Assembly (NCBI GenBank): GCA_907165135.1
Contig: OU015567.1
Coordinates: 4,650,001 to 4,714,000 of the forward strand
Origin: Oikopleura dioica
Lineage: Eukaryota; Animalia; Chordata
DNA length: 64,000 bases
Reading direction: 5' to 3'
Under the pieces are notes generated by a model, which made no database searches, was not told where the DNA came from, and was given only the letters and a program-made list of their open reading frames with translations. Shown piece after piece: positions 1-64,000 of this stretch (its first letter is position 1; the number at the start of each line of letters is the position of its first letter). The position numbers and the translations under genes are program-made.

Positions 1-700
1 GACCTCGAGACGGCAGTTAGAGTTCAAGCATTTGATCCTTTCGTTTTCACTGATAAATTTCCTTACACGGAAATCGAGTTTGAAATTCATCTTGCCTCTG
101 GTAAATTGGGATGAAAAAATTACAAAGACAATTATGAATTTAAGATTTCAGAAACAACCAAGAAGATGTTCGATTACATGAATTTCCTTCACATACCAAT
201 ATTATTAAAAATTATGTGAACATTGAACTGTTTCATCCATTGGACGTCGAGCGCTTGGATTGTCTTGGATGGATTACAATTATGGAAAAAGGAGAGACTA
301 ATTTACGGAAACTTCTGAAGGACGGTAATTTATCGATTGAAAAGAGACGCGAAATTGCACAAGGAGTAAGATCAGCGATGGACTATTTGTACGTCAATGG
401 CACCGATCACCTCGACCTTAAAATGCAAAATGTTGTTATGGTTAATGGGATACCCAAACTTGTTGATTTCGGGCTGGTGGAAAGTCGCCACAAAAAAATT
501 GGTTATCGCAAGATGGGCTGCACTCGGCGTAGATCAAAATACAGATTTTCCCCCTCTATTTGTAATCATTTGCAATTTTGACAAATATGATCGTTTTTTA
601 GTCGCTGGGACTCCCGGATTTTCATCTCAATGTCAGCTTACGAGTGGAAAAGGTTTCAATTTGGGAACAAATATATTTAGGGTTTTTCACGGAACGGCGC
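1..700 (+). CDS. Protein kinase domain (5'-partial, spliced); divergent Ser/Thr kinase-like
   Basis: Exons read HTNII...WITIMEKGETNLRKLL, catalytic loop HLDLKMQN, DFG and AGTPGF; short introns at about 100-150 and 540-600. The APE motif is not conserved. Confidence 0.85.
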
Positions 701-1373
701 GGCCCGCTCTGAGGTCCATCCACGAATATTAAAAGTCTTCTATTGAAGCGAAATTTATAATTCAAAAAATGAAACCGACTAATTCAAGGGAATAGATTCA
801 TAATATCGCATTAGTTTTCCATTCGAATGCCAGAATTCGCTGTGAGACGGTTTTTCTTACTAAATTTCGATTTTTCAATCTGAGTACATCAAAATACACT
901 CTCTATTTTCAAATATGTAAGATATAAGATGTTTAATTTTTAGCTCACAAAATTTGGGATTTCGGAAACATTCGGAAGGTGTTCAAATCGTCAGATAAGT
1001 GAGTGAAAGTGACTGCGCGCTAGTGCTTTACGCCGCTGCGCGGGACGCCCAAAAAACATTAGCGCGCGCCATAATCCCAGCGGGTGGTTTCTCTGACCTA
1101 ATATCCGAAATCTGATGCGAATTACACCGGGTGATTTGCATAAACAATTTCCCGGAAGTGTCAAGCTTAGTATTTGAGATGAATTAGACGGCTTTATATC
1201 ACTCGGGACAACAAAACTGATGAGATCCTTTTTTATCTTCCTTATCATTATTGCACCACCACCAGGTCAGAATTTGATAATTATTTTCACATATTTGAAA
1301 TCAGCGGCTCAAGTAACACTTATTTAGAAATTTTAAGGCCCATTGAATGATATACCACTTTCCGTGAAAAACC

Positions 1374-3143
1374 CTAAATATATTTATTCATATTTTTTGC
1401 GAGTGGAATACTGGGTGGACGCTTCTTTATAAACCTCTTGACAAGGAAGAAAAAAGAGAAATAAATAAACTCATCTCGGTAATATCCAGTATGCAACCTA
1501 TAATTATGATTATTAAAAGGAATGCAAGGGAACTCCTATCAGAGTTTTTGAGTACAATCGGGACAGCTTCTTCGAAGACACTCCGCTTTTATCTTTGGAA
1601 AACTCGAGCGATCAATTCGCCCTCAATGACGAAGTAATGACCCAGTCTTATCAAATATCTACTTTGAAGCAGAATTTAACCAAATTCGTCAAACAGAATG
1701 TCCAAAATTTGAGCAAAAATGTTCGGGACCAAAAGCTAAGCAATCTCTGCGTTTCGTTCTCTGTCACCAATCTTATTCGATATGCGATGAAAAATGATCT
1801 AGGCTTCTTCGATCTCAATCAATCGCACAAATTTGAAAATATCATGTCTTCTCTTAACTTGGTTATCTATCCAAGAAGTATGGCTGGATTGAATTTGAAT
1901 CCGAGTCAACGGGAGCTAGGAGACCAACTGTCAGATATTGAAGTTATTCTTAAACGTGTCTGCATGGGAACTTATCTGATGCCGAGCGGTTGGCATATTA
2001 TCAGGATGCTTGGTCATTTTACCGATCCCCGCCCAGTTGAATCAGACTGTATTTGCAAAACAGGTTTCTTTATTAACCCTGTCCGCATATCGACCTAGGT
2101 GTAGGTTAATTTACTTTTAAACGAAATTATACTTTTGGAAAAACGACATTTCTTCACAGTTGACATTTGAAATTTGATCGTGTCCAGGAGATAGCTCAGC
2201 CTTTAATCTTTCCATTCATGTCCTTTCGAAATTTTTATCACGACTGAAAGACCCTCAAAAGCCCGACCTACGCGTAGGTCGATATGCGGGCAGGGGTGAC
2301 AAATTTTTCATGCGGGCAGGGATTAAAAGATAAAATTATTCTACGGTTTTAGTTTATCTTCATCATGATTATCAATTTCACAGACCTTTGACTGTAACTG
2401 GAGTTATCTTGAGAAAAAATGAGACTTATCCGATATTCCACCAGATGACGCTCGATTCTATTCAAAACGGATGTTTTATCCTTAAGAACAGTCAATCGAG
2501 TGACTCGATGATAAGAATAAGAAGGACAGATCCATTTTACGTTCATGAAGAAGAGTACTTTCGACTTTGTCACCAGAACGAAGGAGCCTTTTATTGGCAA
2601 GACAATTCCATGGTTGAAGTCATAAGTTTTAATCAAATGGACACTGATAAATGGTATCTTCTTCCTCAAGCCTTCTCCCTAGAACTCAGACCAAGACGAA
2701 TTTCCTCGTTGTTTTGGATAGCAGCGGTACCATCGGCAAAATTATCCCGTACATTAACCTGGTGGAAATACTTCAAATTTGTTCTCTTCAATGATGTTCC
2801 CGATTTTATGTTGGGAGTCTTAGAATCATGGAAACTTATAAAAGAAGACCCTCTTGCTCGCAAAAGCAATAATTTCTTTGAAATCGTTAGAAACTTCGAT
2901 AATTTCAAAAATAGGGTGACAAAAGAGACACAGATGGGACTGTCAGATGCAGAGACATTCCTTGCCTTTAACGAAAAAATAAACGCTCGTTATGGATATA
3001 TGGGACCGCCTTATCGAAAATTTTACAAAAAACCAAGAGTTGACTGTCGAGTACGAAATGGTGTTCTGACCATAGGACATTATCCGCTTCAAAAAGAACA
3101 AGAAGTAGTGAGACCCATTTTTCGACTCGTCTTGAATAACTGA
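1374..3143 (+). CDS. Continuation of the kinase gene: kinase C-lobe-like segment, then papain-like (clan CA) cysteine-protease-like domain and C-terminal region
   Basis: IFCEWNTGWTLLYKPL exon joins ORF 1595-2098 in frame via GT-AG intron 1479-1519. VRDQKLSNLCVSFS (1721-1762) resembles papain VxDQGxCGSCWAFS; HQMTLDSIQNGCFILKNSQ (2439-2495) resembles the H...WIVKNSW half. Stop at 3143. Confidence 0.65.
2070..2330. mobile_element. Small inverted-repeat (MITE-like) insert in an intron
   Basis: 2070-2106 is an imperfect reverse complement of 2266-2302; partial third arm at about 2309-2330; includes palindrome CGACCTACGCGTAGGTCG. Confidence 0.55.
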
Positions 3144-3543
3144 AATCTGCCGAGTGCAGTTATTTTGTGATTTGAAATCACTGATTTCCGGACCCATAAA
3201 AGGCTTTTCGATAATCCATATCAATAAAAGAATATTTATTCATTTTTCTCATCTGAAAAAGTGTCTTCTGAATAAATGTCGACTTACTGCTCAGTTACAT
3301 TGGCTCGGTGAAGTTGTGGGCGACCGCAGCGTAAAATCAGCAAAATTTAGCAAATTTTCTCATCACGAAAATGGTGTATTGTGTGTGATGGCCGCAATTT
3401 CGCGTCGCCTAATTAATCCATCAGCCTCCCTTACCTTCCGCATTTCAAGGCATTTGCATAGCTGTACATTTTCACGTCAAACGCATAAGATTTTTTCTTC
3501 CTGATTCTAGAGCAACACATTCTAGAGATACTAAATATTTTCT

Positions 3544-6245
3544 ATGAAGACCTTTATATGGATGCTTGGCGCGATAGGAACGAGTTCAGATCATTTATGA
3601 AATTATTTTTCTATAATTCAAAAAATACGACAAATTTTTATTCAACTGAAAATTTTTGAAAGATAAGCTTACTCAAAACTCTTTATCAGGCGTTTCAAGC
3701 TTCAATCTCGACCCTACTCCACCCAACAACTACACCACCTCCACCAAGGGTTGTCCCTGTTTCTTCGATCAGAAGAAAACCACTGAATGCCCTTGCTGCG
3801 TCGATGAAAATTCCTGCCCATGCTCCGTAAGTGCCAATGCCTCCTCTTCCTAGATGGATTATTTTTCAAATTCAGTGGCCTTACGACGACAGATGTGGAG
3901 ATTGCAATACCGGACACGGTTGCCTTCCGGAGCCGATCAATATTGATACGCTTTCCGATCGCGGTTGCACTTGTCAGGATGACGATATTTTCGGGCTAGA
4001 GAAGGGGAGCTGCGCTTGTTGTACACCCTACAGTCATTCCGGGAAGCACATTTGTCCCTGCGCATATCCTTATCATGTAAGCCTGAAGCTCGAAAATAAC
4101 CTCCTAAATCTCTATCTTAGCATATGTGTGTCGAGTGTAGTGAAGCCCAAAGCTGCGGAAACCACATCGAAGCCGCTCTGTACCAAGAACTGTACCCAAA
4201 CTACTTCAAACCAGTCCAAGCATCGGAATCACTAATGCTCTCTGACGTGAGATCCGATCGTGAAATCGCGCCGGGGTCGAACATCTGCCACGAAATTCCA
4301 CACAAGATCGAGAACGGTTTTACAATTTGCGACAAAATCCCAAAAAAGGGAAAAGCATGCGTGTTCTTCTGCGATGATGGTTACCAAAGAGTGGGAAATT
4401 ACAGGAACGAGTTTTTGATGTAAAGACTTTTTGAGACTTCTTCAGCTTTTATTAATCTTTTCTGATAGTTTTATCATCGCCATAAACTTGATAATAGGGC
4501 GGAGTGTGTGTGCTCGGAGCTGGGATGTAACTGGAATGATGAGCCGGGCTATGAGATGCCGTATTGCGTCAAGGATGCCTGTGCAGATGAGCCTTGTCAG
4601 AATGGAGGCACTTGCAAAGCTGATGAAGGAAATGTTTGTATAGAAGCATTGATATTTTGACTATTGTAACTTACAATTTGTAAGTATCAAAGAAAATCAG
4701 TTGAACAACATGAAAAAGATGGATTTACTTGCGATTGTAAGCCGGGATACCTTGGAACTCTCTGCGAAGTCGAACTGATGGCGGATTTTGTCGGCGGTCT
4801 ATTCGGCGATGATATCATGGAAGAACCAATGAGCTCACCAACCGACGCTCCTGAGTTCCGTGTCGTTTCTCCTCAGACCACGACTACTGCTGTAAGAGAA
4901 TATGACGAAGAGGAAGAGGAGGAGGAAGAGGAAGATGTTCAATCGACTTCTGTTGGGCGATTCGCGAGACGAAAAAAATTCGGAAAGAATAAAGATCGAA
5001 ATACGTGCCCGCCCTTGGACGGCGGCGAAAATGGAGGACTCAGGTGCACAAAAGGCTTTAAAAAATCTTCTACTTGTCATTTGGTCTGCGATGACGGTTT
5101 TACTCCGTCAAATACGAAGTTCTCTAAGCCCAGATGCATCTGCAATTCCAATAGGAAAGAGCGCGAAAACCATTTCTCTTCAATAATTGTTATGATAATT
5201 TTCAAGCTCGAAGAAAGATGCTCCTGGGACCGGTCAAACTCGTTCAAGCTGGCAAAATGCTCCGCTTGGCCAAAACCAGAAGGCGAAAACGTGAACGACG
5301 CGATTGTCAACAGCGATAATAGTCAACGAATGTTCGTTCAACAAACGAAATGCCCTCCTCTGACAAAACCGGCGAATGGAAATGTTCGTTGCACAGAAGT
5401 CAACAAAGATGGTAATGAAGCATGTCAAGGCAGCTTTATAAAGAAATTTAAGGGTCTCGATGTCAGTTTTTGTGCAAATCTGGATTCAATGTTTCGAAAG
5501 CTAGATTTGCCCGCTGCGCATGTGTTGATGGCAAATGCATGTGGAACAAGGTTCGTTTTGGCTCTAGAAAAAGGCGTGAAGAAATTTTTTAGGAAGAATT
5601 TTACACAGAACCACTTTGCGAGGACAAAGATGAATGTGCTCTTGGAAATCATAATTGCGCCGCGGACATGCATTGTGTCAACAAACCTGGATCATTTTTG
5701 TGAGTTTTCATGATAAAAGAAAGTCATTTCTTGACAATTTTTCAAGTGCGTGGAATCTGATTCCCAAGTCCTCCGACGATGCGATTCAAATCCTTGCGGA
5801 CGAGCTGGAATTTGCTCGATAACTGCCGCGGGCTACAGATGCGAGTGCAAAGATGGATTCAGATTTGCTCAAGGAACATGTGTCGATGTTGACGAATGCG
5901 AAGTTGGCATTGATAAGTGTTTTTCAAAAGCGATGTGTGAGAACTTCGAAGGTGGCTATTCGTGCAGATGCCCATCCGGCTATGGTGATGGTTTGACCGA
6001 GTGCTTAGGGTCAAAGTAAGCGACTTTTCCAAAATTATCCACCGAAAATGAACTTCAGGGACGATTTGACTTGCACTCAAAAACGCAGTTTCCGAACAAA
6101 TCCCCTCCCAAACTACGTTGCTCCCAACGCTTGCTGCCTTTCCACCCCGTTCAACACCGATTTGAACTGCTGCTGCGAAGGAAAATTGCACCCAATTGAT
6201 GGCTGCCCCTGCATGGCCGCCGATTATTCTGACATTCAATATTAA
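3544..6245 (+). CDS. Secreted Cys-rich multidomain protein: novel Cys-rich N-terminus, sushi/CCP-like, EGF and Ca-binding EGF domains, galaxin-like C-terminal repeat
   Basis: MKTFIWMLGAIG signal-like start; CPCF..CPCC..CPC clusters; sushi-like CPPL..NG..C..C...C.DGF; EGF CQNGGTC..C.CKPGYLGTLC; DVDECEVGIDKC; C-terminal CCLSTPFNTDLNCCCEGKLH; multiple short introns. Confidence 0.85.
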
Positions 6246-6446
6246 CGACTCATTGCATCCACTGTTTCACTTCGAAATAAATTCGGAGTACATGAAGAAA
6301 AAAAAATATTTTTCTCTCTTATTGTAAATAATTTCAATAAACGTTTTCTTCCTTATAAAAATTCTGGATTTATTTCAAAAGCCTTTAAAAGTACAGATTT
6401 TCATTGAATGGGCAGTGTAAATATGATGCAGAAAGCAGTTAATGTT

Positions 6447-6704
6447 TTACTGTCGTCTGTGATAATGCGAAAATTTTTCAATTCTATATCCATTTTTATC
6501 GTCGCCGACGACTTTTCTGTAGCTCTGTTCTCGGATCATTTGCTGGATCTTAGCGTACTGTCGCTGACTCAACCCTCGATTTCGTTGAGTAAACCAGCCG
6601 CGGGGGCCGCGTTTCAAGTGACTGTGGCTGGCTCTTCGTACTGGAGTGGCGGCGATGATGGCGAGGAGGGTCGAAAGGATGAAGAAGATTTTCTGGAAGT
6701 TCAT
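6447..6704 (-). CDS. Small secreted basic peptide precursor (hypothetical)
   Basis: MNFQKIFFILSTLLAIIAA signal peptide followed by a basic region with RR, KR and RK sites; 85 aa if unspliced. Confidence 0.55.
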   Translation of the reverse strand: MNFQKIFFILSTLLAIIAATPVRRASHSHLKRGPRGWFTQRNRGLSQRQYAKIQQMIREQSYRKVVGDDKNGYRIEKFSHYHRRQ

Positions 6705-7192
6705 TTTTTCGTTTCTTTTCTTTGGTTTTTCAGTTTTCGAAGTTTTTTGGTTCAAGATTTTTTTGGTTCTGGTTTACTCGAGTTTCGAGCTCGTTTATAA
6801 ATGCGTCAGGGATCAATATAATTAATCAAGAATATTTTCGCGAGAAGAATATCACGGTCATTTTCAATACGTCTCAATAGAATCATCCGACGACCAGCTT
6901 ACAGAGATCAACGAGGACAATGGCAGAAGTCAAGTGATTTCCACTGATCAATAATTTAACAGTTAACGGAAACTATAATTGTGGTTTCATTCAAGAAGAA
7001 TTTTATTTTCTGAATTCTAGAAAGGTCAATCATGAGCATCTTCGTCTTCGATCTTTTTTCTGTTGGCAACTTTCTTCGGTGTCTCCATCTCTTAGTGATC
7101 ATATCAGTAGGAAGCTGAGGAAAATTATTGATTCTTGTTTTTTGAGGAATTTTCTAACAGAAACTTTGCTTTGATTTATTTTCCAGAAAGTA

Positions 7193-8131
7193 TTAGAGAT
7201 CAGTGAATGTGTTGAATTTGTACCAGCCCCGATGGTGGAAACGAAGACATTTGACGGCATTGTCGATCTCAGATTGTTCTCGGCGCTTGAAATCTATGAC
7301 TTGAGTCATGTCACGATTGAGATTCGGCGCAAGAAAGACAGGCCAGATGTATCGAATTCGACCCGGGTTGCTTCTTACCCGGTGATAAACCGCTAAAATA
7401 TATGTTTTGATAAAACCCCGTGAAGATCGCTACCATTTATTTTTCCATCGGAAAAGTGTTCCATCAAGTTTCCGAAATTAATAAATAAGCAATTTACCAT
7501 TGGCTTTACCGGGTACCACTCGCCGTCATACTGTATTTCAAGGCCACCGGTAGAATCTTGCTTTAAAATCGTCATCATACAGTTGTCATAATGGGACTTT
7601 GTTCCCATTTTTCCAGGGGGAGTTTTCTCATAAAAAAGAGCATCAAGGATAGCTCCATTGGGATCATTATTGTCGAGCAAACTGCCAGAAGTGAAGTTGA
7701 GGGCTTCTTCACAGAGCTCTAGAAGAGAATAGCCGAGATTGGAAATTGCTTTCAAATAATCATAGAAGACGGTGTCAACTTTGTTTTCGTCCAATTTGAT
7801 CGAGTTGTTTCTATTCAAATATAATGCCTTTTACGCTAATAAATACAAACGGTGAATTTTTGAAAGCTTCATCTTGAAAAATATCGCCCTCAGCTAACAA
7901 CTTCCCTTGAGAATCCTTGATTTTCATCCTTTGCTCGTCTGTTGCTCTGTAAATATTCTCAGAAGCAAGCTCCAAGCGTTTGGTAAGAGTTTCCGGAACA
8001 TCGTGATTTTTGAGGATAAAGAAACCGAATTCGCTAAGTGCCCTAAAAAGTTGCTCTCGAGTTTCTTCATCTCTCTTTTTTAAGAGCTCAAAATCGATAA
8101 TTGGAATTTCAAAGGATAAATACTCTGACAT
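7193..8131 (-). CDS. 2-oxoglutarate/Fe(II)-dependent dioxygenase (IPNS/DIOX_N family)
   Basis: IPIIDF...EFGFFILKNHDV N-terminal motif; HYD iron ligands; QDSTGGLEI; INFGNLME; AVYHRV distal His; R of RxS present as RYI. Introns 7828-7867 (GC-AG) and about 7393-7434. Confidence 0.93.
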
Positions 8132-9244
8132 GGCGTTTTTTTTAAAATTGACTTCCGGTTTGACTCTATCAAGGAAAATAGCGATCTACAGTGATGATCC
8201 AAGTAGAGACCTTACAATAGGGTCCAGGTTGGAATTTGACTCGGAAGGAAGGTTTGGGTTTAAAGGTTGTAAAAGCAGTCGTTATAAGTAAAAGTGGCTG
8301 GTCCCGCTGAGATCTGTCCCTCTGGTGGCGCGTACCACTCGCGTGTCACCGATAATTGCTCAGCACTTTGCGCTCCGAGCAGATTTCAGATTGAAGAGAG
8401 AATTTGGCCTTTAGGGTCAAGCAAGACTCAGTTTTCATCATGTCATTTGTCAACAAAATTTATAGAACGCTATCAGGTTAGATCAAGTTTTTGAAAAACA
8501 AAAAAAAATCAACAAGAAAATCCAATTTTTTTTTGTGAAAAAAATCAAAAAAAAAAAAATTAAATTTTTGCGAAAATTATTGCGTAAGCATCTTTAAAAT
8601 GCACTTATCAACCTGCTGTTTTACTATAAAAAATTGGTAATTAAATTAAAGAATATTTTTGAAATTATCATTTATGCATTTTTAAAGCAAAAAAATACAT
8701 ATGTATATGTTTATGTTCTATAGAAGACGTCATTACTGTCAGCTTTATGCTGAAAAATAAGCAATTTGAGTCATTTCTACACATATCAAAAAGATTCAAA
8801 CGGATTATCATCAATTTTTCAGGTCGATCAAAAACGAATTGCATCGCCGTCCTCCTCCCGTTGACATCAGTCGTCGACGAAGCCGTCCTGGATAATCGCT
8901 CAAAGGGAAATTGTCAAATTGTCTAGGAATCTAGTAATTAAGTAGAGATCGTTAAGTATTTTTTTCAAATGGACTTAACTTCCGTAGAAGCATTAATAAG
9001 CCACTAAAGAGGCTACAAAAGTATTTTATGATTGTCGCGAGATTGGCATCTCGCCCTCGCTGTCTGAGGAATGTTATTCCTTTTCGAGGCCTCGTTAAAA
9101 ATATTCAGCAAGGGCGCTCTTTTTGTTTCGATAACTGAGTTTCGATAACAATGAAGAATAAATTGACACCTGCATTTCGTTATTTTCAAATAACTTATCA
9201 AAAAAACGAAGTCTGTTAATAGGGACTACCTTTGAAATTATTCG

Positions 9245-9450
9245 TTAAAAAAAATAAGAATATAAAATAATCATAATTATAAAAAATATCATTTTAAAAA
9301 AATATTTTTTAAAATTTTTAATTTTTTTAAAAAAATTATTTAAAAAATTAATTATCAAAAATATTAATGAATAATTTAAAAATATTTTTGACAAAATTAT
9401 CACAAAATTTTTAAAATTTGTAAAAAATATTTTTTGTATAATTTCTTTTG
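9245..9450. repeat. Extreme AT-rich low-complexity tract
   Basis: Almost only A/T runs; similar tracts at about 22970-23150 and 63540-63740. Confidence 0.8.
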
Positions 9451-9500
9451 ACAACACAAAATAGGAATTCACGGCCTACAAAAAAGAGCTAGAAAATGAC

Positions 9501-11210
9501 ATGGTTCGAATCCTGGAACAAGCGCCTGGATTAGCCCGAGTTCACATTTTGAACTTTCAAACGACCGATCAGGGCTCAGAAGCCAGGTTGTACTTATGGC
9601 TCGTAAAAGCACGATTTTGCGTATTTCTCCGCAGAAAAATCGTCCCAAATGAAGCTTGAATGTCAAAAATTATTTCAGGTTGAATTTCTTCTTTTACAAA
9701 AAAGACACCGAAGAGGCCGAGGAAAAATCGTCACTGACCCTTTCCGAGGCTTTGACACGCTGGTTCGAGCTTGAATGGGTGAAAGAAAATTACGAAGCAG
9801 CGAGCAAATTTGGCACTCCCAAAGTTATGGCAGGTAATCCTTGTTGATTTATTCGGCGAGATTGTATTAAAGCCGTTCATTAGTTGAGGACTTAAAAGCG
9901 GAAGAAATTGTCAAGGAAGCGATCAAGGAGGCGCAGGAAAAAGCAGCCGATTCCTCAAGTTCTTCAAGCAGCGACGACTCAAAATCATGTTGTGAAGACC
10001 AAGCTGCTCAGGAAAATGACAAAAATTTTGTCCTAAAAATAATTAACCACTTTCAATTATTTCAAATATTGTTGAAATTGGCATCCAAAAAAGGAACCTG
10101 AAGAAAATACCGAGCCCGTTCCCGAGCAAAAGTCTGAACCCGAGCAAGCAATCGTCGCTGAACCAACACAAACCTCTGAGCCCGAGCCTGTGCCAGCCGA
10201 ACCAGAACCAAAACAGCAAGAAGAAGCCGAACCAGAGCAAGAAACACAAGAAACTCAAGAACAAGAAGCCGTCAAATGCGATTCAAAATCATCATCAAAC
10301 TCTTCGTTGTCTTCAAATTCCTCCGGGAGCTCTAAAAAATCCCAGAAACTATCATTTCTAAAAAGAGATTGGCTAGCTTGCTGTGGAACCAAGGAACCAG
10401 CGGCGCCAGTTCAAGAAAAAGCAGTAGAAGAGAAAATTGAAGAAAATGTAAATTTTGTAGTTATTTGCTACTTATTTCTTGAGCGAATTTTTCAGGTCGA
10501 AGAATCCCCAGAAATAGAGCCAAAGAAACCGTCTTTTTTCCAGAAAGATTGGTTCGCCTGCTGCAGCGGTGAGAAAAAAGAAGATCTAGAAGGAAACAAG
10601 CAACCAGAAGAAAATGGAAAGCCCGAAGTTTTGCAAAAACTCGACGAAGCAGTCGAAGATCTTCAAAAGACCCAAGAACCAGAAGCAGCCCAAGAGCAGG
10701 AAAAATCAGAAGAAATGGTAAAAACTGAAGAACCAGAGAAACAAGAGCCCGAACAAGAGCCAGAACCAGAACAAGAAACGAAAGATATAGAAGTTGCTGA
10801 AAATGCCCCAGAAAAAGAACAACCCAAAAAAGGTTATTGCATTACTGTCATCTCTTCCTCAATTTAATCATCTTTTAGAGTCGACCTTTGGCTGTTGCGA
10901 GCTCAGAAAACTCATCCGAAAAACAGAGCAAAAATCAGAAGAACCGAAAGCCAAAGAACCAGAAGGACCAGAACCAGCTGCACCGGAAAAAGAAGAAAGC
11001 AAAACAAAAATGACCTGCTGCGGACTCCGCCAAAAATCAAGCCCCGCTACTGACAAGCGAGAACAATCAGAAGACCCGGTAGAACAGAAAGAATCGCTCA
11101 TCGAAGTTCCCAAACTCGAACCAATCAAAGAAGAATCAAGAACCGGATCGGAGCAGCTAAAAACCGACATCGCATCTGAGCAAGTTCAAAAATCTCAAAC
11201 CACCAAATAA
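9501..11210 (+). CDS. Acidic Glu/Pro/Lys-rich disordered protein with repeated CC motifs and an AKAP-like helix
   Basis: Spliced ORF MVRILEQAPG...AEEIVKEAIKEA...SCCED...DWLACCG...DWFACCS...FGCCE...MTCCG...; stop at 11210. Confidence 0.8.
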
Positions 11211-11714
11211 TGCCTCAGTTTACCACTTCTTTTTTCCTACTAACTCGTTTTTTAAAAAATAAATATAAAAAAATCTCAAAAAAATCCGCTTTTTCAATGA
11301 CGCGTGGCAAAAAACAGTTCATCATCGATTTTGAATTTGATGAATAATTTGCTTTTTATGCGATTTAAAATTCACCATCGTCTCTTTTTCAACCGTCATA
11401 AACCTCTCGTAATTTCACGTAATTAGAAACTCCTCTAGAATTTTAACCACCAGGCAGTCCAAATAACTTTCTTGCCGCTAAATTATATCTTTTCCAAATT
11501 TTTCTGTCTTTTATCTTTCTAGGAGGATACTCGATTCGATTTGATAAGTTGCTATTACAACATAACGGTAACGGACGTGTCTCGCTTTTATATCTCTATT
11601 TGAGTTGCCACGAGTTCAGACGGTTGAAGTTCAGAAAGGGTTAAAAAGGCTGAAAAAAGCTTCAATTAACAGGAAAAATAACAAAATAAGGGGGGAACAA
11701 AGGAGGGTAAGCGC

Positions 11715-11960
11715 TGGGCGGGGAACCCTGTTTACAAAACCTGAGTCAGGCTACATATAAAGAAGCTTCAAATCCTGACTCAGGGTTAGGTCTGGGCAGG
11801 GAACCCTGTCTAGAAAATCTGAGTCAGGCAAAATTTAAAGCTGCTTCAAATCCTGACTCAGGGTAAAGTCTTGGCGGGTTACCCTGTCTTGAAAACCTCA
11901 GTCAGGCTTTACAGAAAACTGCTGCAAACCCTGACTCAGTGTTTCTAGACTGGTCTTTCA
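11715..11960. repeat. About 79-bp tandem repeat x3 of the CCTGAGTCAGG/CCTGACTCAGG hairpin family
   Basis: Each unit carries one ctgagtcag and one ctgactcag. Related motifs at about 20930-21000, 30960, 36396, 44585-44835, 46760-46850, 50130-50205, 57045-57130 and 59750-59830. Confidence 0.85.
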
Positions 11961-12586
11961 CAGGTCAGTTTTTGTTAATAATTTATTGGCCGATCTTATA
12001 AACTATAATTCATTATGCTACAACATACCTATTTGCTAATTTTTGAGAGCGGGAAATAACAACAAGAGTGCGGAATTTAGTAACTTGAAGAATCTAACTT
12101 ACAAAAATACGAACAAGGATTGAGGCTTCAAAGCAAAATTCTCCACTCCAACTCTCTTTTCTTTGAAAAAAAGAGTTTTTTCCCTTTGAAGATAATAGAT
12201 TTGTTAAATCTTCGGCGAAATATTGAGCATGTTCCGTGGCGCGCCACGTGACAGCGCTTGAATGCGCGCGGGGCCAAGATCGCTCCTTGACCCAGCATGC
12301 TCGAAAATACCGATGCCAGCCGTTTAGACATTTCAGTGAACGTTTTCGCTTCCGTTTTTACTCACCGCCTAAAAATGTTCTCTTTTTACCGAGATTTTTG
12401 ACCTTTCAAAACAACGTTTTTTTTGAATTGCACGTGAGCTGGTCGAATACTGATAACCTTTTTGGTCGGAAAAGATAAGAAACAGGAAAAAATAAATAAA
12501 AAAAAAATTCTTTACTTTTATTTAATTTTTTTATAAAAGAAAATTATTTTAAAAAGCGATAGTAAAAATTGAAAATCTGGCTTTAA

Positions 12587-12635
12587 AGCCAATCAAAGGG
12601 TTCATTTTTGTTTCCTAGCCAATCAAAAGGGCGGA
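12587..12635 (+). promoter_or_regulatory. Paired CCAAT boxes plus GC-box-like GGGCGG
   Basis: AGCCAATCA at 12587 and 12617 (30 bp apart) followed by GGGCGG. Confidence 0.4.
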
Positions 12636-13604
12636 AACTTGGAATTTTTATATGAACTTCTTTTTATCATTTTTGAGCATCTTTAATTTTGAAGAGTGGT
12701 TTAGAAAAGCGCGTGGAAATCAAAACTCTGAGCTTCTCTCAAAAAACGAGTTTCCCACTTTGTCCAAACGGTGGCTTCCGATTACCGGAAATCTCGAATA
12801 ATAAATCATGCAGATTATTATGCAGGCAATCAACGATGTCATGGCCGAGGTCACGTTCTAAACAACCTTTCTTTTTTTACAAATTCTGCAAATTACAAAT
12901 TTTAAAATTTAATTAATTGAATCGAAAAATTGACGATTGGCTTGGAGGTTCCACGAAATTGAACACGAATGAAAAGAAGAAGAAGCGTAAGTCAATGATT
13001 ATAATGGACTTGTGATTTGTTGAGCTTAGGGGTGTTCCTCGAAGCTGAAGCAGCAATTTGGCACGGACGGCGGCAAAGCGGATAACAGGCGGCTGCAAAG
13101 ACCGATCGCCACCCGCTGATCAAATATTCCACCAAAGCGCTATTTTTTCACTGACTTGGCGTTTTTTAATGAATAATAGCTCTCAAAAATTTTCATTTGA
13201 AATGAATTTAGAATAATGAATAATCATGTATAAAGAGTTAATTTGAAACTTCATTTTTTTAAAATATGAAATAAAATTGGGGATCGAAAATTTCATTCAC
13301 TTTTATGGTTTTTCTTTTTTTGAAGAATGAATTTCGATAAAATTTTGTTGAGCAAAATTAACCTTATCCTCGAAAAAGCAACTTCCGGAAGTCCTAGTGG
13401 CCAGCCGCGAAACAGTTAATCCAATAATCATTGTCTCCTTATCCTCGAAAATTCGTGCTTCCTCTGAGGGCGCTGTTCCGCGGCCCGTTCCGCGCGGAAC
13501 TTCGACGCTGCGTCGAGTTAAAGAACTGTCTCCTGAAGCTCTACCATCTTCAACTGAAACTTTTTGAAAGGAAAAGAGAAAAATCGAAAGCAGAATTTTC
13601 GATT

Positions 13605-16600
13605 ATGAAGATTTCAAATTTTATAGCATTGTGTATTTCATTTGCAGCGGGAAAACGAGAGTATCGGATTCGTCAGAGATCGCTAAAGGAGGTCAAAGGT
13701 AATATCAAATCGTCTCAAATTGCTAAAAGAGCCGATTGCGGCTTTCTTTTCGTAAAAATTGGACCTCGACAAAGCCGCGCGCGGCTTTTTGTCAAGAAAG
13801 TAACTGTTGGAGCGAAAAGATTCGGGTCGAATATGTTTTTTCGAGTCGAAAGCCGCAATAAGCTATTTTGGATCGAAAGCCGCGCGCGGCTTTTGGAGTT
13901 TTTATTCGATCAAGAAATACCAAAACTAGTCACTAAAGGTCTTCGTTATTCATTTTTGTATTCTTTAACCAATAGATCTTCATAAATCACATTCATTTCT
14001 AGTGAAACGAGACGGGCTGATGTACCAACCAGCTGGAGGCATGAACATTCTACAAAGAAGCACAAAATTTCTCAAACGAAACGGAAAAGTCAAAACTGGC
14101 GAAGTCGACAACATCAAGGTCCTCACTCAAGGAACGGTCTTATTTTGAAAAAGGTCAAACGAACAACCTCTTATTCTCGCACCCTGACCTTGAGCTACTT
14201 TTCTAAGCATTAGTGAAGCAAACTCTGGGTAAATTATCTTTCTGGTCAATAGAAAAATGACAAATGTTACGTTTTTCGAGAATTTCTAACAGAATTTTTC
14301 AGATGATTTTTTTTCTAAAGCGAAAATTGTTCAATAAAAAAGACCTCTTTTCCAGCTGATAAAGACGTTCTGGTGGCATCTGCGAATTTGCGTCGCGCGG
14401 CCGTAAAGCCCCGTCCCGCAAATATGAAATATGTGACTTGGGATGAAAGGTAACTCTTCCGCTGATAACTCAGATTCCCAAAATCTGATCCAGCTTCTTG
14501 CTCATTTACTCGCTCAATCATCTAACGGAACACTTGTGTTCAAACCAAACAGAATTACGAGCAATCAATCAGTTTTGCTCAATTTATCCTTACACGTTCT
14601 TTCTTGTTTCAAAATGTATCCAAATCGAGAAGCCGCTTGCGGCTTTGAGCAAAATGAAACAATAAGCCGTGCCTCGCGCGGCTTAAGAATTTCAATTTCA
14701 GTTTCGAGTATTGCGGCTTCGAGATAATTAAAATTTTGAAACCGCGCAGAGCGCGGCTAATTGTTTTGTTTCGCTCGAAGCCGCAAGCGGCTTCTCGATC
14801 TGAATCTATAAAAATCTTTTTAAAATTATCTTTGACAAAAAATTTTGAAACTTTTTAGCCTTGCCTCATCCGCAGCAGAACACGCTCGTCGATGCCAATT
14901 TGGCCATTCGACAGCCGACCAGCTTCGCCACTCGAAATGGGGCTACACGATTGGAGAAAACATCGCGGTCTTTAGAGGCCCAAAGACCTTCGAAACGGAC
15001 CATTTCGTCTGGGTCACTGATGGTTTTTACGACGAGCGAAAATACTACAACTACGAAACGGGCCATTGCGAAGCGCAATGCGGCCATTACGAAGTTCTCG
15101 TTCACGCCGAACAGGAAGGCTTTTCATCTCAAATTAAACGTTTCAGGAAATTTTTGAAGCTAAATTGGATGTCTCAAAATTCTTTTATAAACCGAGCCAA
15201 AAATCCCTTTCTGGTTATTTTCGGAGAAAATTTATTTAAACAATTTATAAAATTATTTTCTCAATAAAAACGCGTATAAAAAGCTTCTCAGGAAAAAATG
15301 GGCTGCGCGGTCTCAAGTTGCACCTCAGTCGTCGACGCGTTCATGAAGCTGAGCCGGGTTGAGCTCGGAGAGAACCCCTTTCACGTTGTGGTTTGCCACT
15401 ACGCACCTGTCGTCATGACGCCAAGTTTATACGAGGTAAGTTAAATTAAATATACTAATACGCGCGATAAGAACAGCCTGTTTTCATAAATGACCGATAA
15501 AACTGAGCGATAAATTAGCATCTCACGCGTTTTTCGATCCAATTTTTGACACAAAAATTGCCTTAAAAATCAAGATTTCTCTAGAATTATCGCTCGAAAA
15601 TCGAAAAGTCGCTTACGGCTTTGAGTTTGAAAGGAGCCGCGCAAAGCGCGGCTTTAATTTTCATCCGACTCGAAGCCGCAAGCGGCTTCTCGATTTTTAG
15701 CAAAAATTCTAGAGAAACCTAGAGAAAGAAGGAAATTTTCAATAATTTCTTCAGAAAGGTGGTTTCTGCGGAAAATGCCCAAGAGGTTGGAACGGTGGTT
15801 GTATTGCAGGACTTTGTACTTCAGAAAGGCAAGGCTCACGAAAACAAGAAATCAGAATTTCGCAAAAGTCGTTGACATTTACAAGCTCGGACTATCTTGA
15901 AAAGTGTCAGGCGCAATTTGCAATTGTGAGAGAATGCGAATCCGAAAGTGTCCACCTGTCGTTGTTTTCGTGAGCGTTTATAAAGTGAACCTGCTCCGGC
16001 GCCGCCAGCGCGGCTTATCGCCGGCATTCGCACGGACTCCGGATTGACTGACCATGATTTCGACAGGTAAACACAAAGAAAACATGTTAGAAATTTCTAG
16101 AAAAAAAAATTTTTTTTTGATTATTCACATCGAGAAGCAGCTTGCGGCTTCGAGTCAAAAATTTTAAAAAGCCGCGGCTCAGCGCGGATTTTTTTTTCTA
16201 TAAAACTCGAAGCCGCAAACGGCTTCTCGATTTGATTAGCTTACCTGTTTCAGATCCGTCTTTGAATGGTCCGAATGGTCATCCTGCACCCGAACCTGCG
16301 GAATCGGAATCAAATGGCGTTTCCGAATGTGCGAAGGTTGCCAAGGCCCCGAAGGTGAGATGCAGCAATGCCGAGTCGCTCTCTGCCCAGCGAGCTCTTC
16401 AAGCTCTTCAACAGCGGTTGCTTCGAAGCCGAAGTTTTTGAGCTGGTCGAATTGGTCGGCTTGTGATAAAACTTGCGGATCAGGTAGGAGGATTAGAAAT
16501 AGAAAGTGTAGCAAGCCGTGGGGATGCTCTGGGGTAAGTGCTGAGGCGGAATCGTGCTGGGCTGGAATGTGCAACTCTTGGGGAGCCTGGGGAAGTTGGA

Positions 16601-17476
16601 ATCAGGAAAAGGGTTGAAAAAATTTTTTTCGGCAAGATCTTTTTATCGGGCAATTTTCGACTCGAAATAGTGCAACGTCAAATGTGGCTCTGGAACTCAA
16701 ACTCGAACTCGAATTTGCGTTGGTGGCAATTCTTGCGCTGGTCCTCGATCTGAAACGAAAATTTGCGATCGACCATGTTCCACTTCGGCTCCAGCTGGTT
16801 TCTTGGCAAGAGGGTTGGCGACATTGAATGGCAACTGCGCTTTTGATATGAAGAGAAGAGAGCTTGAGTGCAAAGGAAAGCGGATTTTCTTCCTTGATAT
16901 CATGAAAAAAATTGAAAAATAATATTTTTTCGGTGAGATTATCCGGAATCAAGGAAGAAAATCCCAAAAAAGCGAGTAATCTTGAACATATTCCTCCTTT
17001 TGAGCGCGATTTTGCTAGCCGACAAGGAAAACAACAACGAATCAAGCTCATGAAAAATCTCAACTTCGAAGGAAACGCCATAGAAGATCTCGGACACCTC
17101 AATGGCTATTGCAAGTTTGCGAAGGGAAAGGTAACCATTCATCTCATTTTTCACCTTTTCAAATTATGCTTTTTGAAGATCGACACGATCAATCTCGCGA
17201 AAAACAAGCTAAAATCTCTCCGCGCCGCCGATTTCAGCTCTTGTCGCCAAATCAGGGAGCTGAATATTTCAGAAAATCCACTTTCTTCACTCGATATTGC
17301 AGCTTTCAAAAACATCAGAAAGCTATCAAAGCTTGTTGTTTCCAAAGATTTATCTAGCTGCTGGGGCATTCAAGGTAAAAATTCGGAAAAATATCTTCAG
17401 AAACTAACTTTTCAAAGATGTTGCTGATCTAATGATGCTTTCCAATCGGCTTGGAATGCAACTTGAAGTTGTATAA
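13605..17476 (+). CDS. Secreted CAP/SCP (CRISP-like) + 3 TSP1 + LRR protein
   Basis: Signal MKISNFIALCISFAAG; CAP motifs NLRRAAVKPRPANMKYVTWD, GENIA, CGHYEVLV, MGCA, VVCHY; CRISP-like hinge CGKCPRGW..C..GLC; three WSxWSxCxxTCG/RxRxC TSP1 repeats; LRRs (LNFEGNAI, INLAKNKL, LNISENPL); stop at 17474-17476. Confidence 0.88.
13725..16230. repeat. Intronic arrays of short AGCCGC-(N)-GCGGCT palindromes (several clusters)
   Basis: Clusters at about 13725-13900, 14625-14805, 15600-15700 and 16135-16230; also 31005-31130 in the polyprotease gene. Confidence 0.8.
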
Positions 17477-17739
17477 TAAAAGCTCAAGGAGCGTTTTCTG
17501 TATATTGCAAAACCTGTCACTGTAAATTTCAAAATCCGTCATTCCCAATACAGTCCAAAACTTATTATTTGATGTTGATTTCTCAAACACAAAGAAACTT
17601 TTATTGAAAATTAAGTTTGATAATTTACTTGATAGTCTGAATCTTAGATGCGGCTGATCATCCCTTGGGGAGGAAGAGCTCGCTAAGCGCGATTATTTAG
17701 TTTCCAACTTTTTAAATTTTTAATTTGGCACTTCAAGAT

Positions 17740-18170
17740 TCCCCGCCTTTTCTTCTTCTCGGGCTCCGGTTTACAGATATTTTGCCGCAAAAGCAAGAAT
17801 TAAAGAGAAAACCGCTTCCTTCAATTAAATGTCTCAAGGTATATTTGAATTTTTGGTCTCAGCATCAATAAAGCTTGTTAAGACTTGGAGCTAGAATGGG
17901 ACGATCACGAGACATGTACAGATTTGGTCGTTGGCTCTGTTTTTTCACCGCGAAATTCGACAATAGAGCAATCTTTTTTTGAAAATCCGATGACGCCAAA
18001 TGAGCTTATGAAGATCCTCAGGGAGATCACCCTCTGTAAGTTCATCCTATGTCAGAATGAGTCATCATATTAATACTGGTCTAATAATAGCTGCTGACAC
18101 GCCGCCGACGACGATAATGAGATCGCTGAAGAAACTCAATTTACTGTCACATACTGAGATTCTTTTATGA
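17740..18170 (+). CDS. Hypothetical protein (partial model)
   Basis: Exon-like segments flanked by GT/AG (…IKCLK|DLELEWDDHETC…LREITL|…); no recognisable domain. Confidence 0.3.
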
Positions 18171-19279
18171 GAAGGAAAAAAACAATGAAAAGGATACCGC
18201 GAAGACCAAAGATTATGGCAAATTTTCGAATTGGGATTTTGAGCAAATTTTCGAGAAAACTTCTGTCTAAATCATCGGTCTTTGCGGTATCTAATTCGTG
18301 AAAAAATAAATTTTATGAAGATTTCGACAAAATCGACAAATCTTCCATTTTTTTCTGTCAATTTTAAATTCAACAATCTGACCATTTTTCTCATTCAAAA
18401 ATCATCCCTTCTCGGTTGCGGGACTCTTCATTATTTTTCAGAGAACGAGTGCGCTTTATGAATTTATAATCTGCTGTTTTCGATCACAACGAATTGTGAT
18501 ATAGATTTTTTGTTCTGAAGAGATGACAGGAATTCTTACGCTCATTTGTTTACTCGGCCGCTCACGCTTTTGCAAAAAATAAAACAAATTCGTTCTTTGC
18601 GCTCTGATTATGACGATCTTGGTAAATTGAGTTATAAGTAGCGGCATTTTTAACTAGTCAACATGAATAGAGACAACTGCGAATACTATTCGCCGAATAG
18701 AGAGATTCGGCGATTTTTGAAATCAAGGAAGAGATTTTTTCGAAGAATAATTTTGATATTTTGAAATTAACTGATAGTCATTACTGCTACCTTATAGTCA
18801 TAAGACCTGAAGAAAGAATGGAAAATAAATTAATAAAAAGCCAATTTTAAATTCCCTTTTTTATTTTTTTTTTCGGAATTTTGGTAAAATAGCAATTTAT
18901 AACGCACAAAATCTGTCTTTTCGAGAAAGATCTTGAATCTCTTTCTTTGACATTTTCCTTTATTCTTGCGGTTTCAAATTTGCATCAAAACACCGTCGAC
19001 GACACGCGATACGCCCATCTTTCAATATGTCGCCATGAACTTGCATTAAAAATGCACTAAAATGAACTTCAATAATCTACCCTGTTTTCAGGTCTTTTGT
19101 CTCTTAGATGAGCTGAGCCTTCCTTTCTTCGACCTGTTTTTTCTTTGCATGTCCATTAATCTAATTACACCTGGCGCATTCTAAGGGAGAATTTTTAGAC
19201 AAGAACTGATGTGATCGTATAGAGAAAATTTCCCGAAAAAGAAGAAATGAGAAAAACAAACTAGAAAATTTGAAAAATA

Positions 19280-20034
19280 ATGGAATCAACCATCAAAAAT
19301 GGTAAGAAAATTTAGCTTTTCAGTAAAAGGGTGGGCAAAATCTTCAAAATCATTGGTGACAAGGGGTTATGGTCTTCTCTCAGCCAATCAAAAGCCAGTA
19401 TAGTTTGTGTCAGCCAATCACAGGCGAGAAAACCCTAGCCTTGAGGCCCAAGAACTCCCTCGATCACCCAAGGTTTTGCCAACCCTAGTTATGGTATTTT
19501 CGATTTGATCAATTTTAACGGTCTTTTTTCAGAAGAGCTACTAAATTCACAGATTTATCTGAATGCAACTGTACAAAATTACGAGCTTGCAGGTAAATTT
19601 AAAACAATCGACCCTCTTTAACTTATTTTTAGCTTCAATTCTTCCATTCTTACTGGTGTTCGGTGGCGTAATAATTTTATTCTTAGGATTGTGCATTTAC
19701 TTAACTTGCGTTTGCCCAAGGATCGTTTTTTCTCATTCGCTCAGCGCTTTGAAAAAGCGAGTTCAAGAAGCGGAATCGTTGATTTTGTTAACCCTGACTG
19801 ATCTGGGGTTGCGAAATGACTCGGAAGGAAAAACAAAGCAGCGTTTTGAGAAAAAGCACAAAAAGCTTCATTCGTGACTTGAGCCTAGAGACGAAATCAA
19901 ACGGCTCAGAGGACTCAGATGATGAGTCGGGAACAATGACGACGGACCTTAATTCTTCAGAAGCGTGTAAGTTCAATCGATTTTCTTCAAGTGACCTTTT
20001 GACGACGAATCAAACTGGAAATAGAAAATTATGA
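19280..20034 (+). CDS. Small single-pass membrane protein without signal peptide (type III-like)
   Basis: Spliced MESTIKN|EELLNSQIYLNATVQNYELA|ASILPFLLVFGGVIILFLGLCIYLTCVCPR; N-glycosylation site NAT; juxtamembrane Cys; Ser/acidic tail. The 3' splicing is uncertain. Confidence 0.6.
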
Positions 20035-20046
20035 TCAGTACTGAAA

Positions 20047-20265
20047 ATGTCACGAATGTCACGAATGTCTAAAATGTCAGAATGTCACAAATGTCAGAAT
20101 AACACAAATCTCAGAATATCACAGATGTCGCGAATGTCACAAATGTCACGAATGTCACAAATGTCACGAATGTCACAAATGTCGCGAATGTTAACGACAC
20201 AATACGAATGTTATCAAAAAGAAACATTTTCTCGTGACATTGGTGACATTTGTGACACTTTTTGC
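20047..20265. repeat. 9-bp minisatellite (ATGTCACGA/ATGTCACAA) with an inverted tail
   Basis: About 12 tandem units, then reverse-oriented GTGACA units at about 20234-20258. Confidence 0.9.
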
Positions 20266-20774
20266 ACTGTCAAAAATGGTTTTTTCTTCGTAAAGATCCC
20301 TTTTTAAAATCTCTTTTTATTTTCGAGAATGATCGAGAATTTCTTCCGCCGTGTGGAATCTAAAACAAGTTGAGTGTCCACAAACGTGATTATTTTTCGC
20401 GAGTAGCTGGCTTGAAAAGAAAGCGGAATCTGATTTAGGTAGCATTAGGGTTAAAGAGCTCCGTGTTCTGCGGCGCGGCGCCAGAATCCAAGACTGAACT
20501 TTGCGGCCATGTCAAAGGCCGAATTTTTCACTTCTTCTAACGAAAAATATGCAAGTTGGGGCAAAATCTTTTTCGCTGGAAAAGGTCAAAAAATGGTCGA
20601 AAATCGTCGAAATCAGTGTAATTTCTTCTTTTTAGATGTTCAAGGAACAGAGATGAAATTCCTCGCCTAGACGATTCAATCTGCTTCTTCAATTTATGAA
20701 GCTTCTTCAATCATCAAATTTCTGTCTAAAAAACGAAAAATATACGTCTAGGTCGTAAAATAGAGCTTGTCGAT

Positions 20775-20911
20775 GAGGAAGCGTCAGAAACCGACTAAAA
20801 ATTTCGACAAATTTTTCGTGGGCGGCTACTCCGCTGCCGAATCAAAGCTTTTGATTGGTTGAAAATTTCCACGCAAAATTTGTCGAAATATTCTGCTCCT
20901 GACACCTCCCC
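20775..20911. mobile_element. MITE, GGGA-GGTGTCTG family (degenerate copy)
   Basis: Shares aaaatttcgacaaatttt / aaaatttgtcgaaat arms and the gtgggcggctact core with the 29790 and 31729 copies. Confidence 0.7.
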
Positions 20912-21509
20912 TTGTCAACCTGTATAGAAAACCTGAGTCAGGGTCAAAAAAGCCGCGACGTTTTTATTCAAGCTCTCGTTAGACCCTGACTCAGGTTTTC
21001 TTCACAGGCTGTTGCGCCCAGCCGGATTCTTCTTATGAAATTTTTTTAACATAAAAAAAGAACAAGAAATTAATCGACCGTGGAATTTATTTTCTCAATT
21101 TCGCGGTAAAATTATCAATGAAAATTATCTTCCGATAAGAAATGAATGTTCCAGAAATAGGATATTTGATGTAATAAGATGTTCACAAGGTTTTTTTCTG
21201 TCGAAATTTTGACTTTTCCGACTCGGGGAAGATTATGGTCTTCCAACGCGTCCCAAATCCAACCACTGTTGTCTTGCACTTCCGCTTTTCTCGCGGTGAG
21301 ACACGTAGTGGCATGAATTTTCATACCGAATCGCAATAAATAGACCGAACGCTAACCGAGTTGTTAGCGTGTTTGATTACTTGTTGCGTTTTTGTTTGTT
21401 GACTTTGGAACAAGTCGACTTTTGAACATTTAGAAACATTAACAAAAACTTTCTTGTCCGCTTATTTAGATCACAAGAAATTAAACTTGCCTCTAATTCA
21501 ATAATTTTC

Positions 21510-21910
21510 AAGGACCTCTCCCTAAAGTCAAGTAGTATTTTTTCGAACAGTGATTTCGGAGTGTTCCCGTTAAGATTTTGAAAATTTTATTTGTCTATGT
21601 TTTAGTCCGATCATTGGTTGAGGGCAACTGAAATAAAATCACCCGCGTCCACTTCTTAAGGGTGTCAGTACAATAAATGAAAGTGACTAACATCGATTTC
21701 CGCTTACGATCACGAAATATTTTACTGACCACTTTATTCAAAATCCTTAAGGATCCACCCCTCAATTCGGCATTTTTTCAAACAGCAATTTCGGAGTGAT
21801 CCCCTTAAGATTTTCAAATTTTTTAACCGTTATTCCAGCCCGATAGTCGCTTTAGGGCAAGCGAAGAAAAACACTCTCGTCTACTTCTTAAGGGTGTCAC
21901 TACAATAAGT
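21510..21910. repeat. Diverged tandem duplication, unit about 233 bp
   Basis: atttcggagtg..ccc.ttaagattt at about 21554 and 21789; acttcttaagggtgtca.tacaataa at about 21651 and 21883. Confidence 0.7.
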
Positions 21911-24900
21911 TAAACTTTCAAAGATCGTGTTTTTCCCTAAAGCACCGTAAAATGTCAGTACGTAAGAGCTTCGCGCTTTGGAGCCTCCGTTGCGTCTGAG
22001 AACAAAAAGCTCTGTTATTGGCATTTGCCGCTTGTCTGTAAGAGTTACAGGAGCAAGGAGGAGATTAACAACGTGCCGACCACAATCTAGGCTGGCGATC
22101 AAACGTGCCGAACGCGGGGATAAAGGTGACCAAATTTGGTCGACGGAAAGACCGAAAGTCTATTAAACATTTTAGATGGCAAATTCCTGCCCTTACTAAT
22201 ACAATAGTCTTAGGCTTCAATTTTTGAAATAATTTGTCCTTTGATTTTTAAAAACTACATCAGGTTGTTTTTTCTCTTAAAATTTAGATTTTTTATGATT
22301 CCAAGAAAATAAAATCACGATAACTTTGGTACATAAGCCTTCCATTTTAATTTTATATATAAAATCGCAAAGTAAATTAGTTAAAAAGATGATATTTATT
22401 GAAAAAATAAAGATTTTATGGTTTTTATCCTGAAGTTTTTAATCTTTGAAATTGACTTGATTTTTTGATAATATGAAAAGCCCTAAAATTTTTCCGAAAA
22501 CTTATTTCCGAGCCCTCGAACCCCATAAGAAACCAGATATCGGCCCCGCGCAAGCAAAGAAAAAATGCTCCTGGATGGCGCTCGCGCGCGAATCGCGCGT
22601 TCTCATGATTTTCACCGCTCGTTTTGTTTCACCAAAGACTTTCCATCTGTTCACCCCTTTTTCTGACCTGAGATATTTTGGGAAGACGCTTTTTTATTTT
22701 TCTAGAAGAGAACTTTGAAACATCTGATACAGAAAGAATCAAAGAAATTTTGTGATAAGAAGAAGAAGAAGAAGGAGAATGATAAGAATACTTCCCTACT
22801 GGGGTTTTTGCACATATCACATGTAAGTTACGAAAAGATATAACATAAAAAATATTTCAGATTGATGGGTAGAAATTTTTGTTGAATTTTGATAATAAGA
22901 ATTTAACTTGGTGCGTCAAAATTTCTCAAAATTTTGAAGATTTTTTTCGATCTTCTTAAGCTCAAAAATTATAATTCAAAATATAATAAATTAATTAGAA
23001 AAATAAATATTATTAAAATAATTTATTTAATAAATAAATAATTCTAGTAATAAAAATTATAATTATAAAAATAATTATTAAATAATAATATATTATTAAT
23101 TATTTAATTTTATTTAATTATTTTTCAAATTATTATTAAATAATTTTTTCAAGGACCAAGAAGTTTCTGTTTTTGACCAAAATTTTTGGCAGCTCCCTTT
23201 ATATCCAACCCTATTAAAAATCATGAGTAAGTCCTCTCATTTCGTATTTGTATGAAAATAAAATTCCATATCATTCTTTTTTGCTTTCTAGTTTTAGTTT
23301 TGATTTGATTAGTTACCCTACGTAGTTACCAAAACAGGAAGTAATATATATACACCGCCAAATCATTTTTCTGTTGTCAAAAATAATCGGAAACTGGAGT
23401 CTTGTCATTTGAATCGCGGCGAGTGTTAACTCATTGTTGTAAAGCGCGTCTTAGTGAGCCGCTTTGAGCGATTTATAACGACATTAGAAGACTCATCGAC
23501 TCAGGCCAAATCTCGGACTCTCTTTTAAACAAACTCAACTTCGCTTCAACTGATAAGGCGACACCTAACAGCTTACTACTTGTATTATCGAGCAGGAGTA
23601 AATATTCTTAACCCCTGACGATTTGAGGTATCTCAATTCTACTGTGAACTTTTTTGGCTTTTTTCCGATTGATTTTTGAAAAAAATAAAAACCATAAGTA
23701 GGCATTTCGATTTAAGAAACAATAATTTTTAAACTTATTTCTAGTCGACGATGACTGCTTTCACTTGATATCCTATTTATTGATCAGAATCATATTTACT
23801 TGAATTAACCTGAATCCATTATTACATATCAAACTGGGTCATCGGCAATGACTCATTGCTATATTTTACAGGAAGACGGAGAAACCCAACCGGGAGTTCG
23901 AAAACTCGTTGCGCTGGATAATGTCTAGTTTTCTAGCGCGCACGAGCGATATTTTTATAGATGTTTTGCTGGGCATTGATAACGTTCACCACCGGATTCA
24001 GACACTTTCCGACTTATAATTTTTATTTTCATCTTTTTCTCTCTTTCAATTTTTTCTTATTTTTTGATCGAGAATCAAGTTCAATTTCAGTTTTTATAAC
24101 GTGAAAGAGCTCGTTTTTGTCATTGAATAAAATTTCTGTAGAAGCAAAAACACAAGTAGAAAGGGGGTTGAACAAGGCTGGGAAGTGCGTGAGAGATTCA
24201 ATTAGGCGACAAGCTGCCCAACGTGAATACTGCTCGGCCGCAGGAACACGCTCAAATCTCCAAAAGCGGAAAATCCAGTTTAGATTTTTTGAAAATCAAT
24301 GTTGGGCCTTTTCCCCAAGATCGACATTTAAGATTCTTTACCGGAAAATTTTCCTCTTTTTCGATAAAAATAGGAGAAATAAGCCTAAATCTGTCAACAC
24401 AACATTTTTCCCAGGGTACGTCCTTACTTATGGGCGTAAGTGGGTTAGGATCTTGACCGATTGATTGCGAGATCAGAAGCTAAAAACATTTCTCAAACGC
24501 AAGGTTGACAAGATTTTTAAATTTCCAAACTCAATTTCGACTCTTGATGTGTCTCAAAACAACGAATTTGCTTGCCTGATTTTTGATGAATTTTGTAAAA
24601 AAGGGCGGAAAATTGAACGTGACTTTTTATGTGTATGAGCTCTTGAAAGCGCAAAGTAAGGACAATAATTACTCGCCAATTAGAAGCTCAATATGCAAAT
24701 AGAGCTAGGACCGCAAATCTGTCACTGACCGAGCAGACGGATTCCGAATTTCAAGGACTGGGAATAATTCTTCATGCTTTTTCTTTTCAACTTGACTTTT
24801 GAAAGTCGAAGTTTCCAGATCATTCTTCTTCGTTGGATAAGAGCTATGAATGGATGAAAGTTCTAAGGGGGATATCTCGCTTTCGATTGGCTGATTGAAA

Positions 24901-26224
24901 GAAAACTCGACTCTGATTGGCTGATAAGGCCCCAACTATCAGGATTTCACCAACTCTAGAAGCATGTACCTCTTTTCTTATAACCACAAAAGACCTTGTT
25001 GTTTACCGACTTAAGATCAAATATTTTCCCTTTTTCTACGAAATGATAGTTATAAAGATTAAATATTTCAAAAGACGATTATCAAATTGGCAATGCTAAA
25101 ATTGAGAGCCGATTTTTTCTGCTGAAAATTATAAAACAAACCCATGAATTTGAAAACGCCTGCAAATTCGCTCACGAACAAGCCACCATGGAAGGCCTCG
25201 TTTAATTGGAAACACATGTCGAGTGGTTCTGCTCAGTGAATCTGCTTTATAGGATTAGTTTTCTAAGGATCTCGATATCCGTGAAATGAGCGCATTTATT
25301 GATTCGATAAGACATTGCCTGATTTTCTCGATAAACCTGTTCTTTCTCGAATAAATACGGAAGTTAAATGTGATAAAATTTAATTTTTACCGATTTAAGG
25401 ACCCCCTTAGGTTTTTCCTTTTAAAAATGAAAATTTAAAAACAACATATTTTTGGTCCTCAGGTTAAATTTGCTTCAAAAACTTGAAAAGAGAAATGTTT
25501 GACCAAGATTCTTGGTCCAAAATCAATACTTTTTCCAAAATTTGGGTGAATTCGTCAATTTTCGGCGAAAAGTCCAATTTTCAAACGCGATTTTAAGGGT
25601 GTTAGAGTCGAGATATACTCCCAAAAAATAGAGCCTTAAAATCGTTTTTTTGACCCGAAAACCATTTCCGGGGTCAAAATTTTAAAATTCCGAAATTTGA
25701 TTTTTGAAAAAAGCTGACGAGGGGGTCCTTAAATTTTCCCGTGTTTAGTTCATTCCCAAAGATCTTGAGTTTGATACAGCATTATGCTAGCAAAAATTAG
25801 TGTTCACGGTTTGGATTTTCCGTTTGTTAAATCCATCCTGCTCTCAAGTAACTAATTTCGCCTAATTCCTCTTTTAGGCAGTGTTACAATGCAGTAAATC
25901 AGCGACAAACGCGACGGAGGCGATTCAACAGCGCATCGCAGCGGAGAGAGAGGATATTCATGTGTTCATTGGTGGTGTCAATGTCGATGGCGAGTTTGAC
26001 AAAAATGAAAGAGAAGTTCAATAATGACGATTCGGATAATCATTGTTTTTGAAAGAACTGTAATTCAAAAGTGGGTTCTTCTGAGGGATAAAGATCCAAA
26101 TTAGCATAAAATGACAAGGTTTTTGACGCATTTTCGCCTTCAAAAAATGCATAATCAATTCATTTTCGTCTCAAAAATTGCCAACAAAAAGTATTATCGA
26201 ACTCGATCTGAATAGAGCCCAGCA

Positions 26225-34591
<8,367 letters not shown>

Positions 34592-34904
34592 GAAAAAACT
34601 CTATTCATGTTATTTGCCGATCTTCAAATGCTGCCATAACTTATCAATCTGTACATATCATTCTTTCCACTTTGCCAAATAGCATTTCTTTTTTCTATGT
34701 TCCGACCTGTGTGTTTCCCTTTTTATACCTTCGAAAAAGCGGGCTCTAGAATCCCTTCTAGCGCTTCCCTGTTCTGCTGTGATAATACAGATAGATACAA
34801 CTGTACAAAAGAAGTCAAACAAAATTCGAATCGGAGAAGTCTCTCTCTGAATTGGCTCAAATAACTTAATAAAGTCAACATTTCTTAATAACATTTTTGC
34901 GTTT

Positions 34905-35210
34905 TTATTGCTTCCAAATCATGGTGAGAATTGGTGATTCATGGCATTCGTCAAGGATGTGCTGGTAAAGATCAGCAGTGAGATCTTTTCCTTGATTTTC
35001 CACGGCGTTTATCGCATCTTAAAATATCATGAGCAGAAGAAGACAACGAGGAGTCATACCAGTTTCGCACTTGAGCGTATATTTATAAAGAAGTAGCAGT
35101 CGCTCTTCGTCGTTCATCGTTTTCCAGGATTCAGTATGGATCTTCGTATGGGCGTACGGATCTATCGCAAAAATTGACATTGGCAAAAATAAAAGGAAGA
35201 GAAACTGCAT
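34905..35210 (-). CDS. Small secreted protein (87 aa, two Cys)
   Basis: MQFLFLLFLPMSIFA signal; one GT-AG intron (about 35021-35062) joins ...KCET to DAINAVENQGK...ECHESPILTMIWKQ*. Confidence 0.75.
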
Positions 35211-35559
35211 TCTGAGAAAAATCAGAAGATGCTTTTCCGAGGCAAAATCATTTGATCTTATACAAGACGAGTTTGACGGTTCATTGAACAATTATACAAA
35301 GAAAAATAACGCAAGTTACAAGCGTGGTTCGTCTGTCAGTACTGTCATGCTCACGGTTGTTTGTTCAGAGAAACATTTTCTCCTGACATAAGCACGACCT
35401 AACCATGACCTTTTTCAAGTTCTCAAGATAATAACTTCTAGGGTTATGATATAAAGCAAATCACGAGATTTGCTGACATCTTTAGACATATTCAAATGTG
35501 CTCTACCGAGAAAGAGGAGGATATGCGGCCTAGCATTAACATTTTAATTTGTAACAGAT

Positions 35560-35707
35560 AGATACAACTTTCATTTACAAAAGAAAACCAACCGCTCGTC
35601 ATCCTGCATCATTTATTATGATTCAGAATGGATTTTTGCATGTGCGTTTGAATCAATTGCGGAGAACATTAGTACCTACCAAGGTATATTAAACAGAGAG
35701 TTCTCAT
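35560..35707 (-). pseudogene. Decayed tandem paralogue of the 34905-35210 secreted protein
   Basis: Reads FSAIDSNAHAKIHSES**MMQDDERLVFFCK* versus IFAIDPYAHTKIHTESWKTMNDEERLLLLYK; multiple stops. Confidence 0.8.
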
Positions 35708-36017
35708 TTCTATGAAAGAAGAGAGTTTCCTAAGGAGACCAAAAAGTGCATCGCAAGTTACAGGCGTTATATTCGTCTGTCACTACTGTCATGTTCACAG
35801 TCTGTCTGTGAGGCTCAATTGTTTTCTGAGAAAAGCTTGAACTTGGTTTGTCCTCGGAATCTTGTAAACAGGGACAGTAACAGTCATTTTAACAGGTCAG
35901 GATTCCGAGGGAAGAACAAAACCTTTCTGGAATTCAGAAAATCTGGAGCATATTATTAAGACATGTATTTACAATTTTGATATACAACCAAACATTAAAT
36001 TTATTGCATATTTTTCG

Positions 36018-37168
36018 TTATTCTTGTGCATTTTTTCCGTTCGATTTGTGTTCTTTCTTCCATTTCATTCTCCTAAAAATCCTTTACGTCTCATTAAACC
36101 GTGTCTCCAAACCTATTCTGGAACCATATTTTGACTTGTCTCTCAGACAACTGAAGAGTAGTTGCAATTTCGATCCTCCTCTTGCGCGTCAGGTATCGAT
36201 TGAAATGGAATTCTTTCTCTGAAAAGAATCATTTGTACCCAAAATAGCATATGAGAAGCCATGTGAATGTCAATAAAAAACAAGCTTGAACTCTAGCCGG
36301 AAATCAAACCGCAGGATTATTTGTTTTAGATTCATAGTTTTGACCCGGAAGAACATGGATCTCTAGGGACAAGGTTCAGCAATTCGTGCCAGAAACCTGA
36401 CTCAGGCCTCAAAAAGCTTGAATGAATAGCCAGTCAATGAATGAAATCAAGGAAGAGTACCAACCTAGTTCCAATGTCTGATGTCTCGTATACGCTGTTC
36501 TGATTCGTTTATTATCGTTTCCTTGTTTTTGTGATTGTTCTGCAGCCACTTCATTTTGAAAATGTTAAGAAAATGTTTGTCGGGCATTTTTTCTTACTTT
36601 GAGCAGAGTGCATGCGCCGCATCCATGGGTAGATTTTCAGCGACTTTGCATCGTCAGACTTGTTATCTCGAGAGTCGCAGCTGCCCAGATCATCTTGATG
36701 ATGCATTAGCGACTGGGGAATAGATCCGTTCACTGGCCCAAGGGGTAGCGGTTCCGGATAGAGGGGTCGCTCATGTGGCTGGAGTTGGTAGGACACTGGC
36801 TCGAATGAAACTCTAGAATCGATGATGAAGAGAAAGGAAAGGGAAGAATGGCGTTTTTTACCTTTCTGGCTCGGGGAGCTCTGGTGGCTGAAGAGGATGA
36901 TGGAGAAATTGAACCGCCTGAATAACAATTTTGAATCAATACTTTATAAAAAGAGTTATTTTTTCTGATCACCGAGATAATATTTCTTAGAAGCCAATTT
37001 CCCGAAATTATGATACTAATATGGCTTTTGAATCATTTGAAATACGAATGCATTCAGTCAAGGATCTTTTTCTAGAAAAAATATTCTTACCGGATCGAGT
37101 GGATCATACTGAGCTGGGTAGTGAGTCCAGCTCGTAGATGGAAATTGATTTGTGTAATTCCAATTCAT
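36018..37168 (-). CDS. Hox4: Central-class Hox homeodomain protein (Hox4/5-like; larvacean Hox4)
   Basis: Six exons. Hexapeptide IYPWMRRMH; homeodomain [16 protein letters not shown]|[36 protein letters not shown]|RMKWKKEHK; GT-AG introns 36219-36464 and 36073-36112 inside the homeobox. Paralogue number is assigned from recalled larvacean nomenclature. Confidence 0.93.
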
Positions 37169-37827
37169 GATTCGTGATTTCCTGCAGTAGGTGGGTGTGT
37201 TCCCCGGATTCCCGTTTGATCGCACTTCTCTCGATTTATCTCTTTAATCGTTTCCAATTTATCTTGGTTTTTGGGGTCGTTTATAACGATAATGGCGAAG
37301 ATTGTGTGTTGACAGCCGATTTGTAACGATAACGGGCCAATTTATTACTCGATATACTTCTATAAATCTGGACGGGCTCAGCCCCGCGGTGATTTTCGAC
37401 CTACAGAGAGCGCCATCCAGCGAGAGGATCAAGGGACGCCGCCCGAGGGAGGATCAGCCAATCTCGTTTTTGACACGAAAGTTTCGCTTTGAAGGAAAAT
37501 TTATTCAAGAAGGTAAAAATTTAAGAAATTAAAAACTCAAATTAATTCTCATATTTTCATAGTTCTCTTATGATTATTGCCTAAATTCAACTTGAAATTC
37601 TGTTTTTAAAAATCTTTGCTGCTATTTTTGTTAAAAGATTTATGGTTTTTCCCTAGCAGGGTTTAGATCAAAAATCGAAAAATTATTCTTTGAAATTTTA
37701 TACTTTATTTTTGAAGCTAGAAAAGATATCGTTTATTAGTATCTTCTGTATTCGAATGCAGGAAAATGAGTACAGACACTCCCAAAGGGCCATTTATAAC
37801 CAAAATGAACTGGTGCCTGAGCGGAAA

Positions 37828-38067
37828 TGATAAATGAGCAGGGTAGGTGCAAGTCCGCCAGCGCAGGTCGTGAAATGCGCTTTGATAAATGGGCCAATCT
37901 TTCATCAGGTTCTTCCATACTTGTTTTCACCTTGTTCTCAAAACAACCGCAAAAGATATATTTTTGAGTACGCATGAAATGATAGGTAGATGAACTTGTT
38001 CCTCAGCAGAAAATCGGGCTAACTTGGCTCGTATATTTTTCCATCCTTAGCAGAGTGATAAATGGGC
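37828..38067. promoter_or_regulatory. Cluster of three TGATAAATG(A/G)GC motifs upstream of the Hox gene
   Basis: Copies start at 37828, 37883 and 38056; they fit the TGATNNAT Pbx-Hox consensus; Meis-type TGACAG at about 37308. Confidence 0.45.
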
Positions 38068-38669
38068 GCCTCGTCTTGAGAACAAGTCGACACATACGTG
38101 ATTCCATCCCGTTCATTATGTATCCTTTTGGTCGCCCCGGGCGTGTGTTGGCCCGACTTATTAGCTATCTGATCAGGATCGGCGGCCTTCAGGATGATCA
38201 AATGAGCTCAGTTGATGGAATGGGGGCGTGAAATTTTCATGAGATCCGCAGCAAAAGCAAGAAGCAATAAGGGTGTATGAATCATACAGTATGATGCGAT
38301 AATGAGTTCATTTTCTTGTTTTCATCTTTTTTTCTTCAAGTTTTTTCCTTTTCGCGGCTCCACCACTCGAGTAGGTCATAAATTAGCGCAGGAACGAGGC
38401 GTGCATCTGTAGTCACTTTGTAAATCTGAACCGCGAAATTGGCTCCTGACGAATTGCTAAATGGAGGTGATCAACGAGGTGCCAATCGGTCATCCTTTCA
38501 TTTTATCTTCCCGGGCCGAATCTTATCGCCATGAAATTAACATTTTGCAAATTCGCTTTACAATGACAAATGGCAATTTTTGATTTCAAGAGCTTGTTTG
38601 ATCATCTTTTCACGGTCAAATATATTTTCCTCGTTTTGGATGATAATTTTATTTCTCGAGAAAAAAAAA

Positions 38670-41358
38670 ATGAAAATTTTCCTTTTTCTCCTGAATTATG
38701 CTTTTTCTATAAATTTCAATTGTAAGTTGACTTAATTTTAATCTCGAATAACTGAATTTTAGTGTGGGAAAATGGAGGATTTCTGGTCTCCGGCGACGAA
38801 GACGATTTCAACCTCGCTTCTGGTGCTTACTTCATTCGGGCGAATAACAAAACTTACTCCACCACCGACAACACTCTCCAGATCACGACTGTGAAGAAAG
38901 AAACAGGCACTGATGTACACGGAATCTTCACGAAAACAACTCTCCACTTCAACTCTACCGAATTCAAATCTCAGCTGCTGATGGAAGCGTCAGTTCGACA
39001 CTACCAGACCTTTGTTATCTTTAACCAGAAATTTGACCATCTCGAGGGAATGTCCAACAACGATCCCAATTCCGTCTCCACGAGTTTTCCCAGCTTCGAG
39101 ATCCCAAAACAAGGGAAGAAAGAAATGTTCGTTATCAATCCTTGCGATGATATGGCAGGAGAACAAGAGATGGTTAGGGTACCATGGAATGAAGAAAATG
39201 CGGATAAATTATGCGGGGGACTAAAAGGTCGTTGAAATCAAGGAAGACTTCTTTTGATAAAAATTCTTTCAGGGGGACCCTTCTTCATTTTTGACAAAAC
39301 GAATTCTTCAGCAGGGCATTTTAGTCAAGTTTTCACAATTTCGTCTTTTTCAAAATTCACCGCCGTCAATTCTGAAATCGAAATTCTTCCTCTCCGCTCT
39401 ACCCTTTCTTTTGGCCTGCCCGGATCATTGGAGAATATTTCAAACTATGAAATCGAAACTATCCTGCACTTTGGAAACGAGGGATTTTATGAGAGTGTTC
39501 ACGCCTGGGGCGATGTTTTGCTGAAGCAATATGGGAAGACACGAGCATATCGAGAGTCTGAATTGACAGTTAATTACTTGAGCTACTGGACTGACCAAGG
39601 TGCTTATTATTATTACAATCCGAATGGGACGTATCAGGAAACGATGAATTATGTAAACGACGAACTGCGATTTGGACAGCCAGAAGTACCAATTCGAAGC
39701 TGGAACCTTGATTCTTGGGACGGGTTTGAAAATTATTTTGATCTTTCCTTGATTTCGTAAAATGCCCGATTTTCAACCCTGTCAAAATGTGGTACTACAA
39801 ATGTGGCGGCCATGCAAATGACGGAGGCGGAGGAACGATATCTTGGACAGCAAGACCTGATGCTTTTCCTGATTCGATGCAAGGCCTCTATTACAATACC
39901 TCCCTACCCGTCATCGCTCATAATCGCTGGTGGTGTAGCAATACGACTTATGCGAAGGAAAATGGAGGGGGTTATGATTTTTCGATTGACCGAAAGACGG
40001 GCTTTGCTTTGCCAACGGAATATCAGTTTTGGGATGATCTCTTTCGAAATTCAACAAGATGGGGTCTTCGGTAATATTCTTTTTCTGCAAAAGCTTATCA
40101 AAAATTAAGGGTGTACCTTCAAGATTGGATGGGAGTCGCAACAAGCAAGCTTCCGGTGCTTGAGAAAGATCTTTCAATCGGTAAAAAACAAGACGAAAAC
40201 AAGACATTTGGAAAATTTCTAGAGAGGAATTGGCTTCTTCAGATGTCTCAAGCAGCAGAAGCTAATGGCATCTCTATCCTCTATTGCATGGCTTTTTCCC
40301 GACATATGCTCCAATCTGTCGAGCTTCAAAACGTCGTTTCCATCAGATCCTCAGGCGACTACGAGCCGGGAAATCGACAGTGGGACATCAGCATTTCCGC
40401 CATTTACACTCATGCTCTTGGTCTCGCCCCTTTCAAAGATACTTTCTGGACGACGCCAAAGCAGCCGGGTCATCCAGGTAATGAATGATTCCTTGAAAAC
40501 TCTTCCTTGATTTCAGGCTACGAAAACATTACCGAATGGCATCCGGAGCTCGAATCGGCCATGGCAACTCTCTCAACCGGAATCGTCGGAATCAGCGACC
40601 GAGTTGGCTACACAAATGATGACCTTGTCAGCAAGTCGATTCGGCCTGACGGAAAAATTCTTAAACCGTCCCGTCCGATCGCTTGTCCCGACCATCTTCT
40701 CTGGGAACTGAATCCTTGGGAAGTGAACAATGGAACTTCGGAGTTTGAAACATATTCTGAGCTGAATGGCCATCGATGGGGAATCATACTTCTGTACAAA
40801 AATGTGACAGAGAAAACTGTTCATCGAAGTCATAATTTGAGAAATTTTCATTTCACAAGAAGCGGCAAAGGGGACAAGTTTCTTCTCACAGAAAACTTCG
40901 AAAAATCGGAAGGAAGAAAAATTGATCATGAATTCGAGCACTTTCTAGCGCCATCAGAAAAGCTGAAGATGATGTATTTTGCTCCCCTGATTCTTATTCC
41001 CGGAAGATCTCAATCGTATGTGACGATTCTTGGCGAAATTAATAAATGGGTCAAAGGTTCAAAGCAATTAAAACAAACAAAGAAAAAACAAAAAATTTTT
41101 CAGTTTCCCCGCAGCGATTTTCAGAACTCCTTGTAACTCATACTATGCTCTCAGGTTTGCGACTCGTTTGAGATTTTTATTCATATTTTTCAAGTTACAC
41201 TTTCTGGCGTGGATCAAGAAAGCATTTGGGTCGGAATTCAACTTGAGCTTGACGGACAATCGACTTTTACTGAATATTTTTCCTGCAAATTCGGCCCTTC
41301 AGGAAAGAACAAGCTTGTGTTTAACTTTGATCAGACTTTCTCCTGCAACCAAATTTAA
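38670..41358 (+). CDS. Secreted clan GH-D-like glycoside hydrolase (alpha-galactosidase/Sip1-like motifs)
   Basis: Signal MKIFLFLLNYAFS; YLSYWTDQGAYYYY, LDSWWY, HNRWW, VYLQDW (candidate nucleophile), RSSGDY (candidate acid/base), STGIVGISDRVG..PDGKILKPSRP; many N-glycosylation sites; stop at 41356-41358. Confidence 0.75.
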
Positions 41359-41556
41359 ACTTCAGTCACTCAACCGAAATGAATAAATATCGAACTTGGA
41401 CTAGAAGACGACGCTTTTCAATCCTTTCTGCTGAGAAAAAATCGTCTTGGACAAATCTGATCCAATTTTTTTCAACAAAAAATACAAAAGAAATTTAATA
41501 AGGGGCGCTTTAGTTCAGAGCATAAAATCCTCACTCTCAATCGCACTCGTTCAAAA

Positions 41557-41927
41557 ATGATCTTTTTCCATTTTTTCTCGCTTGCCAGAGCTGAGAACTT
41601 CTGTGCAGAAAACAACAAGCCATTGAATGGGCACTTTGCCCATTGCATTTGCCAGAAGTTTTATCACTGCGATGTTTCGGACAAAACTGTGGTCAAGGAT
41701 TGCGCGCCGGGGACTGTTTGGGACGATGGGATTAAAAATTGCAACTGGCCTTCTGAAAGTTTGACAGAAAATTGCTGCGATTTGAGAGTAGAGAATTGCG
41801 ACGAGATCTGCTCTTCTGGGGGCCTCCTGTATCTACAGCTGCGCCAACAACAACGACTAGAACTCCTAAAACTACCGAAGCTCCTGTGACTCTTCCGATA
41901 GAAAGACCAACCTCTTTTCTCGAAATA
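41557..41927 (+). CDS. Secreted chitin-binding peritrophin-A (CBM14) protein; Thr/Pro linker lies in a shifted frame
   Basis: Signal peptide then C..NGHFAHCICQKFYHC..CAPGTVWDDGIKNCNWP. In-frame stop at 41889, but GPPVSTAAPTTTTRTPKTTEAP follows in another frame after a G5 run at about 41818-41822. Confidence 0.8.
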
Positions 41928-42326
41928 ATGCTGAGCCTCCTTTTTTTCTTTCTTGCCAACGCTCATCAAAATCCAGATATTCAGCCAGATTTCAGCGGCA
42001 TCAGCAAAATTTCCTCACCGATTTCAGACTTGGAGAAAGCGTTTTTGATAACAAACGATTGGACAATCGAACATGATCAATTCGGTACCATTATTTAGAT
42101 TTAGTCATTTCGAGCTTTCTCTTCAGCGATGAAAAACTTCGAATTTGACGACTTCCAATATGCGAATCACTGTCTTTCTCGCGTCGCAGAGCGAGCACAA
42201 TTCATACAGCATTTTCCACGATGGACAAACTATGAGAATCAACTAAACGTGACTCTTTCTTCTGAAGTTATTTCCGGAATTTCGACTTGCGACATTGAAT
42301 TGGCTCGCGTTTTTGACTCCTGCTGA
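41928..42326 (+). CDS. Hypothetical secreted protein (possible downstream operon gene)
   Basis: MLSLLFFFLANA signal-like start; one GT-AG intron at about 42087-42126; stop at 42326. Confidence 0.6.
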
Positions 42327-42742
42327 AATAAATAATTTGCATAGGAAAGCAATTCTGCAAATAGAATTTTTACAACTGGTCACGTTTGCGCTGATGATTT
42401 AGTGAATTTGGAGACAAGAATTGAATTTGGCGTTCGTTAAGCCAATTTTAAAACCCAAGCAAGTTCAATTCAGAAATTCTTGTGGTATCAATTTGATTTT
42501 TTAATCCTCAGAAAACCAAAAAGTAACTCTAACCCTAGAATATTTTAAAAATCTTGAAGAAAAAATGCAAAAACAGCGATTTTAGAAGCATTTGAATGAA
42601 TTTATTTTCACAAGTCATTTTCGATAAGTGTACAAATTATCGAAATCAAAGTCGATCTCGATTTTTTTCAAAATAAACAAGAACTAGCAGCCACTACAAG
42701 TGCTCGGGCAGGAAATGAAGATATCTTTGACGTGGCACTTTT

Positions 42743-43325
42743 TTATCCAGCCGGAGCATTCAGGGTACACATCAGGCTGGATTGTGGAACAGTCGAGGCG
42801 GGCGCGGGTGGTGACGATTGGAATGATGGTGGTTGGGATTTCAGACTCGATGAACTCGACTACTGGCTAGAAAAGAGAGTTTAAAAGGGTCAAAAAAGAA
42901 GAAAAAGATCGAAATTATACGATGAAGAAGTGAAAAATCAGCTAAAAGCAAGAAAAAGAAGTGCATTTTTGAAGGACCAATAAGATTGCCGCATTTTGCC
43001 TGCCGGCCAATCAAAACCCTCATTTGGAAAATCATTTTCTACGAACCTGATTTTCTTGAATTTCTTCTCCCTGCCTATTCTGATTGTTGTTCCATTGAGT
43101 ATTGTCCATTCTTTCCCACTCTCCCTCAGTAATCAATCTGTACTGCGACATATCCTTATTCGCCAAGCGAACATAATTCGGATTATTAGAGTGCCGAATG
43201 AAGCCATCAAATGTTTTTCCTCTGTATTGATCGAAATTGTAAGCGGCGGAACCGTCGAGAATTCCGAGGGAAAAGGGCTCGGTTGGGAGAAAAAGGGAAA
43301 GAAAAATTTTCAAACTTTTTATCAT
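42743..43325 (-). CDS. Hypothetical secreted protein with Thr/Pro-rich C-terminus
   Basis: ORF 43032-43325 with a hydrophobic N-terminus plus a downstream exon PVVEFIESEIPTTIIPIVTTAPAST...; splice junction uncertain. Confidence 0.45.
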
Positions 43326-43571
43326 AATTATTTCTCTCTTTTTGTTTTTGGAATTTCTAGAGTTTGATTAAAGGGAGCGCAGCGGGGGATTTATATGCGC
43401 AGGATTGAGCGGTCTAGATGGCGCTGTCGCAATGAGCGATCATGAAAATAAGGAATAGAGGGAAAAATTAATGCGAAAACTTTTTTTTGCTATAAAAAAT
43501 GCTTATTTTGCAGAAAAATGTTCATTTTGAGGTGTTAAGCCCCGTATGAATAATCTGGAATCAAAGAAAAG

Positions 43572-43870
43572 ATGATAGATTTCTTGCTCCTTCTTTTTCT
43601 TCATATTGCTGAAGCAAAAGGGGGCAAAAGCAGAGGAGGTTCAAATGGAGGTTGGATGAGCAGCCTTTCAAGGAAAATGAACACGGAAGGTTTTCAATGG
43701 GTATCTACTTCAATTTTTCTTTTCAACAATGATATTTTTTGAAGTACGAAATCGTGATCACTTTGGCAGGTGTTTTTCTGCTCTTGTTTTTGTCTGTCTG
43801 GTGTTGCAGTAGAGAAGAAGATGAAGATGAAGAGCAAGAAGAAGAAGAAAACGATGCTCTTGATGACTGA
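43572..43870 (+). CDS. Micro type-I membrane protein with TM-CC and polyacidic tail
   Basis: MIDFLLLLFLHIAEA KGGKSRGG...FQW|YEIVITLAGVFLLLFLSVWCCSREEDEDEEQEEEENDALDD*; GT-AG intron 43701-43744. Confidence 0.8.
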
Positions 43871-43942
43871 AAAAAAATTTGCATATTTTGCATCATTTCT
43901 TTCAATCTGCTAAGCCCCGCGAGGATGAGAAATAAAACAAAA

Positions 43943-44245
43943 ATGATCATTTTTCCAAGAATTCTTTTAATTAATTTTTTACTCGTAAAAATGGCTCTTG
44001 CAGAAGGGAGAGACGTGGACACTACAGAAGAAGATCGAATCCAGTTTCTTCTATGGTTAAAAGAGATCGAGTTTGAGGACCTCGATCGAGAAAAATTGTT
44101 GATTATTTTCTGCACTCTTTTTGCCATTTGCTTCATTTGCTCGATTATCTGCCATTTGTTGACGACGCAGGTTCTGTTTCCAAGCCCACGAGCCGAAGGA
44201 GAAACAGAAGATGATGAAACCGGCGAAAATTATTATGAATGGTGA
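43943..44245 (+). CDS. Small type-I membrane protein with Cys-rich TM and acidic tail
   Basis: MIIFPRILLINFLLVKMALA signal; TM LLIIFCTLFAICFICSIICHLL; tail EGETEDDETGENYYEW*; single exon. Confidence 0.75.
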   Translation: MIIFPRILLINFLLVKMALAEGRDVDTTEEDRIQFLLWLKEIEFEDLDREKLLIIFCTLFAICFICSIICHLLTTQVLFPSPRAEGETEDDETGENYYEW

Positions 44246-44579
44246 CAAATAAAAATTTCCAAAAACGTGTCAGCGCGAAAATTATTATTTTGAATTATTT
44301 TGAAAATCTGTTTCCACTCGTCCCAAAAGCCCAAGTGCCTGATCAAAAATTTGGACACTTGAACCTTTGCGATTTCAATATTTTCGAAGCTGCAAAAAAA
44401 GGAGAGTTCTGACGGAGGAAAATCGGATTTGAAAAAAGAGAATAGAAAAGAAAGTGCTTTCCAGAGACAGCGCTTGTCACAACCGCGAGCTTTGTTTTCG
44501 TTTCTCTTCGGTGAACGTGAGTTGCACTTGAGCCGCGTTTTGTTCAATTTCGGGAGCTCCCTGAATCTTCGCAATGAAA

Positions 44580-44930
44580 AAAAACCTGAGTCAGGGTCCT
44601 ACAACAGCAAAAACAAAAACAAATTGACAACAACTGACTCAGGTTTCTAAATTCAATAGTAAGAAATCTGAGTCAGAGTCTCGAAAACGCTCTCACACAG
44701 GGTCCCCCTGACACAGGTTTTTACACAGGTCGCCGAGCCCGGATATTTCGGCTTATATTAGAGCTGAACTCGGCAACCTGTGTAAAAACCTTTGTCAGGG
44801 TCCCACAAAGAGCATTTTAGAGACCCTGAGTCAGGTTTTTACACAGGTTGCCGAGTTCAGCTCTAAATTGAGAAGCCGAAATATCCTGGCTCAGCTACCT
44901 GTGTAAAAATCTGTGTCAGGGTCCCAAATG
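44580..44930. repeat. Nested inverted-repeat cluster (MITE-like) of the CCTGAGTCAGG family
   Basis: Unit about 44700-44805 is itself a hairpin and is the near reverse complement of unit about 44823-44925. Confidence 0.8.
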
Positions 44931-46327
44931 ATATGTTATTCAATTTCAAGCAAAGTTATTGTTCAGTTGAGCAAAAGAAAAATAAAATTTCCTCAAATTT
45001 CAAAAGAGCTCAAAACAGCCGGAAATGTGTTTTCAACCGCGAAAAAGAGCTTCTTGCCCACAAGCTGGCTCTTTTCACTCGTCGAGAGGTTCTTGTGGCT
45101 GACACGGGAATTGGGTTAATTACGAGTTAAAATAGTCATCGGCTCTAGAAAGCCAATTTTTGACATTTGGCCGGCGATTTGGCGCGGATAAATTAACCAG
45201 GCTTGACTTTTTGTTTCCAAATATTTGCAAAAATGAACATAAAACTTGCGAAAATTAAGCGAAAATATCACTTTCATTTTCGAACCTGCATTTTCTTCCT
45301 TGGAAAAAGCTTTCTTCCGGTTTCGGGACTTCGAATTACGCGAAATATAAAATTTGCGGGAGCGCTGAAAATACATAATTTTCAAAACTCCGAACATATA
45401 TTAGCGAAAAAATCTGGAGAAATTCTGTTCCAAGAACTTTCCATTTCAAGCTCGAATCTAAACAACTTTCGCTAATCTCGGGAAAAATGGAACCTATCAG
45501 CCCTCTTTTCCGCGGCTTAGAATAATTTATCGGGTGTTTATGGACACGTAAGAGGGCTTCTTAGCTCGCTTTTTTATCGCTGAATATTTTGAGTTTTTTG
45601 AGAAAAGCGCATGAATGAACCGTTTTTTTTTGGTAACCGGAGCAATAATTCGTTGAAACCGGTTGAATGAGGGCATATATGCGCTCCGCGCCTTATTTCA
45701 GAGATAAACTCTTTTTTGAATATGCTGTCATAATTTCAGCCGCGCCTTTAGTCAGTTTTTTTATGAAAAATCGAGTTGTGAACCTAGCGGGAGGACCGCC
45801 TTTCAAAACGAGTAATTCTGTAACCCTAACGAATTATTCGTTTTAAGCGAATTATTTTTACGGCTGTTTGCCCTTGAAAATAATTCGTTAGGGCAACGAA
45901 TAATTCGTTGCAACGACGTTTCTCTTTCGTAAAATCGCGAAAGTGGCAATTTACAAGGTTGAGGTGCCGCAGCGGAAATATGCGCTGTCCTGAAACCGGT
46001 TTTGGGACATTGATGTGGTTGGAACAAAGCCAAGAAAAAGGTGGAAGGAGCACTTTTGACGAAAAGTGGTTTCTTCACGTGAACAAATCAGGTTCGACCA
46101 GTTCAGGACTTCTATTTTACCTACCGGTTAAACCGGTAGTTAACAAAATAAACCAGAAAAATGCCAATGGTCAACTAGAGATATAATTTTTAAAAATATT
46201 TTGTTATTACTAAATTCATATGCATTTTGTTAATACCTTCATAATCCTCCCTAAAGCCGATCAGCGCTCCAATTTTATTTATTTTTTTCCGCTTTAAAAT
46301 TTTTCCCGCAAAATAATTGAATTGAAA

Positions 46328-48938
46328 ATGAGGATTTTAACATTTATTCTTTTATCATTTTCAAATGCGAAAAAATCAAAGAAGAAAGAGATCGACCCTA
46401 TGTCGGTAAAAAAAGCTCGAGCCTCCCTCTGTGTCGAAGAAAGAAATAGATTTTGATCCAACAAACATGTGGCATATTGAAGCAATCACAGGGCCAATCA
46501 AGTATCACGACAGAATTCTCAAGAAGACAGAGGAAAACGGTGTGGAGAAGAGGGTTGGTTTTCACTGCACTTTTGAGTCGGGAAAATTGTGCAGAGAGTG
46601 GTCGGGGCTGGATTTGAGGATGCAGTATTTTATGAAACTGGTTAAGAAAGAAAATGAAGAAGCTGAAGTTTATGATTTTACGGTCCGCAAAGGGCCTGGT
46701 CATAGTATGGGATAAAGAGAAAAAACTCCAAAGAAAAAAGAGCTTAAAAAACCTGTGTTAAAACCTGAGTTAGGATTTGAAAGAGCTTATGCGGCTTTTT
46801 GTAGCCTTCAAGAACCTGAGTCAGGTTTTCTACACAGGTTTCTGAGTCCAGTTTTCGATCCAAATAGCGAGAAAATGGGTTTTCTTTCTATTTTCCTATC
46901 CCTTGATAGAGCATTCTCACTGGCCCACGAGTCGACCACACTCACAAAAGCATCGGAGGCCGCTATGTCGTGGCCAGCATGAATGAGGGAAGAGAAAACG
47001 ACGTCTTTATCCTTGCCTCTCCGACGATCAAATTCACCGAGCCCGTCTACTGCCTGAAGTACTGGTACCTCGCTTACGGAGAAGTAACTCGAGAGTTGAA
47101 AGTTACGCTTTTTCCGCGACGAGTAATGATCGACAAGACCTTCGAACGACATTTGAAAGATCGGAAAATGTGATCGACTGGAAATTTGCGCAAATCAAAA
47201 TCGACGCTGTCCATTTGACGGAACCACTTCAAGAAGCTGTTTTTGTTTTTCATACAAAAAGGGGGCCGATTTTCGATCAGACATCGCCATCGACGATATT
47301 CAACTGGATCCAGAAGCTTGTCCACTTTTTCCAATGCCGCCGCCGAAGACGACTCCGGCTCCAACTGGGCCCACTACTGCTTGGACTCCAGGAATGAGCT
47401 TCAACGATTTATGAGCTTCATTTTCTAACTGTTCCATATCATTTTTTAAAGCTCAAGAGAAGTCGCCCTAACGACAAAGGCGTTTGCAACGCGAAAACCC
47501 CTCCAACTCGCGAAGAAATTCAAGCCAATGGTTCACCAATTCGCCTATAACTAGGCTTAACGGACTAAAATTTGGCTACTTTTTCTAGCCTAGTAAGGGG
47601 TTATTTGACACAGTTTTAGAAAGCCCAGAAGCTGAGCTTTCCTTTGGGCACCATATCAAGGGGTCTGGGTCATGCCCGCAAGGCAATTCATGGGACCTGA
47701 AGTTCCAAAATAGGCACAAGAACTCTTCAATCGAGTTTTTCGATGCCGGTCCCCCGCTAAGAGCAGTCAAGAATAGGCGTATTAGAAAGCTGAGACTCTG
47801 AGCTTTCATTTGAGCCCAAAAAATCTAGCAGGTGGAGGGTTTGTGGCCTCATGGGGGCGCTAGAAGTCGGGGTAAAGAACCGGAAGTTCTGGAAATTCCA
47901 AGATTTGAGTTCTAAACTCATTATTTATTTTAGGGTTCGACCGCGGTCCACTTTTGACCCCTTGATATGGTGCCCAAATGAGAGCTCAGCTTCTGGGCTT
48001 TCTAAAACTGTGTCATATAACCCCCTTACTAGGCTAGAAAAAGTGGCCAAATTTTAGTCCGGTAAGCCTACCTATAACGACGCAGGATTCCAGCCGCTCA
48101 GAAGACAAAAGCTACCGCCGACAAAATATGGCTGCGGAGAAGGTTGTTTCCGAACCATTTTCGTTTCTCTTTCAACTTTCAGGGTACGTTCTTGAGCCGT
48201 TGTACGGAGTTTGCTGTGGAAACATTCATTTTTCAAAGTCAAATGGGCCGAAATGCTGTGAATTGGAGGGAGGAAGTTTTATGACATATCAACCGAGGTC
48301 AGAATCGATTAAGAATTTTCCTCACTATTCGTAGAAAACAAATTTGCTGTGCTGGAAAACTTTTTGACTCTCGAAAATTCGGCTGTTGCAACGATCAAGC
48401 TTTTGAAAAACGGAGTCAATTTTGCTGCGGCGAGGAAATTCGAGAGAGATCGGAACCAGAGCGCTGCTGTGTTTCCACTCTCGGGTGGATAACTGACTAT
48501 AATCCGAAAGAAAAGCAGTGTTGTAAGGGTTCTGTCGGAAGTCTTGACAGAGTTTGCTGCGGTGGTGATTTGATTCCTAATGATGAGGTTTGAATCCGTT
48601 GTTTTCCTTATCGATAAAAATTCTAGAGATGCTGCCATCAGAGCGTAACTCCATCTCCTTCTTGGCGCCTCAACGGAGTCCGTTACAATCCTTCTAGCTC
48701 AAAGAGATGCTGCAGATCCCCTGACCTTTCAAAGTCGTTTCACAAGGCTGTGATTCAAGATAGCGAGGAGGAAATCTGCTGCGCTGGAAACGTCGCAAGC
48801 AAGCGCGACAACATCTGCAAAATCAATGCTGTCGGGGAAGAGTTCATGAGTAGAAGATATCCGGACTATTTCGTCGATTTTATTTTTGAAGATCCATCGG
48901 AATTTATTTTGGACCAATTCAGGGGAACAAATTTCTGA
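46328..48938 (+). pseudogene. MAM + Pro/Thr linker + galaxin-like Cys-Cys repeat secreted protein, copy A (disrupted)
   Basis: Signal MRILTFILLSFSNA; MAM motifs; two -1 homopolymer shifts in the MAM exon versus copy B; hAT MITE in a coding exon giving an immediate TAG. Confidence 0.7.
47552..48070. mobile_element. Non-autonomous hAT-type MITE (519 bp)
   Basis: 8-bp TSD CCTATAAC (47544-47551, 48071-48078); ends TAGGCTT..AAGCCTA; inverted arms of about 115 bp; empty site in copy B at about 57830. Confidence 0.95.
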
Positions 48939-49122
48939 AATTTTACTGAAAATAAAAAATAAAAGCAAATTTTTCAAAAAAGCGGCAAGAATTTCGCTGT
49001 TTTTCGTGTTTTTCTGACGATAATTATAATTCTTGGAGATTATCGAAATATCAACGCTCGTTTCTGCCAAAGAGTCAGCTCTGAAAATAATAAAAAAAGA
49101 AAAAAGAGAAAAAGTGGAGAAA

Positions 49123-50739
49123 ATGAGATTTTTGAAGCTTCTGTTGCTCCTTGAGCAAACCGTACTTGTGGATGCTTATGTCAATCCTTATCCAAGTAAG
49201 ACCCAAATCAACATCCATTTTCCGTAGTATCCTTCAGGAAGCCCATGCTTCACTGACGATCACGTGTGCAACAGGCGAGAAGAAGACTGCATCCCCGAAG
49301 GCCAGTTTCTTTACCAATGTTGCACTTGGGGAAAATACATGAGTTCCCAGTATCGCGAGGAAGTCTCTTGTCGGGTTGGAAATCGTAAGTTTTTCTTCTC
49401 ATTTTTTGTCTTTGAAAAACTCAATAAGCGCATCCATGCATGGGCGAAAATGCCTGCAAAGAAGATGAGTTCTGCCATCCGATAATTAAAAATCTCGAGG
49501 TTTCGAGCGACTACAAATGTGTCAAAATCGATGATAAATGTCACGGTAACGAGTTTCCAAGTGATTTTCTGTGTAAAAAATTAAGGGTATGTTCATTGCG
49601 AAAATGTTCTGTATGGCTCCTGCACGGGGTACATAGACGGGACTCATATGAACACATCAAAACCGCTGCGAGTAAATTCCGTCGACGACTGCTACAATCA
49701 TTGCGCCTCTTACCCGGTGAGCAGGGGTCTAAATATCAGCCGAAATCCTAGTGCGAAAGCGAAGCGAAAGCGAACCATTTTTTCAAATTTTTGCGAAGCG
49801 AAAGCGAAGCGAATTGTTCGCCCATGTGCGAAGCGAAAGCGAAGCGAAATATCATTGAAAATTGCGAAAAAAGCGAAAATGAGTTTTGCCCTGAAAAATC
49901 ATGAAACGAAAATATCTAGGAATGTACTGGGTTCGATCTGGACAGCAATGGCGGCTGTTACTTGGCATTTCAAGCCTGTGAAGAAGACCATCTCGTAATT
50001 AACCATGATAAAGACAATCACAAGTGGAACACTGCCTTTACAACATCGGCTCACTATCTTCACTACAGAATGAGTGACTGTACTGCTCCAAGTAAGTGTT
50101 TTCAGAAAAACTTGGCTCGGAAGCCTGAGTAAAAAACCTGAGTTCAATCAGAAAAATGATTTATGGACGGATCATCTTTTGTCTTTCAGACCCTGACTCA
50201 GGTTTTTGAGCCAAAAAAATCCGAAAAATAATTATTTTTTTCGAGAACGCCCGGCCCACTGCGATGTCAAAATCGAACATGAGCTCAGCAAGCGACTCAA
50301 CGAAGCAAAAGAACAAATGAAAGGACGAGTTAACGACTTTGAAATACTGGCTGATGCGCAGGAAGAAGCGAGAATTGCCATTACCGAGTTGAGGAAGAGT
50401 ACAAGCTCTCATTTGATCAACATTGTTGGTATTTTTGCGGCGATTTTGATCGTTAGAGCTATGATGATTTCTCTCAATTGCACGATTTGGAAGGAAAGGA
50501 ATAAGAAACTGGCGGTTGGGAGAAGACCTCATCAGCCGCATGATGAGTTCAATTACGACAACGGTAAAATAGAAAAGCAAGAAGAGCCCTCTTTTATATT
50601 CTCAGATACTGAGCGAATCTTACGCAACAGCATCCACTCAACCAAAAGCAAGGACTCACTTCCTAATTACGAAGCTGCAACAGCCGCGAAAAAAGCCGCG
50701 GAGATCGCGGACGCTGGCGCTGGAATTCACGCTCTTTAG
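49123..50739 (+). CDS. Type-I membrane protein with EGF-like and PAN/apple-like domains, copy A
   Basis: Signal peptide; HPCMGENACKEDEFC..YKC; VNSVDDCYNHCASYP|ECTGFDLDSNGGCYL (PAN-like); helical stalk; TM LINIVGIFAAILIVRAMMI; tail LPNYEAA. Confidence 0.8.
49721..49883. repeat. Intronic GCGAA-repeat insert present only in copy A
   Basis: gcgaagcgaaagcgaagcgaa units; copy B reads ccggtgagttttgccc with no insert; flanked by tgag. Confidence 0.8.
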
Positions 50740-50939
50740 ATGTTCAAAAGCACTTGAAATAAACACCAATAGATACTCCCATGATTTCCATATTCTTTCA
50801 TTTTTGCGATCTTTGCGCAATTAACATGTGATGATGAAAAAAACTGACTGGGCGGCGCAGGGCGGCGCAAGGCGGCACTAGGCGGCGCTATTAAGTGACT
50901 TCAAAAATTTTTTGTCTAATCGACAAACTTTTCGCGAAG

Positions 50940-51499
50940 ACTCTCAGCGTGCGTGGCCAGGTCTGATCGAAATGGCAGATCATTATGGACCAGCGGTGAG
51001 GCTAAATGTTGTCGCGTTTCCTCTGCCATATCATATCGCTGCTTGGAAAACTTCAGTTGGCCTTCAATGCATCGCAGATTTAAAACCTCAGCAAGCTTAT
51101 GAATACCTCGACTTGATGTTTGAATATGTTCGTTGTAAAATTAAGCTTATTTTTCATTGTTATTTTTAGCTTTTCCCAAATCAGGCTCCTTGGTGAAGTC
51201 AGTACCCAGCAGTCAGTAACTGAATTCATCGCCGATTCGGTCCAAAACCATCTTGGAATCGACAAAATTTCGTTTTTGGCGAACATAAATAGCGGCAACA
51301 TCGAATGGCTTACAAGAATTGATTGGAAATATGGCTGCTCACTCGGCGTTTCTGGTATTCTTTTTACAAATCACGAGTTTGAGGAGATTTTTAAGGAACC
51401 ACGGAGATTTTCGTGAACAGGGTTTACCTGAACAAATGGGTCGCGGATTACGACTTGGATTATTGGAAAGACATTCTCGATCCGATTGTTGGAGAATAA
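50940..51499 (+). pseudogene. DsbA-like thioredoxin-fold protein, copy A (exon 1 missing)
   Basis: Exons DSQRAWPGL..FPLPYH..TRIDWKYGCSLGVS|GTTEIFVN; the signal-peptide/Cys exon seen in copy B is replaced by a ggcggcgc-repeat segment at about 50850-50890. Confidence 0.75.
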
Positions 51500-52700
51500 A
51501 ACCAATAATATTGCTTATTTCCCTGACGATGGTTTTTTTAACTTACTTCATAATAAAGTCAGTTCTGAACATTGTTTTTGGCAAGACAAAATGACTCATT
51601 TTAAATGAGTTCAACGAATAGACATTTCTAAACCACGGTGATTGATGCTGTTTAGTTCGGCGGGAGATTATGGTCTTGATTTATCCAAACCGGATAAAAT
51701 AAGTGCAAACTTCCGAAAAAATTCTTGACAAGCATTTTTATTGATTTCTATTGTTCTCACATGACAAGTGAAATTCCATTTTTGACAAGATTCGCAGATA
51801 TTTTTAATTTTAAAATCAAATTACAAAATATTTTCAAATAGGAAGCGCGAAAAATATTGCTTCTTTTTGATTGATTCCTGATTTCTGCTGCGGACAGGCT
51901 TCTGGCAGGCGAAAAAGAAGACTAAACAAATGTAAATTCGGCATTTCACGCTTGTAGAAATGGTTTTGTCAACGGTTTATTTGTTAGTCAAGGTGAACAT
52001 CCTGATTTGACCTTGACAATCTGGCTGGCTTCTTTCAACATAAATAAAGTTAGAAAATGCGATTGATTCTAAATAAATTGCTGGCTCCTTATTTTTGAAT
52101 AGAAATGACGAAAATTTCAAATTCTATAAACATATGACGTATAATAAGTCTTTAAAATATATTTTTGAATAAATAAAACTTAATAAATTTCGTAATCAAT
52201 AATTTATTGAAATGAATATTCAATAAAAAATATTTATTTTTGGAATTTTTATCGAAATAACCGATGATTTTTGATGATTGGCCCGAAACCGAAAGCTCGA
52301 ATTAGCGACACCAAGCGAGCAGATTTCATTTTCTTTTTTTGGAGGACCTCCCGTACTGGAAGAATCTTAAGTAAAAGAAGAATCCTGCTCTTTGTGAATA
52401 TTTGGTTTCTTTTATCAAGAAAAAAAGACTCTTTTTTTACGTGAAGTTTTCAATCAAAAATTAAAATTTTGTTTATAAAAACAAAGTCACTCTTTCACGA
52501 AGTCCGCTCAGCGTGTCGTAATGAAGGGGCCAGTCTGAGTGGTGCGATGTTTGCGGTTATGACATCTGAGTTGTTGTGGACAGCGCGGTTGAATTAACCA
52601 GTGCTCGATAAAGCGACACTTGAGCTGCTTCCAGCAATCACTTCAATTTTGGGCCTAAAATTGGCCATTTTACGGAAGCAAGAGAAAATCAAAAGTTTGC

Positions 52701-55056
52701 ATGACCAAACTTGCGTTTTTCTTGAATTTTATTTTTCCATTTTTGATAAGAGCTCAGAACAGCGGAAGATGGGGCAGCTACAGTTACAGTAATGATGTAA
52801 GAGAAGCGAAAAAGATTGAAGAAGATGTCAGGAATTTTCAAAAACTGGGAATTTGTGGGACGAGTAGAGTGTTGCCGAATGAACTTCTTTTCAAAGGAAG
52901 AAAAAGAAGAGAAACAAACGAGGATGGGATTGAAATTTCTCTTATTCTATCGTTATTGACAGTTCTAGACAAATTCAATGAAAAAATTGTTATCGAAACA
53001 TTCTATAAAATTCAACTTTTTCTATGAGAAAATCTCTTATATTCGCGAAAGAGGGTGAAATCCGATTTTCCACTCTGCAAGAAAACTTAAAATTGAGCTA
53101 TTTCTCATTATATTTTTACGAAATCAGATGAAAGGAACCCTAAAATCAATTGATCTTTCTATCCCATGAAAAGACCCTTGAAGCAAGAAGCCTTGGCCGA
53201 ATCGTCGGCGGCCAAGAAGCCAGGCCTCACAGCTGGCCATGGATGGTCTACCTCGATTTTGACGGATCATCTTGTGGCGCTACCTTGATTCATCCGAAAT
53301 ATATCTTGACGGCCGTTCACTGTGTTTACCGGAAACCACTTCCGAGAATAATTATCGGTGCGCATGATAAAACAGATGCAGGGAATCTACAAGGAAAAGC
53401 GAAAAGGATTATTCTTTTTCCTCAGGTGAGGTAATTTTCAAAGAGATTTTTACTATTAAAATTTTCGCTCTTTAAATACTCCGGTTACATCCTCCGGCCA
53501 CTAGATCTTCTCAGTTCTTCACAAACTTTTCCACACGGGTTGGGGTTAAAAATCAAGATTTTTGTATTAAGAAAATTTTTATGGCTTTGAATTGCTATTC
53601 CATCTTGAAAATCTTCTAGTTCTACAAACCAATTGATTACAACAACGACATCGCCATCATCGAGCTCGAACAAGAAATCCAAATCACCGACCGCGTGCGA
53701 CCAATTTGCCTCCCTCCAAAAGACTCCTTTATCAACCCTTCTGTCGAGGGAACAACATGCGTCGCCGCTGGCTGGGGCAGTCTTTCTGCCAAGAAAACGA
53801 TTCTACCCGACAAGCTGCATGATGTGGACATAGAACTGATCGAGCGAGACACCTGTCTGCAAATTCCGGGTTATACGAATCAAATTTCGGAAAAGATGAT
53901 TTGTGGCGGTCATTTGGAAGGTAGGGCTTCTCGATTTTTCTGCTCGAGCAAAAAAAGTTCGCCAAGAAGGAACCTTCAGATAAACAATCATTCTTCTCAT
54001 CAAATTCGATTAAATCATGTTTACAAATATGAACCTTTAGGCGGCAAGGATTCCTGTCAAGGCGACTCCGGTGGCCCCCTTATGTGCCAACTAAGTGGTC
54101 CAGGTTCTCCATGGGTTATTTACGGAATCACAAGCTGGGGAGTAGGCTGTGCGAGAGCGTATACACCTGGAGTGTATGTCAAAGTCTCTGTTTTTATCGA
54201 CTGGATTGGAGAAGAGACGGGAGTGAAGCCTGGTTTGGAAGTTGGAAGTTATAGAAATTTGCTCCCTTTTGAACCAAATGTCAAAACAATCAAAGGTGGG
54301 ATCCGAATCTGAGCCTGTTATCATTCCTTCCTCTAGAAATCCAAGAAGAATCAGCGAATCCACTTGCCAACGCAAATTTCGCCTCTAGTTTTCAATCCGA
54401 GGCAGACACTTGGGAGCTCCAGAATCATGTGATTAGTCAGAAAGTCTGTGGTGGCGAGCTTTATGGGCCTTCAGGAGTGATTACTTCTGATGGTTACCCT
54501 TATCGATATCAACCGAATCAGAGTTGCAAGTGGGTCATTTCAGCGAGGAATCCGGCTAATAAAATTGTTCTGAAGGAAAGGATTCATGAAAAGAGGCGTT
54601 AGAGGCTCGTAAAGATATAATTGATTATTTTGAATAATCAAATAAATTGAAAATAAAATATAAATTGAAAAATTATTTGACAAATAAATTGAAAAATTAT
54701 TTGTCGGATTTATGGTTTCAAAAATCCTCTAAAGTTCAAAATTCTCGATCTCGATCATCCTCGCGAATGCTTCCTGAACGACAACATCCTGGTCTTCGAC
54801 TCAAACAACCTCATCATCGGAACTGCCCAATGCTACCTCGCTCCTCGAACAACTTGGACAGTTTCTTCAAAGGGCTTTCTGACGCTTTACTTCAACACGA
54901 ATCAGAAAGACGAGGGAACGGGCTTTATGGTCGAGTATCTCGAAGAAAGTGACAAGGAAGAAGAGCATGAGAGGAATTTGATGGCGACGAGAACATGCGA
55001 TGAAAACTGGCTTTTAGAGTCGCATTCTACAGATATCAAACAATTTTCATCACCAG
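52701..55056 (+). CDS. Secreted trypsin-like serine protease + CUB domain(s); 3' end truncated at the duplication junction
   Basis: Signal MTKLAFFLNFIFPFLIRA; RKRR furin-type site; RIVGG, TAVHC, DIAI, DSCQGDSGG; CUB CGGELYGPSGVITSDGYP..CKWVI; last exon ends ...QFSSP with donor gtaagg at 55057 and no recognisable continuation. Confidence 0.88.
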
Positions 55057-55211
55057 GTAAGGCTTTCTATTGAACCATAAAAACTTAATTTACATTTGTA
55101 CTTTAGTAGTCTAAGTATTTTGATACGAAAGGTCTATTTGAAAAACAATCTTGATCAAATAAAATTAAAGATGAAAATGGAAATTCATCTGATAAGTTTG
55201 ACTATTATGGT

Positions 55212-56628
55212 TAGGCTCCACGCTTAAAAAACGCTCCATTTTTTAACGCCCGATATTCAGGGTTTTTATTCTTTAGAATAGTTAAACATGTTCCTAGGAA
55301 CAAAAAATTGTATTATGACGAAAATGTCAGGTCACGTGATGACCCTTAAAAATTGCCAAAAAGTGCGAGAAATCGGCCAATTTTGGTTTTTGGTCACATG
55401 ACCCCCTCCACACCCCACTTTTTTTTTGGTTATTATATTTTCTGAAAGAGCTCAAAATTCTCTTCCCATCGATATGTGTCTCGACCCTGCCAATTGATAT
55501 CTCAACCCTTTTTCGAAGGGTTGAAAGTATTAAAACAGTGTTTTTTAAGGATTTTTTTTTGAAAAAAGTAAAATTAATCATAATAACATAAAAGTTTTAT
55601 GATAAAACCCAGTTAAACTTCCAATAATCTGCCTGTTATGGTCGAATTCGGCCGGAGGATCCCTTGGAGGACCCCTATGGTTGAAAACAAATTGGTGGAA
55701 GAGTAAATTTAACTTATTTAACTAAGCTTAACTAATTTAACTTGAATATCTTATTAAAGGGTCAATTATGACCGTCTCAGCCCCGTCCCTTGATTTTTGA
55801 ATTTAAGGGGCTTGACGGCCCTTCGGGCCGTCTCAGCCCCGTCCCTTGATTTTTGAATTTAAGGGGCTTGACGGCCCTTCGGGCCGTCTCAGCCCCGTCC
55901 CTTGATTTTTGAATTTAAGGGGCTTGACGGTCCTTCGGGCCGTCTCAGCCCCGTCCCTTGATTTTTGAATTTAAGGGGCTTGACATAGGCTGGGAAAAGC
56001 CTGAGTTGATCATTCTCAGTTGCGTCCCCAACCCCACCCACCTCCATCTGATGTTAAAATATATTTTCTTCCTATTTTTAGTTTTTATGGTTTTTACTTC
56101 ATTTTTTAAGTTTAGTTTTCCGTCGTCAAATTATCACAGGGCCCTGCCTTCGACTCTTTCTTCCAGCAGATTGTCTTCCACCAATGAGGTCCTCCAAGAG
56201 GTCCTCCGGTCTTAACCGACCAAAAGTGGCCAAAATACAAAAACAATCGTTTGTTTTATGAAAAAAGCCCCAATATTGTCTTTTATTAAAAACGTCACCA
56301 AAACGCTGTTTTTAAGCTTTCAAACCTTCAAAAAAGGGCTGAGATATCAATTGGCAGGGTCGTGACCTATATCAATGGAAAGAGAATTTTGAGCTCTTTT
56401 AGAAAATATAATAACCAAGAAAAAGTGGGGTGTGGAGGGGTCATGTGACCAAAAACTGAAATTGGCCGTTTTTGGCACTTCAAGGCCGATTTTAACCCCT
56501 TTCCGATTGAGATGAGAGGTTCATGTAACGGAACAAAATGTTCCTCATATACTAATTAATATTTATATTAGGTCGAAACATGTGATATCACGTGTTTTTT
56601 CGACACGAATTTTTAAGCGTGGAGCCTA
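55212..56628. mobile_element. Non-autonomous hAT-type element (1417 bp)
   Basis: 8-bp TSD ATTATGGT (55204-55211, 56629-56636); 19-bp TIR TAGGCTCCACGCTTAAAAA; internal inverted arms of about 200 bp (about 55350-55550 vs 56300-56480); no transposase ORF. Confidence 0.95.
55772..55984. repeat. 56-bp tandem repeat x3.8 inside the hAT element
   Basis: ccgtctcagccccgtcccttg... starts at 55772, 55828, 55884 and 55940. Confidence 0.95.
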
Positions 56629-56631
56629 ATT

Positions 56632-58701
56632 ATGGTCCTTAATTTCGATTCAAAAAAATCAAAGAAGAAAGAGATCGACCCTATGTCGGTAAAAAAGCTC
56701 GAGCCTCCCTCTGTGTCGAAGAAAGAAATAGATTTTGATCCAACAAACATGTGGCATATTGAAGCAATCACAGGGCCAATCAAGTATCACGACAGAATTC
56801 TCAAGAAGACAGAGGAAAACGGTGTGGAGAAGAGGGTTGGTTTTCACTGCACTTTTGAGTCGGGAAAATTGTGCAGAGAGTGGTCGGGGCTGGATTTGAG
56901 GATGCAGTATTTTATGAAACTGGTTAAGAAAGAAAATGAAGAAGCTGAAGTTTATGATTTTACGGTCCGCAAAGGGCCTGGTCATAGTATGGGATAAAGA
57001 GAAAAAACTCCAAAGAAAAAAAGAGCTTAAAAAAACCTGTGTTAAAACCTGAGTTAGGATTTGAAAGAGCTTATGCGGCTTTTTTGTAGCCTTCAAGAAC
57101 CTGAGTCAGGTTTTCTACACAGGTTTCTGAGTCCAGTTTTCGATCCAAATAGCGAGAAAATGGGTTTTCTTTCTATTTTCCTATCCCTTGATAGAGCATT
57201 CTCACTGGCCCACGAGTCGACCACACTCACAAAAGCATCGGAGGCCGCTATGTCGTGGCCAGCATGAATGAGGGAAGAGAAAACGACGTCTTTATCCTTG
57301 CCTCTCCGACGATCAAATTCACCGAGCCCGTCTACTGCCTGAAGTACTGGTACCTCGCTTACGGAGAAGTAACTCGAGAGTTGAAAGTTACGCTTTTTTC
57401 CGCGACGAGTAATGATCGACAAGACCTTCGAACGACATTTGAAAGATCGGAAAATGTGATCGACTGGAAATTTGCGCAAATCAAAATCGACGCTGTCCAT
57501 TTGACGGAACCACTTCAAGAAGCTGTTTTTGTTTTTCATACAAAAAGGGGGGCCGATTTTCGATCAGACATCGCCATCGACGATATTCAACTGGATCCAG
57601 AAGCTTGTCCACTTTTTCCAATGCCGCCGCCGAAGACGACTCCGGCTCCAACTGGGCCCACTACTGCTTGGACTCCAGGAATGAGCTTCAACGATTTATG
57701 AGCTTCATTTTCTAACTGTTCCATATCATTTTTTAAAGCTCAAGAGAAGTCGCCCTAACGACAAAGGCGTTTGCAACGCGAAAACCCCTCCAACTCGCGA
57801 AGAAATTCAAGCCAATGGTTCACCAATTCGCCTATAACGACGCAGGATTCCAGCCGCTCAGAAGACAAAAGCTACCGCCGACAAAATATGGCTGCGGAGA
57901 AGGTTGTTTCCGAACCATTTTCGTTTCTCTTTCAACTTTCAGGGTACGTTCTTGAGCCGTTGTACGGAGTTTGCTGTGGAAACATTCATTTTTCAAAGTC
58001 AAATGGGCCGAAATGCTGTGAATTGGAGGGAGGAAGTTTTATGACATATCAACCGAGGTCAGAATCGATTAAGAATTTTCCTCACTATTCGTAGAAAACA
58101 AATTTGCTGTGCTGGAAAACTTTTTGACTCTCGAAAATTCGGCTGTTGCAACGATCAAGCTTTTGAAAAACGGAGTCAATTTTGCTGCGGCGAGGAAATT
58201 CGAGAGAGATCGGAACCAGAGCGCTGCTGTGTTTCCACTCTCGGGTGGATAACTGACTATAATCCGAAAGAAAAGCAGTGTTGTAAGGGTTCTGTCGGAA
58301 GTCTTGACAGAGTTTGCTGCGGTGGTGATTTGATTCCTAACGACGAGGTTTGAATTCGAGCAAAAATCCTGATCGATGAAAAATTCTAGAGATGCTGCCA
58401 TCAGAGCGTTACCCCATCTCCTTCTTGGCGCCTCAACGGCGTCCGTTACAATCCTTCTAGCTCAAAGAGATGCTGCAGATCCCCTGACCTTTCAAAGTCG
58501 TTTCACAAGGCTGCCATTCAAGATAGCGAAGAAGAAATCTGCTGCGCTGGAAACGTCGCAAGCAAGCGCGACAACATCTGCAAAATCAACGCCGTCGGGG
58601 AAGAGTACATGAGTAGAAGATATCCGGACTATTTCGTCGATTTTATATTTGAAGATCCCTCGGAATTTATTTTGGACCAATTCAGAGGAACGAACTTTTG
58701 A
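56632..58701 (+). CDS. MAM + galaxin-like repeat protein, copy B (frame intact, signal peptide lost)
   Basis: CTFESGKLCREW, TGPRVDHT, LASP..CLKYWY, DIAIDDI (MAM); about ten CC repeats (VCCGNIHFSK, ICCAGKLFD, FCCGEEI...); starts at an ATG inside the hAT TSD. Confidence 0.75.
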
Positions 58702-58905
58702 AAATTCACTGGAAATAAAAAAAAAATAAAAGCAGGTTATTTTTCTTTTCAAACAAAAAAGCGGCAAGAATTTCGCCGTTTTTCGTGTTTTTTCTGACTA
58801 AAATGTTAATTCTTGGAGATTATCGAAATATCAATGCTCGTTTCTGTCAAAAAGTCAGCTCTGAAAATAATAAAAAAATAGAAAAAAGAGAAATAAGTGG
58901 AGCAT

Positions 58906-60379
58906 ATGAGATTTTTGAAGCTCTTCTTGCTCTTTGAGAAAAGTGCATTTGTGAATGCTTATGTGAATCCTTATCCACGTAAGACCCAAATTTCTGCTTT
59001 CCATAGCGTTTGTTTTCTTCAGGAAGCCCATGCTTCACTGACGATCACGTGTGCAACAGGCGAGAAGAAGACTGCATCCCAGAAGGCCAATTTCTTTACC
59101 AATGTTGCACTTGGGGAAAATACATGAGTTCCCAATATCGCGAGGAAGTCTCTTGTCGGGTCGGAAATCGTAAGTTTTTTCTCTCATTTTTCATCTTTGA
59201 AAAAACTCAATAAGCTCATCCATGCATGGGAGAGAATGCCTGCCAAGAAGATGAGTTCTGCCATCCGATCATTAAAAATCTCGAGGTTTCTAGCGATTAC
59301 GAATGTGTTGAAATCGATGACAAATGTCACGGTAACGAGTTTCCAAGTGATTTTCTGTGTTAAAAAATTAAGGTTATGTTCATTGCGAAAATGTTCTATA
59401 TGGATCATGCACGGGGTACATAGATGGGACTCATATGAACACATCGAAACCGCTGCGAGTCAATTCCGTCGACGACTGCTACAATCATTGCGCCTCTTAC
59501 CCGGTGAGTTTTGCCCTGAAAAATCATGAAACGAAAATATCTAGGAATGTACTGGATTCGATCTTGACAGCAATGGCGGCTGTTACTTGGCATTTCAAGC
59601 CTGTGAAGAAGACCATCTCGTAATTAACCATGACAAAGACAATCACAAGTGGAATACTGCCTTTACAACGTCGGCTCACTATCTTCACTACAGAATGAGC
59701 GACTGTACTGCTCCAAGTAAGTGTTTTCAGAAAAACTGGGCTCGGCAACCTGAGTAAAAAACCTGAGTCAGGGTCGGAAAAATCATTAATGAACAGAGGA
59801 TCTTTGGTCTTTCAGACCCTGACTCAGGTTTTCTACACAGGTTTTCGAGCCAAAAAAATCTGAAAAATATATATTCTTTTTCAAGAACGCCCGGCCCACT
59901 GCGATGTCAAAATCGAACATGAGCTCAGCAAGCGACTCAACGAAGCAAAACAACAAATGAAAGGACGATTAAACGACTTTGAAATACTGGTAGATGCGCA
60001 GGAAGAAGCTAGGATCGCCATTACTGAGTTGAGGAAAGATACAAGTTCTCATTTGATCAACATTGTCGGTATTTTTGCGGCGATTTTGATCGTTCGAAGT
60101 GTGATGATTTCTCTCAACTGCACAATTTGGAAGGAAAGGAATAAGAAACTGGCCGTTGGGAGAAGACCCCATCAGCCGCATGATGAGTTCAATTACGACA
60201 ACGGTAAAATAGAAAAGCAAGAAGAGCCCTCTTTTATATTCTCAGATACTGAGCGAATCTTACGCAACAGCATCCACTCAACCAAAAGCAAGGACTCACT
60301 TCCCAATTACGAAGCTGCAACAGCCGCGAAAAAAGCCGCGGAGATCGCCGAAGCTGGCGCTGGAATTCACGCTCTTTAG
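58906..60379 (+). CDS. Type-I membrane EGF/PAN-like protein, copy B
   Basis: Same exon structure as 49123-50739; open frame. Confidence 0.8.
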
Positions 60380-60570
60380 ATGTTCAAAAGCACTTGGAAT
60401 AAAACACCAATAGATAGTCCAATGAATTCAATATTTTTCTATTTTTCCGATCTTTGCGCAATTTTCATGTGATGATGAAAAATTAAAAGAGTGTGAAATA
60501 TTTTTGTGAATCAAACCATCTGCCGCGTCGAATCTTTTATATGCACTGGAACTTCAAATTCAACAAAAAA

Positions 60571-61831
60571 ATGCGTTTATTAGAGTTCATATTTTTTCAA
60601 TTTTCGTTCGGACTCGCTCCTATCCCGAATCGCCCGGTCGGGTTCGTCTACAATCAATCTTCCTTGAATTTCGATGATAATCCTGTCGAAGTCCAAGCTT
60701 TTCTTGACCCCCAATGCCCAGGTACATTTCCAATTTTCCATCAAACTCGTACTGTTTTTTTCACGAAGACGCTCAGCGTGCGTGGCCAAGTCTGATCGAA
60801 ATGGCAGATCATTATGGACCAGAGTTGCAAATTTGTTGAGCTGAATGAGCTGAGCTGGCTGAGTGAGCTGAGCAGTCAGCTCAATAATTTTCAAACATGA
60901 TCAGTTCTGCTCAGCTCAGCCCAGACAAATATCACTCAGCTCAGCTCACCCAGCTCAGCTCAGCTCAGCTCATCTCACTCAGCCTAGCTCAGCTCAGCTC
61001 ACTCAGCTCAGCTCAGCTCAGCTAAATGACCTCTCAAAAAGGGCAGCTCACTCAGCTCATTGAGCTGCGAAATAGGCCAGCTCAGCTCAGCTCAGCTCGC
61101 CCAGCTCAGCTCAGCTCATTTCACTCAGCGCAGCTCAGCTCACTCAGCTCAGCTCACTCAGCTCAGCTCAGCTCAGCTAAATGAGCTCTCAAAAAGGGCA
61201 GCTCAGCTCAGCTCATTGAGCTGCGAAATAGACCAGCTCAGCTCAGCTCAGAGAATTTTTTACGCAGGTCAGCTCAGCTCAGCTCAGCAAAAATAAACCA
61301 AAACTTGCAACTCTGTTATGGACGAGCGGTGAGGCTCAATGTTATCGCCTTCCCTCTGCCATATCATATCGCTGCTTGGAAAACTTCAGTTGGCCTTCAA
61401 AGCATCGCAAATTTAAAACCTCAGCAAGCGTATGAATACCTTGACTTGATGTTTGAATACGTATAAAGCCGAATCAAGCTCATTTATCATCATTATATTC
61501 AGCTTTCCCAAATCAGGCTCCTCGGTGAAGTCAGTACCCAGCAGTCACTAGCTGAATTAATCGCCGATTTGGTCCAAAACCATCTTGGAATCGACAAAAT
61601 TTCATTTTTGGCGAATATGAATAGCGGCAACATCGAGTGGCTGACTAGAATTGATTGGAAATATGGCTGCTCACTCGGCGTTTCTTGTTTTCTTTTACCG
61701 AATCACGTGTTTCAGGAGTTTTTTAAGGAACCCCGGAGATTTTCGTGAACAGGGTTAACCTGAACGAATGGGTCGCGGATTACGACTTGGATGATTGGAA
61801 AGACATTCTCGATCCGATTGTTGGAGTATAA
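60571..61831 (+). pseudogene. Secreted DsbA-like thioredoxin-fold protein, copy B (MITE in exon 2)
   Basis: MRLLEFIFFQFSFG LAPIPNRPVGF..EVQAFLDPQCP|DAQRAWP; exon 2 split by a 496-bp element; last junction TCT T|GA creates a TGA. Confidence 0.8.
60820..61315. mobile_element. hAT-type MITE filled with (GCTCA)n satellite
   Basis: 8-bp TSD TTATGGAC (60812-60819, 61316-61323); TIR CAGAGTTGCAA; empty site in copy A at about 50983-50992. Confidence 0.95.
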
Positions 61832-62337
61832 AATCAATTACATTTGCTGCTTCCTTGACGATGATTTTTGAAAAGTTATCTGATAATTAAGTCAGTTCTG
61901 ATCAATGTTTTTGGCAAGACAAAATGAGTTCAACGAATAGACATTTCTAAACCACGGTGATTTATGCTGTTTAGTTCGGCGGGAGATTATGGTCTTGATT
62001 TATCCAAACCGGATAAAATAAGTGCAAACTTCCGAAAAAATTCTTGACAAGCATTTTTTCGGATTTCTATTGTTCTCACATGACAAGTGAAACAACCGCC
62101 TTTTTGAATCAAGAATCTTGAAAATCTATGAATCGTAAAATCAAATTACAAAATATTTTCAAATAGGAAGCGCGAAAAAAATTGCTTCTTTTTGATTGAT
62201 TCCTGATTTCTGCTGCGGACAGGCTTCTGGCAGGCGATAAAGAAGACCAAACAAATGTAAATTCGGCATTTCACGCTTGTAGAAATGGTTTTGTCAACGG
62301 TTTATTTGTTAGTCAAGGTGAACATCCTGATTTGACC

Positions 62338-63505
62338 GAGTGGTCTCCGTTTGCCCAAGTCGCCGTTTGCCCAAGTCGCCGTCTGCCCAAGATCGCCGTT
62401 TGCCCAACTTGGGCAGACGGAGACTTGGGCAAACGGCGATCTTGGGCAGACGGCGATCAAATTGAAAATATAATCATAATTCAATTTTAAGAAATTAATT
62501 CAAGGTTTCAGAACTCTATGAGCGCAAAGGAGACTTTGGTTTCAGTTTATTATTGCTAAAATCGGGAAATTTCTAATATTGAATTATGAAATCAAAACCA
62601 GCAGGATAGGATAGATTTTAAAAGGTAAAGTTTAATCGCTGATTTTACGTCCGAGGCCTATAGATTGAGGAAACGATGGATGCGCCGAGTCCTCACAAGC
62701 GCTAATCCCCAACTTGGTTGAATTGATGGTTTCCCGTATTACTGTTTCTTGTGATTCATTTTCGGTTCGTTCTATTTTTGGAGTTATTTTTGATTGAAAC
62801 TCAGGGAAAACAGTCATTGTGACTAGTAAGAAAAAGAGAAAAAGGGGAAAACTGATGAAACTCTTCCCAAAACCTCCTCCCAGCAAAGAGGGGTACTCAG
62901 GCTTGATTTACAAACACATGCACGATCTTATGACAACCGAATTACGATCCAGTCTCAGTAAACCGGAGCCTTTTTCTTCTCGATTAACTCTTCCGGGAAT
63001 AGTTTACAAGGACTTTGATTGAGAATTTAGCGACTGTCATAATTAGACCATCCATTACGAAGGCTCTCCGTTATCAATGTAAACGATGTCATTTCGGAAA
63101 GCTTCCGTAGAGTCCACGACACTGTATTTTTCATTTCGTCTCTTATTTATGTGTTTGTGCTCAAGAATTTATTCGAAAATCGGATATAACTATTGTAAAA
63201 CAATATAAGAAAATTGTGGTGGTCTTGTCAAGAATCCACGTAACCGACGGTTACTAACCGTTCAAAAGACATAACAGGACAACCTTTTTTTTCACCTGAA
63301 AGTCTCTGCAAATCAGACCGCAATCAGCAGACTCAGTGATGATAATGAAATTGTCGCCTTACTTCTATCATTTTATGATCAATCAATTAAAAAAAAATTC
63401 ACATCGCCGTTTGCCTAAGATCTCCGTCTGCCCAAGTTGGGCAAACGGCGACTTGGGCAGACGGCGACTTGGGCAAACGGCGACTTGGGCAAACGGAGAC
63501 CACTC
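62338..63505. mobile_element. Non-autonomous Mutator-like (MULE) element (1168 bp)
   Basis: 9-bp TSD GATTTGACC (62329-62337, 63506-63514); TIR GAGTGGTCTCCGTTTGCCCAAG with 15-16-bp subterminal repeats in inverted orientation; empty site in copy A at about 52004-52012. Confidence 0.85.
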
Positions 63506-64000
63506 GATTTGACCTTGACAATCTGACAACATAAATAAATTAAGAGAAACTTCTTAATTTTTTATGAAAATAATAGCGAAAATTATCAATTTTTAATAAT
63601 TTCATTTTAAATTATTAATTAAATAAATTTATATAATTATTTTTTAAGAAATATTATTTATAGATAAAATTCAAATTATTTTATTACCAATAATTTGTTA
63701 AAATTAATATTTAAAAAAAAAACATTTAATTTTGGAATTTTTATCGAAATAACTACTTTTTGCGAGTATTTTATTGCTTTTATCAAGAAAAATGACTAAG
63801 AATTAAGACTGTTTTTACGTGAAATTTCAAATCAAAAATTTAAATTTTGTTTATAAAAACAAAGTCACTCTTTCACGAAGTTCGCTCAGCGTGTCGTAAT
63901 GAAGGGGCCAGTCTGAGTGGTGCGATGTTTGCGGTTATGACATCTGAGTTGTTGTGGACAGCGCGGTTGAATTAACCAGTGCTCGATAAAGCGACACTTG

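Follow-up and report, generated by a model that had tools for sequence, protein, structure and literature searches.

The closest described systems are found among clan CA cysteine proteases and among protein kinases. Members of the papain family C1 (cathepsin B, Der p 1/Der f 1, caricain, and xylellain) share 8–16% identity with the protease-like domain reported here, which differs from them in that it sits behind a kinase, in that the Pfam models PF00112 and PF03051 stay below their cut-offs, and in that a signal peptide, a propeptide, and the disulphide pattern are not evident on reading its sequence. The C39 bacteriocin-processing domains (ComA and PCAT1) are bacterial, about 130–150 aa long, and fused to ABC transporters, whereas the domain described here comes from an animal, measures about 230 aa, has a larger helical lobe, and lies behind a kinase; the likeness is structural only. 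With AvrPphB (C58), further papain-fold effectors of the cytosol, and the UBL proteases UfSP, ZUFSP, and ATG4, the domain would share a place among cytosolic clan CA enzymes of narrow specificity, but the structural likeness is weak, a sequence relation is absent, and none of these enzymes is fused to a kinase. AvrPphB cleaves kinases in their activation segment.

Non-RD or atypical protein kinases and pseudokinases have in common with the kinase part of this locus a Pkinase HMM score over the cut-off, an H-x-D-x-K-x-x-N loop, and a DFG motif. Here, however, the beta3 Lys is replaced by Arg, the Gly-loop is shrunk to GGEA, and the APE motif is absent. Both folds are known; our literature search found no paper on the family, nor on the combination of a kinase and a papain-fold peptidase in one chain.

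We analyzed a stretch of 64,000 nucleotides (hereafter, the window) from the genome of the tunicate Oikopleura dioica (OKI2018_I69, 64 Mb). A preliminary description of this DNA had proposed a kinase fused to a papain-fold protease with a complete Q-C-H-N set, in a lineage-expanded family without a name, and had suspected that this copy was damaged or consisted of two genes. It had also raised the possibility of a phosphorylation-gated protease with a part in signalling or defence, a reading that our analysis did not support. The HLDLKMQN and DFG motifs, Gln 1730, Cys 1748, His 2439, and Asn 2487 were all recovered where it had placed them. The locus is likely to represent a family of kinase–papain-fold fusions, of which this copy was hit by a transposon and probably disabled.

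A divergent clan CA domain

The papain-fold domain has Gln, Cys, His, and Asn in the order and at the spacing seen in papain, with His and Asn 16 residues apart. The AlphaFold2 model of a database member, P0002 (pLDDT 82.6, pTM 0.77), placed Q26 ahead of C32, which starts a helix (32–47), H163 on a beta strand (161–171), and N179 on the next (174–179). Structure comparison matched this two-lobe alpha plus beta fold to solved clan CA structures, in agreement with the residue order, the Cys at a helix N-terminus, and the His on a strand. Clan CA was also enriched among the weak Foldseek matches, although Foldseek searches against the PDB returned no match at E ≤ 0.001, the top one being AvrPphB (E 0.03). 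Among viral models, Foldseek found one weak giant-virus match (E 5e-4, TM 0.3–0.4), too little to point to a viral origin.

When family members were scanned, none of the Pfam peptidase models passed its cut-off, and the C39 models (PF03412/PF13529) were not found. The comparison with peptidase C1 suggested in the preliminary description was negative for both curated models, PF00112 and PF03051. The latter (Peptidase_C1_2) scored 15.7 bits on exon 4, below its cut-off of 22, with a weak match in 2 of 81 members. Across the genome, PF00112 detected conventional cathepsin loci only and none of the ~130 family copies, and PF03051 detected no loci. Neither a single sequence nor the family profile matched PDB sequences, an hhalign comparison of the family with the genome's own cathepsin exons gave an uninformative probability of 0.3 with shallow alignments, and a word search with a cathepsin-like open reading frame (ORF) found two close matches only. 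Because the Pfam peptidase models all stay below their cut-offs, the domain is a divergent clan CA family missed by Pfam, and not a member of Peptidase C1.

Regarding its activity, the domain could be a deubiquitinase or a ubiquitin-like-protein isopeptidase instead of a general endopeptidase, acting in ubiquitin-type signalling or quality control with the kinase-like part picking or marking targets; we regard this as somewhat unlikely.

Gene model and transposon insertion

The exon–intron structure was predicted from the sequence and from alignments with paralogues (Table 1). Searches and fold models used separate exons, paralogues with a single ORF, or database proteins. The first exon begins before the window, at L001:1063 (G000:C5:4649563). 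It contains a conserved N-terminal region, a glycine-rich loop (SEGGEALV), and the beta3 'AVRV' (window 13–24), in which the Arg codon 19–21 occupies the position of the catalytic Lys of kinases. For intron 1, no acceptor other than 144 gives a fitting phase, and the resulting junction HLAS-D-FRNN parallels HLLS-DFQ in the paralogue P0074; the 'tttcag' at 146–151 is coding (D-F-R), as it is in P0074. Exon 2 carries HLDLKMQN (408–431, non-RD), DFG (465–473), and an RRRSKYR activation segment. The junction at intron 2 (...SPSI-F-AGTPGF) parallels that of P0007 (...EDAL-F-AGTPGF), and the splice between exons 4 and 5 yields ...CICKT-V-YLHHDYQFHRPLTVTG, agreeing with the family's VFLNENFVFTRPLTVTG. 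The last exon starts at 2353, versus about 2388 in the earlier map, and the in-frame splice into exon 4 stood as first read.

Table 1. Features of the kinase–papain-fold gene, in window coordinates.
Feature	Position	Strand	Evidence
Exon 1, end	1–100	+	128 paralogous matches, alignment with paralogues
Intron 1, 44 nt, gtaaat..tttaag	101–144	+	read from sequence
Exon 2, kinase core	145–561	+	Pfam Pkinase, 129 paralogous matches, alignment
Intron 2, 40 nt, gtaatc..ttttag	562–601	+	read from sequence
Exon 3, left part (AGTPGFSSQCQLTSGKGFNLGTNIF)	602–677	+	sequence and paralogue alignment
Non-autonomous hAT-like DNA transposon (TAGGGTTTTTCACGG...CCGTGAAAAACCCTA), 699 bp	678–1376	.	inverted repeat, copies, target duplications
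Exon 3, right part (IHIFCEWNTGWTLLYKPLDKEEKREINKLIS), kinase alphaF region, including right duplication 1377–1384	1377–1478	+	sequence and paralogues
Intron, 41 nt, GT..AG, in frame, phase 0 on both sides	1479–1519	+	read from sequence
Exon 4, linker and helical half of papain-fold domain	1520–2063	+	132 paralogous matches
Intron, 289 nt, GT..AG, phase 1 plus 2	2064–2352	+	family's customary intron position
Exon 5, core, beta-sheet half of papain-fold domain	2353–2699	+	95 paralogous matches, covering this part only
Exon 5, tail, 147 codons and TGA stop	2700–3143	+	open frame

The putative catalytic residues are divided between two exons: exon 4 carries Gln (1730–1732) and Cys (1748–1750; VRDQKLSNLCVSFS), together with YPRSMAGLNLNP and GW.IIR, and the core of exon 5 carries His (2439–2441; FHQMTLDSIQNGCFILKNS), Asn (2487–2489), and WYLLPQAFS. 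The intron between them is enlarged by an inverted-repeat, MITE-like element at about 2069–2330, of which more than 25 dispersed copies (85–92% identity) were found.

Exon 3 is interrupted by a transposon, which accounts for the stretch of about 730–1370 whose splicing the preliminary description had left unresolved and locates the damage that it had suspected. The insertion is flanked by the 8-bp target-site duplication AATATATT (left copy, 670–677), and the insertion point is contiguous in paralogues (NIFVYILSDW in L030, YFLYLFCDW in P0007). Four further full-length copies of the element were found, with 94–95% identity, and 8-bp duplications flanked all three copies inspected (AATATATT in the window, AATATGTG in L050, and ACTATATG in L051). 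The ORF list of the window contained no frame above 85 aa inside the element. Non-autonomous hAT transposons likewise have 8-bp duplications, short terminal inverted repeats beginning with TAG, and dispersed near-identical copies, and lack a transposase ORF; the assignment of this element to hAT is drawn from the duplication length and the repeat ends only. The insertion is young, since copies of the element differ by only 5–6%, and recent for the gene, as the rest of the exons have kept open frames and amount to 819 codons in frame once the transposon is left out.

The insertion adds 707 bases and in-frame stops to the exon encoding the kinase alphaF region. As assembled, the kinase frame stops within the element at a TAA (730–732); the frame that follows contains the TGA at 1365, which falls in the element's right inverted repeat. 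Exact removal by splicing of the element and one duplication was considered in the nine possible registers; none of them offers a GT-AG or GC-AG pair, or ends in ..AG at all. Because the element adds bases and in-frame stops without splice sites for its exact removal, the copy is probably disabled, and most likely the full kinase–protease chain is no longer made.

The copy would still be functional if the transposon were removed from the RNA in another way, or if a transcript started downstream of it and encoded a protease-only protein, and we judge this to be unlikely. The youth of the insertion, the remaining exons, open and in phase, and the open frame of the C-terminal tail are compatible with this reading, and a cryptic, in-frame GT(682)..AG(1403) pair with a pyrimidine-rich acceptor could excise the element, so that some product is possible. 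However, its donor (GTTTTT) is weak, and its use would cost six residues (IHIFCE replaced by R) and delete the conserved alphaF motif FCEW. Moreover, no RNA from this copy was found over the whole gene in three bulk and one single-cell O. dioica runs, which gave only short partial reads, 90–95% alike, from paralogues, and no joints at the predicted introns; these runs possibly come from another O. dioica lineage and give no verdict on expression or splicing. We thus retain the reading of a probably disabled copy.

Putative catalytic residues, kinase part, and gene family

The four papain-type residues were highly conserved in aligned family members (Q in 71 of 72, C in 71 of 72, H in 27 of 31, and N in 27 of 33). 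The domain might nevertheless be a catalytically dead scaffold that has kept them for structure, as Cys is lost in a few paralogues (Ser in L031 and P0074) and the kinase part already deviates from the catalytic consensus. This appears quite improbable, for it is exactly Q, C, H, and N that are near-invariant across copies at 40–50% identity, which is the pattern of an active site, and we continue to read the domain as a putative enzyme.

The kinase part was recognized by Pfam Pkinase (PF00069) on 216–578 with 43.2 bits (cut-off 31.7, 4e-11), and the L030 ORF matched the same model at 44.9 bits. HLDLKMQN and DFG are present in the window; at the beta3 position, each of the five members aligned has Arg instead of Lys, so that this may not be a working kinase. 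No kinase group was assignable, because the best PDB kinase match had an E-value of only 7e-6.

Genome searches with the separate exons returned 132 matches for the Q-C exon, 95 for the H-N exon, 129 for the kinase exon, and 128 for the N-terminal exon. The family is thus large, with about 100–130 loci in the 64-Mb genome. A genome-wide count of such proteins had been recommended at the outset; by exon, the genome has about 130 copies of each part. Matched by eye, 39 of the 40 top Q-C exons were preceded on their own strand, at 0.6–1.5 kb, by a kinase exon. Two paralogues, L030:1613–3517 (635 aa) and L031:1771–3672 (634 aa), the former in a locus at G000:C4:3043112–3045500, encode the N-terminus, the kinase, and the Q-C half as single ORFs, and database proteins combine PF00069 with this papain-fold domain. 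Together with the fold match, these ORFs and proteins bear out the proposal of both domains in one chain; for the family as a whole, the fusion of kinase and protease is real. The named database matches were all from O. dioica and the others were marine metagenome fragments; the family, lineage-expanded as first supposed, was seen only in these two sources.

A layout of two adjacent genes, one for the kinase and one for the peptidase, as the interrupted frames of the assembled copy and some peptidase-only database models (for example, P0002, 253 aa) could suggest, is highly improbable, given that the break stems from the transposon insertion, that paralogues run as one ORF, that the exon phases fit throughout, and that order, strand, and spacing are the same in 39 of 40 loci.

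Family members are single, predicted cytosolic proteins composed, in this order, of a conserved N-terminal stretch (about 130 aa), a kinase domain, a linker, and the papain-fold domain. The kinase domain, very divergent, non-RD, and with Arg for the beta3 Lys, may serve as a regulator or a substrate-docking module. The papain-fold domain, with its predicted oxyanion Gln, nucleophile Cys at a helix start, and a beta hairpin bearing His and Asn, could be a working cysteine (iso)peptidase with either cytosolic substrates or its own chain as targets. In this copy, the hAT-like element has landed in the alphaF exon.

We propose only tentatively, and as a rather speculative reading, that these proteins are lineage-specific chordate switch enzymes of the cytosol, in which the attached clan CA (iso)peptidase is under the control of a kinase-like module or else cuts it, and whose more than 100 fast-diverging copies with swappable tails (orphan in this copy, J-domain-like or UBA-like in others) take part in innate-immune or proteostasis surveillance. 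O. dioica has reportedly lost many standard immune genes. In a chordate genome of 64 Mb, more than 100 genes account for an appreciable part of the gene set, and they represent a gap in function both for Oikopleura biology and for the clan CA catalogue. This copy, in addition, dates a recent hit on a gene by a hAT-like element.

C-terminal tail

The last 147 codons form an orphan extension, absent from typical family members, and this copy shows that members can bear such tails. No match to it was detected in Pfam, PDB sequences, a word search of the database, or the ESM Atlas; the search of its own genome matched only a near-identical upstream copy, 42 kb away. The AlphaFold2 single-sequence model was uninformative (pLDDT 41). 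The tail is probably coding, as judged from its sequence: its frame contains no stops, compared to 11 and 9 in the other two frames (chance about 3e-5), and its codon-position GC resembles that of the other exons.

Gene model and fusion of kinase and peptidase

The genome searched was the 64.28-Mb, 19-scaffold assembly, in which the window spans G000:C5:4650001-4714000; the OKI2018_I69 assembly paper gives 64.3 Mb and 19 scaffolds (PMC8008620). Exon junctions of the window gene were set from reading phase and from alignment to paralogues and database proteins. Each search used one exon at a time, or a paralogue that could be taken as a single reference. All motifs quoted in the preliminary description were found in place (HLDLKMQN at 408-431, DFG at 465-473, Gln 1730, Cys 1748, His 2439, and Asn 2487), and intron 3, already proposed there, has GT..AG ends and is in phase. 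Without the transposon that splits exon 3, the exons together span 2457 bases (819 codons), all in one frame.

Exons and introns of the kinase-peptidase gene, in window coordinates
Feature	Position	Remark
Exon 1	..-100	ATG at position 1063 of locus L001, upstream of the window
Intron 1	101-144	
Exon 2	145-561	
Intron 2	562-601	
Exon 3	602-677 + 1385-1478	split by the hAT-like element
Intron 3	1479-1519	
Exon 4	1520-2063	
Intron 4	2064-2352	contains a MITE-like element
Exon 5	2353-3143	TGA at end

The kinase is an ePK by Pfam (Pkinase on 216-578, 43.2 bits, above the cut-off of 31.7). A PDB search with it revealed no recognisable group, the best match being CDK9 (E 7e-6). The H-x-D-x-K-x-x-N catalytic loop (non-RD) and DFG are retained. 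The Gly-loop is shortened to GGEA and the APE motif is absent, and all five aligned members carry Arg at the beta3 Lys position.

At the family level, the fusion of this kinase to a papain-fold peptidase, as first read from the sequence, is real; the phosphorylation gating and the defence role put forward with it are putative. Own-genome searches gave 132 matches for exon 4 (the Q-C exon), 95 for exon 5 (the H-N exon), 129 for the kinase exon, and 128 for the N-terminal exon. Among the best 40 of the 132 Q-C exons, 39 are preceded by a kinase exon of the same strand at a distance of 0.6-1.5 kb, as paired by eye from the two match lists. In two paralogues, the N-terminus, kinase, linker, and Q-C half share one open frame (635 and 634 aa), and PF00069 occurs together with the papain-fold domain in database proteins. 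When 1.84 billion representatives were searched exhaustively with a HMMER profile, 202 proteins were recovered; the named ones looked up were all from O. dioica, and the rest were metagenome fragments. A literature search found no paper on this combination of kinase and papain-fold peptidase.

The database protein P0136 and its cluster mates (ENA contigs, marine metagenomes) are far more divergent kinase and papain-fold proteins, in which PKWIGGLGYRP replaces YPRSLAGLNLNP while Q..C and H are retained. This set presumably derives from another planktonic animal.

Papain fold and peptidase classification

The Q-C exon scored 15.7 bits against Peptidase_C1_2 (Pfam), below the cut-off of 22, and the profile stretch matched is the one that we take to hold that family's Gln and Cys. 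An AlphaFold2 model was built on the paralogue P0002 (253 aa; 50% and 39% identical to the two peptidase exons of the window) with an 81-row alignment (pLDDT 82.6, pTM 0.77). Its first half is helical and its second half beta; Cys32 is the first residue of helix 32-47, and His163 and Asn179 lie on paired hairpin strands (161-171 and 174-179). His and Asn stand 16 residues apart, as in papain.

When the model was compared by VIA-align with 48,161 chains, the top 50 matches were all clan CA cysteine peptidases. Matches included xylellain (C1, 9.6), cathepsin B (C1, 9.1), the ComA peptidase domain (C39, 9.0), Der f 1 (C1, 9.0), staphopain C (C47, 8.1), UfSP (C78, 7.8), and ATG4A (C54, 7.2). The aligned ranges start at model residue 26 against residue 23 of cathepsin B and residue 11 of ComA, presumably their oxyanion Gln. 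Across the 81 aligned members, Q is conserved in 71/72, C in 71/72, H in 27/31, and N in 27/33. The model, its structural matches, and this conservation support the papain-fold reading of the preliminary description for the family, and suggest that the domain folds like, and would work like, a clan CA peptidase.

No curated peptidase model reached its cut-off on any member scanned. A genome search with PF00112 recovered ordinary cathepsins and none of the ~130 family copies, and PF03051 had no match in the genome. The family profile had no match among PDB sequences, nor did hhalign match the family to the genome's own cathepsins. Judged by sequence, the family is not within C1 or C39 as those families are defined. 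The most fitting label for it is that of a new, highly divergent clan CA family, set in a new architecture.

Ser occupies the nucleophile position in the locus L031 (G000:C4:3229770-3231913) and the database protein P0074 (FLSVPFSV, NLSVPISI), the other motif residues being kept. Both could be natural variants in which Ser replaces Cys, or copies that have lost activity.

Transposon insertion in the window copy

The suspicion that this copy may be damaged was borne out, the cause being a transposon inside kinase exon 3. The element (678-1376, 699 bp) has terminal inverted repeats TAGGGTTTTTCACGG/CCGTGAAAAACCCTA, and four full-length copies lie elsewhere in the genome at 94-95% identity. Its target-site duplications (8 bp, AATATATT) occupy 670-677 and 1377-1384; both other copies inspected also have 8-bp duplications at their flanks. 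The element contains no long ORF. Inverted repeats, dispersed copies, 8-bp duplications, and lack of a long ORF together are characteristic of non-autonomous hAT-type elements. The insertion splits codons that adjoin in paralogues (NIF/IHIFCEW here vs NIFVYILSDW in L030 and YFLYLFCDW in P0007), and the in-frame TGA at 1365 sits within its right inverted repeat. An intron-like end was sought in every register of the element plus one duplication, and none was found; use of the sole in-frame GT..AG pair across the element (682..1403) would turn the conserved IHIFCE into R. The window gene is a family member recently hit by a transposon, and is probably non-functional.

The middle of the element (window 982-1186; 303-507 of the 695-base query 680-1374) shares 74-84% identity with ~30 other loci, where the element ends are missing, so the element seems to be composite or the carrier of a fragment of another repeat. 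The MITE-like element (~2069-2330, >25 dispersed copies) lies in intron 4, at the usual intron position of the family, and is harmless.

C-terminal tail, transcripts, and second copy

Typical members end a few residues past WYLLPQAYS.L, whereas the window frame continues for 147 codons. This tail was matched in its own genome solely by a near-identical upstream copy, and had no match in Pfam, PDB sequences, the database, or the atlas; its single-sequence fold was uninformative. It is probably coding, since its frame is free of stops, where the two alternative frames hold 11 and 9 (chance ~3e-5), and its codon-position GC is like that of other exons. In the annotated protein of the family member P0167 (Oidioi.mRNA.OKI2018_I69.chr2.g8366; near G000:C5:13309963-13310849), the papain-fold domain is followed by sequence resembling a J domain (YYAILGV...KLAKEKHPDKNP) and then by a further long tail; this is a genuine swap of domains or else two gene models merged into one. 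Variation at the C-terminus seems to be characteristic of the family.

No indexed RNA run contained the window stretch. Raw reads from three bulk runs and one single-cell run under the same species label, maybe from another cryptic lineage, matched the window gene only in part, with 90-95% similarity across its two best-conserved motifs, and each continued into unlike sequence. These are transcripts of paralogues, not of the window copy, and some family members are therefore transcribed.

The upstream copy, at G000:C5:4606392-4612532 (~42.1 kb upstream of window 1-4641), duplicates the entire gene together with its tail and both transposons, with no mismatches over at least 6.1 kb. The only apparent differences are 1-bp indels: three in the stretch L002, which covers the upstream region and first exons, and one at a later point in the gene. 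Compared position by position, the copies first fall out of step near window 1456, at an A-run in exon 3. In its N-terminal exon, a TGA is read through and the first 18 residues are lost. This second copy seems to reflect either an artefact of assembly or a duplication of very recent date.

Just downstream of the window gene, 3656-4650 holds open frames with many cysteine motifs, among them CPCFFDQKKTTECPCCVDENSCPCS and CACCTPYSHSGKHICPC, which may be a gene for a cysteine-rich secreted or metal-binding protein.
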